Virus record (IMG/VR): IMGVR_UViG_3300046028_009474
Location: 1,629 to 65,628 of that record
Reading direction: 5' to 3' (one strand)
Length of the DNA stretch: 64,000 nucleotides
Origin: a virus
Lineage: Duplodnaviria; Caudoviricetes
Shown: positions 1 to 64,000 of the stretch, in pieces
Layout of the letters: the number at the start of each line of letters is the position of its first letter
Position numbering within the stretch: position 1 is the first letter of the stretch
The notes under the pieces: model-generated
What the model saw: the letters and a program-made list of their open reading frames with translations, nothing else
Databases searched by the model: none
Told to the model about the DNA's origin: nothing
Position numbers and translations under genes: made by a program

Positions 1-1
1 T

Positions 2-3000
2 GGAACTGAAATGAATGGCGTTAAAATATTTGCTACGTCAGCAGGAGGAGCAGTTGGAATCAATACCACAACAACAAACTCCACACTAACTGCCAAATCT
101 CTATATAATGGAGCTACAATTCTCTCCCTATTAGATCACGCAGATGTTGAAAAATTTACTGTATTAAATAATGGTAACCTTGGAATTGGAACTGGAACCC
201 CTTCAACTAAATTAGAAATACTTACATCTGCTGCCGCTGACGGAATTAAATTAACAAGAGCTGATGGAGAAAGAGCAGCTTGGTTAGTTGATGATGCAAA
301 TGGTATTGGGGCTTTATATTTATTTAATGGAGGTAATAGTAATAGTGTTTATTTGGCGGGTAATGGTAGTAGCTTTATAAACGGCGGTAATCTCACTATG
401 AATGGAGGAAACTTCGGCATAGGTACTGGAACTCCAGTTTCTAAATTAACTATTAGAGGATCATCCACATCAGAGCAAATTGGTACAGTTTATGATTCTA
501 CTAACACTGAAAGATTAGCTTTTTCATATAATGCTAATGGAACGACTGTAAGTAGTTATGGAGGAGTAGGAACAAGCCAATTAATATTAAGAAGCAATAA
601 TAATTCAGATACAACTGTAGCGGCCCATAATGGAAGCATAAATATTAATCCAGGTCCATATGATGGAATTAATAGTTTTGCATTTAATGCGGGAGCAATA
701 AGTTCATACGTTACAAATGTAGCACTTGCTAAAACTCAAGCTTCACAAATCACAACTTCGTTACACGATAACTCTGGTAACTATGGTCAAATTTATTTAC
801 AGCCATATATAAATGGAACTGCTCAAGTGGGTTTGATGGTCAAAGCAGTAACTGGTGGAGCTAATGTTGGAATCAATACTATTAATCCTACTGCAAAATT
901 AGAAGTAATTGGAAACACTAGAATATCTGGAAATTTATCTTTCCCAAACACAGGATCAGCTCAGATTGCTAGTACTGGTAGTTTAAACATAAATGTTGGT
1001 GGGTCTGGAAGAATAAATATTACTAGCGCTGGGCTTGTTAGTGTAATGCCAAACCAAACACCAGTACAAGGTGCAGGTTTTAGATTATATGATAATAATG
1101 CTGGCAGCTATCACGAGATTCATCAACAATATGGAGATTTTGCTTTTAATACAACAGCTGGTAATACGAGATATACCTTCTATGCTAATGGAAATAGTCT
1201 AGCTCACTTTTCTAGCACGAATAGCTATTTTATTGCACCAGGAAATTTTGGCATCGGCACATCTACCCCTACTGCTAAGCTCGACATAGTAGATGCAACA
1301 TTAGCAGGTTCTGCTAGTTTATCAGGATCAGCTTTAAACATTGCCCAAACTTGGAATACGTCGGGAACTCCTACTGCCATCAAGTTAAATATTACTGACA
1401 CCCTCTCTAATGCTTCCAGTAATTTAATGGATTTGCAAACTAGTGGCATTAGTCAGTTTAGAGTGAATAAGAGTGGGAGTTTTATTAAAGACTCTTTAGA
1501 AATAAATACTTCGGCTCCTGGAGTTGGTGGAGTCAAGCCTGTTTTAACTCTGTATAGAAATGGCAGCGGTGGTGATGGATCATCTATTTTATGGAAGAGA
1601 GATGGAGGTCAAGAACTTGGAGACTTGAGACTTTTGGGATCAGCTACTCTTCCAACTTTGGCTATAAATTTAAGAAATAACTATCTAGCTCAAACTGATG
1701 TAGCGAGTTTTAATCTAGTTGGATCTAATAGAAGTTCTATTTTATTTGGTACTCCAAATGGAGTGAGCAGTTCTACATTAAGCATTTTTAATAGTAGTGC
1801 CGCTCAAAATACTACGGGAATCATTCTTGGCAACATGTCTACTAGTGCCAATTCTAATGTAGACATAAGATTTCATAACTATTTAGGTAATCCTCATGCA
1901 GCGATAAGAGGGTTGTATACTGCGGGGGGAGGAAATCAAATAGGGGGATTAGGATTTCTCACAGCAAACGGAGGATCTCTAGTTGAAGCTATGAGAATCA
2001 CTCCTACTAATAATGTTGGAGTGGGAACCACTGCTCCAACTGCGAATTTTGAAGTTGTGCAGCCTACCGTGGGAGTTGGCACCATTTCGATTGGAGATTA
2101 TGGAACTACAGTTACTGGAGTTAATACTCAATTTTTAAATACTTTTAAAGCTGGAGACACTATTACTGCATCTGGTCAAACTATAACAATCTCAGCAGTT
2201 TCTTCAAATACATTAATGACGACTAGCCTTGCGGTTTCAGGAGTATCTGGAGCAGCTTATTCATTGGTTGGTGGTTCAAGATTTAGAGTATATGGCAATG
2301 GCGACATGACGCTAGGTAGCACATCAGTTGTCGAGAGAACAGCTAATATTGATGGAGTAAATGCTAATAGATTACTTATTGCTGGGAATTTTGGTTTTGG
2401 TGGTGGTGGGTACGCTGTCAGATCATCTACTATAAATAGTAGCTCTAGATTGGTAGTTAGTTCTCCTAATAATTCATCAGCAACATCTGCTTATTTATTA
2501 GGTACTGATGGATTGCAGAGAGATAAAGGTTTAATATATGATAATAGTGGTGATTATATATCACTTGTCAATGGTTCTAATTCTAATAATGATTCTTATA
2601 CTAGAAGATTAACTATTTTAAATAATGGCAATGTTGGAATAGGCACTACAACCCCAACAGAAAAACTAGATATTATTGGCAATGCTAAAATATCAGCATC
2701 TCTCTCAACTAATACTCTTGGAGTTTCGGGGGCTAGCGTATTCAATTCATCCGCAGCGTTTACAGTGCGACCAACGGTTAATAGCTCTGGAGTTTTATTA
2801 GAGGGAGAGTTATCTACTGGAGCATTCTTAACGACTGGCGTTGCTGATACAAGATACGTAGCAACTGGCGCTACGGGATCGTTCTTAACAACTGGCGTTG
2901 GAGATGCGCGATACGCATTTAGCAGCGCTACGGGATCGTTCCTAACAGCGACTACTGCTAACGCACTTTACGTTGAACTCGCTGATCAGCCAGTTTATCA

Positions 3001-5320
3001 AACTGGCACTCAAACGATTTCGGGATTAAAAACGTTTGCTGACGTTTTGAATTTAACAACGCAAGCGACTGCCTCAAATCACGCTGTTCGTGCTGACCGC
3101 AACTTTTCAGCAGGAGCTGGGCTTCTTGGTGGCGGCGATTTAACTTCTAACAGAACATTCTCCGTTGACACATCAGCAGTGGTGACAACAGTGGGAACGC
3201 AAACGATTGCGGGAGTGAAAACATTTACCGAAAGACCTACAGTCAATAGCTCTGGCGTTTTATTAATAGGAGACTCTGCCACTGGCGCATTTTTAACAAC
3301 AGGCGCTGCTGATTTGAGATATGTAGCAACTGGCGCTACGGGATCGTTCTTAACGACTGGCGCTGCTAATTTACAATATGTTGAATTTGCTGATCTTCCA
3401 GTTTTCCAAACTGGTAATCAAACGATTTCGGGAGTCAAAACGTTTGCGACTGGTTTATTAGTTCAAGGAGACATACAAGCTACCTCTATTACTACGAGTT
3501 CTATTACTACAAATTCTGCTACAGCTTTAAGTTTGCAATATGCTGCGGCTGGACATGTTGCTATACATACCAATTTAAATATAGTTCCAGCAGGAGGTTC
3601 TATTTCAATAAATAACAACACATTCCTTACTAGCCGTGGAGCTGCTAATTTTAGACTAGGAGCAGCAGATGCTGCTGCACCAGTAGCACAAACACTTTCT
3701 GTTCAATCTGTAGCTGCTGGAATGACTAATACTGCTGGAGCAAACTTGACTGTGACTAGTTCTCAGGGAACAGGAACTGGAGTTGGTGGATCTATAATCT
3801 TCCAAGTAGCTCCAGCAGGAAGCTCTGGTACTAGTCAAAATGCTTTAATACCCAGAGTAATTTTCCCAGCAACAAGTGCTGGTGGAGTAGTTATAGCATT
3901 TAATGCTTTAGACTCTTCAAACGTAGCTTTACGATCAACAGGAACAACTCTAGATATTGTTAGAGCGGATGCGGGAGCTTTTGCAAATTTAACAGCTCAG
4001 AATATTACAGCCCAGGGAACTATAACTACTAATAATTTTGCTATTATTTCTAATGTTAATGTTGCTGCAACAACTGGAGAACAAATTGCATTCATTGCAA
4101 GCACTACAAGTAATGGCACTGCTGCTAATGGATTTGGCACACGCATCTCTTTGCGCACAGAATCTAGCACAACTGCTAATAGAGATTCTGGAGCTATTGC
4201 TGCTGTTTGGAGCGATGCTACAGACGCTACAAGAACATCAGACTTACTATTATATAATACACTTAGTGGTACATTAACAGAGTGTTTAAGGATTTTAGGT
4301 ACTAATGGTAATGTTGGCATTGGGACGGCAACTCCATCATATAAACTCACAGTAAATGGAGGAATATATATTTCCGCTGGAAATAGTCTAAATCTTGACA
4401 CAGCTTCAAGTGGTGTAAAAACAATAACTGCATCAGGAAATGATATAGTAATCGGTGGCGGCGCTCATATAATATCGGGTTATGGACTCTGGGCTAGAGG
4501 AACACGGTCAACAGGTATTGACGCTGTTGGTGCTGGAAGCGATTTACAATTAATTACTGCGGGCGCAGAGAAGGTGAGAGTTACAACAGCAGGCAATGTT
4601 GGCATTGGAACAACAACTCCATCTGAAAAATTAGAAGTTTCAGGCGGCAATGCTAAGATTAATGGAGTAGACTCGGTGAGTTTAACTCTTAATAAATCAA
4701 CTTCAACTAATAGCTCTTCTCTCTCATTTACAACATCAGGCTCTACTAATGCAACTATCCAACATGCTGCATCAGGCAATTTTATTATACAAGGCCCTAA
4801 TAGTTATACAACTCAAGTCGTTGCGGGAAATGGTGGAACATTATCATTGGGAACGGGCAGCAACGGCACAATCATATTTAGTATTAACAGTAGTGAGGCA
4901 ATAAGAATTTTAACAAACGGAAACGTTGGCATTGGAACGTCAACCCCAACAGAAAAACTAGAAATTGGCGGCAACGCTAAAGTCTCTGGTCACTTTTCTG
5001 CCGCAACCAAATCATTCTTAATTCCTCACCCCACTAAACCAACCAAACAACTTCAATACGCTTGTTTGGAAGGTCCAGAAAATGGCGTTTACATTCGCGG
5101 CAAGACTAATGAGTCTGTTATCATTCTCCCAGATTATTGGAAGGAGTTAGTAGACGAAGACTCTGTCACTGTCACAGTCACACCAATTGGTAAGTTTCAG
5201 CAGCTATTTGTTGCATCTCAGACTTCTGAGAGTGTAGAAATAGGTAATGTTGATGGTTTTTATAATTACGTAATTTATGGAGAGCGTAAAGATGTTGATA
5301 AACTACAAACAGAAATTTAA
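2..5320 (+). CDS. Giant tail fibre / receptor-binding protein, probably 5'-truncated by the window edge, with a C-terminal auto-chaperone-like domain
   Basis: The frame is open upstream of the ATG at 11. It carries many GNVGIGTxxP repeats and GxQTIxGxKTF fibre repeats and is G/S/T/N-rich. The C-terminal KSFLIPHP..LQYACLEGPENGVYIRG..LPDYW motif is typical of phage fibre C-termini. Confidence 0.8.
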   Translation, partial: GTEMNGVKIFATSAGGAVGINTTTTNSTLTAKSLYNGATILSLLDHADVEKFTVLNNGNLGIGTGTPSTKLEILTSAAADGIKLTRADGERAAWLVDDANGIGALYLFNGGNSNSVYLAGNGSSFINGGNLTMNGGNFGIGTGTPVSKLTIRGSSTSEQIGTVYDSTNTERLAFSYNANGTTVSSYGGVGTSQLILRSNNNSDTTVAAHNGSININPGPYDGINSFAFNAGAISSYVTNVALAKTQASQITTSLHDNSGNYGQIYLQPYINGTAQVGLMVKAVTGGANVGINTINPTAKLEVIGNTRISGNLSFPNTGSAQIASTGSLNINVGGSGRINITSAGLVSVMPNQTPVQGAGFRLYDNNAGSYHEIHQQYGDFAFNTTAGNTRYTFYANGNSLAHFSSTNSYFIAPGNFGIGTSTPTAKLDIVDATLAGSASLSGSALNIAQTWNTSGTPTAIKLNITDTLSNASSNLMDLQTSGISQFRVNKSGSFIKDSLEINTSAPGVGGVKPVLTLYRNGSGGDGSSILWKRDGGQELGDLRLLGSATLPTLAINLRNNYLAQTDVASFNLVGSNRSSILFGTPNGVSSSTLSIFNSSAAQNTTGIILGNMSTSANSNVDIRFHNYLGNPHAAIRGLYTAGGGNQIGGLGFLTANGGSLVEAMRITPTNNVGVGTTAPTANFEVVQPTVGVGTISIGDYGTTVTGVNTQFLNTFKAGDTITASGQTITISAVSSNTLMTTSLAVSGVSGAAYSLVGGSRFRVYGNGDMTLGSTSVVERTANIDGVNANRLLIAGNFGFGGGGYAVRSSTINSSSRLVVSSPNNSSATSAYLLGTDGLQRDKGLIYDNSGDYISLVNGSNSNNDSYTRRLTILNNGNVGIGTTTPTEKLDIIGNAKISASLSTNTLGVSGASVFNSSAAFTVRPTVNSSGVLLEGELSTGAFLTTGVADTRYVATGATGSFLTTGVGDARYAFSSATGSFLTATTANALYVELADQPVYQTGTQTISGLKTFADVLNLTTQATASNHAVRADRNFSAGAGLLGGGDLTSNRTFSVDTSAVVTTVGTQTIAGVKTFTERPTVNSSGVLLIGDSATGAFLTTGAADLRYVATGATGSFLTTGAANLQYVEFADLPVFQTGNQTISGVKTFATGLLVQGDIQATSITTSSITTNSATALSLQYAAAGHVAIHTNLNIVPAGGSISINNNTFLTSRGAANFRLGAADAAAPVAQTLSVQSVAAGMTNTAGANLTVTSSQGTGTGVGGSIIFQVAPAGSSGTSQNALIPRVIFPATSAGGVVIAFNALDSSNVALRSTGTTLDIVRADAGAFANLTAQNITAQGTITTNNFAIISNVNVAATTGEQIAFIASTTSNGTAANGFGTRISLRTESSTTANRDSGAIAAVWSDATDATRTSDLLLYNTLSGTLTECLRILGTNGNVGIGTATPSYKLTVNGGIYISAGNSLNLDTASSGVKTITASGNDIVIGGGAHIISGYGLWARGTRSTGIDAVGAGSDLQLITAGAEKVRVTTAGNVGIGTTTPSEKLEVSGGNAKINGVDSVSLTLNKSTSTNSSSLSFTTSGSTNATIQHAASGNFIIQGPNSYTTQVVAGNGGTLSLGTGSNGTIIFSINSSEAIRILTNGNVGIGTSTPTEKLEIGGNAKVSGHFSAATKSFLIPHPTKPTKQLQYACLEGPENGVYIRGKTNESVIILPDYWKELVDEDSVTVTVTPIGKFQQLFVASQTSESVEIGNVDGFYNYVIYGERKDVDKLQTEI
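2750..3450 (+). repeat. Internal duplication in the fibre gene (RPTVNSSGVLL / ATGATGSFLTTG / QTISGxKTF units)
   Basis: GTAGCAACTGGCGCTACGGGATCGTTCTTAAC occurs at about 2858 and 3323, and the flanking peptide motifs repeat in the same order. Confidence 0.85.
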
Positions 5321-5322
5321 AT

Positions 5323-5973
5323 ATGGCATGTAATTATCAAAGCAAAATTGTTACTAATGGACTGGTCTTGTGCTTGGACGCTGCGGATAAGAAGAGTTAT
5401 CCTGGAAGCGGCACTGTTTGGACGGATAGAAGTGGGAATGGTAATAATGGGACGCTTATAGGTGGACCGACTTACAATAGCGCTAATGGAGGATCTATTG
5501 TTGTTGACGGAATTGATGATTATATTTCATCATTAACTCTAAGCACGTTATCTATAACAGATATTACTATTCAAGTATGGGTGTACCCAACTAATATAGC
5601 AGGAAATTATGTAACTGTATTTGATACTACTAGTAGACATTTATCATTATGGATTGGAAATAATTTTTATGGCTTAGGAGGAGCTTCAGCGCCAAGTTAT
5701 GCACCATTTAATTGGCAAAATAATAATTGGGTTTGTATAACCATGGTAAAGTCTTCTACTACAGGACAAATTATTAAAAATAATTATGATGTTTTTGAGA
5801 ACATCTCAGCTGGATCTGCATTTACAAATCAACTACAGTTTGGATCAAATCCTTCTGGAGGTGGAAGCTCATTTACGGGTAGATACGGTAGTATTAAATT
5901 ATATAACAGAGCCTTAACCTCCCAAGAAATCAAACAAAACTTCAACGCCACAAGAGGAAGGTTCGGAATATGA
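5323..5973 (+). CDS. LamG/concanavalin A-like lectin-fold virion protein (paralog 1)
   Basis: IVTNGLVLCLDAADKKSYPG..W.DRSGNGNNG N-terminus, DGIDDY, and YNRALT..EI.QNF C-terminus. Confidence 0.85.
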   Translation: MACNYQSKIVTNGLVLCLDAADKKSYPGSGTVWTDRSGNGNNGTLIGGPTYNSANGGSIVVDGIDDYISSLTLSTLSITDITIQVWVYPTNIAGNYVTVFDTTSRHLSLWIGNNFYGLGGASAPSYAPFNWQNNNWVCITMVKSSTTGQIIKNNYDVFENISAGSAFTNQLQFGSNPSGGGSSFTGRYGSIKLYNRALTSQEIKQNFNATRGRFGI

Positions 5974-6611
5974 GCTTGAGTCACTCTCCTAAAATTGTAA
6001 CTAATGGGCTGGTCTTGTGTTTAGACGCCGCCGATAAGAAGAGTTATCCTGGAACTGGAACTACTTGGTTTGATAGAAGTGTAAATAAAAATCATGGCAC
6101 TCTAGTTAATGGAGTTGGATATGATAGTGGCAGTGGCGGATCTTTGACTTTTGATGGAATCGATGATTATGTACAATTTGGTACAATTACCACTCAAACT
6201 GTTTGTTTTTGGGGTAGAATGGCTGTAGGCATACCAAGTTTTGCAGCATTAGTAGCTAGTTCTGTTGCTGGCGATGGCGCTCTTAGAACATATCCTGCTG
6301 GAACTTTTTCTATACCTGGTAATAGCGAGGATTATCATTTTGGTTTTAATTCCTCTTTTATGATAAATGGAGTATCTAACTTACCTAATAATGGAAGCAA
6401 TGGTTTTGTTATTCCTAATGGCAGAACTTTATACCAAGATTTTTATGTTGGAGCAATAGGTCCAGCCAGAGGAATTTCGGCAATATCACATACCTTTGCT
6501 GGAAGACTTTTTAAAGGTAGAGTTTACGCTGTCAGTTTATATAATAGGCAGCTTACTCAAGCAGAACTTACACAAAACTTCAACGCCACAAGAGGGAGGT
6601 ACGGAATATGA
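5970..6611 (+). CDS. LamG/concanavalin A-like lectin-fold virion protein (paralog 2)
   Basis: Same terminal motifs (FDGIDDYV, YNRQLT..EL.QNF); ATGA overlap with paralog 1. Confidence 0.85.
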   Translation: MSLSHSPKIVTNGLVLCLDAADKKSYPGTGTTWFDRSVNKNHGTLVNGVGYDSGSGGSLTFDGIDDYVQFGTITTQTVCFWGRMAVGIPSFAALVASSVAGDGALRTYPAGTFSIPGNSEDYHFGFNSSFMINGVSNLPNNGSNGFVIPNGRTLYQDFYVGAIGPARGISAISHTFAGRLFKGRVYAVSLYNRQLTQAELTQNFNATRGRYGI

Positions 6612-7273
6612 GTTCTAGTGCTAGTCCTGATATTGTGACAAATGGTTTGGTATTGTGTTTAGACGCGGCGGATAGGAAAAGTTATCCTGGCAGCGGCACT
6701 GTTTGGAATGATCGAAGCAGTAATAACAATCATGGAACATTAATTAATGGCCCCACATTTAGTGGTATTAATGGTGGGTCTATTGTGTTTGATGGGAGTA
6801 ATGACTTTGTAAGTTCTAACTATATGCCACCGACGGGCACAAATCCTAGAACTGTTTCTATATGGTTTAATCCTGATATAATACAAAATAAAAATCTATT
6901 AGGATATGGAACCGCTGGTCCATTGCAGATGTGGGATATATTATTATATACTGGCTCTGTTCAAGTTCATTTATATGGATCAGATAATGTAGCAATTACT
7001 CCTTACCAAATTAATAAATGGCAAAATATTGTATTTACTTTTACGTATCCAACAATAACTGCGTACATGGATGGCATACTAAAAAATAGCTATACAAATT
7101 CAGCAATAAACACTGGAACTGGAAATTCTTTAAGCTTATCAAAGGGGGTTTATAGCCCATACTCTTATTTCGATGGATTGATGTCAAATGTTCAAATCTA
7201 TAATCGCGCTTTATCAGAAGCAGAAATTAAACAAAACTTTAAAAATACTAAATCCAAATTCAACATCCTTTAA
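6608..7273 (+). CDS. LamG/concanavalin A-like lectin-fold virion protein (paralog 3)
   Basis: Same terminal motifs (FDGSNDFV, WQNIVFT..YMDG, YNRALSEAEI); ATGA overlap with paralog 2. Confidence 0.85.
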   Translation: MSSSASPDIVTNGLVLCLDAADRKSYPGSGTVWNDRSSNNNHGTLINGPTFSGINGGSIVFDGSNDFVSSNYMPPTGTNPRTVSIWFNPDIIQNKNLLGYGTAGPLQMWDILLYTGSVQVHLYGSDNVAITPYQINKWQNIVFTFTYPTITAYMDGILKNSYTNSAINTGTGNSLSLSKGVYSPYSYFDGLMSNVQIYNRALSEAEIKQNFKNTKSKFNIL

Positions 7274-7291
7274 AACTAATAAACAATCAAC

Positions 7292-10200
7292 ATGGCCAAT
7301 ATATTAATCATCCCCGCATCAGGCGCTATTATTTTCGACTCGCAATCCGCAGGTTCGAGTGGAATTTCGTCTCTTACTGGCGCACCAAGATTGCTGTACG
7401 ACAATGCTGGAGGTTTAAACATCACTAGCTACACTACTGGATCGGGAACGCTTGATCGATTCACAGTGGATGGAGCTTATGGCAGACTATTTGGCGTTTC
7501 TGACAGCGTGACTGGCACGATATTTTCAGTGAATGATGCGGCAGGATTGCCAGTGATTGAAGTGGAGTCTAATCTCACAGATAAAATCACCATGGGAACT
7601 TATGGCACCAACACTCTGGTGGTGGACAACGTTAGTGTGGGAATTGGAACTGGAACGCCATCTGGCAAATTGCACATAGTAGATGCAACTTTGGCGGGAA
7701 CGGGATTTTTATCAGGATCAGCTTTAAATATCCAGCAAACTTGGAATACATCAGGTGCTCCTACAGCCATCAAGTTGAACGTATTTGATATAGCCTCTAC
7801 AGGAACTAGTAATTTAATGGATTTGCAAGTGAGTGGCACTAGTAAACTTACAGTAAGAAAAGATGGTCAAATTATTGGGTCCGCTGGATCAGCTCTATTA
7901 CCGACATATGGTTTTTTTGATGCAAATTGGGGAGCTGGTTTCGCGGGTTGGCATAAATTTGGTGATACGGTCGCTTGCTCTGCTGCGGGCGGAACTCAAA
8001 CCCCTTTTAGTATATCTCATGTAGCTATAAGAATTCAACATTCTATTCCTTTTGGGTGGACCAATGGTAATGCGGCATCTGCTCTTGATACCATCCTAAT
8101 TCGTGATGGTGCCGCCAATATTATAGCTCAGCGTAATGGATTAGCTCCTCAAGAATCACGCATTTACGGAACATATACTAACGCTACTAATTTTGAAAGA
8201 TTAAACTTAAAATACAACTCAACCGACTCCGCATTCCAAATAGGAACAGAAAAAGGCTTTTCAGGAACCGCTAGACCGCTTCAGTTACAAACTGACGGCG
8301 CAACGCGCATGACATTATCAACTGGAGGCAATGTCGGCATTGGAACAACGACTCCCGACACAAAATTATATGTCGTTGGTAAATTAGCAGTAAATAGCTC
8401 CAATCTAGGAGGCAAAGCTTTAGATGTTTATACTGCTGAAGCTGGATCGCCAGTAGTAATCCAAAGCAATGGATTGACAAATGGTGATGGTATTCTTCAA
8501 CTGGCTGGCGCAGCTTCTAGTGGAGTTGCGTATGCGCTTAGAGGAAGTGTTCAATCTAACGGAGCTGGCATTATAACTATACAACAAAACGGCGTTGGGG
8601 ATGCGGTGCTTGAAGCATTGTCAATAAGCGTGGGAGACTCTATGTCTCGCTATTTAATCAACGGTGGAGCATCATACTCTGTTGGAATTGATAACTCTGA
8701 TGGCGATAAGTTCAAGATTAGTAATAGTAGTGTCTTGGGTACAAATGATCGATTAGTAATTAACGATTCGGGTTATATCGGCATTGGAACAATAACTCCA
8801 TCTTCACTCCTAAACATTTACGGAGCAGGCCCAAAGATTACTCTCGAAGGAACAACAAACTCTAGTCCTGGAGTACTGTTTAAAAATTCCGCAGGAACTA
8901 TATCTTTGGGCACGAACTCTGTTCGAGACTTAACTGTAAATGATAATACAGCTGGTACAAGCAGACTTGTAATTAGATCAAATGGAGCTGTTGGAATTGG
9001 AGATTATTATGGTCCTTCAAACTATCCACAAAATAAACTATCAGTTAATGGCTCGGCTTCTATTGGTTATGCAACAAGTGCGGATGTTGCTGCCCCATCA
9101 AATAGTTTAATTGTGAATGGTAGCGTAGGAATTGGAACTGGAGCTCCAGATTATAAATTAGATGTAAATGGAACGACTAGACTAGGAGGAAATGTAATCG
9201 TCAATGCTGATAGTTTAACTATGGCATCAAGTGGTTGGGGGCAATCCTTTGGCCTTAATTATGGAGGCCCCGTCACTCACCGTTTATCAACTAATTATGA
9301 TCTTGAACTTATTGGTGGAGTTGGAGCTGGAAGATATGTTGCTATTAAAAATGGAACTGCAAGTATTGCCACATTTACAGAGGGAAAGGTTGGCATTGGA
9401 ACAGGAAGTCCTTCTGGAAAATTAGATATTCTAGACACTACTTTAGCTGGTCCTGGTTTATCAGGATCTGTTTTAAATTTAAATCAAACATGGAATACTA
9501 CTGGAATTCCAACTGCAATAAAGCTGAACGTGACTGATACAGCCTCTAATGCTGCAAGCAATTTAATGGATTTGCAAGTTACTGGAGTTAGTAAACTTAA
9601 AGTAGATAAGAATGGAAGCGTAATTATTAGCAGTACTGTAAATGGTACTACATATATAGGCGTTGGTAGCCCAACACATGGAGCATTATATAATAGAAAA
9701 CTCAGTTTAGATGATGGTGTGTTTGTAACTGCTGCTGGGGATACTTTTGGAAGTAACGGCTGGGGATTTAATAGTGCAAATGGGTATAGTTTTAAAATCT
9801 CAACTAATACCCCACTAAGAATACTTCCTGCGGGTATCATTTTAAGCGCTCCCGTAGAACATAGGAGTGGACTTTCTCCACAAACATATAGAATCTATAA
9901 CACATACACAAGCGACACCAACTTTGAACGATTAAACTTCAGATGGGACTCTCTTGTTGCTAAAATAGGCACTAGTCAAGGAAGCGTTAGTGGACTTGCG
10001 CGAGATTTAGTATTAGAAACAAGTGGTACTGAAAGAGTGAGAATCACTGCTTCAGGATTGTTTAGCGCTGATGGCGTTTCATTTGGCAAAGGCGGATCTG
10101 GCATAGCCAGTAATTTAGCAATTGGTCAGAGCAGTTTAGTTAAAAATATATCTGGAAATAATAATCTAGCAATCGGACAAAATACTTTATCCGAAAATAC

Positions 10201-10972
10201 AAATGGTAATTTTAATGTAGCAATAGGCAAAGACAGTTTAAAATTTGGCACTGGTGGATTTAATAATATAGCAATTGGTCAAAATGCTTTAGCTAATGAG
10301 CAAGGCTCTTATACTGTAGCAATAGGTCAAGATAGCTTATCTAATTCAAGCAATGGTAATTTTAATGTAGCAATAGGTCAAGCTAGTTTAGGAAATGCTA
10401 ATCAATCCTATAACAATGTAACTATAGGTTATAACGCTGGACTTTATGACGTTTCGTCAGGTATTATCAATGAATTATATGATAGCGTTTTTATAGGTTC
10501 TGAAGTATCACCTTATGGAGCTGGCGGCGAGTTTAATTGTATAGCTATTGGCTATAAAGCTGGCGGTATGACCGACAACTCAGCAGTTTTTGGCAATGAT
10601 AGTATAACTAATACTTATCTAAAAGGAGTTGTCCAAATACATAAAACAGGCGCAAATTTAACCAACTATGAACGCATTGCAATGCGATGGAATGGTGATA
10701 TTGGCACAATTGGGACTAGTAAAGCGGGTACTGGAGTAGCAACAGCTTTAGCATTTGAGACGAATGGAACTGCTCGCATGACTATTGCTGCTGGCGGCAA
10801 TGTAAGCAACTCTGCACTGTTTTCAACCAGTGGATTTGCCTATACTGGAATTGCTCCAGCCACAACTGGAGCGCCTGGAGTGAGCGGAGAAATGGCATTT
10901 AGCGCCAACTTCCTTTACCGTCACAATGGAACTAATTGGCAAAGAACAGGCATTGGTTTTGCCAATTGGTAA
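7292..10972 (+). CDS. Long tail fibre / adhesin-like virion protein
   Basis: GNVGIGT repeats, 14-aa NxAIGxxAL repeats resembling a trimeric-autotransporter head (about 10110-10570), and a C-terminal GxxGEMAF..LY..W.R motif. Confidence 0.8.
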   Translation: MANILIIPASGAIIFDSQSAGSSGISSLTGAPRLLYDNAGGLNITSYTTGSGTLDRFTVDGAYGRLFGVSDSVTGTIFSVNDAAGLPVIEVESNLTDKITMGTYGTNTLVVDNVSVGIGTGTPSGKLHIVDATLAGTGFLSGSALNIQQTWNTSGAPTAIKLNVFDIASTGTSNLMDLQVSGTSKLTVRKDGQIIGSAGSALLPTYGFFDANWGAGFAGWHKFGDTVACSAAGGTQTPFSISHVAIRIQHSIPFGWTNGNAASALDTILIRDGAANIIAQRNGLAPQESRIYGTYTNATNFERLNLKYNSTDSAFQIGTEKGFSGTARPLQLQTDGATRMTLSTGGNVGIGTTTPDTKLYVVGKLAVNSSNLGGKALDVYTAEAGSPVVIQSNGLTNGDGILQLAGAASSGVAYALRGSVQSNGAGIITIQQNGVGDAVLEALSISVGDSMSRYLINGGASYSVGIDNSDGDKFKISNSSVLGTNDRLVINDSGYIGIGTITPSSLLNIYGAGPKITLEGTTNSSPGVLFKNSAGTISLGTNSVRDLTVNDNTAGTSRLVIRSNGAVGIGDYYGPSNYPQNKLSVNGSASIGYATSADVAAPSNSLIVNGSVGIGTGAPDYKLDVNGTTRLGGNVIVNADSLTMASSGWGQSFGLNYGGPVTHRLSTNYDLELIGGVGAGRYVAIKNGTASIATFTEGKVGIGTGSPSGKLDILDTTLAGPGLSGSVLNLNQTWNTTGIPTAIKLNVTDTASNAASNLMDLQVTGVSKLKVDKNGSVIISSTVNGTTYIGVGSPTHGALYNRKLSLDDGVFVTAAGDTFGSNGWGFNSANGYSFKISTNTPLRILPAGIILSAPVEHRSGLSPQTYRIYNTYTSDTNFERLNFRWDSLVAKIGTSQGSVSGLARDLVLETSGTERVRITASGLFSADGVSFGKGGSGIASNLAIGQSSLVKNISGNNNLAIGQNTLSENTNGNFNVAIGKDSLKFGTGGFNNIAIGQNALANEQGSYTVAIGQDSLSNSSNGNFNVAIGQASLGNANQSYNNVTIGYNAGLYDVSSGIINELYDSVFIGSEVSPYGAGGEFNCIAIGYKAGGMTDNSAVFGNDSITNTYLKGVVQIHKTGANLTNYERIAMRWNGDIGTIGTSKAGTGVATALAFETNGTARMTIAAGGNVSNSALFSTSGFAYTGIAPATTGAPGVSGEMAFSANFLYRHNGTNWQRTGIGFANW

Positions 10973-10975
10973 CTA

Positions 10976-12064
10976 TTAATTTGGAATTTTATACTCATCC
11001 TCACCATCATCTTTAGCCAAAGATTTAAAAACTATATCATGAATAAAAGAATAATGTTTTTGAATTGCTGGAATTTTTGTAAAACTCTCACTATTCAAAG
11101 CGAATAAATTTACAATATTAAAAATTTTGGATGGTCTATTGCCCTCAAATTCATAAGTTTCTTGAATCAAATCAAATAACAATTTTAGCATTTTGACTCT
11201 GATTAGAATGTTGAAGCAATTTTTATATTCGCCCCAAAGAGTTTTAGAGTATTCTAAATTTTGGTTTTTAATAAATTCCAAAAAGAATTCTTTTTCTAGA
11301 GTTTCATTTAAATTAAATTCAACTACAATTGCTGCAAAGTCAAAATAACTATTACCGTAAAAGCTTTTTGTAAAATTCACAAATTTAAAAATATCATTTC
11401 TGAATAAAATATTTTCAGAGTTTATGCTTCCATGGCAAAATTCTTTTTTGTCTACCACTCCTATTGTATAGTAAGATGATAAATCAGTTTTAATTTCTTC
11501 AATAATAGACTGCATATTGTTGAAAGATTCATCTGTTTTAAACAATTCGACAATATCCTCCGACAAAGATTCTACTGAGCACTCTGCAAAGATGTTTGAT
11601 AAATAGTCTTTTAAACTAATTCGCGGCAAGTTATTATTCTGCAACGAAAAATAACATTTCATAAATGCTTCTAGATTTTCAATGACCACTCCTCTTCCTG
11701 CCTCATAAATAGTTTCAGCATTTTCAAATGATGTGATTGAGTAAGATATTTCATCACCGAATTTTACAATTCCATATTTAAATGGTTTTGGCTGCATTGC
11801 TAGCTTGCTGCTAGATAGAATGTTATGCTCATATTCAAAACCCTTATAATCAACATCTAAACTATATTTAATACAATAAGAGTATCCATTAATACTAGCT
11901 TTATAAACATCGTAATTGTAATTAGATGCAACAAATTCAATACTAGAGCTCTCGCCAAGTTCACAGTGTTTAATAATTTCATCAATAATTTCAAAGTCTT
12001 CGCCTTTGTTTTCTACTCTTTCAAACAAGAAGGCTGTATTTTTTACTACTGATTTTAAATTCAT
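10976..12064 (-). CDS. APH/choline-kinase-fold protein, probably a pseudokinase
   Basis: Kinase-like N-lobe (YDVYK..YCIK..E) followed by FCHGSINSENIL..KFVNF, where the fold normally has HGDxxxxN..DF. The ATG at 12064 is preferred over the TTG at 12079. Confidence 0.6.
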   Translation of the reverse strand: MNLKSVVKNTAFLFERVENKGEDFEIIDEIIKHCELGESSSIEFVASNYNYDVYKASINGYSYCIKYSLDVDYKGFEYEHNILSSSKLAMQPKPFKYGIVKFGDEISYSITSFENAETIYEAGRGVVIENLEAFMKCYFSLQNNNLPRISLKDYLSNIFAECSVESLSEDIVELFKTDESFNNMQSIIEEIKTDLSSYYTIGVVDKKEFCHGSINSENILFRNDIFKFVNFTKSFYGNSYFDFAAIVVEFNLNETLEKEFFLEFIKNQNLEYSKTLWGEYKNCFNILIRVKMLKLLFDLIQETYEFEGNRPSKIFNIVNLFALNSESFTKIPAIQKHYSFIHDIVFKSLAKDDGEDEYKIPN

Positions 12065-12077
12065 GACATTTGTATAC

Positions 12078-12111
12078 AAAAAAAATGGGATGCGCTAATA
12101 GCGCACCCCAT
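12078..12111 (-). terminator. Rho-independent terminator
   Basis: Minus-strand hairpin ATGGGGTGCGCT-ATT-AGCGCATCCCAT followed by a T run. Confidence 0.8.
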
Positions 12112-12124
12112 ATACTATTCACTA

Positions 12125-12376
12125 TTAACCAACAACATATTCCTTTTTGGAAATTCGCACCTTAGCAATAGACTTTTTACTAAAGCTCCTAAACTGATCA
12201 GCGTTACGATCATAAACTGTCATGTAACAATTAGTCTCACCAACAAAACGCGCATTGAGAGTTTCACCTTGAACTGTATCCAATCCAAAGTACCTGCCGC
12301 GAGAACCTCTGAGAGCGGAAACTGTTTCGTTTAAAGTAGAAGAGCGTCGTTGATGTGATGTGGTTGTGTTATTCAT
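12125..12376 (-). CDS. Small SH3/WYL-like fold phage protein
   Basis: 83 aa with MTVYDRNADQFRSF, resembling the YD..xRSF motif of WYL-like phage proteins. It has its own promoter and terminator. Confidence 0.5.
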   Translation of the reverse strand: MNNTTTSHQRRSSTLNETVSALRGSRGRYFGLDTVQGETLNARFVGETNCYMTVYDRNADQFRSFSKKSIAKVRISKKEYVVG

Positions 12377-12383
12377 ATAGGAG

Positions 12384-12412
12384 ATATTAACTCAACAACA
12401 GCTTATTGTCAA
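12384..12412 (-). promoter_or_regulatory. sigma70-type promoter
   Basis: TTGACA-N17-TAATAT, 7 nt before the ATG at 12376. Confidence 0.7.
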
Positions 12413-14696
12413 CAACTTTAATAGAAATCTTTAAGGTTTTAGAGTTTTTTAAGTAGAATTTTGCCAAGGGAGCTTCGATTTGATTTCTAATAATTGAGTC
12501 AATGTTGCGAGCATTATTTTCTTTTTTAACAATGCTGGACAAGTGTGCGAGAGTCTTTTTGCAGAATGATAATTCTACCTCTTTTTCTTTTAAAATGCTT
12601 TTAATTGAGTTGAGCTTGGTGCTGATAATCTGTTCAAAATGAGAGAGTTCCAAGCTTTTAAAAACAATGATTTCATTGATTCTAGCCACTAGTTCTGGTC
12701 GCAGATATTTTTTTACAGAAGCTAAGAAGGAGCTTTCATTAGACACTTTTTGAGAGATGAATCCCACTTGTTTCTGACTTGCCTCTTCATTACCAATGTT
12801 ACTGGTCATGATGATGATGCATCTGGAAAAATTGATTTTACGATTAAAGTTATCAGATATACAAGCTTCGTCCAAAATCTGAAGCAAGAGATCCAAAGTA
12901 TTTTTGTGACACTTGTCAACTTCATCAAACAAGATGACAGAATTAGGATTTTTACGAACAAACTCTGTTAAAATACCGCCCTCTTCAAATCCAACATATC
13001 CAGCACTAGTTCCAATCAGCTTGGAAATAGAAGTGGTTTCTTGATATTCACTCATGTTTAATTGGAGAATATTTTTTGGATTGCCGTAGAATTTACAAGC
13101 AATCTCTTTAGCCGTGAATGTTTTGCCTACACTAGTTGGTCCCACAAAAAAGAAGCTAGCAATAGGCTTGTTTGGTTTTTGAAATCCAAATTTGGAGCAG
13201 CTTAAAACATCGTAGATTTTAGAGATGTTTTGTTCTTGACCTAGAATTTTTTTGTTTAAATCAGTTTCAAAGTTGTGAAAAGCATTGTTGTAGTTTTGCT
13301 TCATCGAAGCAACGTCAACGTTGATTTTATTAGCTACTACTTCATAGATGCAATCTAGAGAAACTTTGGGGGTTCTAGTTTTTTTGTTTTTAATTTTAGT
13401 TTTAGTAGAAGCTTGATCAATGATGTCAAAAACTTTATCTGGAAATCTTTTATGCGGCAAGTAAGTTTCGCACAAATCAATTGTCAAATTCAAAACGTTT
13501 TCAGGATATTTAACTTTGTGAAATTTTTCATAACTAGGCAGAGCTTTGAATGACATTTCTTTAGTCATTAATTTTGAAGGCTCATCAATGTTAATCATGT
13601 CAAATCTTCTAGCAAGTGCAGCATCTTTTTCAAAAGCTTTTTTATACTCTTCGATGGTTGTTGCTCCAATACATTTAATTTCCCCGCGAGCCAAGGCTGG
13701 CTTAATCATGTTAGCCACATCTAAAGAGTTTTCTCTATTGCCAGCACCAATCATTGTGTGAATTTCATCAATGAAAAGAATGAGTTCTTTGTGAAGTTTC
13801 AACTGCTTGATGACTTTTGATAAGCGATCTTCTAGTTGACCTCTGTATCTAGTGCCAGCAGTTAAGAGTCCCATGTCGAGACTATAGATTTTATTGTTTT
13901 GCAGCGGTCCAGAGTACTCTTCAGTAGAGATTAACTGAGCAAATCCCTCTACTATACTTGTTTTACCAGTTCCAGCTTCTCCAACTAGAATACAATTACT
14001 TTTTACTTTTCTGCAAAGAGACTGTTCGATTAATGCAATTTCACTATCTCTGCCAGAAATCTTTGGAAACGATGGTTGATTAACTTCATCATTTAAAATG
14101 CTGCCAAATTTTTTGAGATAGCCATATTCTACATCTCCATAATCATTTTTAACTCCATCTGGAGAATCATCTTCTTCATCCTCCCCGTCTTCGTCATCAT
14201 AATACTCTTCATACTCGCTCTCGTCATCTGCAAAAATATTTCCAGATACGAAAGATTCAATGCAAGTTTTAAAGTGCTCTGTATCAATGTCTTGAGTTAA
14301 AAGAAAGCTGCAAAATTCATCAGGAGTATTGAGTATTCCGTACAATACATGTTCAACTCCAATAAAATAATTGTTCTTTTTATAAGCAAAGCTCAAAGCT
14401 TCAGCTATTGAAGAGGTTGTAGAAGAGCTAAAAACCACCTCTTTCTTTTCCGAATCAAACAAATAAGGATACTTTAACGCAAATCTAGAAATGAATCTCT
14501 CGACTTTTTCATCAGAAAGCTCCACGCCGCGAGAGAAAATATACTCTTTAAAATTCTTATTAGCATTTTGCCATGCGCTGCAAAATAGATAGCAATTATT
14601 AACGATATTTTGGTCGCTACTAGAGACTTTTAGTTTAACATTGTTAAACGCTCTTTCAACACTAGGAGTAAACTTAATATTATTAATGTCCATCAT
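12387..14696 (-). CDS. ClpA/ClpC-like Hsp100 AAA+ ATPase
   Basis: Clp-N domain (IGVEHVL), two Walker A motifs (GEAGTGKT, GPTSVGKT), Walker B motifs (FIDEIH, LFDEVDK), GYVG pore loop, PDK motif and a VGF loop. Confidence 0.92.
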   Translation of the reverse strand: MMDINNIKFTPSVERAFNNVKLKVSSSDQNIVNNCYLFCSAWQNANKNFKEYIFSRGVELSDEKVERFISRFALKYPYLFDSEKKEVVFSSSTTSSIAEALSFAYKKNNYFIGVEHVLYGILNTPDEFCSFLLTQDIDTEHFKTCIESFVSGNIFADDESEYEEYYDDEDGEDEEDDSPDGVKNDYGDVEYGYLKKFGSILNDEVNQPSFPKISGRDSEIALIEQSLCRKVKSNCILVGEAGTGKTSIVEGFAQLISTEEYSGPLQNNKIYSLDMGLLTAGTRYRGQLEDRLSKVIKQLKLHKELILFIDEIHTMIGAGNRENSLDVANMIKPALARGEIKCIGATTIEEYKKAFEKDAALARRFDMINIDEPSKLMTKEMSFKALPSYEKFHKVKYPENVLNLTIDLCETYLPHKRFPDKVFDIIDQASTKTKIKNKKTRTPKVSLDCIYEVVANKINVDVASMKQNYNNAFHNFETDLNKKILGQEQNISKIYDVLSCSKFGFQKPNKPIASFFFVGPTSVGKTFTAKEIACKFYGNPKNILQLNMSEYQETTSISKLIGTSAGYVGFEEGGILTEFVRKNPNSVILFDEVDKCHKNTLDLLLQILDEACISDNFNRKINFSRCIIIMTSNIGNEEASQKQVGFISQKVSNESSFLASVKKYLRPELVARINEIIVFKSLELSHFEQIISTKLNSIKSILKEKEVELSFCKKTLAHLSSIVKKENNARNIDSIIRNQIEAPLAKFYLKNSKTLKISIKVVDNKLLLS

Positions 14697-14703
14697 AAAA
14701 TTT

Positions 14704-14708
14704 TACAC
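14704..14708 (-). promoter_or_regulatory. GTGTA putative phage promoter before the Clp ATPase
   Basis: GTGTA-AAATTTTATG-ATG; 10 nt to the second ATG. Confidence 0.5.
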
Positions 14709-14709
14709 T

Positions 14710-15897
14710 TTACTTTACATCAGATAGCTTCATATAAATTTTATCTTCTAAGGGAGAGAGGCTATTGATGCTGATGATATCATTGCTTTTTCTTCCAGTC
14801 AAGATGATAACTTCTCCTTTTTTGGGAAGAACTTTTCCAGATTGAATGAAATTGGAGTATGTGGCATTTTGTTGAGAGTCCATCATGAGTGCTGTTAAAT
14901 TGCCAGATTCATCAGACATTTCTAGTCTAGCATATTTGTTTCCTCTAGCGCTAGTTCTAGAGATGACATCGCTCACAGTTCCGACAAATTTAATTTTTTC
15001 ATTGTTTCCAAGCTCAGAAATTCCACTAGAAGAGATTAGTGTTTCTCCAGAGTTTTCAGTAAAAACTTCTCTAATATTAGTAGAGTGACTGTATCCCAAC
15101 AGCTTAGTTTCAAAATACCAATTAGCGAATTTTAAGTGCTTGTGATTTTTTTCATAAATTACTTTGTATGGTTCGTACTTTGATTTAAAGGTGACGAATC
15201 TTTTTTCAGAAAAGATTAATTTATTATTGTCATCTACAAGTGATTGAGTTGTGCATTCGTGAATGCACTTCAAAACATCATAGTTGAAACGCTCTCCAAG
15301 AGCTATCACGCTACGCTTCTCCTTGTCAGTGAGCAGGTTGAACGCCTGCGCCTCTAGAACGAGCCTACAGCGATCTTTATTCAAGAAGTGATCAAGCACC
15401 CCAGCTTGAATCAAAGCGGATAAGACGCCAATATTAAGCCCCGCTTGCTTGGCAGCTAAAAAAACCTCGTACTTGTTCTTGAACTGCCCTTCGCGAAACT
15501 CAATCAAACTCTCTAATGATTTAGTAGACACTCCTTTGATAGAATTTAATCCATAACGAATATCCTTGCCTTGAATTGTAAAATCAATTTCAGACTGAGC
15601 TAAATCTGGAGCTAAAAGCTTGATGTCGAACAATGGAAGCTCTTGTGTGATTTTCGAGATTTCCTCATGAGGATTCGGTTCAAATTGAGCATACTTTAAA
15701 AGACTCAAATAAAACTGTTGTGGATAATTGAATTTTAAATAGATTGTAATGGCTGCAAGATTCGCATATGAAATGGAATGCGAATTTGATGTAATTAAGT
15801 TTTTAAGATAAAAATTATGATCAGTGGAATCGACTTCCAAATCAATAGTTTTTTTAATACCTAATGGTTTAAAAGATTTAATTCTTGTAGCTTGCAT
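14710..15897 (-). CDS. dnaE: DNA polymerase III alpha, C-terminal part, preceded by split intein C-fragment
   Basis: Begins with the IntC (..IDLEVDSTDHNFYLKNLITSN), then SHSISYA..YLK.NYP..FY, the HhH motif IRYGLNSIKGV and an OB-fold C-terminus. Confidence 0.93.
   Translation of the reverse strand: MQATRIKSFKPLGIKKTIDLEVDSTDHNFYLKNLITSNSHSISYANLAAITIYLKFNYPQQFYLSLLKYAQFEPNPHEEISKITQELPLFDIKLLAPDLAQSEIDFTIQGKDIRYGLNSIKGVSTKSLESLIEFREGQFKNKYEVFLAAKQAGLNIGVLSALIQAGVLDHFLNKDRCRLVLEAQAFNLLTDKEKRSVIALGERFNYDVLKCIHECTTQSLVDDNNKLIFSEKRFVTFKSKYEPYKVIYEKNHKHLKFANWYFETKLLGYSHSTNIREVFTENSGETLISSSGISELGNNEKIKFVGTVSDVISRTSARGNKYARLEMSDESGNLTALMMDSQQNATYSNFIQSGKVLPKKGEVIILTGRKSNDIISINSLSPLEDKIYMKLSDVK
15784..15897 (-). 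mobile_element. Split intein C-fragment (IntC, 38 aa)
   Basis: Block F (IDLEVDSTDHNFY) and block G ending in SN, followed by the +1 nucleophile Ser (codon at 15781-15783). Confidence 0.92.
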
Positions 15898-16811
15898 GTT
15901 AAAATATTTTTAAATTCTTCGTTATTTATTTCAGTCTCCCATAACTCTATCATAGTCCAACCCTTTTTGTCAAGAAATTTTTTCTTAGATTTATCTCTTC
16001 CAAAGTTTCTTTTTTGTATTTTCCCAGATGGTCCATTTGGGTAGAATCGAGGATCTATATGGAAATAAGTTCCTTGGCATTCAATTGCAATTTTAAATTC
16101 AGGAAATGCAAAATCTAAAGAAAAATATACTAAATGATACTCTTCTTCAAATAAACATTTAAGTGGTATTTCATTTAAAAATTCTCTTACTTTGATATGT
16201 ATAGAAGTTTCCCTTTTAAAAGTTCCGTCGCTATATCTTTTTGCTGTAATTTCACTTAATTTATTTTTAGTCTCTTCTGAGTGCTTCTTTCCAGAGTGGC
16301 CGTGAATTTTTCTAACTAAAGCAGATTGAGATTGTTTTATTTTTGTTTCATCTGAAGTTATTGACCCCAATCTTCTATTTCTGACTTGCTCCCCCCATTT
16401 AAGATCCCCTTTATTCCAAGCTTCTTTTCCAAACATTGGATTTGCAGATCCCATTCTCTCTATAGAGATTCTTTCGCAAAACTTTTTAAACTTTTCATTT
16501 TGTTTATTAGTGCCTTTCCCAAGTTTATAATTAGAAAATAATACTCCAGCGCCAATAAGTTGAAAATTAACATCTTCATTCGTCTCTAAGCATTTAGGAT
16601 ATTCTTGCAAATATAATTTAATATAATTAGCAATATCAGTATTGTGATATTTTTTTAAATAATTATTGAATTTATTTAAATAATAAGCTCCATCCTGTCT
16701 AGTTGGAAATAATTTAATTATTGTTTTTTTATCTACGTTGTCTAATAGACAAAAATTGAATTCTTCTGCTGGAATTAATCTATGATTAGAATCGGTTTTA
16801 ATTAGTCTCAT
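15861..16811 (-). mobile_element. Free-standing homing endonuclease (NUMOD3 repeats plus Vsr-like/EDxHD-type nuclease)
   Basis: NPMFGKEAWNKG, SDETKIKQS and GKKHSEETKNKLS (NUMOD3-like), then LDFAF..IAIECQGTYFH..RD..K..GWTMIELWE. It lies between the two intein halves. Confidence 0.88.
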
Positions 16812-16812
16812 A

Positions 16813-18588
16813 CTAATTATTACACATAATTAGCCAATTATTTTCAAGAATATCTTTAATAGGATGCATTTTTAAATCATGCTCACATAAAAACTTATGC
16901 TCCATAGAGCATTTGATAGAAACCCCATTCTCCATTTCAAATTCAAAAATTTCTTTTTCATTTTTCATTATATCTAATACTCGAACATAATGATCCTGCT
17001 CGTTTTGAATATCGAACGCTTTGATATAATCTCCGCAATTAATATCTTTCAACATTTTTATTTCTCCCGAATCTAATTCAACTGTCTCTTCTTCAAAAAT
17101 GCACTTATTAAAACTATAATTTGCGGAGTCTGATGCAACCTTCCAAAAAACATCTCCAACAATTGGATCAAGATCGTTTTCTATAATTTTATCTTTAATT
17201 TTACCCTGCCAGATAGCCATTTGATCCACTTTCTTTTTACCAATAATTCTTCTAAGCTGTTCGGCTTCATCCAAGCTGAATCCAATTTTCTTACACATTT
17301 GAAGTGTTTGTTCTTGGTATAAACATAATCCTCCAGTAGATGAAAGCACATCATCAAAGAATAGATGAATAGATTGAAACTCTCCAGTGCGAGAATAATC
17401 TGCATAACGATCAACGAAGTCTAAAGCTCCAGGTCGAGCCAAGGCTACCACCGCAGAGAGTTCTTGCAGATTTTTCGGAGCTACTTTTTGAGCTACTCTA
17501 AAATTAGTATCAGCTTCAATTTGAAACAATCCCTTGGGGCTTTTCAAGATTTGCATTGCTGCATAAATGCTAGGATCTTCAACATTAATGTCGTCCACGT
17601 TAATTCCAATCATAGAACAAACATCATGAATCACCGACAGAGTTCTGAGTCCTAAGATGTCGAATTTAACAGTCAGTGCTGAGACGCTGTTCATGTCGTA
17701 TCCAGATACAATAGCATCTTCGCCAGTCTTTTGGATTGGCATAATGTCTGGAAGATTATAAAAACTAATCGCAATCCCCGAAGGATGAACTCCAGTATTT
17801 TTGTTTAAGCCCTCTAGTTTGTTAGCAATAGTATATACCTTTTTGTGGGACAGTGCAAAAGCTTTAAAAACTTCGCTCTCTTCAAAAGCATCTTTTAGCT
17901 TGAGAACTTTGCCGAATTTTTTAGGAATAGAATCACTAATAATGTTCACCTCTGTTTCTGACATTTCAGCAACAATTTTCCCGCACTCTTTAACACAGAG
18001 CTTGCCACTCAAAGTATTCATTGTGAGAATTTTAGAAGTTTTTCCTTTATATTTATTATTAATATATTCGATCACTTCATTTCTGCGCTCATAGCTAATG
18101 TCATTGTCAATGTCTGCGAGAAGAGATCCGTCGAGATAAATCTCCCCTTCGCTTTCAATGATTTTAGCTCTGCTTTTAGAAACAAATCGTTCAAAAAAGA
18201 GATCGTATTTGATTGGATCAATGTTTGTAACTGCAATGCAATACAAGACTAAACTACCTGGAGCACTTCCTCGCCCAGCCCCTACTGGAATTTTATTCTC
18301 ATGACAATAGTTGATAACATCCCAATTCAAAAGAATATAATCAATGAATCCTAATTCCTTTAGGATTGACAGTTCCATTGTTAATCTTTCATAGTAAACT
18401 TGCTTGTTTGGAAGCTCGTCAATTTTTCTTTTCTTAACACCTTCAAAGCAAAGCTTGCGCAAAAAGTTAAAATTAGAAATGCTTGATTGGCATCCAAGAA
18501 GATCGTAGTATTTTTGGTCTACACGAATTTCTGGAAGTTTAACCCCAGCTGGAAATGGACTTTTGTAAGGAGAAAAACTAGTAATCAT
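16813..18588 (-). CDS. dnaE: DNA polymerase III alpha, N-terminal/catalytic part, ending in split intein N-fragment
   Basis: GAGRGSAPGSLV, LFFERF, ADIDNDI, GVHPSG, KFDILGL, GLFQ, LYQEQ and ANYSFNK, then the intein starting at Cys1. Confidence 0.95.
   Translation of the reverse strand: MITSFSPYKSPFPAGVKLPEIRVDQKYYDLLGCQSSISNFNFLRKLCFEGVKKRKIDELPNKQVYYERLTMELSILKELGFIDYILLNWDVINYCHENKIPVGAGRGSAPGSLVLYCIAVTNIDPIKYDLFFERFVSKSRAKIIESEGEIYLDGSLLADIDNDISYERRNEVIEYINNKYKGKTSKILTMNTLSGKLCVKECGKIVAEMSETEVNIISDSIPKKFGKVLKLKDAFEESEVFKAFALSHKKVYTIANKLEGLNKNTGVHPSGIAISFYNLPDIMPIQKTGEDAIVSGYDMNSVSALTVKFDILGLRTLSVIHDVCSMIGINVDDINVEDPSIYAAMQILKSPKGLFQIEADTNFRVAQKVAPKNLQELSAVVALARPGALDFVDRYADYSRTGEFQSIHLFFDDVLSSTGGLCLYQEQTLQMCKKIGFSLDEAEQLRRIIGKKKVDQMAIWQGKIKDKIIENDLDPIVGDVFWKVASDSANYSFNKCIFEEETVELDSGEIKMLKDINCGDYIKAFDIQNEQDHYVRVLDIMKNEKEIFEFEMENGVSIKCSMEHKFLCEHDLKMHPIKDILENNWLIMCNN
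16816..17103 (-). mobile_element. Split intein N-fragment (IntN, 96 aa)
   Basis: Block A CIFEEETV..G..IKMLKDINCGD and block B IKCSMEHKF; the ORF ends without a block F/G. Confidence 0.92.
16821..16825 (-). promoter_or_regulatory. GTGTA putative phage promoter for the homing endonuclease, inside the last IntN codons
   Basis: GTGTA-ATAATTAGT-ATG; 9 nt spacing. Confidence 0.55.
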
Positions 18589-19217
18589 ATTTCAATATCG
18601 TAGATTTGTTTGAGGAAAATATCGAAATTCATTTCAATATCGTACAAGGCATCATGCAACTTGCCCTGATCAAATGCGATACCATAGTGCTTGAGCAAGG
18701 TCAACTGAGATGTTTTAAGACCCTTCTCTTTAACATGAAGAAGCTTGTACTGCCAACTAGTAAAGTTATTCTTGTCGGGCCAAATGTTTTTAAAGATTGC
18801 AGCAGCAATTGATTTAGTGTCAATGATTCGATCAATGAAAGAGTAGTCGGATTTTAATCCCATTTCTTTTCTCCAAATATTAATCATATAAACATCAAAT
18901 CCTAGAAGATTCTGCCCGATTATTTTATACTCTGGATTGTAAAGATAAGGTTTTAGCTTATTAAAAACTTCCATGGGATCTTCGGCGAGTCTTTCGTATT
19001 TCTCCATGGAGAATCCAGTCACTTTAGCAGCACCTTCGGAGACTGTTAGATTCGGCCACTTGATAAAGTGGCTGTGCTTAGATTTGATTTGTTTGCCTTC
19101 TGCAACAATCCAAGCAACTTGCCATGGTCTAGACTTTACTAGATTTAATGATTCTGTTTCCGTGTCCAAGACTATATATTTCTGAGAATTATTAAAGCGA
19201 AGTAGATTATCGTTCAT
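18585..19217 (-). CDS. DEDDh 3'-5' exonuclease (DnaQ/epsilon-like proofreading subunit)
   Basis: ExoI VLDTETES, ExoII QNLLGFDV, ExoIII LHDALYD. Confidence 0.9.
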   Translation of the reverse strand: MNDNLLRFNNSQKYIVLDTETESLNLVKSRPWQVAWIVAEGKQIKSKHSHFIKWPNLTVSEGAAKVTGFSMEKYERLAEDPMEVFNKLKPYLYNPEYKIIGQNLLGFDVYMINIWRKEMGLKSDYSFIDRIIDTKSIAAAIFKNIWPDKNNFTSWQYKLLHVKEKGLKTSQLTLLKHYGIAFDQGKLHDALYDIEMNFDIFLKQIYDIEI

Positions 19218-19959
19218 TAGTTTGTTCTAGATAAGATTCCCAGCAAAATTCATCACTTCCAAAGTGATTGAGATTAGGAGAGGATAGTGTAGCTTGGCGG
19301 CCAAAGGTTCGATTGCAAATAATTTTATAAGTTTGAAAAGCTTCTACATCACACTTATCTTTATAATAAATAGATTTAGTTTTTTGCACTTCAAACTTTT
19401 TACCGTTTTCAGTAAATTTTAAAACTTCTCTTTCCAGAGCCTCATCGAATGGAAGATTGTTAGACTCTATAAAAAAGACTGGATTGATATCTCCAAACTC
19501 TTGAATGCAGCTTTGAAAGTAAAAATTATTCTGATGAATGAATGAATCATAGAATGGAACAGCCAACTTCAAGTTGTCTGTCCATGCTAATTGCAATTGC
19601 TCATGAGTGATTCTACCATTAAAATCAACATAAATTTTAGAGTAAAGACTATACAAATCTTTGCACCCTTGATCATTTTTAGCAAAAACAATTAGTTTGT
19701 GAGTTGACGCTGCATTATCAAGCTGATCACAGCATGTGATTCTCAATCCAAAAATCAATTGAATGCCAAGAGCTTGACTGATTCTAAATGCGTCGAAAAA
19801 TCCAACCATAGAATCTTCCACAAGAGTAATTGTTTTTAAATTATTATCAACAGCAATAGAGAAAATGCTATCTGGTCCGTTCTCATGACAATTATTAGGA
19901 TCATTTAGAGTTAGGATACTGCGTCCAATAGAACAGCTTGATTTGAAGAGAGCGAGCAT
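19207..19959 (-). CDS. Stand-alone PHP domain of DNA Pol III alpha (metal ligands degenerate)
   Basis: S.G.SIL, LVEDSMVGF, LIFGLR and KLIVFAKNDQGCKDL match the DnaE PHP pattern, but the HxH and DH ligands are absent. Confidence 0.8.
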   Translation of the reverse strand: MLALFKSSCSIGRSILTLNDPNNCHENGPDSIFSIAVDNNLKTITLVEDSMVGFFDAFRISQALGIQLIFGLRITCCDQLDNAASTHKLIVFAKNDQGCKDLYSLYSKIYVDFNGRITHEQLQLAWTDNLKLAVPFYDSFIHQNNFYFQSCIQEFGDINPVFFIESNNLPFDEALEREVLKFTENGKKFEVQKTKSIYYKDKCDVEAFQTYKIICNRTFGRQATLSSPNLNHFGSDEFCWESYLEQTNER

Positions 19960-19964
19960 CTTCT

Positions 19965-19992
19965 ATGATACTGCACCTTGAGAACAAGTCAA
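19965..19992 (-). promoter_or_regulatory. sigma70-type promoter, leaderless
   Basis: TTGACT-N16-TATCAT-N5-ATG. Confidence 0.7.
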
Positions 19993-21029
19993 GAGCGTTT
20001 TAGATGTGCGGGGCAACCTGCGTAGTATCTCTTCTCGAAAGAATGGTCGCTCTCCACTAGAGATTCATCAAAGTCTTTTTCAAAAAATGATTTAGTAACT
20101 TTTCCATCTTTTAAAATGACATAATAATGAAAGTCAAACTTCATGGAACACGCCCACTTGGGCTTTCCATCTTTTTTTAGTTCTCCTTTGTATTTGGCAA
20201 ATCCACATTGGAGCGGACCACTGAAAGATTTGTCTGTTGGAAATGGAAAGTTTTTAGCAAAATTAGATTTAGCATCAATTTCTGAAAGTTCATCTATGTA
20301 TTTTTGAATTGAAGTTAATTGATGCTCGAATCCATCCAAATCATCTTCGTTGATTCTTTCCATTACTACTGCTCCATCAGATTTTTGAAGAAGCTTTTGA
20401 TCTAGTTCAAACTTTAAAAAAAGAAATTCGCTAACCCTTTTTTTGAACTCTGGGAACATGTGGCGAACTGCAAGATTATACATGTAATCCTGCAAGTTAT
20501 CAGAGATTTCTTTTCCTTTAAATTTTTCTTTGCTAGTTTTAAAGTCGCGAATAATTGCTAAGTTTTCATCTTTGTATAAAAATAACTTATCAATGAATCC
20601 TTTGATCTTATAAGAAATTCCAGCTTTTTCATCTTGACGAACAATTTCAAAGTCTTTCTCTGAAAAAGATTCTGAAATCAATCCATTAGCTCTGCCGTAG
20701 AAATCATACTTGAGTCCATTTAGAATCATAACTCTGATGGACTCTAAATTTTCCTCGTCAGCAACTTCTAATTTTAAAGCATGTTTTAATACTAATCGTT
20801 TAACTGCGCTATGAGAAAAGGGATCATTATTATCAATAATATATTGATGAATCGACTCTCTTCTTGGTTTGCCTAGAAGCTCAAAAATGAAGTGGCACAC
20901 AGTACCACGTTTCGCGCCATCATTAGATGGATCTGGAAGATTTAATTTATACTTGCACCAATATAACCAACTACAACTTTGAAGAGTTTTAATTCTGCTT
21001 GCGGATAATGTAGTTTTAGGTTCAGTCAT
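19989..21029 (-). CDS. PD-(D/E)XK nuclease (RecB/Cas4-like exonuclease)
   Basis: LSASRI..C, RGTVCH, GFIDKL..IRDFKTS and Q..MY motifs, plus C-terminal cysteines. Confidence 0.85.
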   Translation of the reverse strand: MTEPKTTLSASRIKTLQSCSWLYWCKYKLNLPDPSNDGAKRGTVCHFIFELLGKPRRESIHQYIIDNNDPFSHSAVKRLVLKHALKLEVADEENLESIRVMILNGLKYDFYGRANGLISESFSEKDFEIVRQDEKAGISYKIKGFIDKLFLYKDENLAIIRDFKTSKEKFKGKEISDNLQDYMYNLAVRHMFPEFKKRVSEFLFLKFELDQKLLQKSDGAVVMERINEDDLDGFEHQLTSIQKYIDELSEIDAKSNFAKNFPFPTDKSFSGPLQCGFAKYKGELKKDGKPKWACSMKFDFHYYVILKDGKVTKSFFEKDFDESLVESDHSFEKRYYAGCPAHLKRS

Positions 21030-22095
21030 AATGGTTCAAAATTTTCATCAAAGACTCTACATCTTTTTGTTTAAAGATTGTTTTATGATTGTGAACGTAG
21101 TATTTTAAATTTTCAATATACTTTTTACGATCTATTTCTTGATTGCGCCAAGACTGCAAATTATACTTGTCTTGATGAGCATCTGAAAAATCATTGTATG
21201 ATTGTGGAGGAAGACGAATTTCAATCTGATCAAAGTTAAAGTACTTGATCAAGGAGAGTAGAATCTTAATTGCTCCATTGTATCCATGATTGATGGACGA
21301 TTCAAAGTCGTTGTTTGTAGATATAATTATTTTCTTTACTGGGAAAGAATTTAAATAACTAATAATCGCGGGACTCACTCCTAGTCCAAAAGTTACAAGG
21401 TTGTTGGGAATGTTGTTTTCATAAAGAGCCATGCTGTCTCCAATGCTCTCTACTAATATCACTTCTTCTTTTTCTTTTATCCAAGAATCTACTGTTTTAA
21501 CTGCGGGAATGTGCGCTGGATAAATCCAGTTTTTTCTTTGTCCCAAGTGCTTCCATTTTGGAATCTTTTCAAAGTTATCAATTTTTCTACCGCTGAATCC
21601 AATGATTTGACTGTTCTCGTTATAAATTGGAAACACCATGCGGCGATACATTTTGCCCTCGCCAGCAAATCCAGTTTTATAAAATTTAAGAGTTGATTCT
21701 TTATAATTCTTCTTCGTATAAAAAGAGTAATTAGGAAATAGCTTCTCTAATATTGAGTCTGGGTAAATTCGTTCCATTTCGATTAATTGTTTAGGCTCAT
21801 AAAAAAAGTCTTCTGATTTATTTAAAGAATCAAGAATCTTGTTAAGTTTTTTCTTGTCTCCAGAGACTGTTAATTGTAGCAGTTTTTCTAGTGGAAAAGA
21901 TTGAGAACCAGATACGAAATCCGTCCACACTCCAGTGTTTTTATATATTCTAATAGAAGTGGAATTGTCTCCACCTCTATAAAGAGCACTAGTTCTCCAA
22001 TGATTTCCAAAATCCATTAGCTTGTAGCCAACAGATTCTAGAGTGCTTTTGATCTGATTGGGATCAACGGAAACTTGGCAAGTCGTCATCTTCAT
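21022..22095 (-). CDS. dnaG: DnaG-like primase
   Basis: RMVFPIYN..IIGFSGR..PKWKH and TOPRIM ILVESIGD..L; adjacent to the helicase. Confidence 0.85.
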   Translation of the reverse strand: MKMTTCQVSVDPNQIKSTLESVGYKLMDFGNHWRTSALYRGGDNSTSIRIYKNTGVWTDFVSGSQSFPLEKLLQLTVSGDKKKLNKILDSLNKSEDFFYEPKQLIEMERIYPDSILEKLFPNYSFYTKKNYKESTLKFYKTGFAGEGKMYRRMVFPIYNENSQIIGFSGRKIDNFEKIPKWKHLGQRKNWIYPAHIPAVKTVDSWIKEKEEVILVESIGDSMALYENNIPNNLVTFGLGVSPAIISYLNSFPVKKIIISTNNDFESSINHGYNGAIKILLSLIKYFNFDQIEIRLPPQSYNDFSDAHQDKYNLQSWRNQEIDRKKYIENLKYYVHNHKTIFKQKDVESLMKILNHYD

Positions 22096-23572
22096 CGGTT
22101 TCTAGTTCTCCATTTGTATCCATTGAGTTAGCGATGTCTCGAAGATCACCCCGTTCACTAATGGAGAAGTTTTTAAAATCTAAATTGATGAAGTTCTTTC
22201 TAAGAGTATCTCCGATTCTAATAGGCTCAACTGCCCCAGCAATATCTTGACCAAGATGTCGAGCTTTCACATTGATGAGTTTATGAGTTCCAAAGTTACG
22301 ACCTTCAGACTCAATTTCATCAGCAGTTTTGTTTCTAAGAATAAACATGTGAGAGCAGAACTGAGTGATTCGATCAGAAAGAGAAACCACGCTTTCGTCA
22401 TCAATAACATTTGATGAGTTTCTATTGTTTGTAATTCCACTTCGGTTAGACTGAACTGATGTAATCATTGGAATGATGGGATTTCCATCATGCAAGATTT
22501 CTTTCTGGACGCACTTTTTAAACTTGTCCACCATCTCACCAACAACTTGCCACTCATTCTTTCCTCCCCCAGATTCAGAAGTAGTTTTGATATAGTCGAA
22601 TGAGAAGATCATTCGATTGCCACGACCAACTTTTCCATAATAAAAACGCTTGAGAGTTTTAATCATAGAGTCAACATCCATACCGCCAACATTGTAGTAA
22701 TAGAATTGGAGATTTTTAATTTGGCTCCAGACTGATCTAATTTTGTCAACTACATCTTGTCCAGCTTTACGCCAGTTTCCAGTTTCAATCAAATGCATGG
22801 GAACTCCAGAGAGTGCAGCGCATTGCCGCATAATGAGTTCTTCTTTGCTCATTTCTCCATTGTCGAAGTGTAATACTGGGATGCCATACTTGACGGCAAC
22901 CTTGGTGCTGTAATCCATGCAAAATTGAGTTTTACCAACACCACTTCTAGCAACGATCACAGTGATGTTGCCAGGGCGAAGAAGAGATCCATAGATTTGA
23001 TTTACTTTTTTATGCGGACCCATCATGCCGAATTCGACAACTGGATTGTTTCCTCTCTCCTCAACGAGAGCTTCCATCTCTTCGTAGATATTTTCTGGAG
23101 TATCGTTTCCTAATTCATACAAATTAATGCGAGAATTATAAATTTGATCTGCTTGGGAAATGATGTCTGTGTAAGTAGAATCAGGACTAATGCCCTTCAT
23201 TTTCTTAGCGACTTCGCGAGCAGACTCGTAGATTTCTCTACGCACCGTGTATTTTTTTAACTCCTTAGCTGTTTTAATCAGGTTTCCTTTGGGAACTTTT
23301 CTCATTCCTAAAGACCGAATATAATCAGATGGATTAACATTATCCTCAAAAGATAATCCTAGAGAATTTACTCTTTGAGCAATGATAACCTCATCCACCC
23401 CTTCGCTCTTATCAATAGCTTGCTTGATAATTGAAAAGATTGAAGAGTGTAAATTAGTATTGTCAGAGTAAAAATCTCTAGAGTTAATAAAATTAGAAAT
23501 CTCACAATAATCATCTGGCTCTTTGATTAAAGCTGCAAGCAACTGTTTTTCTAATTCATAATCGTAGATCAT
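22064..23572 (-). CDS. dnaB: Replicative DNA helicase DnaB
   Basis: N-terminal E..LL..L..DFY, Walker A ARSGVGKT, GEMS, FDY, Q.NR and KAR motifs. Confidence 0.92.
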   Translation of the reverse strand: MIYDYELEKQLLAALIKEPDDYCEISNFINSRDFYSDNTNLHSSIFSIIKQAIDKSEGVDEVIIAQRVNSLGLSFEDNVNPSDYIRSLGMRKVPKGNLIKTAKELKKYTVRREIYESAREVAKKMKGISPDSTYTDIISQADQIYNSRINLYELGNDTPENIYEEMEALVEERGNNPVVEFGMMGPHKKVNQIYGSLLRPGNITVIVARSGVGKTQFCMDYSTKVAVKYGIPVLHFDNGEMSKEELIMRQCAALSGVPMHLIETGNWRKAGQDVVDKIRSVWSQIKNLQFYYYNVGGMDVDSMIKTLKRFYYGKVGRGNRMIFSFDYIKTTSESGGGKNEWQVVGEMVDKFKKCVQKEILHDGNPIIPMITSVQSNRSGITNNRNSSNVIDDESVVSLSDRITQFCSHMFILRNKTADEIESEGRNFGTHKLINVKARHLGQDIAGAVEPIRIGDTLRKNFINLDFKNFSISERGDLRDIANSMDTNGELETDEDDDLPSFR

Positions 23573-23577
23573 ATATA

Positions 23578-23606
23578 TGTATAGGTGAGACTAGTAGTTT
23601 TGTCAA
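23578..23606 (-). promoter_or_regulatory. Candidate sigma70-type promoter, leaderless
   Basis: TTGACA-N17-TATACA-N5-ATG; the -10 box is imperfect. Confidence 0.55.
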
Positions 23607-23614
23607 TGGCAGAT

Positions 23615-24022
23615 TTATAGTTCAACTCCAAAATTCAAGAATAGCTCCCGATTGAGAACGTCTTTGGGGTAAATTTCTATTAAAACTATTTCATTCACTT
23701 CGCAAAACTTTAACTTTTTGTCATCTCTTTTTAATTGTTTTAAGTATTGCAGTTTATTCCTATGAAAGAATTTAACATATTGAGTGTGCTGTAAACCTTG
23801 CACTTCAACAGCAACTTTTTTATTATAGTTGTAAAAGTCTAAAGACAAAGCTGTTCCAACAACACGCATTTCTTCAAACACTTTATCATTTTGCCAATAA
23901 AGTTTTAAAAAGTTTTTAACAGTTGTTTGGAATTTGCTACGGCTATCAACTTCCCAATTGATCGCGTATTTCTTAGAGTTCTTTAAAAACGATGGATTGC
24001 CATTGATGTTTTTAAACTTCAT
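23615..24022 (-). CDS. Vsr-like / DUF559-like endonuclease
   Basis: SRSKFQ, LDFY..VAVEVQGLQH..RD..K..C...LIEI. Start placed at MKFK (24022), which overlaps the recA 3' end. Confidence 0.75.
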   Translation of the reverse strand: MKFKNINGNPSFLKNSKKYAINWEVDSRSKFQTTVKNFLKLYWQNDKVFEEMRVVGTALSLDFYNYNKKVAVEVQGLQHTQYVKFFHRNKLQYLKQLKRDDKKLKFCEVNEIVLIEIYPKDVLNRELFLNFGVEL

Positions 24023-25148
24023 TATTGATGAGCTTCTTAAAGTATCCAATCAAGAAGGCTGCTAATTTAACATCGTTCTCAATGAACAAGAATAAATTGT
24101 CAGCCCCTTGAATTTTCTCAGGAATTATAATAGCAGTTTCTTCTAGCACTAATTGCCGAAACTCTTCTGAGATGTTGATCCAAGCTCCTTTGCGAGAGAT
24201 GAACTCCCATGCATAAAGCATATCAACGATTTCTTTTTCGATCCAAATTGAATTGCCATTGCTTCTTCCATATTTAATAGGATATGGAATTGTTAAGTTG
24301 GTCTTTTCATTTGGAGACTTCTTCACTGTGGCTTTTGCAAAGTGACCAATGATTGGATTATTGATTAAATCAATTTTATTATCGTTGGGATTTTTGAGAA
24401 TAAGATCTCCCTTGAATCTTGGTTCAAACTCAAGAATCCAGTTGGCAAAGTGAAGCAGAGCGTTGCCGCCAGTAGCAGAGGTTTGGCGCACTGGAGCTTT
24501 GGAGTATGGATCAAGTTTGATATCTGCACGAACTTGACTGATAAAAATTGCCAAGTGACCCCTCTTGCACAGAGAGATTGACATTCGCTTCATAAAGTTA
24601 CCAGCAATCACTGCTCCACCAGCAACCTTATTGCTATCCTCAAATCCCTTGTCCAAATCTCCTTTAGAGATGAGTCCATCCACAGAGTCTAAAAGGAAAA
24701 AGTAGAATTTATTTTCATCATTTTTACCCACTAGTTGTCGCATAGCATCAACAGCAGTTTCATAAATATTTGTTTCAAATACAAAACAAGTTCCATCAAC
24801 CCATTCATCCGCAGAGAAAACAAATTTAATACCAGACCTTTCTCTCATTTGTTTGGAGAGGCGACCTTCAGCTTTGATGTAAAAACCTTTGCGATTAGCA
24901 CCACCATCTAAAAAGCCCTTCATGAATGAGAGGGCGCAAGATGTTTTTCCAGTTTCATTTGGCCCGCAAAATCTGTGCAGTCCTGGTCCCAATCCGCCAT
25001 CTAAATGCAAGTCCAATTGCAGAGATCCACTAGAAACTTTATAGTCAATTTCTTCTTCAAAATTATAGTGATCTTCAGAATTTTGCTTGAGGAATGATCC
25101 CAGAACATCGGATGATTTTACAAACTCTTTATCTTTAATTTTGCTCAT
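24012..25148 (-). CDS. recA: RecA/UvsX-like recombinase
   Basis: SSGSLQLDLHL.GG, Walker A GPNETGKT, LLDSV, IFISQVR, TGGNALLH and KS motifs. Confidence 0.9.
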   Translation of the reverse strand: MSKIKDKEFVKSSDVLGSFLKQNSEDHYNFEEEIDYKVSSGSLQLDLHLDGGLGPGLHRFCGPNETGKTSCALSFMKGFLDGGANRKGFYIKAEGRLSKQMRERSGIKFVFSADEWVDGTCFVFETNIYETAVDAMRQLVGKNDENKFYFFLLDSVDGLISKGDLDKGFEDSNKVAGGAVIAGNFMKRMSISLCKRGHLAIFISQVRADIKLDPYSKAPVRQTSATGGNALLHFANWILEFEPRFKGDLILKNPNDNKIDLINNPIIGHFAKATVKKSPNEKTNLTIPYPIKYGRSNGNSIWIEKEIVDMLYAWEFISRKGAWINISEEFRQLVLEETAIIIPEKIQGADNLFLFIENDVKLAAFLIGYFKKLINNEV

Positions 25149-25509
25149 TTAGAAAGTCTTTGATGGTTTTAGTTTTATTAATGATAGATGCATCAGAATC
25201 ACACTTATCGCCTAGATCATAACTCTCATACCTTGAAGTGTCAACGGTAAAGTTAAAAGCTCTGAACTTTTGATCTAACGTCTCTTTAAGCTTTTCGCTA
25301 ACTAGATATGCTAAAGAATCAAACTGTTTATCAAAAGAAGCAACTTCCATAAACTCTTCAGAATATCTCTCGCATAAAATATTCAAAAAATGCATTTCTC
25401 GCATATAAAAAAGGCGCTTATCCTTTGCGGGAATAAGCACCAATCTTATGAGGATTTTCTTTTTGTTGACTTTTTTTTGAGATTTTGGCTTAGTCTTTTT
25501 AGCAGGCAT
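25135..25509 (-). CDS. Hypothetical protein
   Basis: 124-aa ORF with a promoter directly upstream, overlapping the recA start. Confidence 0.7.
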   Translation of the reverse strand: MPAKKTKPKSQKKVNKKKILIRLVLIPAKDKRLFYMREMHFLNILCERYSEEFMEVASFDKQFDSLAYLVSEKLKETLDQKFRAFNFTVDTSRYESYDLGDKCDSDASIINKTKTIKDFLNEQN

Positions 25510-25514
25510 TCACC

Positions 25515-25542
25515 ATTATACAATAGTCTTAAAGTTCGTCAA
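25515..25542 (-). promoter_or_regulatory. sigma70-type promoter, leaderless
   Basis: TTGACG-N16-TATAAT-N5-ATG. Confidence 0.75.
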
Positions 25543-26644
25543 GGTCATTTTGTACCATCTTGCGAACGAGATTTTCAAAAGATGTTTTTGGAATCCAGTT
25601 TAGTTCTGTGCGAGCTTTTGTAGAATCTCCCCAAAGAAGTTCAACTTCGGCAGGTCGATAAAATTTAGAATTAATTGCTACTAATACTCTTCCGTTGTTT
25701 TCATCAACATACTTTTCATCAATACCGATTCCTTCCCAAATGCCATAAATTCCAACTTCTTTAAATGCCAACTCCACAAATTCTCTAATAGAGTGTGTTT
25801 CATTAGATGATAAAACATACTCCTTGGGAAATTCTTGATTCAGCATAAGCCAAATTCCCTCTACAAAATCTTCAGCATCACTCCAGTCTCTTTTGGCATC
25901 TAAATTTCCAAGCTCAAGAATATTATAAGGCCCTTCATTATTAATAGCATTTTTGATACGAGCAACTGCTTTTGTAATTTTTCTAGTTACAAATTCTTCC
26001 CCCCTGCGAGTGCCTTCGTGATTGAATAGCCAACCCTGTACTGCGTAGAGATTATAAGAGTCTCTCCACACCTTAACTAGCTGTCTAGAAGCTGTTTTAG
26101 ATGCTCCATATGGACTTCTAGGGCGCAATGGGTGCAGTTCGTCTTGAGGGTTGTAAGCCACATCCCCGAACTCTTCTGAAGAGCCAGCTTGATAAAATCT
26201 GCAAGTTGGATGGTAGAGCCTAATAGCCTCTAAAACATGAAGTGTAGAAGTTGAGTTGGTCTCCCAAGTTTGATGGGCAAAATCCCAGCTACTACCAACA
26301 AAGCTCTGTGCAGCTAAATTAATAAAATAATCTGGTTTGATTTTTTCAATAATTCTTGCAATAGAATGGCTATCAATAAGATCGAAATTAATCAAATGAA
26401 ATCGTTCATTATCGATGTGCGAAATGTTTTTATGATTATAAACGCTAAGCCTGCGAACGCATCCAAAAATTTCATAGTCCGTATTAGCTAAAAGATAATC
26501 AACCATATGACTGCCATCCTGACCAGTAACTCCTGTGACAATTATTGATTTTTTGTCAACTGATTTTTTTGCTGCGTCTTCGATGTTTAATATGTCCATA
26601 TGATCTATTTTTTTGCCTGTGTATTTTTCTTTAAGGTTGTTCAT
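25529..26644 (-). CDS. gmd: GDP-mannose 4,6-dehydratase
   Basis: TGVTGQDGS, NLAAQSFV, YQAGSSEEFG, PRSPYGASK, LFNHE..RRGEEFVTRKIT, LGNLDAKRDW and RPAEVELL.GD. Confidence 0.96.
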   Translation of the reverse strand: MNNLKEKYTGKKIDHMDILNIEDAAKKSVDKKSIIVTGVTGQDGSHMVDYLLANTDYEIFGCVRRLSVYNHKNISHIDNERFHLINFDLIDSHSIARIIEKIKPDYFINLAAQSFVGSSWDFAHQTWETNSTSTLHVLEAIRLYHPTCRFYQAGSSEEFGDVAYNPQDELHPLRPRSPYGASKTASRQLVKVWRDSYNLYAVQGWLFNHEGTRRGEEFVTRKITKAVARIKNAINNEGPYNILELGNLDAKRDWSDAEDFVEGIWLMLNQEFPKEYVLSSNETHSIREFVELAFKEVGIYGIWEGIGIDEKYVDENNGRVLVAINSKFYRPAEVELLWGDSTKARTELNWIPKTSFENLVRKMVQNDLDEL

Positions 26645-27308
26645 TATTTTTCAATATAAATTTTTCAGCCGTATTATTAAATTCGGGATTCAAGAAAATA
26701 TTAAATATGATTTCATCAATTTTATCTTTTTTTACATACCAATCTTCAAATGGTAGATCAATATCTGCATTGCAGATATCACCACCAATTAATTCATATC
26801 CATTAGATTTAAAAATTTGACGAGATTCATTTCTAATTTCTATGGAAGAATTATGGTAATCTGTTTCATATGTAATAACTGAAAAATTATATTTATCAAA
26901 TGGTATTTTTTTAAGACATTCTAATGTGTTATGCGCTGGCTCAATATCTATTTGAAGATAATCAATATCAATGGGCATATTATTATCCTCAAATAATTTT
27001 TTATAATCAATTTCTAAAGCATTTTGAACAATTAATTTAGATTTTCTTTGAGATTCAAATCCATGAATATTATTGATATCAATTGATACTCCACTCCATC
27101 CAAATTCATTTTCTAATAAAAAAGTATTACTGATTTCGGTTGGATGGAAGGTTCCTATTTCAACAAAATATCCGTTTCGTTTGCCGTCTAACATGCTCAA
27201 TACGAACATATCTTGATATGCTTGAGAATAATTCTTATTTATTAATTTGCAATCTTTAAATTGAAATTTTAATTTATTTAATTTTGATATATGGTAATAG
27301 TCATTCAT
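26631..27308 (-). CDS. FkbM-like SAM-dependent methyltransferase
   Basis: YSQAYQD, YFVEIG..SNTFLLE..GWSG and IDYLQIDIEP. Confidence 0.75.
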   Translation of the reverse strand: MNDYYHISKLNKLKFQFKDCKLINKNYSQAYQDMFVLSMLDGKRNGYFVEIGTFHPTEISNTFLLENEFGWSGVSIDINNIHGFESQRKSKLIVQNALEIDYKKLFEDNNMPIDIDYLQIDIEPAHNTLECLKKIPFDKYNFSVITYETDYHNSSIEIRNESRQIFKSNGYELIGGDICNADIDLPFEDWYVKKDKIDEIIFNIFLNPEFNNTAEKFILKNNEQP

Positions 27309-27930
27309 GTTTTTTTAAGTAAAATGCATCTCCCCAAGGATGGTTTGAATAAAGATATTTTTCTTTTCTCTCAAAGTTGAATTTATTTAAAAATTCATCA
27401 ATTTCATTTGTTTGCGAACAATTTTTATAAACTTCTGAATCATTAATTTCTATATAGATAGATTTAATAGAATCTAAATGATCCGTTAAACCTTGTAAGG
27501 CTAATAATTCAGCTCCTTGAATATCTATATTTAGAAAATCAATTTTTTCTAAAAATACCTCTTCAGACAAGATTGAATTTAGTGTTTTCGTAAATCTTTT
27601 TTCTTCATGAGTGTAGTAAATATCTGGAAATAAATTAGAATGTTCGCCTAAATCTAAAATAGATGAAGATTGAGTGTTATTGGCTATTTTAAATATGACT
27701 TCTTTGTCGTCTTCATTAGATACTACAGCATTAGTAACTTTATGAATAGATGCATCTAAACGATCAGATAGTTTGTTAGCTAAATCGGTATTGGCCTCTA
27801 TCCAATGAATTTTTTTTGCTCCGCATTGAATATAATCATCTAGTTCTTGACCTTCGTGTGCGCCAACGTGTAGAATATTTGTTAGATTAAGATTATACTT
27901 TTCCTTTAAGTGATTTAATGGTATAAACAT
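27301..27930 (-). CDS. FkbM-family methyltransferase
   Basis: ILHVGAHEGQE, IEAN, SSSIL, LNIDIQGAELLAL.G and WGDAFY. Start placed at MFIPL (27930). Confidence 0.85.
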   Translation of the reverse strand: MFIPLNHLKEKYNLNLTNILHVGAHEGQELDDYIQCGAKKIHWIEANTDLANKLSDRLDASIHKVTNAVVSNEDDKEVIFKIANNTQSSSILDLGEHSNLFPDIYYTHEEKRFTKTLNSILSEEVFLEKIDFLNIDIQGAELLALQGLTDHLDSIKSIYIEINDSEVYKNCSQTNEIDEFLNKFNFERKEKYLYSNHPWGDAFYLKKHE

Positions 27931-27935
27931 GTTTA

Positions 27936-28619
27936 TTAATTTTTTATTGATACTTCTTTCCAGTTTAAAAATGGAAATATATCTCCATGCCATTCTCTGT
28001 ATTCTTTTTGAACTGGGCAAATAACATTATTTTGATTTCCCAAAAATCCAATCCACCAACTAAATGTTCCTAAAGATAATATTTTATTTTCAAATTGAGA
28101 TCCAAATATTATAGTTTTTTCGGGAGAGTTTTCAAAAATTTGTAAATTAAATTGATCACTAAGTTTTTTTATTATATCATTATTTGGAGAATCACTAGAT
28201 ATGTATCCACCACTTAATCCTTGCAAGGATTTTTGATAATATTCAATTTGACAACACCCTTTATCATTAACAATATCACCAAGTCGAACATGAACAAATG
28301 ATCCTTTTTTTATTTTACCTTCATTAAGAAAAAAATGTTTATTAAATTTTAAAAACTCTAATATTACTCTATTTTGGAAAAATCCATCCAATATTATATT
28401 TTCATTTATATTTGTTTCTTTTAATAAATCGTATATATTATCATCATTTATTATTAAATTATTTTCATAAATATGACTATTTTTACTAGCATCGAATTTA
28501 AAAATATTATTTAATAACGGATTAGCAATTGATTGATTGAATTTTTTAGATAAAATTAATGATGCAAAATATTGAAAAAGATTATTTCCGAACCTTCCTT
28601 GATAATTTATATTTATCAT
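27936..28619 (-). CDS. GT11 (alpha-1,2-fucosyltransferase-like) glycosyltransferase
   Basis: GRFGNNLFQY, GFFQ, VHVRLGD, YY and GTFSWW. Confidence 0.85.
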   Translation of the reverse strand: MININYQGRFGNNLFQYFASLILSKKFNQSIANPLLNNIFKFDASKNSHIYENNLIINDDNIYDLLKETNINENIILDGFFQNRVILEFLKFNKHFFLNEGKIKKGSFVHVRLGDIVNDKGCCQIEYYQKSLQGLSGGYISSDSPNNDIIKKLSDQFNLQIFENSPEKTIIFGSQFENKILSLGTFSWWIGFLGNQNNVICPVQKEYREWHGDIFPFLNWKEVSIKN

Positions 28620-29479
28620 AATATGTATGAATTATTAAAAAATGGTTGGGATGGATACGTTTCTTCTAGCGAGGTATTTCTTAATTGATATTTTTTTGGT
28701 TGATAAATAATATCTTTATTAATACAAGCGGTTAAACAGAACGATGAGTTGGAAGATATTATATTTTTTGATAAATGTAAACATGTCCAATCTATGTAGT
28801 ATTCATTTTGAATAAATTCTACATTAAATAAACTATCAATTTTTTTAATAAATGAAACTAATTCTAAACCCTGTTTTGTATCTTCTGAAAAAATAAAAAT
28901 ATTTTTTATATTTTTATGATGCTTCTTCATGTGGAGAATACACTTTTCGTAATAATTAAAAGGCAATCTTAAATCATAACCTAAATGTCCATTAAAATCT
29001 GTTCCCCTATAATGTATGGATATAGAATCTTGATGTAAAACTTTTTTTAAATTTGATTCTATATAATTTATTATGGACTTTTTAATTTTTATTTCATCAA
29101 AAAAAGAATAATTAGGGTATAATGGAACATTATAAAACCAACCAGAAAAATATATGTTGCTAGGTATTAGCAAACTTTTATCATTAAGAATTTGTAAAGA
29201 TTTTTTTAAATTTGCTTCATCTGATATTTTTAATTCATGAATATCAGAACTGAAAGATTCAGAAAAATAATTGATTAAATTATCTTCAGGATTACTTTTA
29301 AAATCCTCTAATTCAAAAACTTCATCTAAATTGGATTGTGTGGTAATTTTTAAATTAAAATTTCTTTTTTTGCTGAAATTATAACAAAATAATAAATGCG
29401 ATAGATGGTTTCCAAACGATTGATTTGGGCCATGAATTTTTAAATTATCCGAATTAAGAAAGATATTTTTTAATGCCAT
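28616..29479 (-). CDS. GT11 (alpha-1,2-fucosyltransferase-like) glycosyltransferase
   Basis: SFGNHL, SIHYRGTDF, LPFNYY, IFSED and SNSSF. Confidence 0.8.
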   Translation of the reverse strand: MALKNIFLNSDNLKIHGPNQSFGNHLSHLLFCYNFSKKRNFNLKITTQSNLDEVFELEDFKSNPEDNLINYFSESFSSDIHELKISDEANLKKSLQILNDKSLLIPSNIYFSGWFYNVPLYPNYSFFDEIKIKKSIINYIESNLKKVLHQDSISIHYRGTDFNGHLGYDLRLPFNYYEKCILHMKKHHKNIKNIFIFSEDTKQGLELVSFIKKIDSLFNVEFIQNEYYIDWTCLHLSKNIISSNSSFCLTACINKDIIYQPKKYQLRNTSLEETYPSQPFFNNSYIL

Positions 29480-30033
29480 TCTATAATTTCTTGATTTTTA
29501 TTTTGGAACCTTTTAATTATATTCTGTTTTTCTATTTCATGATTTTGATTATGAACATGAAATTCACAATATATTTTTTTGAATTTAATATTATTATTTA
29601 ATATTTGATTCAACACATCGTACTCCACGCCCTCGGCATCAAGCTTTAAAATACACTCTTCCGTGTCTATTTTAAATTCTTCAATGATATCTAGTATTGT
29701 AGTTGTAGATATATTATAATAATTAAATTCATCAACTTTGATATTCCATCGACCCAAGCTATCATTCATGAATTTTTCTCCCATTATGGTAGCTCCAATA
29801 CATTTATTTTCATCAGCTCTCGTCATTAAAGTGACATCTTTAACTTCTACATCAAGACCCTTTTTAATTAAAAAAGAATTTTTTATAGACTTAATATCTT
29901 CCTCCAAATCTTGCCAGCATTCTGGGTTAGCTTCTACAAAAATTTTTACATCTTCATCATTTATAATTTCAAAGTTTTTTAAGAAATTAAATCCAGCCAA
30001 ATTATTGCATCCTACATCTAAAATTGTTTTCAT
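29470..30033 (-). CDS. FkbM-family methyltransferase
   Basis: ILDVGCN, FVEANP, LKLDAEGVEY and EFH. Confidence 0.82.
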   Translation of the reverse strand: MKTILDVGCNNLAGFNFLKNFEIINDEDVKIFVEANPECWQDLEEDIKSIKNSFLIKKGLDVEVKDVTLMTRADENKCIGATIMGEKFMNDSLGRWNIKVDEFNYYNISTTTILDIIEEFKIDTEECILKLDAEGVEYDVLNQILNNNIKFKKIYCEFHVHNQNHEIEKQNIIKRFQNKNQEIIEWH

Positions 30034-30923
30034 TTATTTATTAATTTTTTTATGTAATTTTTAAAGTTATTTTGTCCAAATTGTCTATAAGCTTTTAAAC
30101 AATTTTGTTTCATTAATTCTTCCTTGTCTTGAGGAATTTTATCAATAATATTAATTATATCTATATATGACAAATTATCAAATTCATCTTCTGGTATGGA
30201 AATTATTGTATTACTCCAATCCCATTCTGGTAAAACCCAATCATCTGAAATTAAAATAGGTATTGATCCAGCAGCTAAACTTTCCCAAAATCTTACAGAT
30301 GATGGTGATGATCCTCTTGGGCATAATGAAAACCTACTTCTTTCAAGAATATCTTTATACTCTTCTTCTTCTTTTTTTCTGTAATTTTCTATAGAGAATG
30401 AATTTGAATCTATATGGTAACTATCTCTGTAGATGATATTATTACCATTAATTTTATTTAGCATTCTTCCTCTAATTGGATGAGATGTATAAGTTCCTAC
30501 AAAAGATACTGGAATATTTTTATTTTTTGTATCATCAAAATTAAAACTACAGGTAAATGCTATTGGAATAATATTAATTCCTTTAGTAATGAAATTATTT
30601 TTATCATGTAATGGAGAAAATACAGTATTAATATTTAAAAATTTAAAAATATCAATAAGTCGCATATAGTCATCATGTTGGCAAATAGTAAAATTATTTT
30701 TTTGTTCTATATTTAATTTTGAAATTTCATTAATATAGTACTGCATTGGTTGTTTATTTGGAAAATCTAGCCAATTAGAATTTAGTATTTGCGTCCAAGG
30801 AATAGCAATATAATTAATATCCCGTTCATCTTTAAGCTTTTGAAAACATAAATATTCAACGGGAAATTTATCATATGGAAAAATATCTTCAAAATAAGAG
30901 TAAATCATATATTTATATATCAT
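30030..30923 (-). CDS. Exostosin-family (GT47) glycosyltransferase
   Basis: SFVG..SHPIR and SRFSLCPRG..SVRFWESL.AGSIPILISDDWVLP. Confidence 0.85.
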   Translation of the reverse strand: MIYKYMIYSYFEDIFPYDKFPVEYLCFQKLKDERDINYIAIPWTQILNSNWLDFPNKQPMQYYINEISKLNIEQKNNFTICQHDDYMRLIDIFKFLNINTVFSPLHDKNNFITKGINIIPIAFTCSFNFDDTKNKNIPVSFVGTYTSHPIRGRMLNKINGNNIIYRDSYHIDSNSFSIENYRKKEEEEYKDILERSRFSLCPRGSSPSSVRFWESLAAGSIPILISDDWVLPEWDWSNTIISIPEDEFDNLSYIDIINIIDKIPQDKEELMKQNCLKAYRQFGQNNFKNYIKKLINK

Positions 30924-31558
30924 TAAGCATTTAAAAAATCAAATACTTTTTGCATTAATTGTGTTTTGAGATTCAAGTTGGGAGAAAAATTTGCATGGAA
31001 AATATTCAATTCTTTAGGAAGTGTTATTTCACAATCCTCACTATACATTTTATTTAACATTCCAATAGTAAAGCATTTATAGTCAAATAAATCCCATTTA
31101 AGATTTGCGAATTGATCAATTGATAATAAATGATTAGCGCAATATTGATCATCTTTATGCAAATCTATATTAGATAGCAGTTCATTGAAAAATCTTACTG
31201 TTAAATCATTTTTAAAACATGCGAAAAATCCCATGCACACCCCAGATGAATCCCATTGAAAAACTATATCTTTATTTAATAAAGATTCTTTAATATAATC
31301 TTGTATATTATTACATATCAATACATCGCAATCAGAATGAATCATGATTTCACCTTCATTACATTGATTTAAACTATCAATAATATATTGTATTTTGCTT
31401 ACCATCGACTCTTTCCATCCATTTGAATGATAGTCACCAGAGCATTTTTGATCTATTTTTTTAATGATTAAATCTAAATTGCAGTTTTTAAAAAAAGATT
31501 TTAAAAAAATATCTAATAAATGTTTATGTGAATCACTATAGAATGTAAAAATTTTCAT
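30923..31558 (-). CDS. Nucleotide-diphospho-sugar transferase (GT77-like, GT-A fold)
   Basis: K..YI..L, HSDCDV (DxD), C.GFF, DDQ..N and FHAN. Confidence 0.75.
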   Translation of the reverse strand: MKIFTFYSDSHKHLLDIFLKSFFKNCNLDLIIKKIDQKCSGDYHSNGWKESMVSKIQYIIDSLNQCNEGEIMIHSDCDVLICNNIQDYIKESLLNKDIVFQWDSSGVCMGFFACFKNDLTVRFFNELLSNIDLHKDDQYCANHLLSIDQFANLKWDLFDYKCFTIGMLNKMYSEDCEITLPKELNIFHANFSPNLNLKTQLMQKVFDFLNA

Positions 31559-32259
31559 TGATATTTTTTTCTAATTGATAATACCTCATCTATTGCTTTT
31601 TGTAAAGTGTTTTTATCACTAGAAATCCCAGATGGATTTCTATAGTAAAGTCCAGAAATGATATTCATTTTACTTAATTTTCCCCCACCTTTTAACACTC
31701 TAAACCACATATCATAATCTGCACCAGAAAAATAGTTGATATCAAATACTCCAAATCTATCATGAATAGATTTTTTCCAAACTGGAAGGCAATGTGGCGA
31801 ATTATGAATTAATTGGTTTTCAAAAGTTCCATCTAATGCTGGATGAATTGTTTTAGATTCGCAATATTCAAAAATTTCATTTTCTTTATAACTAACTATA
31901 GTCTGTCCATAACAAACATCTGAATCTAAATTAGACTCTAAAAATTCAACTTGTTTTTGAAGTGAATTATAAGATCTTCTATCATCAAGATTCCAATTGC
32001 TTAATAGATCTGATGAAGATAGCTCTATTCCTTTGTTCCAGGCTTCATACACAGAACATTTTCCAATATTAATATATTTAATATTATTAAAAGATAAATA
32101 AGGTTTTATCGCAGATACTTCATCATCTGGAGAATCCGCATCCAATAAAAGAAATTCACATTCGTGAAAAATAGATTGTCTTTTTATATCAGTTAAAAAG
32201 CCATCAATAAATTTTCCACCTTTGAAAATTGATGTAATTATTGATGCTCTATACTTCAT
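31555..32259 (-). CDS. GT2-family glycosyltransferase
   Basis: SIITS, DADSPD, YEAWNKGI, NLDD and FD..ADYDMWFR. Confidence 0.88.
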   Translation of the reverse strand: MKYRASIITSIFKGGKFIDGFLTDIKRQSIFHECEFLLLDADSPDDEVSAIKPYLSFNNIKYINIGKCSVYEAWNKGIELSSSDLLSNWNLDDRRSYNSLQKQVEFLESNLDSDVCYGQTIVSYKENEIFEYCESKTIHPALDGTFENQLIHNSPHCLPVWKKSIHDRFGVFDINYFSGADYDMWFRVLKGGGKLSKMNIISGLYYRNPSGISSDKNTLQKAIDEVLSIRKKYQ

Positions 32260-32270
32260 GTCTATGCATG

Positions 32271-32298
32271 ATTATAAGCAATCTTCAAAAATCTTCAA
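32271..32298 (-). promoter_or_regulatory. sigma70-type promoter of the glycosylation operon
   Basis: TTGAAG-N16-TATAAT, 11 nt before the GT2 ATG. Confidence 0.6.
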
Positions 32299-33247
32299 GG
32301 CTTTCTTGAATATCTCTTAGCTCTGGAAGATGCGTAAACAATTCCTCTTGATCTACGAAAGTATCATCTAACCACTCGTCTTCATCTTCATCAATATCAT
32401 CATAGTCCTCAGAAGCTAAAGAAGACACTGGCTTGCTGCTCCAAAATTTACAACTCCAATAATTCGCTTTCCATTTTGGACCAACGTTAGTATCACATTG
32501 ATGTCTTGCTCGATAATTTTTACGCCGAGCAGGATCATCGCGTTTGATTTCCATGTTAGGATCTCCAAACTTTACAACAACAATGTTTCCTTTGTCATTT
32601 TTAACATAAACTCCGAATTTTTTATTCGATCCACTTGGAAGTCTAAATGGTTTATTGAGAGTTTTCTTTTCAGCTTCAGAATAATCAATATCTGATAAAT
32701 CGATATTTGCTTCGTCAAATAAATCTACTCCAGCTTTGATTAAATCAATTCGAGCGAGATCAAAATCAATTGAGTCAAACTTCCAGAAACAATCCTCTGG
32801 TTTTTCTTCATAGTAAGCTTCACTTCCAGATGCAACGTCTTGATCAGCAGACCTATAGGAATCTTTAACTTTTTCTCCACGAAGCATTTTTAAAAACATA
32901 TTAACTCTAGCCATTGCCCAACTGCTTCTACTTTGACCTGGACGATGAGAGAAAGAAAATGCCCCAAGACCTCTTCTATAGATTTTCTTCAGTTGAGATA
33001 AGGAAACTTTCTTATCATGATTTTCATTATGAAATCTTACTTTTTCCTGTAAAGAATTTATGATTTTTTCAGCAAATTCAATTTTACCACCATCTTCTCC
33101 AGCTGATCCTTTAGGATTTTTAGACGATCCTTTTTTACGTTCATCTGGAAGAGATGGAGTTTGCGCTGCGCTTTTTGGTCCAGATCTTTTTGCTGATTCT
33201 GAAGTGTCAAAGAGTTGTTTAATTCTATCTGAAAAATCTATTTCCAT
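32285..33247 (-). CDS. Two-domain basic viral protein (DUF5824-like plus DUF5754-like)
   Basis: IYRRGLGA..HRPG..WAMARVN and KKFGVYV..VKFGD..D.ARRKNYRARH..ANYWSC. The family names are recalled from memory and unverified. Confidence 0.55.
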   Translation of the reverse strand: MEIDFSDRIKQLFDTSESAKRSGPKSAAQTPSLPDERKKGSSKNPKGSAGEDGGKIEFAEKIINSLQEKVRFHNENHDKKVSLSQLKKIYRRGLGAFSFSHRPGQSRSSWAMARVNMFLKMLRGEKVKDSYRSADQDVASGSEAYYEEKPEDCFWKFDSIDFDLARIDLIKAGVDLFDEANIDLSDIDYSEAEKKTLNKPFRLPSGSNKKFGVYVKNDKGNIVVVKFGDPNMEIKRDDPARRKNYRARHQCDTNVGPKWKANYWSCKFWSSKPVSSLASEDYDDIDEDEDEWLDDTFVDQEELFTHLPELRDIQESLEDF

Positions 33248-33256
33248 AAATATTAA

Positions 33257-33261
33257 TACAC
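33257..33261 (-). promoter_or_regulatory. GTGTA putative phage promoter
   Basis: GTGTA-TTAATATTT-ATG; 9 nt spacing. Confidence 0.55.
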
Positions 33262-33286
33262 TTTTTTTTAAATAATTTAACTGGAA

Positions 33287-34981
33287 TTATGCTTGGCATG
33301 ATTCGCAGTTGAGAATGGATCTGGCTAATTCTTGTGCTGGGTTAGCGCTCTTTTGATAATACAAACCTTTGATTCCTTGCTCCCATGCAAAAATCATAAG
33401 TTGATTAACTTCTTTAGCGGATGCCGAAGGAGGAATCATGATGTTCAAACTCTGTCCTTGGTCGATGTATTTTTGACGCTGAGCAGCTTGAATGATGATT
33501 TCTTTTTGAGAGATTTCTCCAAAAGTTTTGAAAGTAGCTTTTTCATTTTCAGACAAGAAATCTAAATGAGCAACAGATCCACCTCTAATTAAAATAGATT
33601 TCCAAACTTCTGCGGAGTTTTGATTTTTTTCAATTAGTAATTTTTCCAAATAGGGATTTTGATAGGAAAAGTCTCCCTTGGCTAGTCCTTTAACAAAGTA
33701 GTTTCCATTTAAAGGTTCGATGCCCTGAGACACTTGACCAAGAATGAAACTGGAGCTTACTGTTGGAGCAACAGCGATTGTAGTTACATTGCGACGACCA
33801 TAGCCTTCGAGTAACGCTGGTTCGCCATAGATCTCAGCTAATTGCTCAGTAGCCGCATCAGCACGATTTCTGATCGTTTTCCAAATTTGATTATTTAAAA
33901 TTTTAGCTTCCATTGATTCAAAAGGAATCATTTTAGATTGAAGCAGTGAATGCCAGCCAAGAACTCCAATGCCAAGCGCTCTTTGATTGATTGCAAAGTT
34001 GCGAGCATGAGTCATGAATGCCATGTTTTCAGTTTTATTAATAAACTCTGTCATGACAGCATCCAAGAAAAACACCATTGTTTCAACAGCATCAGTATCT
34101 TTCCACTCTTCCCACTTATCAAGATTCAGAGATGATAAATTACAAACAAAAGATTCTGTTGGAGAATCAGCGAGCATAATTTCATTACAGAGATTTGAAT
34201 GACTGATTTTTAAATTTTTATCTTTATAAACTTGAGGAGCTTGATCGTTAGCATTGTCAGAGAAAAAGATATACGGATATCCGCTTTCAAATCTCTTTTG
34301 AATCACAAGGCCCCAAATTCTTCTGTTCTCCTTGTTTCCATCAATCATATCCTGCATCCATTGATTAGAGACACAAACTCCAATTGAGAGTTCCTGAATG
34401 TCATTTCCTTCAGATTTAATCTTTAAGAACTCTTCAATATCACCATGATCAATTGGAAGGTATGTTGCGCAAGCTCCTCTTCTAGTGTTTCCCTGAGAAA
34501 CAACAGTCATCATCTTATCGTAGAGTTCCATGAAATGAACTGAACCCGTTGATTCTCCACCAGATGAAATTTTAGATCCTCTAGGACGAACATTGCCAAA
34601 GAATGCGCTAGTGCCTCCTCCAGACTTTGTCATCATGCTGATTTCAGCAAGTTTGTGACCAGTAATAGACTCTATAGAATCTTCTAGGTAAGTTCCAAAA
34701 CAAGAAATTGGAAGACCTCTTTTTCTGCCAAGATTAGACCAATTAGGAGATGATAGTGAATAAAATCCACGCTCAACATAGTCAGCAAACTTCTCAGCAA
34801 AGCTTTTGCATTTGAGGTAAGCATTAACTTTAGCAATGCAATCTCCGCTTACAGACAAAAGACTTTCTGCTGTTTGTGCAACATCAGATATTCTTTGCTC
34901 AGCAGTTTCGCCGTCCATCAAGTAGCCACTGCTTAAAAATTTGCGAGAATCTGCATTGAGCCAGTAAATATTTTTTTCCAT
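33287..34981 (-). CDS. nrdA: Ribonucleotide reductase class I alpha subunit, compact and without an ATP cone
   Basis: PISCF, GGGTS, SQG..RRG, SNLCNEI, VCNLSS, APT.SSS, GLYY and a C-terminal CESC. Confidence 0.95.
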   Translation of the reverse strand: MEKNIYWLNADSRKFLSSGYLMDGETAEQRISDVAQTAESLLSVSGDCIAKVNAYLKCKSFAEKFADYVERGFYSLSSPNWSNLGRKRGLPISCFGTYLEDSIESITGHKLAEISMMTKSGGGTSAFFGNVRPRGSKISSGGESTGSVHFMELYDKMMTVVSQGNTRRGACATYLPIDHGDIEEFLKIKSEGNDIQELSIGVCVSNQWMQDMIDGNKENRRIWGLVIQKRFESGYPYIFFSDNANDQAPQVYKDKNLKISHSNLCNEIMLADSPTESFVCNLSSLNLDKWEEWKDTDAVETMVFFLDAVMTEFINKTENMAFMTHARNFAINQRALGIGVLGWHSLLQSKMIPFESMEAKILNNQIWKTIRNRADAATEQLAEIYGEPALLEGYGRRNVTTIAVAPTVSSSFILGQVSQGIEPLNGNYFVKGLAKGDFSYQNPYLEKLLIEKNQNSAEVWKSILIRGGSVAHLDFLSENEKATFKTFGEISQKEIIIQAAQRQKYIDQGQSLNIMIPPSASAKEVNQLMIFAWEQGIKGLYYQKSANPAQELARSILNCESCQA

Positions 34982-35018
34982 GTTAGTTATAATGTCTTAT
35001 TAATAAATCTCTAGTTTT

Positions 35019-35990
35019 TTAGAATAAATCGTTTTCATCGAAACTCTTATTGTCTTTAGAATACTCTACTGGAGTACTGTAAAAGAAATCAGATGCTGTG
35101 TTTCCGTATAAACTCTCGTCAAACCATTTTGTTTTAGCAAGAAGTTCGTCGTCGATTGAGAAGGCTTTCTTGAATCCAATCAAACCAAATGATTCATTGA
35201 TTCTATTTTTCACAAATTCTTTAAGAATTGGGGCGGATAACAAATCTTCTTCGGCTCCATTAACAATCCAATCAATAATTTTAGACTCTGCAATCAGAGC
35301 TTCTTGAGCTTCGTGCAGAATTCTCGCCTCAAGTTCAGCATCAAATAATTCTGGGAACTCTTTTCTAATATCATTAATGATCTGAATCCCGATAAGACCA
35401 TGAATCATCTCTTCGTTTTTAGTATATCTAACCTGCTGATTAGTATCTTTTAGTAAGTTATTTTTACCGAACCAGTTAATAACATAAAACTGGCTAAACA
35501 GCGAAGCGTTTTCGACAAAGAGAGTGAATAGTATGATGCTATAAAGAAACTGCTTTTTAGAATCTTTGTAGAAACGATGAGTATACTTTTTCAAATACTT
35601 CACTCTTCCTTGAATCCAATCAAGCTTGAGGTTCTCCTCAAATACATCATTTAAATCAAGTATTGTTAGCAGTGCTTCATAAGCATTATTATGAACAACT
35701 TCTGTATTTGCCATTACAAAACCAAGATCTTGAATAGCTGGATGCGGAAGATTATCTCCTAATTTTGCCCAAAATGTTTTAACAGCAACTTCAATTTGCC
35801 CAATTGCAGACAATGTGCGAATGATGATTTCCCTGTCTCTCTCACTCAAGGAAACTTTAAAATCTTGAACGTCTGATTTAAAATTCCACCTTTTATGAGA
35901 CCACGCATTGTTATGCATAGCATCAATAAATTGCTCTGTCCAGGGATAAAGGTTGGGTTTTCTAGATACTTGTTCGTCAAAAATACTCAT
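35019..35990 (-). CDS. nrdB: Ribonucleotide reductase class I beta subunit (class Id signature)
   Basis: QIEVAVKTFW, EVVHNNAY, FVENASLFSQF, EEMIH and DFF..PVEY. Start placed at MSIFDE (35990). Confidence 0.93.
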   Translation of the reverse strand: MSIFDEQVSRKPNLYPWTEQFIDAMHNNAWSHKRWNFKSDVQDFKVSLSERDREIIIRTLSAIGQIEVAVKTFWAKLGDNLPHPAIQDLGFVMANTEVVHNNAYEALLTILDLNDVFEENLKLDWIQGRVKYLKKYTHRFYKDSKKQFLYSIILFTLFVENASLFSQFYVINWFGKNNLLKDTNQQVRYTKNEEMIHGLIGIQIINDIRKEFPELFDAELEARILHEAQEALIAESKIIDWIVNGAEEDLLSAPILKEFVKNRINESFGLIGFKKAFSIDDELLAKTKWFDESLYGNTASDFFYSTPVEYSKDNKSFDENDLF

Positions 35991-36001
35991 GGCTAATATC
36001 T

Positions 36002-36006
36002 TACAC
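36002..36006 (-). promoter_or_regulatory. GTGTA putative phage promoter before nrdB
   Basis: GTGTA-AGATATTAGCC-ATG; 11 nt spacing. Confidence 0.45.
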
Positions 36007-36082
36007 CATAGTCTAGGAATCAAGAATAGCAAATGGAATTTTTCTTTAATTTTGCCGTTGACAGATTAAAATTTGATATACA

Positions 36083-36310
36083 TAATACTGAGCGAAGCGA
36101 AGTATTACCGAGCGAAGCGAGGTTGCCGTTAAATTTGTAGATGCTCTGAATAATTAATTTGCTTCGCAAATTAATTAAAGATTTTTGAAAAAAATCTTTA
36201 TTCATTGCACTTTTTCACTTGAATTGTGGAACTGCACTAATATAATACTGAGCGAAGCGAAGTATTATACGAGCGAGAGCGAGTTTAAAATGAAAACGTA
36301 ACGCTTTTCA
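36083..36310. repeat. Cluster of direct repeats and GNA-loop hairpins (candidate origin or ssDNA structural element)
   Basis: ATAATACTGAGCGAAGCGAAGTATTA occurs twice (36082 and 36242). There are four GCGAAGC cores and perfect 11-12 bp palindromes at 36151-36177 and 36176-36200. Confidence 0.85.
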
Positions 36311-36379
36311 ACTACGTGCAAATATATTTTTACTTTATGTATAAATTTTACTTGACAGCATACAATTCTATGCTTAATT

Positions 36380-36655
36380 ATGTTAATGGACGAACCACAA
36401 CAAGAATATTTATGCTCTAGCGCTAACTGGGAGGTATCAGTATCGGCAAAATCTGCTGAAGAAGCAGCATCACTAGCAGTTCAAAAAATAGTCGATGGTT
36501 CAAAAGTTGTAAACTTTCCAATTGGAGCTATGATTGTTGTTATACCAATTGTGAAAGATCTGGAAAATTTACACATGATTTATGCTCCCAAAATCTTGGC
36601 AGACGTTGGTCTTCATGAATTCTCATCAGATTTAATCAAATTTATAAATGAATAA
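36380..36655 (+). CDS. Hypothetical protein
   Basis: 91-aa ORF, first gene of the + strand block, with TTGACA at 36352 upstream; it overlaps the dUTPase start. Confidence 0.65.
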   Translation: MLMDEPQQEYLCSSANWEVSVSAKSAEEAASLAVQKIVDGSKVVNFPIGAMIVVIPIVKDLENLHMIYAPKILADVGLHEFSSDLIKFINE

Positions 36656-37151
36656 ACTTAAAGTCAATAACATTTCTTTGATTAGCCCTCCATCTAATGG
36701 AGATGTTGGCTATGATATTTTCGCAAATTCAGAGCCAAATATTGTTGGTGAATACACTGAATCACTAGGCTATACTCACATTGATTACATTGAGTATGAC
36801 TCTGGATTGATTATTGATCCAGGGTCTGAGTATCATACTTTGCTTTTTCCCAGATCTTCAATTTCAACTAAAAATCTTGCTCTCTGCAATAGTGTTGGAG
36901 TTATTGATTCTAGCTATAGAGGAACTATCAAAGTAAGGTTCAAATACATTCCTTCTCCAGAAGATGTTAATAATATTGGACGATTCGTTGCTAGACACGC
37001 TATCGATGTTAATTCTCAGTATATTTATAAAAAAGGCGATAAAATCGCACAATTAGTTTTTCAGAAATCAAATTTCGTTGAGCTTGAACAGTGTGATTCT
37101 TTTGAACCAACACAAAGAGGAGAGGGGGGCTTTGGTAGCACAGGAGTATGA
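36648..37151 (+). CDS. dut: Trimeric dUTPase
   Basis: GYDI, FPRSS, NSVGVIDSSYRG, GDKIAQL and RGEGGFGSTG. Confidence 0.95.
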   Translation: MNKLKVNNISLISPPSNGDVGYDIFANSEPNIVGEYTESLGYTHIDYIEYDSGLIIDPGSEYHTLLFPRSSISTKNLALCNSVGVIDSSYRGTIKVRFKYIPSPEDVNNIGRFVARHAIDVNSQYIYKKGDKIAQLVFQKSNFVELEQCDSFEPTQRGEGGFGSTGV

Positions 37152-37726
37152 ACGATAGAATTATTGGAATTTGTGGACCAGCTAGAAGTGGCAAAGATAC
37201 TTTAGCTGATAGCTTCGTTGAAATTTTTAAAGAGTATAAAGTTAAAACTCAAAAATTATCTTTTGCTAAAGAATTGAAATATGAATGTAAAAGTTTTGTT
37301 AAAAAAACTTTAGGCATTGACATTTTTACAGAAGTTACAGAAGAAAAAGATATTATTCGACCGCTTTTAGTAACATGGGGAACTCACGTAAGGCGCAAAT
37401 TAAATGATAACGTTTGGATTGATGCTCTTGAAAAAAGAATGCATTCTAATAAAATAGTAATCATTAGCGATGTTAGATTTGAGAATGAATTTAATTGGGT
37501 AAAAAAACAAGGAGGAAAAATTATATTTGTTAATAGAACTCTTCCAGATGGAAGTTTAGTTCCAAATGCAAATGAAGAGGAGGAGAAAAACAATTCTTTC
37601 TTACAGCAAAATGCTGATTCGGCTTTTACATGGGACACTATGAATGATGAAAGATGGATTCAAGCTATTTCTCATACAATTTTAACAGGGATCGTTCCTA
37701 AAGATTGGATTAACCGTGGACTCTGA
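37148..37726 (+). CDS. Deoxynucleoside monophosphate kinase
   Basis: IIGICGPARSGKDT, SFA..LK, R..L..WG, W and ISDVRFENE. Confidence 0.88.
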   Translation: MNDRIIGICGPARSGKDTLADSFVEIFKEYKVKTQKLSFAKELKYECKSFVKKTLGIDIFTEVTEEKDIIRPLLVTWGTHVRRKLNDNVWIDALEKRMHSNKIVIISDVRFENEFNWVKKQGGKIIFVNRTLPDGSLVPNANEEEEKNNSFLQQNADSAFTWDTMNDERWIQAISHTILTGIVPKDWINRGL

Positions 37727-38282
37727 TTTATCTCTCATCAATAAAATTAAAGAGAATCGCGATGATGAAAGTTTAAAAGAACTCATTAATCGCCACTCTG
37801 GGATTTATTTAGAAATGGTTAATCGTGTTATTCCAGACTACTCTGGCATTGTTAATAAGCACGATGTTTTGCTGGAAAAAGATTTTACAATCTATTGTGC
37901 TGCTTTAAAATATGAGCCAGATAGAAATACAAAATTCTCAACTCACTTAGCTAACGAAACAAGATGGAAATGCTTGAATCTTTATAATAAAAATAAAAAG
38001 ATGATGGAAGAGCCTCTTGATAAAATCATCGTCGAACCTTTTTGCGAAGACTTTACAAAGTCTATTCACAAACAAGAACTTATTCAAAGCATTCTTGATT
38101 ATGCAAAAAAATATCCTGATGCTAGAGTAAGAAAAATGATTGACATGAGATACGACTCGATGTATAATAAAGTCGTTCCTTGGAAATTAATTGCTAAAGA
38201 ACTTGGAATGAGCATTCAAGGCTGCATAGATATTCACAATAAATTCATTATTAAAGCCAAAAAAGAACTAAATTATGTATAA
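37716..38282 (+). CDS. Phage sigma70-like sigma factor
   Basis: Region 2 (LI.RH.G, A.KYEPDRNTKFSTHL..RW) and a region 4 HTH (MRY..WKLIAKELGMS). Confidence 0.82.
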   Translation: MDSDLSLINKIKENRDDESLKELINRHSGIYLEMVNRVIPDYSGIVNKHDVLLEKDFTIYCAALKYEPDRNTKFSTHLANETRWKCLNLYNKNKKMMEEPLDKIIVEPFCEDFTKSIHKQELIQSILDYAKKYPDARVRKMIDMRYDSMYNKVVPWKLIAKELGMSIQGCIDIHNKFIIKAKKELNYV

Positions 38283-38700
38283 CAAAATCATCGGAATTGG
38301 ACACGTAGTAAAAGATCCAGAATCGCGAACAACCTCTACTGGCAAGCAAGTTTGCACGTTGAGAGTTTGCATTTCTGACTCTCAAGCAAAAAATAAATGT
38401 TTTATTGATTGCGAGTGCTGGGACAAGCTCGCTGAAATTTGCGTTAAATTCGTGAAGAAAGGAAAAGAAATTATGATTGAAGGCGAACTTAACATGTCAT
38501 CTTGGACTGGAAAAGATGGCTCTACTCAAACTAAGCCATATATTCGCGCAGATAAAGTTAAGTTTTTGAATTCCGCTCCAAAGCAGGAAGCTGGATCTGA
38601 AGATGAAAGCTTCTCAGATTCAAAATCTGATGGAAAAAAGACATTTTCTAAACCCAAACAACAAGTTGAAGAGATCGACTCTGAAGACATTCCATTCTAA
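38275..38700 (+). CDS. ssb: Single-stranded DNA-binding protein
   Basis: NK...IG...KDPE.R, FIDC..WDKLAE...KKG...IEG.L and an acidic tail ending EDIPF. Confidence 0.93.
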   Translation: MYNKIIGIGHVVKDPESRTTSTGKQVCTLRVCISDSQAKNKCFIDCECWDKLAEICVKFVKKGKEIMIEGELNMSSWTGKDGSTQTKPYIRADKVKFLNSAPKQEAGSEDESFSDSKSDGKKTFSKPKQQVEEIDSEDIPF

Positions 38701-39773
38701 TGAAACTCCTAGTACAAGCAGCCCTTAATAATTTAAGTTTTGGAAACGTTAGTGTCAACATTCTTAAAGAATTTTTTAATAAAAATATTGAAATCGGCTT
38801 GTTTCCTTTTGGGAATATTGATTTGTCAGTTTTCAATTTATCTAACGAATTTAAAGATTTTCTTCAAAAGTCTATCAATCAAAGATTTGATGCTTTAAAA
38901 AAAGATGTTCCAGCATTTAAGTTGTGGCATTTGAATAGCTCTGATGATCGCAAAAATCCTAATCAAAATCTTTTAACATTCTACGAGTGTAGTGAACCCA
39001 CAAAAACAGAAGTGGCCATTGCGCAAGCTCAGGACAAAATCTTTTTTAGCTCAACTTATGCTCAAAATAAATTCATTGATCTTGGATGTGAAAATACTAG
39101 TTTTGTGCCTATGGGTTTCGATCCTGATCTTCACATCACAAATAAAAAGTATTTAGATGTAGTGCATTTCGGTTTGATGGGCAAATTTGAGCATCGAAAA
39201 CACACTCAAAAAATCATTAAAACTTGGCTTAATAAGTATGGCAATAATAACGATTACCAGCTTTCTTGCTGCGTTACTAATCCATTCTTTAAGCCAGAGC
39301 AAATGCAAGCCATCATTAGCAATTTGTTAGATGGAAAGAGATATACTAATATTAATTTTCTTCCCTACTTACAAACAAATCAAGAAGTCAATGAATTTTT
39401 AAATGCTATTGATATTGATTTGACTGGCTTGAGTGGCGGCGAGGGTTGGAATTTACCATCATTCAATGCTACTTGCTTGGGCAAATGGTCAATTGTTTTG
39501 AATGAAACCTCTCATAAAGACTGGGCAACATCTGAGAATTCCATCTTGGTTGAATCAGATGGAAAAATTCCAGCGCACGACGGAGTTTTCTTCTTGAAAG
39601 GACACGAATTTAATCAAGGCGAATTTTACTCTTGGAGCGAAGAAGCTGTAGTTGCCGCTATGGACTCTGCTGTTAAAAAGTACAAAGTCTCCAATGTTTC
39701 TGGAATTGAAATGAGCAAAAAATTCTCGTATAAAAACACTGCTGAAATCATTTTAGACAAAGTTTTTTCTTGA
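38700..39773 (+). CDS. GT-B (GT4-like) glycosyltransferase
   Basis: VPMGFDP, GKFEHRK and SGGEGWNLP motifs. Confidence 0.8.
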   Translation: MKLLVQAALNNLSFGNVSVNILKEFFNKNIEIGLFPFGNIDLSVFNLSNEFKDFLQKSINQRFDALKKDVPAFKLWHLNSSDDRKNPNQNLLTFYECSEPTKTEVAIAQAQDKIFFSSTYAQNKFIDLGCENTSFVPMGFDPDLHITNKKYLDVVHFGLMGKFEHRKHTQKIIKTWLNKYGNNNDYQLSCCVTNPFFKPEQMQAIISNLLDGKRYTNINFLPYLQTNQEVNEFLNAIDIDLTGLSGGEGWNLPSFNATCLGKWSIVLNETSHKDWATSENSILVESDGKIPAHDGVFFLKGHEFNQGEFYSWSEEAVVAAMDSAVKKYKVSNVSGIEMSKKFSYKNTAEIILDKVFS

Positions 39774-39798
39774 CTTTTAATTAAAAATATATTATTAT
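39770..39798 (+). promoter_or_regulatory. sigma70-type promoter, leaderless
   Basis: TTGACT-N17-TATTAT-N6-ATG. Confidence 0.7.
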
Positions 39799-39804
39799 AA
39801 CAAT

Positions 39805-40146
39805 ATGATTGAATCAAAAACTGAACAATATTTTAATAGCCTTCTATATCCAGAAAGCAATTGTTGCTTTAATGGAGCAGTTAAAATTAAGACTCTTGAA
39901 AATCATTATGAAGCATTGATGATTATGCCTGGCTCTGAAAAAACAGAGGTTAATATCACCGCATCTAGCAGTCTTCTTGAAGCAAAAAGCTCAAATGTTG
40001 ATTATCCTTATGGATATCAAATCAAGCTTTCTAAACTGGTTGACGTTGAAAAGATTTCATCCTCTCTTAAAAACGGAGTCTTGAAAATTACAATGCCTAA
40101 GCAAAAACTTCAAGCTTCTGACAAGTTTAAAGTTCCAATCTCGTAA
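39805..40146 (+). CDS. Small heat-shock protein (Hsp20/alpha-crystallin)
   Basis: MPG..K.EVNI, VDVEKISSSLKNGVLKITMPK and a C-terminal VPI (IxI) motif. Confidence 0.85.
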   Translation: MIESKTEQYFNSLLYPESNCCFNGAVKIKTLENHYEALMIMPGSEKTEVNITASSSLLEAKSSNVDYPYGYQIKLSKLVDVEKISSSLKNGVLKITMPKQKLQASDKFKVPIS

Positions 40147-40171
40147 GTCGGTTAATAAATAAACAAATAAT

Positions 40172-40202
40172 AAAACAGGTAGTGAAAACTACCTGTTTTT
40201 TT
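40172..40202 (+). terminator. Rho-independent terminator
   Basis: AAAACAGGTAGT-GAAA-ACTACCTG followed by a T run. Confidence 0.88.
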
Positions 40203-40212
40203 ATTATATAGT

Positions 40213-40602
40213 ATGCCCCTTTACATTTACCTCAATGAATCAACAAATGAATATCGCGAAATTCTCCAAGGAATGAATGACCCTCACGAATACTTTGGAG
40301 AAGACGGTGAACTCAATGAGCCTTGGCAGCGCGTTTTTACTATTCCTAATGCATCTATTGATACGCAGATCGATCCATTTAACTCTAATCAATTTGTGGA
40401 CCGTACAGGATCTAAGAAGGGTTCCTATGGAGATATGCTCGACTATAGCTCAGAGATGAGCCAACGCCGCGCAGATCAAGCAGGAGGAGTTGATCCTGTT
40501 AAAGAAAAGTACTTTAAAGAGTATTCAAAAAAGAGAAAAGGAGCTAAACACTTTGAACAAATGAAAACATTTGAGAGTAAAGGAATTGAGGTTAAATATT
40601 AA
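40213..40602 (+). CDS. FmdB/zinc-ribbon-like phage protein lacking the cysteines
   Basis: MPLYIY....E..E..Q.M.D...W.RVF..P pattern with no CxxC pairs. Confidence 0.55.
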   Translation: MPLYIYLNESTNEYREILQGMNDPHEYFGEDGELNEPWQRVFTIPNASIDTQIDPFNSNQFVDRTGSKKGSYGDMLDYSSEMSQRRADQAGGVDPVKEKYFKEYSKKRKGAKHFEQMKTFESKGIEVKY

Positions 40603-42875
40603 AAAGAGGATAAGAAAACTCGACCCCACCCACTTCCAGCAGTTCCTGTGCAGATGTAAAGACCAGATCCACTAACTGCCATTTCTCCAAATTTTCCAGT
40701 TTGATTAGACGCTCCAGCAAAACGCGGAAGGCTAAAATAAGTTCCACTAGCGAAATCTAACGTGCAAGCTTGTGTAGCTCTTGATAAATGAACTCTACTT
40801 TGACCATCAGCTATTACTGTAGATCCAGCGTGAGATGCTGGAATTTGAGCGCTTCTTCCGCCTAAAATACTCGCATACTCACCACTATTATAATGATTTC
40901 CACCACCTAAAATACATGAATAATTTCCACTTATTAAATTAGTATCACCACCTCCGATTGTTGAAAATCCTCCAGAAATATTATTTAAAAATCCACCTCC
41001 AATAGAAGAGTAAATATTTCTAATTTTATTATTCGCTCCTCCTGCTATTGTTGAATAGGAAGATAAAGCTTCGTTTCCAACCCCTCCCCCTACAGCAATA
41101 TAATTTCCACTAGCAATATTAGTGTATCCGCCTAATATTGAACAGTTAATTCCAATAGAAGTATTAACATTTCCTCCTACTATAACACTATGATTTCCAC
41201 TTATAATAGTATTAGTCTCCCCACCACCAATAAATGAATAGTTTGAATTTTGGGTATTCTCAAACCCACCGACAATACAGGAACCATCTGCACTTAAATT
41301 ATTAAAAAATCCACCTACAACTAATGAAAGATTTCCATAACAAGTGTTTGTGTGGCCTCCAACTATTACGTCATGAGTTCCATTGGAGGTATTACTCTGC
41401 CCTCCACCAATTGCTGAATAATTTCCAGCTGCAATTGTATTAGCATCTCCACCCCCAAGAAATGAACTGCTTGCATTGCATTCATTACCTCCTCCTCCAC
41501 AAACAATTGAAAGAGTCCCGTTTACACGGTTTGCCGTTCCACCATTAATTGATGAATATTGACCACTAACTTGATTATCTTCTCCTCCATTAATATTACA
41601 AGTTGAAGATTTAATTATGTTGCCTATTCCACCTAAAATTGATGAATGCTCCCCACTAACTATATTGTCTTGACCACCACCAATGCATGAATAATTTGTA
41701 TAAAGTTCATTTGCATTTCCTCCTCCAATAAATAAATAATCTCCACTGGAACTATTAGATGCTCCACCAGCTATAACATTACTTGGTCCACCTTTAACGT
41801 GATTATCTTGTCCGCCACCAACAACTGAATAATCGCTACTTTCACTGATTGTATTTCCTGCTCCTCCATTGATATTTGAGTATGCAGTAGAAATTGAATT
41901 AGCGTATCCACCCTCTATGGCTGAGTAGGTAGCCCCAACTCCACTAATTACATTATCCCATCCTCCATCAATGTTAGAGTATGAATTATAAATTTTATTA
42001 TTTAATCCACCACCAATTGCTGAATAATTTCCACTGACTATATGATTTTGCCCTCCATTGATATTTGAGTATGGAGCTAAAATTAAATTATTTAATCCGC
42101 CAATAATTGATGAGTGATTATTTCTAATTTTATTAGACTGTCCACCTCCAATAAATGAGTAATCTCCGCTAGTAATTCCACTAACTCCTCCAACTATACT
42201 AGCGTATAATCCACTATTTAAATTAAGATATCCCCCACCAATGAAACCATAATTTTTTATATTAAAGTTATTAAATCCTGCGCCAATAAACGAATGTGTA
42301 CCGCTTGCTTTGTTATATTCTCCATTACCAATTGCCGCAAAGTCAGAATATATAATATTAGAATATCCGCCACCAATAAACGACTGACTTCCATTTGTTG
42401 TATTAAATGCTCCAGCTGATATATATGATGATGCATTATTTTGCAAATTGTCATTTGCGGAGTTTTTAATTTGGCTTTGAAATGTTTTAACTCCAGATAT
42501 ATTTTGAGCTCCAGTTACAACTACAACGGTAGATGTATTAACTGCAACCGCATTTGCTGAAGTTATAATTCCATATCCAGTTGCAACATTAAATGTAAGA
42601 TCATCATATAAAAACCCTCCTCCTACTAACCCACTTCCAGCAAATAACTGCCTATCTCCACGAACTGCGTGATAAATTCCATTTGCTTGAACATTTAATT
42701 CAAGCGCACTATGAAATCTTTTAATTCCGCTAATAACTTGATTTCCACTTTTGGCGACAACTCCCCCAACCTCCCAATCAACTGCCCCATTATTCCCAAG
42801 AGTAATTAAATTAGCTCCACTTTGATTTAAAACAAATGGATATGTTAAGCTTACTTGTGTTGGTCCTAAGTTCAT
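40599..42875 (-). CDS. Gly-rich repeat fibre / beta-solenoid virion protein
   Basis: Dozens of ~15-aa S.IGGG..N repeats, GxQxISGxKxF repeats and a C-terminal G..GEMA..LY...W.R motif. Confidence 0.75.
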   Translation of the reverse strand: MNLGPTQVSLTYPFVLNQSGANLITLGNNGAVDWEVGGVVAKSGNQVISGIKRFHSALELNVQANGIYHAVRGDRQLFAGSGLVGGGFLYDDLTFNVATGYGIITSANAVAVNTSTVVVVTGAQNISGVKTFQSQIKNSANDNLQNNASSYISAGAFNTTNGSQSFIGGGYSNIIYSDFAAIGNGEYNKASGTHSFIGAGFNNFNIKNYGFIGGGYLNLNSGLYASIVGGVSGITSGDYSFIGGGQSNKIRNNHSSIIGGLNNLILAPYSNINGGQNHIVSGNYSAIGGGLNNKIYNSYSNIDGGWDNVISGVGATYSAIEGGYANSISTAYSNINGGAGNTISESSDYSVVGGGQDNHVKGGPSNVIAGGASNSSSGDYLFIGGGNANELYTNYSCIGGGQDNIVSGEHSSILGGIGNIIKSSTCNINGGEDNQVSGQYSSINGGTANRVNGTLSIVCGGGGNECNASSSFLGGGDANTIAAGNYSAIGGGQSNTSNGTHDVIVGGHTNTCYGNLSLVVGGFFNNLSADGSCIVGGFENTQNSNYSFIGGGETNTIISGNHSVIVGGNVNTSIGINCSILGGYTNIASGNYIAVGGGVGNEALSSYSTIAGGANNKIRNIYSSIGGGFLNNISGGFSTIGGGDTNLISGNYSCILGGGNHYNSGEYASILGGRSAQIPASHAGSTVIADGQSRVHLSRATQACTLDFASGTYFSLPRFAGASNQTGKFGEMAVSGSGLYICTGTAGSGWGRVFLSSF

Positions 42876-42884
42876 ACTAATTTC

Positions 42885-42889
42885 TACAC
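42885..42889 (-). promoter_or_regulatory. GTGTA putative phage promoter
   Basis: GTGTA-GAAATTAGT-ATG; 9 nt spacing. Confidence 0.55.
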
Positions 42890-42891
42890 GT

Positions 42892-44088
42892 TTATTCTAA
42901 AGATTGCCAATTAACATTAATTCCGCTCCATAAATTAGATATTGCACTCCAAAGCAATGGAGTTTTTACAGTTTTTCTATCAATCAAAAATCCCGCAGAG
43001 TCATTAGTTTCTACTGAAAATTCTGCTGTAAAATTTAAAACATCATTAACTGCCATTGAATAATTAAAATTATCAAGTCTAGCATTAGTTATGCTATAAA
43101 ATCCAGTGGCAAATTTTGTTGGCTCTGAAAATGATATGTCAAAATTATAACCGCTTTCGTTATACAGCATTCCGCTTAAAAATCCGCTAGAAAATCCAGA
43201 TACTTGAGCGGATAAACTTACTGATCCATTGATGGGATATTCTAGTTTTCTATTGTAAACATAATTACTTCCCAGTCCATAAAGCGGGGTTCTTGGTAAG
43301 TCAAAATTTAAAGACAAACTTTGCAATATAGGCTTTGATTGTGTTGATAAAGACACTCCTCCCACTTGTAAATTTTGCAAAGAGAATGTGCAATAAGATG
43401 GAACAACTACTGGAGGATTATATTCTGTTTTGCCATTAGACGCTCCAGTAATAAAGCTTCCAGTTAATGAAGAATAAAATCCAGACAAATTCAACGAACC
43501 AGCATTAACCGAATTTCCAACCATGCTATTAATGGCTGGAATAGTGATTGAGTTTCCAGTCAAAACATCAAATTTCATATTAGAAGCTTCAAATCCAACT
43601 GAAACTGTAGGAATTTCATTTAAACTAAAATTAACACTATATTTATTTAAATAGCAATTTCCAAAAGATAAAACATTAAATCCGCTATAGCTAGTGTTTG
43701 TAATAATTGGATTTTTAGGCTGATCGAATGCATCTCTAAGATCTTCTGGATCGATAACAATATAAAAATTATTATCTGTGTTTTTCATATTAATAAACGC
43801 TCCCATGTTATCAACAGTTTTTTGCTGAAAGTTCATGGCTAATTCATTAGTAATATAAGGAGATAAATAATAATCAAAAGACAATTCTACATTTGGCGCT
43901 CTTACTAGATCATTAACTGCGTAGCTTTTGTTTCCAATTTGTTTTAATTTTTGTCTCTCATTGCTAACTGAAAAATTACAGTTTTGAACCAACGAAAATA
44001 ATCGCGCAGAATCATTGCCAGTAGTCCACGATGGAGACTGACCAATAGCTACAAATGCTGAATTGCTTTTTAAAATTGTTCTGTTCAT
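42892..44088 (-). CDS. Tail tube-like protein (paralog of 57200-58378)
   Basis: Aligns by eye with the tube protein: VQNCNFSVSNERQ..Q.G..P.V.L.F.YYL, GNCYL..YS and L.RTP...LGS....R.LE.P. Confidence 0.7.
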   Translation of the reverse strand: MNRTILKSNSAFVAIGQSPSWTTGNDSARLFSLVQNCNFSVSNERQKLKQIGNKSYAVNDLVRAPNVELSFDYYLSPYITNELAMNFQQKTVDNMGAFINMKNTDNNFYIVIDPEDLRDAFDQPKNPIITNTSYSGFNVLSFGNCYLNKYSVNFSLNEIPTVSVGFEASNMKFDVLTGNSITIPAINSMVGNSVNAGSLNLSGFYSSLTGSFITGASNGKTEYNPPVVVPSYCTFSLQNLQVGGVSLSTQSKPILQSLSLNFDLPRTPLYGLGSNYVYNRKLEYPINGSVSLSAQVSGFSSGFLSGMLYNESGYNFDISFSEPTKFATGFYSITNARLDNFNYSMAVNDVLNFTAEFSVETNDSAGFLIDRKTVKTPLLWSAISNLWSGINVNWQSLE

Positions 44089-45026
44089 GAGCCTGTTGGT
44101 ACTATTCCTAGCGGATCTTCAATTAAAGAAACATCAACATCGTGAGAATCAGTAAATTTCCATGAGTGATTCCAAGATGGAGAGTAAAAAACTTTTGTTT
44201 GATTGTAAACTGATGGAGGTTCACTATAGAATCTGCGATAGCCACCCTTATTCTCTAAGAAGTGAAGAATAGCTTTTGTTTTTTTAGTTGATGCGCTGGA
44301 AAATTTATAAGAAAATTCGGTTTGAGCAATATTTTTTCTATTTTTAATTCTTTGAATAAAAGAATTTTTAAATTCTATTTTATCTACTTTTAAAGATACA
44401 TCATTCTGAAGCCCAACATCTGGTTCAAAAAAGAAATATTGAGACCACTTACTATCAGTTCCAGTGGGACCATCTAAGCTTTCAGATGATGCGGCATGAT
44501 CTCCAGAACAGTAGTAATAATTATTAAGTTTATTTTTACTAACTCCGCTATATATTATATCATATTTTTCATAAGAGTTCCCAGAGATCCAGTTAGCAAA
44601 AGTATTATTTACAAAATTCATTCCTGACCAGTTAAAAAGATTTGGCGCTTCATTTACAGAAAATGAAACTGCAACCTCATAATGATTTTTATTAACATGA
44701 TTAATAGAATAAGAGTCTGAAACTCCACTTATTGTTTTATAAATTTGAGATGGATCTGTAAAAGTAAAAAGATTTATACCGCTAGAGTCTTCTATAAAAT
44801 AAACAATTTTTTGAGCGTCAGTTTCATTTACGTCAAATCTTAATTGATACTCAGCATTTAAACTGTTTATTGATAATGGTATAGAATTATAATATCCATT
44901 TTGAGTTTCATAATTATTAGAAAGACTACTGAAAGCCACCCTAGATCCATATGATGGAGAATAATTTAAACTAGTTATTGGCGTTACTCCACTAATGTTT
45001 AAATCTCTATTATAGAAAGCATTCAT
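44085..45026 (-). CDS. Distal tail (lambda gpM-like) protein with tandem domains
   Basis: Two copies of P..G.....F.N.Y...N......F...I..F.E..G...F...P, separated by a W..G..Y...D...YYYC..H..P...W insert; it lies downstream of the tape measure gene. Confidence 0.6.
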   Translation of the reverse strand: MNAFYNRDLNISGVTPITSLNYSPSYGSRVAFSSLSNNYETQNGYYNSIPLSINSLNAEYQLRFDVNETDAQKIVYFIEDSSGINLFTFTDPSQIYKTISGVSDSYSINHVNKNHYEVAVSFSVNEAPNLFNWSGMNFVNNTFANWISGNSYEKYDIIYSGVSKNKLNNYYYCSGDHAASSESLDGPTGTDSKWSQYFFFEPDVGLQNDVSLKVDKIEFKNSFIQRIKNRKNIAQTEFSYKFSSASTKKTKAILHFLENKGGYRRFYSEPPSVYNQTKVFYSPSWNHSWKFTDSHDVDVSLIEDPLGIVPTGS

Positions 45027-45808
45027 AAGTGGCCAATGTAGTTAAGCGTTAATTTTACACCTCCATCAGCACTACTAGAAAGACTTTCAGAAACTAAAGA
45101 TGCATTTGGTATACTTAAAGTTTGAATAGTATTAGTTAATGTTTTATCTTTGATGGAAAACTCGACTGTTTTATATTGACGAATGGTTAAAAATTCAAAA
45201 GAATTTTGAAGAAAAGCATCATCAACATCAATCTGCACAGAAGCTGTATATTGTGGCGGCAAAATTGTGACCACTTCATAAGGATTTTTAGCTCCTAATA
45301 TGTAGATTGGCTTTTTGCCAATTTTTATTGAATAATCAAATCCTACAACTCTGTTTGTTGAAGAGTAATCGCAAATCAAAGAGATGCTTCCCTGATTGGG
45401 AATATAAATATCAGTACTGCCTATTGGTGATGGACGATCTCTAGTAACAAGCTCATCAAATATAACAAAATTAGTAGAAACTTTTGGTATCGATCCTACT
45501 GCGCAATTAACTATGTAATCAGTTAAATATCCATTTGAAAATCCGCAGGATTTGTTATTATAAACCAAGTCGGCACTTAATGATCTTCCATCCACGTAAG
45601 AATAAATTGGATCATCATAAATTAAATTTCTAGAAACTGAAAGTTGTTGAGAAGCTGCACCTCCAATTGCTGTGAACGAAGAGCTTCTTCCCAGCATTTT
45701 TGAAACAACTGCTGAATTGCTATATGATACATCAATACTCTCAACTCCTAATATTTCTTGATTAAGAATGTATAATTGATTTTCGTAGTTGCTGGTAGAA
45801 TTAAACAT
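45023..45808 (-). CDS. Tail tube-like / tail tip protein
   Basis: GYLTDY..AVG.IP.VS.F, PIY.LG and A.LVSES.SSS..G..L.Y resemble the tube paralogs. Confidence 0.55.
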   Translation of the reverse strand: MFNSTSNYENQLYILNQEILGVESIDVSYSNSAVVSKMLGRSSSFTAIGGAASQQLSVSRNLIYDDPIYSYVDGRSLSADLVYNNKSCGFSNGYLTDYIVNCAVGSIPKVSTNFVIFDELVTRDRPSPIGSTDIYIPNQGSISLICDYSSTNRVVGFDYSIKIGKKPIYILGAKNPYEVVTILPPQYTASVQIDVDDAFLQNSFEFLTIRQYKTVEFSIKDKTLTNTIQTLSIPNASLVSESLSSSADGGVKLTLNYIGHL

Positions 45809-45809
45809 A

Positions 45810-48800
45810 TTACATTCCTCTTCTTAATTGACCTCCAAGGCGTTTTTCATCTTGAATAACTTTTAAAACAACATCTTTAATGTTTTGAGCGAATTTTTGA
45901 CGATCTTGCGTTGATCCAGCGCTTGATTGTGATGAACTTGTTGTTTTGTTATCTGTTGAATTTATGCTAATGCTAACATTCCCTTTTGATTCGGAAGATG
46001 CTCCAACTAATTCGTCTAATTTTTTAATGAGCTTATCATTTAATTCTACAGATTTTTCTTCTGTTATCATGGAAGAAGATCCAGCATTCATTGCTTGAAG
46101 AGGTCCAGCGCCAATGTTTTGAGCAGCAGCGCGATTCATAACAAACTCTCCACCAGATAACATTGTTGGAATAGTATCTATGCCAGGTCTTTCAGAAATA
46201 AGTCCACCAGTAGCTGCTCTTGATGCCTGTCTCCAAGCGTCAGAAAATGGAATCATTGGATCTTGAGCATCTGGTTTGGTTAAATCTATTATACCAGGTG
46301 GAAATAAACCAGCATTAGGACCAGGCTCATAACTATTCTCCCTATAATTCATCATTGATGTTGGAGTTTCTGCTGTGGGTTTTTTAGTAAAAATTCCACT
46401 CAATCCAGACAACAAATTACTTCCAAAACTTCCGCTAGTAGCTTTTTTCGCCGCAACCGAAGAGTTTAGTTTACTAGCCCCAAATCCTACTACCGTTGAT
46501 CCAATGAGCATTAAAATAGAATTCATGATTTGTTTTTTCATGGATTTTTTCTCAGCCTCTTCTTGCATTTTCTTTTCTCTCGCAGCAGTCTCTTCTTGAG
46601 CCATAATGCCAAATGCTTGAGATTTAACCTCTTTGGTATAATCATTCAAAGGAGTTTGTCTTCTACGACCAAAGTTAGTCAAGCGAACGCTTTCTGGCTC
46701 TAAAGCTATAGATTGAAATCCATTTCCAGAACGAATTTTATCTTTAGATCCACTAGTATAAGCTTGAGTGGCAAATCCTAACCAATCATTTTTACCAGAC
46801 AAGCTTTTACGCTTATACGATCCTGGCACAAAATAATCTTTTACTTTTCCACCTTTAGCATATCCTTCTAAATTGCCAGAGTTAATAGCATCTAAAAATG
46901 CTGGTCCATATTTATTAACTGATTTTTTATTAATAACATACTCTCCACCCATGAGCATTGCTGGAACGTCATCTTTGCTGCCGCTTCCGCCAGAAACAGA
47001 GCCTCCTGATGCCATTTTTTGACCTCCTGGTGCTGAGAATAAAGAGGTTGCCCCTCCGATAACGCTATCAGCAACGTTTCTCAAGGCGGCTCTAGTCATT
47101 TCTCTTGTGAAGTCCATTGCAGCAGAGACTAAAATTTCTTTTAAGCTCTTACCAGACTCTACAGCTTGAATCACTCCATCAATCATTGTGTCGCGGAATT
47201 TAGTTGCGCCATCAACTAGTGCAGTGTTTAATCTGTCAATTTGATCAGCTTCAGAAGTGGCAAAAGCTTCTTTGAATCTTTGACCCAATGATTTGTTAAT
47301 CTCTAAACGTTTCTTCTCAAGTTCAAGAATTCTAGCCTCCTGATCAGCTGTTAATTCCAGAGCGTCAACGTTCTCTTGTTTAATTGCTAGAATTGCCTCA
47401 TTTACTCCTACATCATATTCAAGCTTAACTCTTTCTGACGCAGAGCCAGCTAACGCTACCCTTCTCTCATCTGCTCTCGCAGCTTCATTAGCATAAGCTT
47501 TAGAGATTCCTGATGAGCTAGTGCCAGCAGATTTTATTTCTAGATCACGTTTTTTCTTAGATGCTGCATCTAATAATCCACTTCCAGTGGTCGCAGATAA
47601 AAATTCAAATTTCCCTTGTTCTATTGCAGCATCTATTCCATCATTTAAATCAATAACATAGTCTGAGAATTTTTTAATAGTTGGCGCTAATTGAGATTTT
47701 TTAAGCTCATCAGTAGCAGCCGCAAGACTCCCAGCAGCTGCGGCATCAGCTTGATCGAGTCCTGCTATTGTTTTTGCAAGTATATCTTTATATTTAGTTA
47801 AATTCTGTTTATTAGATCCCATTAACCATGGAGTCTCTGCATTTTTTTTAAGTTCACTTTGATTATTTGAATTTCTAATTATATTTTGCAAATTTTGCAA
47901 TTCAGTTGGTTTTAGACCTAATAATGAACCAGCTTCACTACTTAAAGATTGTTTTGCCTCATTTAATTTTTTTAATCTATCAGCTGGAGCTTGAACTTGC
48001 ATTAATTCATATCTCTTTTTTGCAATTTCAGATTGTTGAGCTCTAGCAGCTGGCGCATTCTGTGGCTGATTAAGTTCTAATCTTCTTATTTCTTTTTCAA
48101 TTTCATTTGTTTTTATTGTAGCAGTCAAATCAATCTCAAAATTTTGCATGGTTAACAAATTATTAGTTGATTCTATTATTCTATCAATTGCTTCCTTTTG
48201 TCCTGAGAGGGCATCTTTTGAATCTAAATCTAGTTTAAGATTATCTCTTTTTTTAATAGAAAGACTATCTGTACTATCTAATTGAGCTTCAATAAGCTCT
48301 TGAGCTTTAGCTAATGCTTGTTCAGTTAAATCTTGCTTTTTTAAAATTTCTATAACTTTCTTTAATGTAGAACCTTTAGTAGCTAAATCTTCTGCTGATA
48401 GACCAGCAAATGCTTTTTGAATCTTTAATCGATCACCATCAACTACTCCTATCTCAGCGCTTTTGTTTGCAAGTTCAAATATGATAGATCGTCTTTCCTC
48501 AACAGTCCCTGCGAATTGATCTTCTAGAGCTACTGATCTCTCTAAATTTCTAATTTGTTGTTGAGATGAATTTCCTAAAATTTGCGCGGCCTGTAATTTT
48601 TGTTTATTAGATCCCAATGTTAAATCTGCTTCTTCGCGATTTAATGCGGATATTTTTAATGCTGTATTAAGATTTAATTTAAATAAATCGCTGCTAATTT
48701 GTTGAATAGACACTTTTTGCTGTTCAACTTTCGCTTCTTCTTTAGAAATTAAAAGAGTTCTTTCTTTCGTAAGCAATTGATTTTGAGCTTCAGTATCTGT

Positions 48801-51800
48801 TACTCCAGAAACTGCCATTTTTTCTCTATAAACTTTAAATGGATCTTCAGTTGTATTAGCCTTAGCAAGATTATTAGCAAAATCACTTGGTTTTCCACCA
48901 GTAAAATCTCCAGCTCCAGTGCCAGTTGCATTTAAATCTCCAAAAGCATTAGTAGCAGCATCTTTAGTAGCATATATTAAGTCACTAATAGCATTACTCG
49001 CTGCGGTAGCTTCTTCCTTGGTAATTTCGCCATCACTTTTAGCATTTTTAAATATATTTTCAATATTACTATTTGCAATTCCAGCAGCTTTAGCAAACGA
49101 TATCTGTTCAATCATGCTTTTATCTAAAGCATCTGTCCACCCTTCAGTACTAGCTTTTACGTCAAATGTATTTGTTTGAGCCTTGTAATCCGCTCCAATA
49201 CTAGTGACTGATTTTTGCGTACTTATAGCTTTATTAAATGTTTTTTCAGCTTCTTTTTTAATTTCAGCTTGCTGTGCTGGTGAATAGTCTGTCAACTTAA
49301 CCGCAGCACTCTCAGCAGCTTTAGAAACTTTATCTAAAGCTAATGCTGCTGAACTAGCAACTCCATTATATTCATCAGCTATTTTTGAGCCTTCTTTAAA
49401 AGCTGTAAATAATCCAGTTGCGACTATTGCAGCTGGACCTAAAGCTCCAGCAAATTTTCCAATATTGCCACCCATTGCAGATAATCCTTGAGCGGCAAAT
49501 GCCACTGTTGTCATGTTGCTTGCAACAGATGTCAATCCTTGTGCAAATTTAGCAACATCTCCAGTAGCCTCTCCAACTACTCCCTGAAGAACGGATAGCG
49601 CTCCTTGAACTGCAAAAATAGTTCCAAGCATTTTTTCACTACTAGCTTTAGGATCTTCAACTGGAGCTTGCTTTATAGATGCATTTGGTTTAGCTGGCGT
49701 TGGCAGTGGCAATTTAATAGCAGCTGTAACCGCAGCAGCAATTGCGCTTGCAGCTGCACTCACTGCTGCTGATTGATTTGTTGGCGATTGAGTATTAAAG
49801 GTTGAGTTACCTGGCGTTTGAAATGATCCACTAGTAGCGTAGTTCGGCACGAATCCATTAGCAGCGCCATAAGTCATTGGATTAGCTCCCTCTTTACGCG
49901 CTCTAGCGATGCCCTGAGAGCCTCCCATTGGCTCATCAATACGATTAGCAACCATGAGTCCATTAGGATTCATAGCGCCCTTTAATGATGAATTCTGATC
50001 AATATAAATTTGAGAAGCTGGAACGCCAGCACTCATTTCTCTTCCAATAGCAGCTTGAACTGGATCAGCAAAGTTTGGTAAAAATCCTTTAGCTCCAGAT
50101 TTAGTAGTAGCTTTAACAAGAAGTTTAGTTAATTTATCCTGAAGAGTTTTGCTAACTTTTAAACCATAACTTTCAGCTCCTTGGACAAACTTTACTGCAT
50201 TTGGGCCAGCAAAAGATGCTGAATACATTGCGCTATCTTTAATAGTTTTAAAGATGCCTTCAGTCTCTAATCCATGACCAGCATCTCCCAAAACTAAGTC
50301 TGCAAAAAATTTCTCTGGAAGAACCTTGAATAAATTACCAATGGTTCCAGAGGCGCTTCTATATTTTTGAGCTTTTGCAGATCTTTCTCTCTGTCTTCTT
50401 TCGTACTCTGCATTTTTAACCATGGGAACCATGGATACAGGAGGCATTGGTGGGTCTGCAAAGTTTGGAATGAATCCTCTAGCAGCTTTGGCGGGGGCAG
50501 CAGCAATTTTTTCAGCAATACTAGCAATGTTTGATTCATTGAGGGAATTTTTAAAATCAGCAACTTGAACTCCCCTTAAATAACCATCTATGGGCTGATT
50601 TAAAATTCCACTTTTTTTCATTACTCCAGCAAATTGTTGAACTAATCCTTTAGTTGGTAAATCCCAAGTAATATTATTTGGACTTACATTTCCTATCGAT
50701 GATTGAAAGACGCTTTCAAAAACAGTCCCCAAAGCACCTTGAACAGATCCTTGATTTAAATTATCGCTAATTCCTTTTGCGAATTTCTGCTCATTAACGA
50801 TATCTGGATTTAATTGTAATCCTTTAGCATATTGCAGTCCTGCATCTATTAGTCCTTTTTCAATTTGTTCATATAATAAAGAAGATGGACTTGTTTTTAC
50901 TGGAATAAATTTTACTTCGTCTTGGGTTTTTCCAATATATCTTGCTACAATTCCAGCTGATGAATCCCTTGATGTATCTGGATACATCATAGCATATTTA
51001 ACTTTATCTCCTGTTGGCGTAGTCGATCTGTTACGAGATTTTTCAGCTGCATCAGCTGATAGAGCAGAGTTTACTGCCCCCTGTTTATAAATATCAGATT
51101 TTTGAAATTCAGTTGATATTTCTGTATATTTTTTTGGATTAGTAGTTTTTAAATTATTTAATGAACGATAATTTTCTAATTTAATATCATCTCTCGTTGC
51201 TTTCCACTGCTGAAACAGAGGTTCTAAATCTTTCGCAGCATAATTTGGAACAAAACCTCCAGCAGAATTAATTTTTTGCGCTCCAACAGGCATTCCCATT
51301 TTTCTCACCATGTCTCTATTGAAAATGGCGCTTCCGCCACTTCCATTAAAGTTTGGAACAATGTGCTCACCAGAGTTTGCCACCATGGTTCCACGCTTTC
51401 CGCCGCCAAAGTTGAAGTTTGGAATGACTACTGGTTTGTCAGAAGGTTTAGCTCCACCCACTCCACGATTAATACTGGCAGCTTCTTGAGAAACTGCTGG
51501 CATATATCCATCAGCAGCTTTTGGTACACGCAAGCCTTGCCCTGTTGATCTAACGCCACCTCCATATAAACCAGGAGCAATTGCAGCAGATGTGCTAGCA
51601 ATTCTTCTGAGCATAGCTTCTTGACTAATAATCTCAGCGCTAATAACTCTTAATTGAGCTGCTCGATCTCCTTCAAGAGCTAATAGTCTTTGCTGTAAAG
51701 AAACATTCGTGGATAATGCTTGAGCAACTGATTTTTCAACATTAGCAATGTCTCTAGCAGCTTGACCAATGCCAAAAAAACTTTTTAAACTAGCAAATCC

Positions 51801-53141
51801 AAACTGAACAAGATCTTTGGAAAGCTTGAGAATAATAGCTCCAAACAATGCCAATCCTGGCCCCGAAACTAAATTGCCAATACCAGCAACTAATCCTCTG
51901 AAAAATTTACCAATTCCGCTATCTTCTTGCAGAATACTTTGAATTCCGTCTAAGAGCTTGTTGAAAAAATCTAAAATACTTTTTAAGTTATCAGTCACGC
52001 CCAATTCGCCCAATGTAGCCCCAAGTTGTTGCGCACTAACTGATGTTCTATTTAAGATGCTCTCTAATGTGGTATTTAAAGCTATATTTTTTTGATAAGC
52101 TTGATCTGCTGCTCCCTGGGCCACTTTAACAGCTCCAGCATATTTAGACTGCTCACTTGATAAATCTTGGAGAGCTGCGAGTAAATTTCCCAATTGATAA
52201 ATGCCACCCAGCTTTTCAGCAATGTCAGCTTGTCCAATTCTTGAAAAATCGTTAAACTTTGAGGCTAAACCCTCCATGATTGCAGTGGCTGGAAGAACTT
52301 TTCCCTCCAAGTCTGTAACCCCAATTCCTAAATTGCTTAAATATTCAAGAGTTCCTTTGTCTTGAAGTCTAGCAAAAATAGTTTTAAACGAGTTGCCAAT
52401 AACCGCACCACCTCTGGCAGTTCTTTCTTGCACAGCAGTAATCAAACCTGCAAGTTCATCAAAAGAAACTCCAGCTTGTTGCGCTGTAGATCCAGCTCTT
52501 TTAATACCCTCAACAAGATCTTTTTCAGAAACAGCGTATTTTTGAGAAACGGCAACTAATTTATTAAGAATTTCAGTAGTTGTGATGCCAGTGTCGGCAA
52601 AAGAGTTGTATGCTGCGCTCAAGCCTTCTACCGCAGCAGCAGAGTCTAATCCAGACAATCTGGTTAAAATAAGAGAGTCGTTTAACCTTTTTAAAACTTC
52701 TTGAGAGTTTAAACCTTGGCGGGATAATTCTAAAGCAGCATCAGCAGCAGCTTGAAATGATTGCCCAGTATTTTTAGCAGCTTGAAACAATCCGTTTTCA
52801 AAATCTTTAGAGCTGGATCCCGCTTTGTCTAAAACGGAATAAATTTTAGCTAAAGCGCTCTCAACTTCAATAGTGCTTTTAACAAGTCCAGTAAACGCTT
52901 GAGAAACGCTATTGATGATTCCAACAGATGCTCCGAATGCAAAAACGCGAGCGTTTGCAGCTTCCATTGATTTTGTAAACTGATCTGCTTGACCAGTGAT
53001 TCTACCAAGTGGTTGAGACAGAGAGGAGATTTGCTTGGCACTAGTTCCCAAATTAATCACAGCACTCTTACCAGCATTTTTCATTGCTGCTTGAATGCTC
53101 GCTTCTAAACCTGTTTGTACTACTGGAAGTTGTAATGCCAT
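45810..53141 (-). CDS. Tail tape measure protein
   Basis: 2443 aa, Ala-rich helical. It has a TP901-type core (ELSRQG, TARGGAVIGNSFKTIFAR) and C-terminal ASGG..DDVPAMLMGGEYV motifs. Confidence 0.92.
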   Translation of the reverse strand: MALQLPVVQTGLEASIQAAMKNAGKSAVINLGTSAKQISSLSQPLGRITGQADQFTKSMEAANARVFAFGASVGIINSVSQAFTGLVKSTIEVESALAKIYSVLDKAGSSSKDFENGLFQAAKNTGQSFQAAADAALELSRQGLNSQEVLKRLNDSLILTRLSGLDSAAAVEGLSAAYNSFADTGITTTEILNKLVAVSQKYAVSEKDLVEGIKRAGSTAQQAGVSFDELAGLITAVQERTARGGAVIGNSFKTIFARLQDKGTLEYLSNLGIGVTDLEGKVLPATAIMEGLASKFNDFSRIGQADIAEKLGGIYQLGNLLAALQDLSSEQSKYAGAVKVAQGAADQAYQKNIALNTTLESILNRTSVSAQQLGATLGELGVTDNLKSILDFFNKLLDGIQSILQEDSGIGKFFRGLVAGIGNLVSGPGLALFGAIILKLSKDLVQFGFASLKSFFGIGQAARDIANVEKSVAQALSTNVSLQQRLLALEGDRAAQLRVISAEIISQEAMLRRIASTSAAIAPGLYGGGVRSTGQGLRVPKAADGYMPAVSQEAASINRGVGGAKPSDKPVVIPNFNFGGGKRGTMVANSGEHIVPNFNGSGGSAIFNRDMVRKMGMPVGAQKINSAGGFVPNYAAKDLEPLFQQWKATRDDIKLENYRSLNNLKTTNPKKYTEISTEFQKSDIYKQGAVNSALSADAAEKSRNRSTTPTGDKVKYAMMYPDTSRDSSAGIVARYIGKTQDEVKFIPVKTSPSSLLYEQIEKGLIDAGLQYAKGLQLNPDIVNEQKFAKGISDNLNQGSVQGALGTVFESVFQSSIGNVSPNNITWDLPTKGLVQQFAGVMKKSGILNQPIDGYLRGVQVADFKNSLNESNIASIAEKIAAAPAKAARGFIPNFADPPMPPVSMVPMVKNAEYERRQRERSAKAQKYRSASGTIGNLFKVLPEKFFADLVLGDAGHGLETEGIFKTIKDSAMYSASFAGPNAVKFVQGAESYGLKVSKTLQDKLTKLLVKATTKSGAKGFLPNFADPVQAAIGREMSAGVPASQIYIDQNSSLKGAMNPNGLMVANRIDEPMGGSQGIARARKEGANPMTYGAANGFVPNYATSGSFQTPGNSTFNTQSPTNQSAAVSAAASAIAAAVTAAIKLPLPTPAKPNASIKQAPVEDPKASSEKMLGTIFAVQGALSVLQGVVGEATGDVAKFAQGLTSVASNMTTVAFAAQGLSAMGGNIGKFAGALGPAAIVATGLFTAFKEGSKIADEYNGVASSAALALDKVSKAAESAAVKLTDYSPAQQAEIKKEAEKTFNKAISTQKSVTSIGADYKAQTNTFDVKASTEGWTDALDKSMIEQISFAKAAGIANSNIENIFKNAKSDGEITKEEATAASNAISDLIYATKDAATNAFGDLNATGTGAGDFTGGKPSDFANNLAKANTTEDPFKVYREKMAVSGVTDTEAQNQLLTKERTLLISKEEAKVEQQKVSIQQISSDLFKLNLNTALKISALNREEADLTLGSNKQKLQAAQILGNSSQQQIRNLERSVALEDQFAGTVEERRSIIFELANKSAEIGVVDGDRLKIQKAFAGLSAEDLATKGSTLKKVIEILKKQDLTEQALAKAQELIEAQLDSTDSLSIKKRDNLKLDLDSKDALSGQKEAIDRIIESTNNLLTMQNFEIDLTATIKTNEIEKEIRRLELNQPQNAPAARAQQSEIAKKRYELMQVQAPADRLKKLNEAKQSLSSEAGSLLGLKPTELQNLQNIIRNSNNQSELKKNAETPWLMGSNKQNLTKYKDILAKTIAGLDQADAAAAGSLAAATDELKKSQLAPTIKKFSDYVIDLNDGIDAAIEQGKFEFLSATTGSGLLDAASKKKRDLEIKSAGTSSSGISKAYANEAARADERRVALAGSASERVKLEYDVGVNEAILAIKQENVDALELTADQEARILELEKKRLEINKSLGQRFKEAFATSEADQIDRLNTALVDGATKFRDTMIDGVIQAVESGKSLKEILVSAAMDFTREMTRAALRNVADSVIGGATSLFSAPGGQKMASGGSVSGGSGSKDDVPAMLMGGEYVINKKSVNKYGPAFLDAINSGNLEGYAKGGKVKDYFVPGSYKRKSLSGKNDWLGFATQAYTSGSKDKIRSGNGFQSIALEPESVRLTNFGRRRQTPLNDYTKEVKSQAFGIMAQEETAAREKKMQEEAEKKSMKKQIMNSILMLIGSTVVGFGASKLNSSVAAKKATSGSFGSNLLSGLSGIFTKKPTAETPTSMMNYRENSYEPGPNAGLFPPGIIDLTKPDAQDPMIPFSDAWRQASRAATGGLISERPGIDTIPTMLSGGEFVMNRAAAQNIGAGPLQAMNAGSSSMITEEKSVELNDKLIKKLDELVGASSESKGNVSISINSTDNKTTSSSQSSAGSTQDRQKFAQNIKDVVLKVIQDEKRLGGQLRRGM

Positions 53142-53164
53142 TATCCTTGCTCCTTTAAGAGCTT

Positions 53165-53169
53165 TACAC
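53165..53169 (-). promoter_or_regulatory. GTGTA putative phage promoter with an SD-containing leader (AAGGAG) before the tape measure gene
   Basis: GTGTA-N23-ATG. Confidence 0.45.
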
Positions 53170-53178
53170 TAAAAAATC

Positions 53179-54156
53179 CTAACCATCCATCAATTTCATC
53201 ATTTGTTCCATATTAAGACTTCCGCCATTTTGCCTCACAGCATCCTCTAAAGAAATGGTGCGAGCATTAGGATCTATTTGCTTCAAATCTTCTTTTGTAG
53301 CTCCAAAAACCACTGTTGATTCAGAATCCCTCGACTGTCTTTGAGATCCTTGCTTGCCAGTCTTTTTGCTTTCGGAAAATCTTAAAATTGCAGATGGATC
53401 TTTTTTAATATTATCTGGAAGATCTTCGTTGTATTGGAATATATTAAAAAAGACTCTAGCATACAAAGCTAGTTTTAATTGAAAGATTGACAATTGAATA
53501 ATTGGCTTGCCATAAAATGCTGATACATTCTCTGTTTGAGATAGATACATGTTAAAGAAATCTCTCAACACACAATTTTGAATATTGTCTTCATTTAGTC
53601 TAGCGTTAGAGTTTGAATAAGTTTTAACTAAATAATTTATATTATAATCTTCCAATTCATCAAACTCTTCTTGCGAAAACAAATGTTCCTTTAACGTTTC
53701 ATCTTTGAATAAAATGTATCTGATAAACTCTTCATTTGTTCTATTAGAAGCGTAAGATTCCGCTGTGTTTCCAACAATGTCTCTTTTAGAGGATAGTAAT
53801 TTATTTAAGTCGTTATTTTTTTCAATAATGGTTTTATTAAATTTAGTTTTTTGAGATGGCAAGTAAGCTGCTTTTTGCGAGTCTTTTAATCTAGCAATTT
53901 CAGCCTCTAAACTAGCAATTTTTAATTCATCAGAATCATCCCACAAGTTGTCATTTTTTAGTCTAGCTAAAATTTCTTTTTCACTTGGTATTCCTTTTTT
54001 TAAAGCAATACTTTTATACTTCTCATAGTAGCGATGAATGTATCGCTGATCTCTAATTGAGAAATGCTTCAAGTACGCTGGTTCGCCAGCGTACTCAAAT
54101 TCTGTGTAGCCATCAAATATTTCTCCAACTATAGAAATATACTCTTCTTCACTCAC
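53179..54156 (-). CDS. Hypothetical protein, probable tail assembly chaperone
   Basis: Immediately upstream of the tape measure gene; GTGA overlap with the preceding ORF; coiled-coil segment. Confidence 0.5.
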   Translation of the reverse strand: MSEEEYISIVGEIFDGYTEFEYAGEPAYLKHFSIRDQRYIHRYYEKYKSIALKKGIPSEKEILARLKNDNLWDDSDELKIASLEAEIARLKDSQKAAYLPSQKTKFNKTIIEKNNDLNKLLSSKRDIVGNTAESYASNRTNEEFIRYILFKDETLKEHLFSQEEFDELEDYNINYLVKTYSNSNARLNEDNIQNCVLRDFFNMYLSQTENVSAFYGKPIIQLSIFQLKLALYARVFFNIFQYNEDLPDNIKKDPSAILRFSESKKTGKQGSQRQSRDSESTVVFGATKEDLKQIDPNARTISLEDAVRQNGGSLNMEQMMKLMDG

Positions 54157-54908
54157 AATTCATTACTTTCGAGTCGTTTCATCAATCCATCAAAAGAGTC
54201 TTTGTCAGAAGCTTGGTTGAAGAACCAGAAAGCTAAAACTGTTGCAGCCTTTTTAGTAATCAAGAAGTACAAAGGATCTTCACCCTCTTCTCGCTTGTAG
54301 TATTCTTCCATCTTGTCTTCAAAAGATCCCTTGCCAAAAAATGGCTTTGGATTCTCATCGCCCTCTTCTTGAATATGAGTCAACATGATTACATACCAGA
54401 GAATGAGTCGGTTCTGCGCTCTAACATCTGCTGTATGATCAAACAAAGATTGATAGTTGCTTTCAAACTCTACAATTTGGCGACGAACTTTAACAAGCTC
54501 AGTTGAGACTTCTTCCACTCTTTCTTTTTGCTTGTCAGTTTTATTTTGAACAATTTCTAGGCGAGAGAATTCATTTTGCAAATCAAAAATCTTTTTATAA
54601 GAATCCACCAAAGACTGAGCGTCATCTTCGCTCATCAAGCCGCCAGTATCGCTATACTTTTTGGCTAACATAGCTTTTGTCAAGATGCCCTTCTTAACAC
54701 ATCGACTCATTTCAACGCTAAACTCCAACTCAGCTTCTTCCAATTCTCTGCGAGAAGGACGCTTAAGTTTAATAATTACTGGAACCTTTTCCTTGACTGT
54801 TTTTTTAGTGATAGTTTCCTCGCCGCTTTTCTTATCTTTCTTAGAAGACTCGATGATTTTTTCCACTTCTTTATCTACTGTAAAATTGTATAGTTCTTTA
54901 AATTCCAT
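54153..54908 (-). CDS. Hypothetical protein, probable tail assembly chaperone
   Basis: Position and charged helical composition. It shares a KKGI.+..+L..+ / TA+..A.N pattern with 53179-54156, suggesting distant paralogy. Confidence 0.5.
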   Translation of the reverse strand: MEFKELYNFTVDKEVEKIIESSKKDKKSGEETITKKTVKEKVPVIIKLKRPSRRELEEAELEFSVEMSRCVKKGILTKAMLAKKYSDTGGLMSEDDAQSLVDSYKKIFDLQNEFSRLEIVQNKTDKQKERVEEVSTELVKVRRQIVEFESNYQSLFDHTADVRAQNRLILWYVIMLTHIQEEGDENPKPFFGKGSFEDKMEEYYKREEGEDPLYFLITKKAATVLAFWFFNQASDKDSFDGLMKRLESNEL

Positions 54909-54923
54909 ATGCCTTAATTTATT

Positions 54924-55214
54924 TTAATTTTTAAATACAAAAGTTACAGTATATTTTTCAAATTCATCAGAAAAATCTCTGATAGCTTCATTTCCAATGT
55001 CTAAAATTCGTTTTCTCAATCGAACTGACTTGTCATCTGTTAAATAATTCGCGGCATAAATTACATTATGATGCTCAGATGGCAAAACATCTAAGATTTT
55101 TCTAAATTGCAAGTCGTGTTCAAACTTCAAATCCTCAATGATGACTAGCATATCCTTAAACAAGCTAGACATTGACCTTTTGCACCTCTCTTCTAAAGAA
55201 TTTTTAGCATTCAT
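54924..55214 (-). CDS. Hypothetical protein
   Basis: 96-aa ORF with an AAGG-containing leader. Confidence 0.65.
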   Translation of the reverse strand: MNAKNSLEERCKRSMSSLFKDMLVIIEDLKFEHDLQFRKILDVLPSEHHNVIYAANYLTDDKSVRLRKRILDIGNEAIRDFSDEFEKYTVTFVFKN

Positions 55215-55245
55215 CCTTATACCTTTATATATAATACTTTTTAAA

Positions 55246-55250
55246 GTGTA
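55246..55250 (+). promoter_or_regulatory. GTGTA putative phage promoter for the neck/tube operon
   Basis: GTGTA-AATTTCAAT-ATG; 9 nt spacing. Confidence 0.55.
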
Positions 55251-55259
55251 AATTTCAAT

Positions 55260-55709
55260 ATGGCTAGTTTACTTAACGCATCAAAACAAATAGCAATCAA
55301 TAGTATTTATGTTAATCTTCATGATACTTTTTCAAGAGCAATTGTTGTTTATAAAAATGCTCAAAAATCAGTGTCAACATCTAACGCTAAATTTAACGGT
55401 ATTTACGGTAATGCTGGCAAAACTACTAGCATTGTAAATCAAGAAGTTAGCCAAACCATTCAAGCAAGAGTTTATTATACAAATTTAAAAGAAGAAATTT
55501 TATCAGATCCAAATTCTCCAGCTAGTAAAATTATACTGCCACAAGGCTCTGTTAAAATTATTGTAGATTTTGCAGGTGCTGAATTTATAAGAGAAGCTCG
55601 TCGAGTAGAATTCGATGGTAAAATATTTGCTATTAAAAGCGAATGGACTCCAATTTGTTTGTTTGATAATTTATATTATGAGTTTTACTTGAGTCCAATT
55701 GATTCTTGA
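55260..55709 (+). CDS. Probable head-closure (stopper) protein
   Basis: Size, beta-rich pattern (RVEFDGKIFAI) and synteny with the neck and tube genes. Confidence 0.5.
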   Translation: MASLLNASKQIAINSIYVNLHDTFSRAIVVYKNAQKSVSTSNAKFNGIYGNAGKTTSIVNQEVSQTIQARVYYTNLKEEILSDPNSPASKIILPQGSVKIIVDFAGAEFIREARRVEFDGKIFAIKSEWTPICLFDNLYYEFYLSPIDS

Positions 55710-56287
55710 TTATGAAACTTCCCAAAGACGTACAGAGCATTATAGATGCTCAAACTCCAAAACTCTTACGAGTTCCTTTTGAGCAAGCTCTTCAAAAAAG
55801 ATTTGAAACTTTAAAAAATCAAATGATTAATGAGTTTTTGAATCACCCAGTTTCTCAAGAAATTTCAGGTGGTCCAGAAGCATCAAATTCGAGCGGTTCT
55901 CTTGGGGGATATGGAAATTTATTTTCATTCATTGGATTTGAAGAGGATGATGAACCTCTCAAACCAATTTTAGAACAGCTACAAGCAACAAACTTTATAT
56001 ACTCTGGAGAAATTGCTTCTGGAGTTAAATTCTCAATACTACTTCCAACAGCTAAGGAGATTTTTGAGGTTACTCCCATGCCATGGGCCTCTGGTAGAAG
56101 TTGGGCCAAAGGAATCGAAAGTGGAATCTCTGGACTAGGATTTTATTTAAAATTAAAAAGTAAAAATAGTAGATCTGGCGAAGGAATACAAACTAGTGTA
56201 AAAGCTAATACTAGAAGATTTAAAAATCAACAATACATTTCTCTTTTGATTAATAAATACTCTAACTTATTCGCTCAATTAAAATGA
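55706..56287 (+). CDS. Probable neck / tail completion protein
   Basis: Synteny (stopper, neck, terminator, tube); GNLFSFIGF and WAKGIESG motifs. Confidence 0.45.
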   Translation: MIMKLPKDVQSIIDAQTPKLLRVPFEQALQKRFETLKNQMINEFLNHPVSQEISGGPEASNSSGSLGGYGNLFSFIGFEEDDEPLKPILEQLQATNFIYSGEIASGVKFSILLPTAKEIFEVTPMPWASGRSWAKGIESGISGLGFYLKLKSKNSRSGEGIQTSVKANTRRFKNQQYISLLINKYSNLFAQLK

Positions 56288-57132
56288 TAGAACAATTCCA
56301 ACACAGAGCCACGACTTCTTTTTTACTATGGTTTGACAATTTCTTGTTACGCAAGGGAGAAGCATTTTCCAATCAAACTGGAAAGTTTTTTAATTATGCT
56401 GATGATCGCTTAGATTCTAGATACAAGCCATATGGCAGTGCTTATAAACAATGGGTCACAGACTCTTCTATACCTAATGCTGTGGTTCCTAGCGGAGTTC
56501 ATATCAGTGGAACTTTTTTTCCAAGAAGCAACTCTTTGATCATTGATTTTGAAAATGGAAGAGTTTTGGCTAGTGGAGTTGCTGTATCCGCTCCAATTAC
56601 AGGATCATTCTCCGTAAAAGATTTTAATATTTATTTTACCAATGACTCTGAGGATGATTTGATTGTGGAGAGAAAGTATATTCAAAACTCTCGAATCTCT
56701 AGTCCTGATGAAAGCTATATTTCGCCGTATGATCAAGTAGTACCCGCTATTTTCTTGTCTAGTGATTCTATGAAGAATGATGGATTTGCATTTGGCGGAA
56801 TGGACACTACTAAAATCAATATGAAAGCTGTAATTTTAGCTGAAAATGCTTATCAGTTAGATGGAGTTTTATCTATTTTTGCAGACTCATACAATGAAAA
56901 CATTTGCAACGTTCCATTTTCTGGTCACCCACAAACAGAGTACGGAGATTTAAAAAATGGATCTTATTCTTATGCAACTTTAAAGTCAACTTACGCTTCT
57001 AATACTTCATTTTTTATCAACAGCGTTAATGCTTCTAAATTAACTGACAAAGCTAGAACAACTTTAACGGACAACTTATATGTTGGATTTTTAGACTTTG
57101 AAATACACCAACAAAGATTCCCTAGACAATAA
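56284..57132 (+). CDS. Probable tail terminator protein
   Basis: PAIFL....F.FGG...I...+LA and C-terminal GFLDFEI; directly before the tail tube gene. Confidence 0.5.
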   Translation: MIEQFQHRATTSFLLWFDNFLLRKGEAFSNQTGKFFNYADDRLDSRYKPYGSAYKQWVTDSSIPNAVVPSGVHISGTFFPRSNSLIIDFENGRVLASGVAVSAPITGSFSVKDFNIYFTNDSEDDLIVERKYIQNSRISSPDESYISPYDQVVPAIFLSSDSMKNDGFAFGGMDTTKINMKAVILAENAYQLDGVLSIFADSYNENICNVPFSGHPQTEYGDLKNGSYSYATLKSTYASNTSFFINSVNASKLTDKARTTLTDNLYVGFLDFEIHQQRFPRQ

Positions 57133-57199
57133 AAAAAATTCTCTTTAATATTTATAAACTGTAAATAAAACGAACCCAAATTAAACCTATTTAACTACC

Positions 57200-58378
57200 A
57201 TGGCTAGAAATCGAGTAATTTATCAATCAGAAGCATTATACGCGAGCAAAAATATCCTTTCGACACTGAGTGGAGCTCACGTTCAACTTGATCGCGTTCA
57301 AAGCGCAAACTATAGCTTCACTGTTAATCGTCAAGATGTCAACCAATTCGGCGAACTTTCACGCATTGGATACGTTGTTCTTGAACCTCCAACCGTTAAT
57401 CTTGATTTCTCTTACTATTTAACAGATGGAAGTAATGAAAGAGCTATGAATTTCCACGTAAGAAATACTGTGGTAGGACAAAACGTAGATAAAACTTTTC
57501 TTTCTGGACATATGATTTCAGACTATACTGGACAAAATTTTTATATCTTAACATCCACAGAAGGAAATGATGTTAATAATACTACTGGAGATGCTGGCGT
57601 TGGACCAAACGCATACATTAAGAGTGCTATTGGTATTGGAAATGCATATATTACAAACTATAGTCTTGACGCATCAGTTGGCAACTTAGCAACAGTTTCA
57701 GTTTCATTTGAAGGCTCTAATATGAATGCTGTTACTAATGTTGGCATTAATACTGGAGCTGGATTTACTGGAGGTTACAGTGGATTGCAAAATGCATCAG
57801 TTCAGCCAGAATCTGGAACTGCTAATTCTGGAATTGCAGTCTTCCTTCCACCTGCTAGAACTACTTTAGGAGCTAGCGGAATTATTGCTCTGCGCCCTGG
57901 TGATATCACGTTAAATTTAAATAATTTTGATGACAATGGAAGTGGAATTTTTGCTAAAGTTAGCGGAGCGGGAGAATCTATTCATATTCAGTCTGCCGCA
58001 TTGGCTATTCCACTCGCTAGAACTCCAATTCAGCGCCTTGGAAGTAGATTTGCATTCTCTAGACCACTAGAGTTGCCTGCAAGCGCTACTCTTTCAGTTT
58101 CCGCCATTCTTAACGAAATGAGTGCTGATAATCTTGCAGCATCTATGGATTTAATTTATGAAAAAGATATTACTCTCACTATTAATGCGCCAGGAACTAA
58201 TAATGCAGCAGTAGTTTATACTCTTAGAAAATGCCGCTTAGATAGCGAATCATACTCTAGTAGCATTGGTGGAAATAAAACTGTTGATCTTGTTTTCTCT
58301 ACTCAATACGCCAGTTTAAATGATACTGGACGAGGAGTATTTATGAGCGGAGCTTGTCCTGGAACAATCTTCTCTTAA
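57200..58378 (+). CDS. Major tail tube protein (two tube-like halves)
   Basis: Beta-rich 392 aa, last gene of the neck operon and followed by a strong terminator. Internal repeat: VQSANYSF...R.D..Q.G versus IQSA.L.I...R.P..RLG. Confidence 0.7.
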   Translation: MARNRVIYQSEALYASKNILSTLSGAHVQLDRVQSANYSFTVNRQDVNQFGELSRIGYVVLEPPTVNLDFSYYLTDGSNERAMNFHVRNTVVGQNVDKTFLSGHMISDYTGQNFYILTSTEGNDVNNTTGDAGVGPNAYIKSAIGIGNAYITNYSLDASVGNLATVSVSFEGSNMNAVTNVGINTGAGFTGGYSGLQNASVQPESGTANSGIAVFLPPARTTLGASGIIALRPGDITLNLNNFDDNGSGIFAKVSGAGESIHIQSAALAIPLARTPIQRLGSRFAFSRPLELPASATLSVSAILNEMSADNLAASMDLIYEKDITLTINAPGTNNAAVVYTLRKCRLDSESYSSSIGGNKTVDLVFSTQYASLNDTGRGVFMSGACPGTIFS

Positions 58379-58388
58379 TCGCTTAAAT

Positions 58389-58422
58389 AAAAAAGGAGCA
58401 TGGGCAACCATGCTCCTTTTTT
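58389..58422. terminator. Bidirectional Rho-independent terminator
   Basis: AAAAAAGGAGCATGG-GCAA-CCATGCTCCTTTTTT between convergent genes. Confidence 0.92.
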
Positions 58423-58434
58423 GTGTCTTAAAAT

Positions 58435-58893
58435 CTAGTAGCCCAAGTTTACGTCCGTTTCAATTCCACCCAATTGAAGTGGCTCAGATTGATACATGTT
58501 ATATTTATGACTCATAGAATCAATTTTGCTTTGGCAATCTGTTGCCATGGACTTGTACACTTTTGCAACTTCGTTTTTATTGGTGAACGATACTGAGCTA
58601 TTTCCATCTCGTAAGCTTAAAACATCTCCTCCATTAGATGTTGCGAGTATTCCTCTAAGAGCGTTGCGAGACTGTTTATTGTAATAACTACAGAGATACA
58701 TCTCTTTGTAAATGGCGCTAGACTCTAAATCCAAAAGCGCTCCGCTGCCGCTATACGATGTATTAATAAGTGTATTTAATTGCCCAAGATTTGCATTTAA
58801 CCAAGAGGTGATATAAGACTCTGGAACAATGCCAGAATCTCCATCAAATTCAGTTTGAAAAATGCCAGAACTTAAATCACTAATAGCGCTCAT
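58435..58893 (-). CDS. Probable head-tail adaptor
   Basis: Helical N-half followed by a LSLRDGNSSVSF beta-hairpin typical of adaptors; located downstream of the capsid gene. Confidence 0.55.
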   Translation of the reverse strand: MSAISDLSSGIFQTEFDGDSGIVPESYITSWLNANLGQLNTLINTSYSGSGALLDLESSAIYKEMYLCSYYNKQSRNALRGILATSNGGDVLSLRDGNSSVSFTNKNEVAKVYKSMATDCQSKIDSMSHKYNMYQSEPLQLGGIETDVNLGY

Positions 58894-58903
58894 ATAAACA
58901 TTT

Positions 58904-58908
58904 TACAC
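58904..58908 (-). promoter_or_regulatory. GTGTA putative phage promoter
   Basis: GTGTA-AAATGTTTAT-ATG; 10 nt spacing. Confidence 0.55.
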
Positions 58909-59354
58909 TAAATGTCATTGATAATTTTCATTAAGTGTTTATGTTCAGGATTATTAGGGTCCATTACAAAGCTGTTCATGGAAGTTGGCATGATGTTTCT
59001 GCGGCTATTGCGGGTAGAAGCAGAGAACTCTTTTAACAAGTTTTTCTTTAGAGTGGGATAATCGTGAAAAGGATTGAGTCCAACTTTTTGCGCGAGTTTT
59101 TGAATTTCTGATAAGCTCATGCCAGATAAGGACTCCTGAAATACTTCTAGTTCGTTGGTGCCAAATGGGCTAATTTGAGATACCCCTAATAGGATTTCTA
59201 ACTCTCTCATTTTAGCTACAAATTCTGGAGTGTTTGTTGAATTTGAAGCTCTCATTTCATTGATTTCTTCAATCAATGTGCGGCTGGAATATGGATTAGA
59301 TTCATAACTAGAGGTTACTCCGTTGGCAGTTTCCATTTGATTTGTGTTGCTCAT
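58908..59354 (-). CDS. Hypothetical protein with a Rho-N/HeH-like helical motif
   Basis: LSGMSLSEIQKLAQKVGL....L...LL; TATAAT-N5-ATG directly upstream (59360-59365). Confidence 0.5.
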   Translation of the reverse strand: MSNTNQMETANGVTSSYESNPYSSRTLIEEINEMRASNSTNTPEFVAKMRELEILLGVSQISPFGTNELEVFQESLSGMSLSEIQKLAQKVGLNPFHDYPTLKKNLLKEFSASTRNSRRNIMPTSMNSFVMDPNNPEHKHLMKIINDI

Positions 59355-59385
59355 ACTATATTATAAATTAAATATAGCGTTTTTA

Positions 59386-59417
59386 AATAAAAAGAGCCGC
59401 CTCTTTCGAGGCGGCTC
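59386..59417 (-). terminator. Rho-independent terminator after the major capsid gene
   Basis: GAGCCGCCTC-GAAA-GAGGCGGCTC-TTTTTATTT on the minus strand. Confidence 0.9.
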
Positions 59418-59435
59418 AGTTTAAGAAAGACTAGC

Positions 59436-60578
59436 TTATGCTAATCCAGAGACGATTTTGCCAACAAGGGCGCGAGTGTCAAGCACCATGCGACCTTCTT
59501 CGAGGCTACCAAAGTATCCAATCTTGTTCTGACGGATTGAGTACTGGTCATCAGCGATGAGGCTGAATTCAGAGCCTGTATCAGAGTCCGTAGCAACTGC
59601 ACGAATAAGAGACTCGCGACCACGGTCAATACCAATGATGATTTCATCGGCAGCGCCATCGAATGCTGCTCCATTTCCGCCAGCAGCATTAGTGAAGCTT
59701 GTGGCTCCAGCAACGTTATCAAAGATGGTATTAAAGCGCTGACCACGGCCAAGCTCATTAATTTCCATGATTGAAACTCCATAAAACTCTGGAATACCAG
59801 CACTGTTATAGATTGCTGTTCTCATGTCTTCTGGGGCTGCAATACCATCAGTAGGAGTTCCGCCAGCAGGACTTCCTTTTGTGTTGATAGGATTGTAAGC
59901 CATTGCGCGAAGCTCTTGAACAACTTCTGGGGAAACAATGATGTCAGTAATACCACGGCCACTACGGCTCTCTGGAGTGCCTTTGAGCCATGATGTGTTG
60001 ATTCTCTTGGCGAGAGTGAAGAGTTCGTTGAGATCAGCTAAGAGGAAGCGTCCGTTGCTTGTAGCACGCTGAACGTGACGTTTACCGTTGGTTGTTGCTC
60101 CAGCCAAAGCTGCGAGAAGCAAGTTGGCAGAAGTTTTCTCTTGCTTGAAGAGAATTTCTTGAGCCATGCGAGTGAAAGTTTTGCTAATCACATCCATGCG
60201 GCTCTTGGATGCATAACGCTTATCAAAGCTGAGTGCAGAGTCGAGGGAATAGGTAGCAATTTTCATTTCGCTCACAGTTGGGAGCACTTGGTTCTGGGGA
60301 AGACCACCAGCAACGCTCTGACTGTAAACAGTGATATAATCTTCAGCAGAGATATCATAGTAGAGGTCGAGAGGAATGCTAGGATTATCATCCTTGTTGA
60401 ACTGGAACACTGTAAACAAGTTACTGAGTGTTGGAGCGTTGTTGATAACTTCAGCTAAAACTGGACCGATAAATTCAGCGAGAGCTGTCTGCGCTTCTGA
60501 TGCAACAGCACGGTTTTTCGAGGCCATAGCCTTGATCAACTCGATTTGTTCAGGAGTTCTTTTGAGAGTAATTTTCAT
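59436..60578 (-). CDS. Major capsid protein (HK97 fold)
   Basis: 380 aa, located after protease/scaffold and decoration genes and followed by a strong terminator; DIIVSPE and PEFYGVSI motifs. Confidence 0.8.
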   Translation of the reverse strand: MKITLKRTPEQIELIKAMASKNRAVASEAQTALAEFIGPVLAEVINNAPTLSNLFTVFQFNKDDNPSIPLDLYYDISAEDYITVYSQSVAGGLPQNQVLPTVSEMKIATYSLDSALSFDKRYASKSRMDVISKTFTRMAQEILFKQEKTSANLLLAALAGATTNGKRHVQRATSNGRFLLADLNELFTLAKRINTSWLKGTPESRSGRGITDIIVSPEVVQELRAMAYNPINTKGSPAGGTPTDGIAAPEDMRTAIYNSAGIPEFYGVSIMEINELGRGQRFNTIFDNVAGATSFTNAAGGNGAAFDGAADEIIIGIDRGRESLIRAVATDSDTGSEFSLIADDQYSIRQNKIGYFGSLEEGRMVLDTRALVGKIVSGLA

Positions 60579-60600
60579 TTATATTTTAAAAGGGTTAAGA

Positions 60601-61236
60601 TTAGATTCCAAGAGCAATGATAGCGTAAGCGCCAGTGGTTGTTCCTGCGAATTGATCGGGAATGGATGTTGAAGGGATACGAGATCCTGTTGCCATGACG
60701 AATGCCACGCGAGTAGGATCGGTGATTGCACAACCAGTGAGTTTTCCACTAACTCCACTAGGAAGTTTCAATCCTCCTCCAATAGTAATAGCGCCAAGAT
60801 AAGCGGCATCAGTAATGGTGAAAAAGCCTTTGGTGGCGACTGGGACAGATTGCCCTGGAAGAACGCACTGCAATTCAGCAGCTTTCTGAGGATAATAGAG
60901 AAGCTTTTCTCCATTTTCATCAGTTTTAGCAGTCTGATTGAGGGTGAGTCCAAGAAGAGCATCTCCAGATGTTGCTGGTTTAACAGAGAGAGTGACTCTT
61001 GGATAGGAATTACTTCCAACAAAAGCATAGTCTGTTTTACCTAAATACGATGCATAAGTGTTATCAAATGTGATAGTATCAAGGTTTAAATTGCCAGAAC
61101 TCATAGTAACGAAAACGCCAGCGTCTCCGTTAGTAGTTCCAGTTGTGCTTTCACCAACATGTGCTGCATCAAGTGCAAACATGTTAATAACGTTGGTTTC
61201 GTGATATTGTCTAAATGGTAAGATTCGGAGTGCCAT
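60601..61236 (-). CDS. Probable capsid decoration / cement protein
   Basis: Lies between the protease and MCP genes; LG.TL....DENGEKL..P..V.PGQ.VPVATKG motif. Confidence 0.55.
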   Translation of the reverse strand: MALRILPFRQYHETNVINMFALDAAHVGESTTGTTNGDAGVFVTMSSGNLNLDTITFDNTYASYLGKTDYAFVGSNSYPRVTLSVKPATSGDALLGLTLNQTAKTDENGEKLLYYPQKAAELQCVLPGQSVPVATKGFFTITDAAYLGAITIGGGLKLPSGVSGKLTGCAITDPTRVAFVMATGSRIPSTSIPDQFAGTTTGAYAIIALGI

Positions 61237-61248
61237 ATATTTTTTTAA

Positions 61249-62832
61249 TTAGGAAATGATAATGTTGTTGCGGTTAAAAGCTGCTGCGAATTTATCGCGC
61301 AGAGATGGTTCGGAACGAGAAGACGTTTCATTTGAGCTAGAAATGCCAGCTTCAGAAGCTTCAGCATTTTCAATAGCATCAGGAATTGAATCAGACTCTT
61401 CTGGTTCTTTTTCAGCTTCTTTTTCTTCAGAAGCTTTTGATAATTTGAGTTTAGCGATTTTCTTTTCAACTTCAGCATCAATTTTGTCTTGAATGCTCTT
61501 GTCAATAGAAGCTTTAGCTTCTTTGTTTTTGTGTTTCCACACAACTGCTAATTTGCCTTGGAATGAAGCGAAGCTCTCTTCTGTTTCATCCAAAGACTTG
61601 AGTTCTTGAACTAAAAATTGTCGATCTTCAGCATCTAATTCATAGCTCTGATCAACAGTGTCCATGCGAGAATTGAATCGGGCTAAGCCTTCTTCAATTT
61701 TCTTAAAAGCTTCAAATTCTGCAAGCTTTTGACTGGAAACTTCAAGCTGTTCACGAATTTCAGCCATGGAAGCTTTGAGAGCTTCACGCTCAGCGGCCAA
61801 TGCTTCTTTTTCTTTTGAAGCGGCAACCAAAGACTCTTTGTATTCAGCATCTTTCTGCTTGATAGCATCAGCGAATGTGTTGGTCATGTTAGCCACGGCT
61901 TCTTCGGAAAATTTCTTTTCCAAAAGAACATCTTTTAACTCTAAGAGAATTTTTTCTACTTCCATAGTCTTTATTTTTGTGTTATTTACAGCAAGAATTT
62001 TATCTTGTGAAATTTTAGATTTATTTTTTTCATTGAAGAGTGGATGCTTCATATTGAAAATTGATTTTTTTTCTTGAACTGGAAACGCATTGAATTCGGA
62101 TTGATCTGAGAACAAACCTTTAACATCTGCTGCTGGATTTGTTGTGAATCCAATTCCTAGTGGGAAAACTTCTCCTTTTAAAATGCGATAAACTTTAGAA
62201 CCATCACTCAATCTGCCAGGACCACCATAAGCTTTGAGTTTAGCTTTCATTTCTTCAAAGTGTTTTGGATTAGTGATTAATTCACAATCTGCGAAGTCCT
62301 CACCACCAACTGCAATTGTAAAATCATTAAAACCAATCTCCCAACTAGTAGAAATGTGTTGATACATAGTATCAGTTGGATCTACTGATCTTTGAATCAT
62401 GCTAGCAAAATCTTTGTTAGCATATTTATAAACAACAGCTCCCAAAGAAATGTTAAAAGCATCTGTTCTAGATGCTACAGTGTCTAAGGAGATTAAAGCG
62501 CTGTCTTGACCATATTCGCTAAAGCCAGCAGAAACAATGTGTCCAACAATTTGACTCTTATCATGCTCAATGTTCGTTGGTTTGTGAATAAAGTTTTTAA
62601 CAACTTGAGATGCTGTAACAGCATCCATTCCATCATCATTTTTATTAAATTTATTAACAACAGCAGCATTAAATGCTACTCCCAACAAATCAATATTCTC
62701 AGAAAAATTAATTTCTTGAGGAATAAGAGGTTTTAAATTTTCAAGTGAAGCTTTAGAAATAAACGACTCATCTCCCAATGCACAAAAGCGAATTGGTGAC
62801 GAAAATGAACTCGTATATTTATATTGCTTCAT
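61249..62832 (-). CDS. Prohead protease fused to a coiled-coil scaffold domain
   Basis: NKNDDG, KPTNIEH, IVGHI, STSWE and GIGFTTNPAA; C-terminal half is an E/K/A-rich coiled coil. Confidence 0.8.
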   Translation of the reverse strand: MKQYKYTSSFSSPIRFCALGDESFISKASLENLKPLIPQEINFSENIDLLGVAFNAAVVNKFNKNDDGMDAVTASQVVKNFIHKPTNIEHDKSQIVGHIVSAGFSEYGQDSALISLDTVASRTDAFNISLGAVVYKYANKDFASMIQRSVDPTDTMYQHISTSWEIGFNDFTIAVGGEDFADCELITNPKHFEEMKAKLKAYGGPGRLSDGSKVYRILKGEVFPLGIGFTTNPAADVKGLFSDQSEFNAFPVQEKKSIFNMKHPLFNEKNKSKISQDKILAVNNTKIKTMEVEKILLELKDVLLEKKFSEEAVANMTNTFADAIKQKDAEYKESLVAASKEKEALAAEREALKASMAEIREQLEVSSQKLAEFEAFKKIEEGLARFNSRMDTVDQSYELDAEDRQFLVQELKSLDETEESFASFQGKLAVVWKHKNKEAKASIDKSIQDKIDAEVEKKIAKLKLSKASEEKEAEKEPEESDSIPDAIENAEASEAGISSSNETSSRSEPSLRDKFAAAFNRNNIIIS

Positions 62833-62838
62833 TAATGA

Positions 62839-63231
62839 TTACTTTCCTTCTTCAGTCTTTTCCATTTCGTCACTCTCTTCATTTTCATGCTCATCAGAGT
62901 CATCTGGACTGTCCATTTTTTTCAAAATAGCTTTTTGAAGTGCAGGAGGAAGTTTCTTTTGGCCTGGAGTGAGTTCTCCAGAAGTGCTTTTTTCCATCAT
63001 CATCTTTTTCATCTTGTCAAATTGCATAGCGCATGTAGACATGGTAGCCTCTTTGCTCATTCCAGCAGTGTTCACAAGATCTTCTTCATTTGCAGCGCAA
63101 AGACTCATAAAGCTCTTGTAAAGATACTCTTGCTTTGGTTGCATTTTAGAAAGAGAAATTTCATATTCTCCATTTTTAAATTCAACAGTTTTTTCTAATG
63201 GAGCTTTGATGTCGCCTAAGTTAATTTTCAT
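62839..63231 (-). CDS. Hypothetical protein in the head module
   Basis: 130-aa ORF between portal and protease with a QKKLPPALQKAILKK motif and an acidic tail. Confidence 0.6.
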   Translation of the reverse strand: MKINLGDIKAPLEKTVEFKNGEYEISLSKMQPKQEYLYKSFMSLCAANEEDLVNTAGMSKEATMSTCAMQFDKMKKMMMEKSTSGELTPGQKKLPPALQKAILKKMDSPDDSDEHENEESDEMEKTEEGK

Positions 63232-64000
63232 TGATTTGGTTTGAGTGGTAAAGGATTGCTGCGGATAAGTCGTCTTCTAGTTGATGCTCCGCCAAAATGG
63301 ATAAGATTTCCTCTTTTGGTTGCAAAAGAGAAATTTGTTCAAAGTCGTTTACACAAGAACTAGCACAAGATGCCCAATTTTCTGCATCTTTAGAAACAAT
63401 AACTTTCTCGCACAGTTGATCTAGGATGTTAGACTGCTGTTCTGAAAGAGTTTTAATTTTAAATTTCTTTTTGAGAGAGGCATCTGCCAAAGCTCTCATT
63501 TGCTCCATTTTTTTAATGGTAGAGTGAATGTTTTTAACAGAGTATTCAGCTTTAACAATGGGAATGCCAGTTGTTCCCTGTGGTCGTCCAGGCACTTTGT
63601 TAGTAGCATTGATTTTGCCGCCTTCTGGAGTTGGAGGAGCGATGAAAGGAATACCACCAACAATAGGATTGTAGTATCCATCTTTTCTCTCGTTGATATA
63701 AGCAGACTGAGCTGGAGCAATGTCTTCTGGTTTTGGAAATTTGCCAGTTTGAAACATTTCCATGCCTTGTTGAGGAGTGAGAATGCCAAGCTCCATTAAA
63801 CGACTAGAAACTCTCATGAGTTGAGTTTGATCTCTAATGTCAATGTCTCTGAAGTGTGCTGTGGGATAAGATCTAAAGCCAAGATTTTTAGCTATGCGTT
63901 TAATCTCAACTTGCAAAAAGTCGTTCAAGAAAGCGTTGCGAGATTCTTTTAAACGATCAACAAAAATCTGAGCTTTAACTTCTGTAGCGCTATATTTTTC
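63221..64000 (-). CDS. Portal protein, C-terminal part (5' end outside the window)
   Basis: The frame is open to position 64000 (EKYSATEVKAQIFVDRLKESRNAFLNDFL), has L.ELGILT and GRP motifs, and lies upstream of the protease and capsid genes. Confidence 0.7.
   Translation of the reverse strand, partial: EKYSATEVKAQIFVDRLKESRNAFLNDFLQVEIKRIAKNLGFRSYPTAHFRDIDIRDQTQLMRVSSRLMELGILTPQQGMEMFQTGKFPKPEDIAPAQSAYINERKDGYYNPIVGGIPFIAPPTPEGGKINATNKVPGRPQGTTGIPIVKAEYSVKNIHSTIKKMEQMRALADASLKKKFKIKTLSEQQSNILDQLCEKVIVSKDAENWASCASSCVNDFEQISLLQPKEEILSILAEHQLEDDLSAAILYHSNQINEN

Follow-up and report, generated by a model that had tools for sequence, protein, structure and literature searches.

The longest non-coding gap in a 64-kb stretch of DNA from an uncultured lake phage (the window, which is part of the 65.6-kb contig G000) contains two strong host-type early promoters, P1 and P2, in each of which the sequence places the −10 box and the predicted start within a pair of DNA mini-hairpins. 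The GA-GCGNAGC-GA hairpins of the gap are two copies of a module of about 45 nt, each laid out as a −10/discriminator hairpin capped by GA-GCGAAGC-GA with a second small hairpin of like kind directly after it, and the 5′ arm of each copy is a sigma70-type −10 box. The 386-nt gap is best explained as the control region of the rightward early operon downstream of it, and the array has more the look of a control cassette for promoters than of an established replication origin. The first-pass annotation had proposed a functional single-stranded or cruciform element acting in replication origin, priming, packaging or recombination. Selection on the hairpins and their agreement with the rules for DNA mini-hairpins support such an element, but the origin, priming and packaging roles are unsupported, and the annotation had overlooked that two conserved sigma70-type promoters supply the −10 boxes on which hairpins H1 and H5 are formed.

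Gene setting and features of the gap

The rightward operon downstream of the gap comprises an 89/91-aa ORF, a dUTPase, a dNMP kinase, a 188-aa ORF, an SSB and a glycosyltransferase. The genes of the phage further include a DnaG-like primase, a DnaB-like helicase and a recombinase, and the large ORFs of the window encode a tape measure protein and fibres. A 120-kb relative (G001, 93% complete) carries the locus at 80 kb, and the motif is confined to this locus in both the 65.6-kb contig and G001. The gap had been singled out as the longest non-coding one, which holds within the window but not across the whole genome of G001, where there are gaps of 654, 579 and 528 nt. Three strain lineages, L160, X13 and L005, were compared with the window; L160 is a new 11-kb contig found by searching with the H3/H4 palindrome, a search that otherwise returned only two known IMG/VR contigs and metagenome twins of these. 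The promoters and hairpins of the gap are as follows.

P1, 36058-36086, + strand: promoter with −35 box TTGACA (36058-36063), 17-nt spacer and −10 box CATAAT (36081-36086), 11/12 consensus
H1, 36083-36107, + strand: TAATACT-GA-GC-GAA-GC-GA-AGTATTA, with tandem G.A pairs, a GCGAAGC core and the outer stem TAATACT/AGTATTA
H2, 36107-36123, + strand: ACC-GA-GC-GAA-GC-GA-GGT
H3, 36151-36177, no strand assigned: TAATTAATTTGC-TTC-GCAAATTAATTA, a perfect 12-bp AT-rich palindrome
H4, 36176-36200, no strand assigned: TAAAGATTTTT-GAA-AAAAATCTTTA, a perfect 11-bp A/T palindrome
P2, 36219-36246, + strand: promoter with −35 box TTGAAT (36219-36224), 16-nt spacer and −10 box TATAAT (36241-36246), 10/12 consensus
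H5, 36241-36269, + strand: TATAATACT-GA-GC-GAA-GC-GA-AGTATTATA, whose 5′ arm is the P2 −10 box and discriminator
H6, 36269-36284, + strand: AC-GA-GC-GAGA-GC-GA-GT
H7, 36291-36310, + strand: TGAAAACG-TAA-CGcTTTTCA, with one bulge, outside the conserved element
P3, 36352-36381, + strand: promoter with TTGACA (36352-36357), 17-nt spacer and TAATTA (36375-36380)

Sites that match at least 10 of the 12 consensus positions number 53 on both strands of the 64 kb, and three of them fall on the + strand of this gap within a span of 324 nt; the promoter scan scores P3 among them as TTGACA-18-AATTAT (10/12). Sigma70-type use is deduced from consensus and conservation, and the start sites are predicted. 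The P3 spacer contains a stem-loop of 5-6 bp, (A)GCATA-caattc-TATGC(T), which is the sole helix retained in the RNA centroid fold; L160 preserves it with a G.T pair. A gap of 5 nt separates the P3 −10 box from the ATG at 36386, a spacing also found in L005, and the P3 mRNA is therefore probably leaderless.

All hairpin coordinates of the first-pass annotation agree with the sequence. The 5′ arm of H1 overlaps the P1 −10 box and discriminator, and H1 and H5 have a 26-nt exact repeat in common; because the 5′ arms of both lie upstream of the predicted starts, neither can form in full in RNA from its own promoter. H4 abuts H3, with some 20 nt between it and the P2 −35 box downstream. The GNA loops of H1, H2, H4, H5 and H6 are on the + strand, and H3 alone differs, its loop reading TTC on the + strand and GAA on the − strand in the window and flipping between strains. 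A moderately T-rich tract (GTTTRWAWTG or GGTTGC) comes after each of H2 and H6. A coding role for the gap was rejected, as its small ORFs, including one of 61 aa on the minus strand, differ in length and frame between lineages; no conserved ORF was found in the gap between the cassettes.

Conservation and chance expectation

With at most one mismatch, GAGCGAAGCGA occurs three times in the 64 kb, each time at this locus (shuffle mean 0.50; 1 of 100 shuffles reaches 3), and four of the seven GCGAAGC copies in the window are found here. For the palindromes H3 and H4 together the folding z is −5.9 (+ strand) and −7.0 (− strand), and none of 200 shuffles does as well. For the modules the nearest-neighbour DNA z-scores are weak (−0.55 for H1/H2 and −1.96 for H5/H6), in folding models that give GNA loops and sheared G.A pairs no credit for their special stability.

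Against L160 a single position of the 86 in H1, H2, H5 and H6 differs, a loop indel, compared with 42 of 145 in the promoter spacers, the linkers and positions 36285-36351. Hairpin by hairpin, L160 shows no difference in H1 (0/25), H2 (0/16), H4 (0/25, likewise against L005) or H5 (0/29), and L005, from which H1 is absent, differs from H5 at 2/29 positions, a loop A->T and one junction indel. The arms of H3 are invariant in all lineages; L160 and X13 carry its loop in the opposite orientation, with GAA on the + strand. The stems of H6 are invariant too, around a loop that is GAGA in the window and GGA in L005, L160 and X13 both having GAA. Hairpin changes relative to L160 and L005 are loop changes (A->T, and GAGA/GGA/GAA with its 1-nt indel) plus the junction difference adjacent to H5, so that the module loops vary across lineages as GAA/GTA and as GAGA/GGA/GAA. 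X13 alone adds a stem change, C36093T in H1, in which a G.T pair is retained on the + strand. Substitutions in L160, X13 and L005 break the pairs of H7, and of the seven hairpins first described six (H1-H6) are real and conserved and H7 is not kept in relatives.

The promoter boxes are held in the same way. The P1 hexamers are identical in L160, where 5 of the 17 spacer positions are changed, and X13 likewise has five spacer changes with the hexamers intact; the P2 spacer differs at 11/16 positions in L160 and 12/16 in L005, with 0/6 differences in the −10 box, and P2 in both lineages consists of TTGACA, a 16- or 17-nt spacer and TATAAT. Across the three lineages the −35 and −10 boxes are retained or nearer consensus, whereas the spacers are scrambled. 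In L005 the P1 −35 box and flanks are kept and the segment formed by the −10 box, H1 and H2 is swapped for unrelated sequence; a further variant junction lies at 36128 in an X6 contig.

Pairing itself is preserved. All 65 of 65 stem cells pair over five module copies, a proportion that falls to 18-48% when the partner is slid by 1-3 columns. Covariation within the lineage is thin, 12 of 13 pairs being invariant, and the sole compensatory change is the outer pair that is C-G in H2 and A-T in H6. The outer stems of these two hairpins are unlike in sequence and still paired around a constant core, as had been noticed at the outset, and the constraint and pairing data together bear out the view that these are hairpin-forming elements under selection and not chance palindromes. 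It is also very improbable that the array is a largely neutral or selfish palindromic insert, spread by recombination or template switching and −10-like by accident. Such an insert would fit the presence/absence polymorphism of the P1 copy between strains, the exact repeat common to the two copies and the sporadic occurrence among relatives, but in diverged strains the array is strongly constrained compared with its flanks, the −35 boxes are correctly spaced and conserved or improved to consensus, and variation is confined to loops.

The question of a replication origin

At the T7 primary origin, T4 oriF and oriG, and ColE1, RNA made from a promoter opens the duplex. The present locus resembles these origins in layout, with tandem promoters, an AT-rich segment of a kind common in the window, a place at the head of DNA-metabolism genes and hairpins on the strand that transcription would displace, and a transcription-activated origin can be drawn from it. 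RNA from P1 or P2 would open the duplex, mini-hairpins on the displaced non-template (+) strand would stabilise the R-loop and/or signal to the DnaG-like primase and DnaB-like helicase, and the AT-rich palindromes H3 and H4 would serve as unwinding element. We consider this unlikely, while noting that the motif occurs at one locus per genome, that the tandem promoters lead into perfect palindromes with 85% A+T, that the GNA-loop hairpins are on the strand displaced by rightward transcription, that the phage has its own primase, helicase, SSB and recombinase, and that the flip of the H3 loop shows the palindrome to have been resolved as a hairpin at some point in vivo. Mini-hairpins are moreover placed at the complementary-strand origins of G4, St-1 and alpha3 and at RSF1010 ssiA in the sections of a review used here (PMC13037366).

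The GC-skew check suggested in the first pass, when corrected for gene orientation, shows nothing at the locus: in a regression of GC/AT skew on gene orientation and a replication side term, the side coefficient at the G001 locus is about −0.002 and the fit is not improved (RSS 1.4511 vs 1.4515), a test of low power in a genome with no clear switch anywhere. The AT-rich core is likewise unexceptional, and AT-richness was rejected as the mark of a unique unwinding element because 33 clusters in the window match or exceed it. The P1 module is dispensable, being missing in L005, and in relatives that share the gene order at about 50% dUTPase identity the gap has no such hairpins. The negative skew test, the unexceptional AT-richness and the restriction of the feature to close relatives set the locus apart from the T7, T4 and ColE1 origins, and it is unlike the ssi signals (G4 oric, RSF1010 ssiA/ssiB) in that hairpins are not mirrored on both strands flanking an opened region.

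RNA-level and protein-binding explanations

The hairpins might instead act purely in a leader RNA, with H3-H6 in the P1 transcript and H6 in the P2 transcript serving as 5′-end stabilisers, processing sites or attenuators paired with an antiterminator. The two modules do fold as RNA on the + strand (−10.1 and −11.3 kcal/mol; z = −2.3 and −3.0), the pair left by the X13 substitution would be G.U in a transcript, T-rich tracts come after H2 and H6, and in other phages the core often follows closely on the 3′ end of an ORF, on its sense strand (six sense and three antisense among co-directional cases, with several convergent). A leader is nevertheless distinctly unlikely to be the whole account. 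In both H1 and H5 the 5′ arm precedes the predicted start, no rightward promoter at all lies upstream of H1, and L005 has lost the P1 −10 box yet keeps H5. The terminator scan of the locus gave 0 sites and no U-tract follows the hairpins, whereas the terminators of G001 itself are of a different make (GACCCACC-CGAAAG-GGTGGG, then T6). Rfam yielded nothing at E < 1 for positions 35800-36600 (best E = 1; the seven listed matches are well below gathering scores) and nothing above gathering score for 13 core-carrying loci. Long-range RNA pairing between the H1 core and H3 was rejected, since it is lost with the flipped H3 loop of L160 and X13. The motif also follows DNA rules, d(GCGAAGC) melting at 76.5 °C against 39 °C for r(GCGAAAGC) in the figures taken from the review (PMC13037366).

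Binding sites for a protein on double-stranded DNA are improbable. The dyad TAATACT-N11-AGTATTA over −10/+1 would be a repressor operator in a position classic for repressors, or GAGCGNAGCGA with its 20-21-bp period would be a set of initiator iterons, the motif repeating at 20 and 21 nt, about two helical turns, at a single locus. However, the core GAGC...GCGA has no Watson-Crick dyad, and its symmetry is sensible only as fold-back G.A pairs. The tolerance of a central 1-nt indel (GAA/GGA vs GAGA) speaks against a dimer operator of double-stranded DNA; H2 and H6 have unlike outer stems that nonetheless pair, and the same core has unrelated paired stems in other phages. Nor does the first downstream ORF point to a repressor: it has no PHROG or Pfam family and no helix-turn-helix-like model, though the single-sequence model is poor (pLDDT 61.7), and its look-alikes in the Atlas are unnamed, with scores of at most 0.83.

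Distribution beyond the close lineages

The P2 module is present in the close relatives, in keeping with the expectation that related genomes would hold a comparable cluster, but the expectation fails for the P1 module in L005 and for the relatives at about 50% dUTPase identity. Among the matches listed at that identity, 9 of 11 loci have a −35 box TTGACA in the loop of a 4-7-bp stem, with variants (GTTC/GAAC, ATCTTC/GAAGAT and ATCCTTC/GAAGGAT) linked by compensatory changes; the other two listed loci, of the L149/L150 type, have no −35 stem. In 80 loci kept of 595 nrdB-based relatives no homologous modules were found, although there is one similar lone hairpin in L093 and a hairpin with a GCAA loop in L064-L066. 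The pattern AGCGAAGTATTA-N1-3-GAGCG picked out 17 stretches in IMG/VR and no new modules, 15 of them being chance occurrences in apparently coding sequence and two known relatives, and cultured phages (50,697 records) gave no blastn match to either the 601-nt region or the 55-nt P2 module.

The core itself is more widely spread. In other phage contigs 17 of 34 distinct flank pairs extend its stem at 3 or more of the next 4 positions, as against a mean of 4.2 when flank pairs are permuted, and none of 2000 permutations attains 17. None of the 35 contexts of the identical 17-mer core in those contigs adjoins a sigma70-like promoter of at least 10/12, which suggests that the core has some more general role.

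Proposed promoter/stem-loop cassettes

The reading that we prefer, with confidence just short of even, is that the gap holds tandem early promoter/stem-loop cassettes resembling the PeSLs (promoter-early stem-loops) of T4-type phages and built here from DNA-type mini-hairpins. The gap has three tandem sigma70-like promoters, each embedded in a stem-loop, P2 being additionally preceded by the AT-rich perfect palindromes H3 and H4 and P3 having its stem-loop in the spacer, and on this reading the hairpins would work in cis on transcription from P1-P3. H1 and H5, which cover about −12 to +17, can form at their own promoters only in DNA. Both have a GNA loop closed by C-G, the feature that in N4 permits extrusion at physiological supercoiling, and may extrude in the same way; extrusion would sequester the −10 box and so render very strong early promoters sensitive to DNA topology. 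H2, H6, H3/H4 and the P3 spacer hairpin may insulate the tandem promoters or attenuate read-through between them. We propose that strain-to-strain gain and loss of the P1 module occurs because the repeated cassette is a substrate for recombination.

The recurrence of a stem-loop within a promoter at the same locus in distant relatives counts for this PeSL-like reading. Against it stand the occurrence of the motif at one locus, the lack of an ORF between the cassettes, the absence of terminator-like sites from the scan where PeSL stem-loops stop transcription, the thin covariation within the lineage and the core contexts in other phages that adjoin no sigma70-like promoter, and an insulating role sits poorly with P1, which has no upstream co-directional promoter. 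If it is correct, the gap would hold a protein-free, topology-sensing element in phage early transcription, and the PeSL concept would extend beyond T4-type phages. With the hairpins tied base for base to the −10/start region, promoter switching, attenuation of read-through and R-loop formation become testable questions; hairpins without an effect on the promoters would point back towards roles in replication or recombination.

A bolder proposal, which we put forward as doubtful, is that at these host-RNAP promoters the non-template strand from about −12 to +33 snaps into two ultra-stable mini-hairpins upon opening of the duplex, forming either a topology gate or an R-loop origin. In the first case the strongest early promoters would be gated by DNA topology, as a protein-free on/off switch. 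In the second the displaced strand would be trapped and the purine-rich nascent RNA would stay hybridised, giving an R-loop origin to which the hairpins recruit the primase and helicase of the phage. In either case mini-hairpin DNA would be serving in a new way at promoters of bacterial type, which would offer a handle on the many unexplained GCGAAGC arrays of uncultured phages.

Comparison with known systems

The promoter of Horwitz and Loeb is said to have been engineered, with a palindrome over its −10 region. Their cruciform reportedly repressed an E. coli gene (Horwitz and Loeb 1988, as cited in PMC6060812), and on the strength of that citation it shares with the present locus an inverted repeat at a bacterial promoter. 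Here the arrangement is natural and extrusion putative.

The N4 virion RNA polymerase promoters provide a second parallel. As described in the portions of PMC4496689 used here, they have, as do P1 and P2, a small hairpin with a C-G-closed 3-nt G-N-A loop at the transcription start, and in N4 the loop-closing G:C pair with the 5′ G and 3′ A of the loop allows extrusion at physiological superhelicity. In N4 a virion T7-like polymerase, helped by SSB, reads a stable hairpin of the template strand whose centre lies at −11 (PMC4496689), whereas the GNA hairpin of the present locus is on the non-template strand of a −35/−10 promoter. A search of G000 and G001 (93% complete) for a T7/N4-type RNA polymerase (PF00940) gave no match, with control genomes also silent and the N4 enzyme very divergent.

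Mini-hairpin DNA, d(GCGNAGC)/d(GCGNNAGC), known from the work of Hirao and colleagues, matches the cores, and the part of the review consulted gives transcription-initiation regions among its contexts (PMC13037366). H1, H2 and H5 have the core GCGAAGC and H6 has GCGAGAGC, all of the form G-C-G-N(N)-A-G-C, and the cores of relatives are GCGTAGC, GCGGAGC and GCGAAGC. Only N varies, with the closing pairs and the G and A of the loop kept, the exception being C36093T in X13. The likeness thus extends to exact cores, N-only variation, interchangeable 3- and 4-base loops and a transcription-initiation site. The examples in that part of the review, namely G4, St-1, alpha3, RSF1010 ssiA and the N4 polymerase promoters, include none of sigma70 type read by a host RNAP; the present hairpins add a tandem G.A extension and a long AT outer stem.

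The architecture of the preferred reading is that of the PeSLs of the T4-type phages RB49 and phi1 (Arbiol et al. 2010, PMC2839356), taken here from part of that account. A PeSL is a strong sigma70-like promoter with a stem-loop between its boxes, overlapping the −35 or −10, upstream or downstream; many copies occur across hyperplastic regions, where they flank ORFans, their stem-loops terminate transcription, and they mediate insertions and deletions between close relatives. There are two or three cassettes in one gap here, as against dozens around ORFans, and where the PeSLs have polyG/polyC stems, those here are rich in AT, with tandem G.A pairs and a GCGNAGC cap. The present hairpins also come in pairs and have no U-tract. 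What the two have in common is a strong sigma70-like early promoter fused to a stem-loop, an AT-rich region upstream, a repeated cassette and cassette-bounded replacements between close relatives.

Promoters and hairpins between nrdB and the rightward operon

The window covers 64 kb out of an IMG/VR virus contig of 65.6 kb (estimated completeness 53%), and the gene content indicates a tailed phage with a genome of about 120 kb and its own replication and nucleotide-metabolism functions. It encodes a 2443-aa tape measure protein, tail fibres, DNA polymerase pieces and a DnaB-like helicase; the phage also has a primase, a UvsX-like recombinase, an exonuclease, SSB, and a nucleotide-metabolism set of class I ribonucleotide reductase, dUTPase and dNMP kinase. 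The replicative polymerase is split into several collinear pieces (14710-19959), two of them separated by a homing-endonuclease-like ORF (15861-16811). The phage is present in many lake-water metagenomes (24 runs listed, all DNA). The hairpins occupy a 386-nt gap between nrdB and a rightward operon (in order, 89/91-aa ORF, dUTPase, dNMP kinase, 188-aa ORF, SSB, glycosyltransferase). The first-pass annotation had placed seven hairpins here, all of which are found on reading the sequence, and had overlooked three strong promoters, identified by a consensus scan and termed sigma70-type by consensus match.

Features of the gap and the adjoining nrdB
35019-35993, minus strand, nrdB
36058-36086, + strand, promoter P1, TTGACA-17-CATAAT, 11/12 consensus matches
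36083-36107, hairpin H1
36107-36123, hairpin H2
36151-36177, hairpin H3, perfect palindrome with 12-bp arms
36176-36200, hairpin H4, perfect palindrome with 11-bp arms
36219-36246, + strand, promoter P2, TTGAAT-16-TATAAT, 10/12
36241-36269, hairpin H5
36269-36284, hairpin H6
36291-36310, hairpin H7
36352-36381, + strand, promoter P3, TTGACA-18-AATTAT, 10/12 (alternative reading TTGACA-17-TAATTA)

Sites matching at 10/12 or better are not rare in such AT-rich DNA (53 in the window, both strands counted), but three on a single strand of a single gap, all within 324 nt, is far above the window density. A perfect 12/12 promoter, TTGACA-17-TATAAT, lies elsewhere (38140-38168), within the 188-aa ORF and some 100 nt before the SSB gene, and carries no hairpin.

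Promoter and hairpin are physically merged. An exact 26-nt direct repeat contains H1 and H5 and starts inside the -10 hexamer, and H1 takes the final four bases of CATAAT, followed by ACT, as its 5' arm, H5 TATAAT followed by ACT. The unit is therefore a module of ~45 nt in which a -10 box leads into a first hairpin (H1/H5) and this into a second (H2/H6); it is present in two copies 160 nt apart. All three copies of the 11-mer GAGCGAAGCGA in the window lie at this locus (shuffle mean 0.5; at least three in 1/100 shuffles), and the 11-mer is confined to it in the entire contig too. H3 and H4 together fold far better than shuffled sequence (z about -6 to -7). The differing outer stems do stay paired, as the annotation held (C-G in H2, A-T in H6); across relatives all 65 of 65 stem cells are paired, with one compensatory pair and 12 of 13 pairs invariant, a thin covariation drawn from three to four lineages only. 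H7 is not maintained in the relatives' lineages.

The spacer of P3 contains a 5-6-bp stem-loop. The -10 box of P3 (TAATTA/TAATTG) is separated by 5 nt from a conserved downstream ATG at 36386 (window 36352-36390; 2960-3010 in L005, the locus of a close lineage), and L005 lacks the further ATG that the window has upstream, at 36380, so the first gene of the operon is probably translated from a leaderless mRNA and 89, not 91, aa long. Just upstream of P3, a 42-nt block (36304-36345; CAACTACGT...TTTTACTTTATGTATAAAT) recurs between unrelated flanks on both sides in a contig from metagenome run X6, and may represent either a small regulatory element common to both contigs or a recombination joint.

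Conservation in close lineages

Three lineages were aligned: the window, L004/L005 (74.6-kb and 120-kb IMG/VR contigs) and L160 (an 11-kb contig); a contig from run X13 resembles L160 and may be the same lineage, so is possibly not independent. P2 keeps its -10 TATAAT in all three while its spacer differs at 11-12 of 16 positions, and its -35 box, TTGAAT in the window, is TTGACA in the other two. Both P1 hexamers are identical in L160, with 5 of 17 spacer positions changed. The hairpin modules differ from L160 at one of 86 positions, against 42 of 145 in the spacers, linkers and 36285-36351. Changes within hairpins fall in loops, save for one stem change in X13, where C36093T in H1 leaves a G.T pair on the + strand: the H5 loop is GAA or GTA, that of H6 GAGA, GGA or GAA (a 1-nt indel included), and in L160 and X13 the H3 loop is flipped from TTC to GAA. 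L005 retains the P1 -35 box and both flanks, with the entire module of -10 box, H1 and H2 swapped for unrelated sequence, and an X6 contig has another junction at 36128. Together these retained boxes and hairpins, changed spacers and the loss in L005 argue that the promoters are functional, that the hairpin modules are under constraint or homogenised between copies, and that the P1 copy is dispensable. Contigs assembled from X6 also break exactly at palindrome H3 (records 14 and 20 overlap at 36160-36176), a pattern that would be consistent with a sample containing both loop orientations.

Distant relatives and the question of an origin

The annotation had taken the array for an origin, priming, packaging or recombination signal. 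A replication origin of the transcription-primed type would suit both the layout, in which promoters precede AT-rich palindromes, and the restriction of the motif to this one locus, both in the contig and in a 93%-complete 120-kb relative. The available tests do not support it. Once gene orientation is regressed out, GC skew carries no origin signal at the locus (replication-side term about -0.002, fit not improved); 33 other clusters in the window are at least as AT-rich as the core; the P1 module can be lost; and mini-hairpins are absent from the gap of relatives that share the nrdB, small ORF, dUTPase and kinase order at about 50% dUTPase identity.

What those distant relatives have is a promoter beside the small ORF with TTGACA in the loop of a 4-7-bp stem (9 of 11 printed loci), in most cases followed by a T-rich tract; the three stem variants, GTTC/GAAC, ATCTTC/GAAGAT and ATCCTTC/GAAGGAT, are related by compensatory changes. 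The remaining two loci, of the L149/L150 type, show no stem around TTGACA. Taken with the stem-loop in the P3 spacer, this means that across most of the group the promoters at the locus are embedded in stem-loops, which vary only in kind and position. Before nrdB the distant relatives (L145-L156, about 2440-2480) carry TTGACA-16-TAATAT with an ATG 5 nt past the -10 box, so their nrdB is probably leaderless; the equivalent stretch of the window (35994-36030) reads GGTGTA-N11-ATG.

Hairpin or duplex, DNA or RNA

A site recognised as duplex is disfavoured: the symmetry of GA-GC-GNA-GC-GA is not Watson-Crick and can be understood only if the strand folds back with sheared G.A pairs, the centre tolerates a 1-nt indel, and the H2 and H6 outer stems are unlike in sequence yet paired. 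Loci elsewhere lend the hairpin independent support. The exact 17-mer ACT-GAGCGAAGCGA-AGT occurs at 45 IMG/VR loci, and 17 of 34 distinct flank pairs extend the stem at at least three of the next four positions (permutation 4.2; 0/2000 reach 17), eight of the 34 coming from one jumbo-phage family and so not all independent. Large phage contigs (65-180 kb) pair this hairpin with a second, C-GAA-G hairpin (L008, L009, L015, L020, L023, L027, L032, L033, L037, L045 and others), and the two hairpins close off a conserved non-coding stretch of some 250 nt that looks structured and separates convergent genes; these loci match nothing in Rfam at gathering score.

The cores follow the sequence rules of mini-hairpin DNA (GCGNAGC or GCGNNAGC, N free), and the reported melting temperature is 76.5 C as DNA against 39 C for r(GCGAAAGC) (PMC13037366). 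With starts predicted from consensus spacing alone, 6-9 nt after the -10 box, P1 or P2 RNA begins inside the GCGAAGC core, so that full H1 or H5 cannot form in it; no rightward promoter lies upstream of H1, and L005 keeps H5 despite having no P1 -10 box. Two points speak against a role in DNA only: folding of the modules as RNA is moderately good (z -2.3 and -3.0), and in other phages the core often lies just 3' of a sense-strand ORF. A terminator scan of the 386-nt gap found none, and the genuine terminators of the 120-kb relative G001 are of a different, canonical kind (GC-rich stem, GAAA loop, T6 tract). Five near-identical ones (GACCCACC-CGAAAG-GGTGGG, then a T-rich run, T6 in 4/5) are spaced 0.4-0.7 kb apart on the minus strand of G001 (35778-37935) among small genes and long gaps, in what looks like a cassette-like early region in a genome part absent from the window.

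Proposed function and known systems

From this anatomy and its conservation, which are observed, we tentatively infer a mechanism: the locus could be a set of tandem early promoter/stem-loop cassettes, in which hairpins would act in cis on transcription. Any action of H1 and H5 would necessarily be at the DNA level, and H2/H6, H3/H4 and the hairpin in the P3 spacer may serve as insulators against read-through among the tandem promoters. In phage N4 the same loop features (C-G closing pair, loop G and A) are described as permitting extrusion at physiological supercoiling (PMC4496689), and a cruciform repressing an E. coli gene is a reported precedent (Horwitz and Loeb 1988, as cited in PMC6060812).

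The element falls outside the N4 promoter family: its hairpin occupies the wrong strand, and no vRNAP turned up; the search for a T7/N4-type RNA polymerase, which gave no family match in the contig or the 120-kb relative, is weak because its control was silent. Nor is it demonstrably an ssi/G4-type signal. The promoter-early stem-loop cassettes (PeSLs) of T4-type phages are described as a strong sigma70-like promoter with a stem-loop between the boxes, over the -35 or -10 box, or just upstream or downstream, and as driving rearrangements bounded by the cassettes among closely related phages (PMC2839356). Numerous dispersed copies and a proven terminator, both PeSL features, are not seen here, but promoters embedded in stem-loops of varying kind and position match that published description. 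By this analogy the element would work most like a PeSL, built with the mini-hairpin DNA motif.
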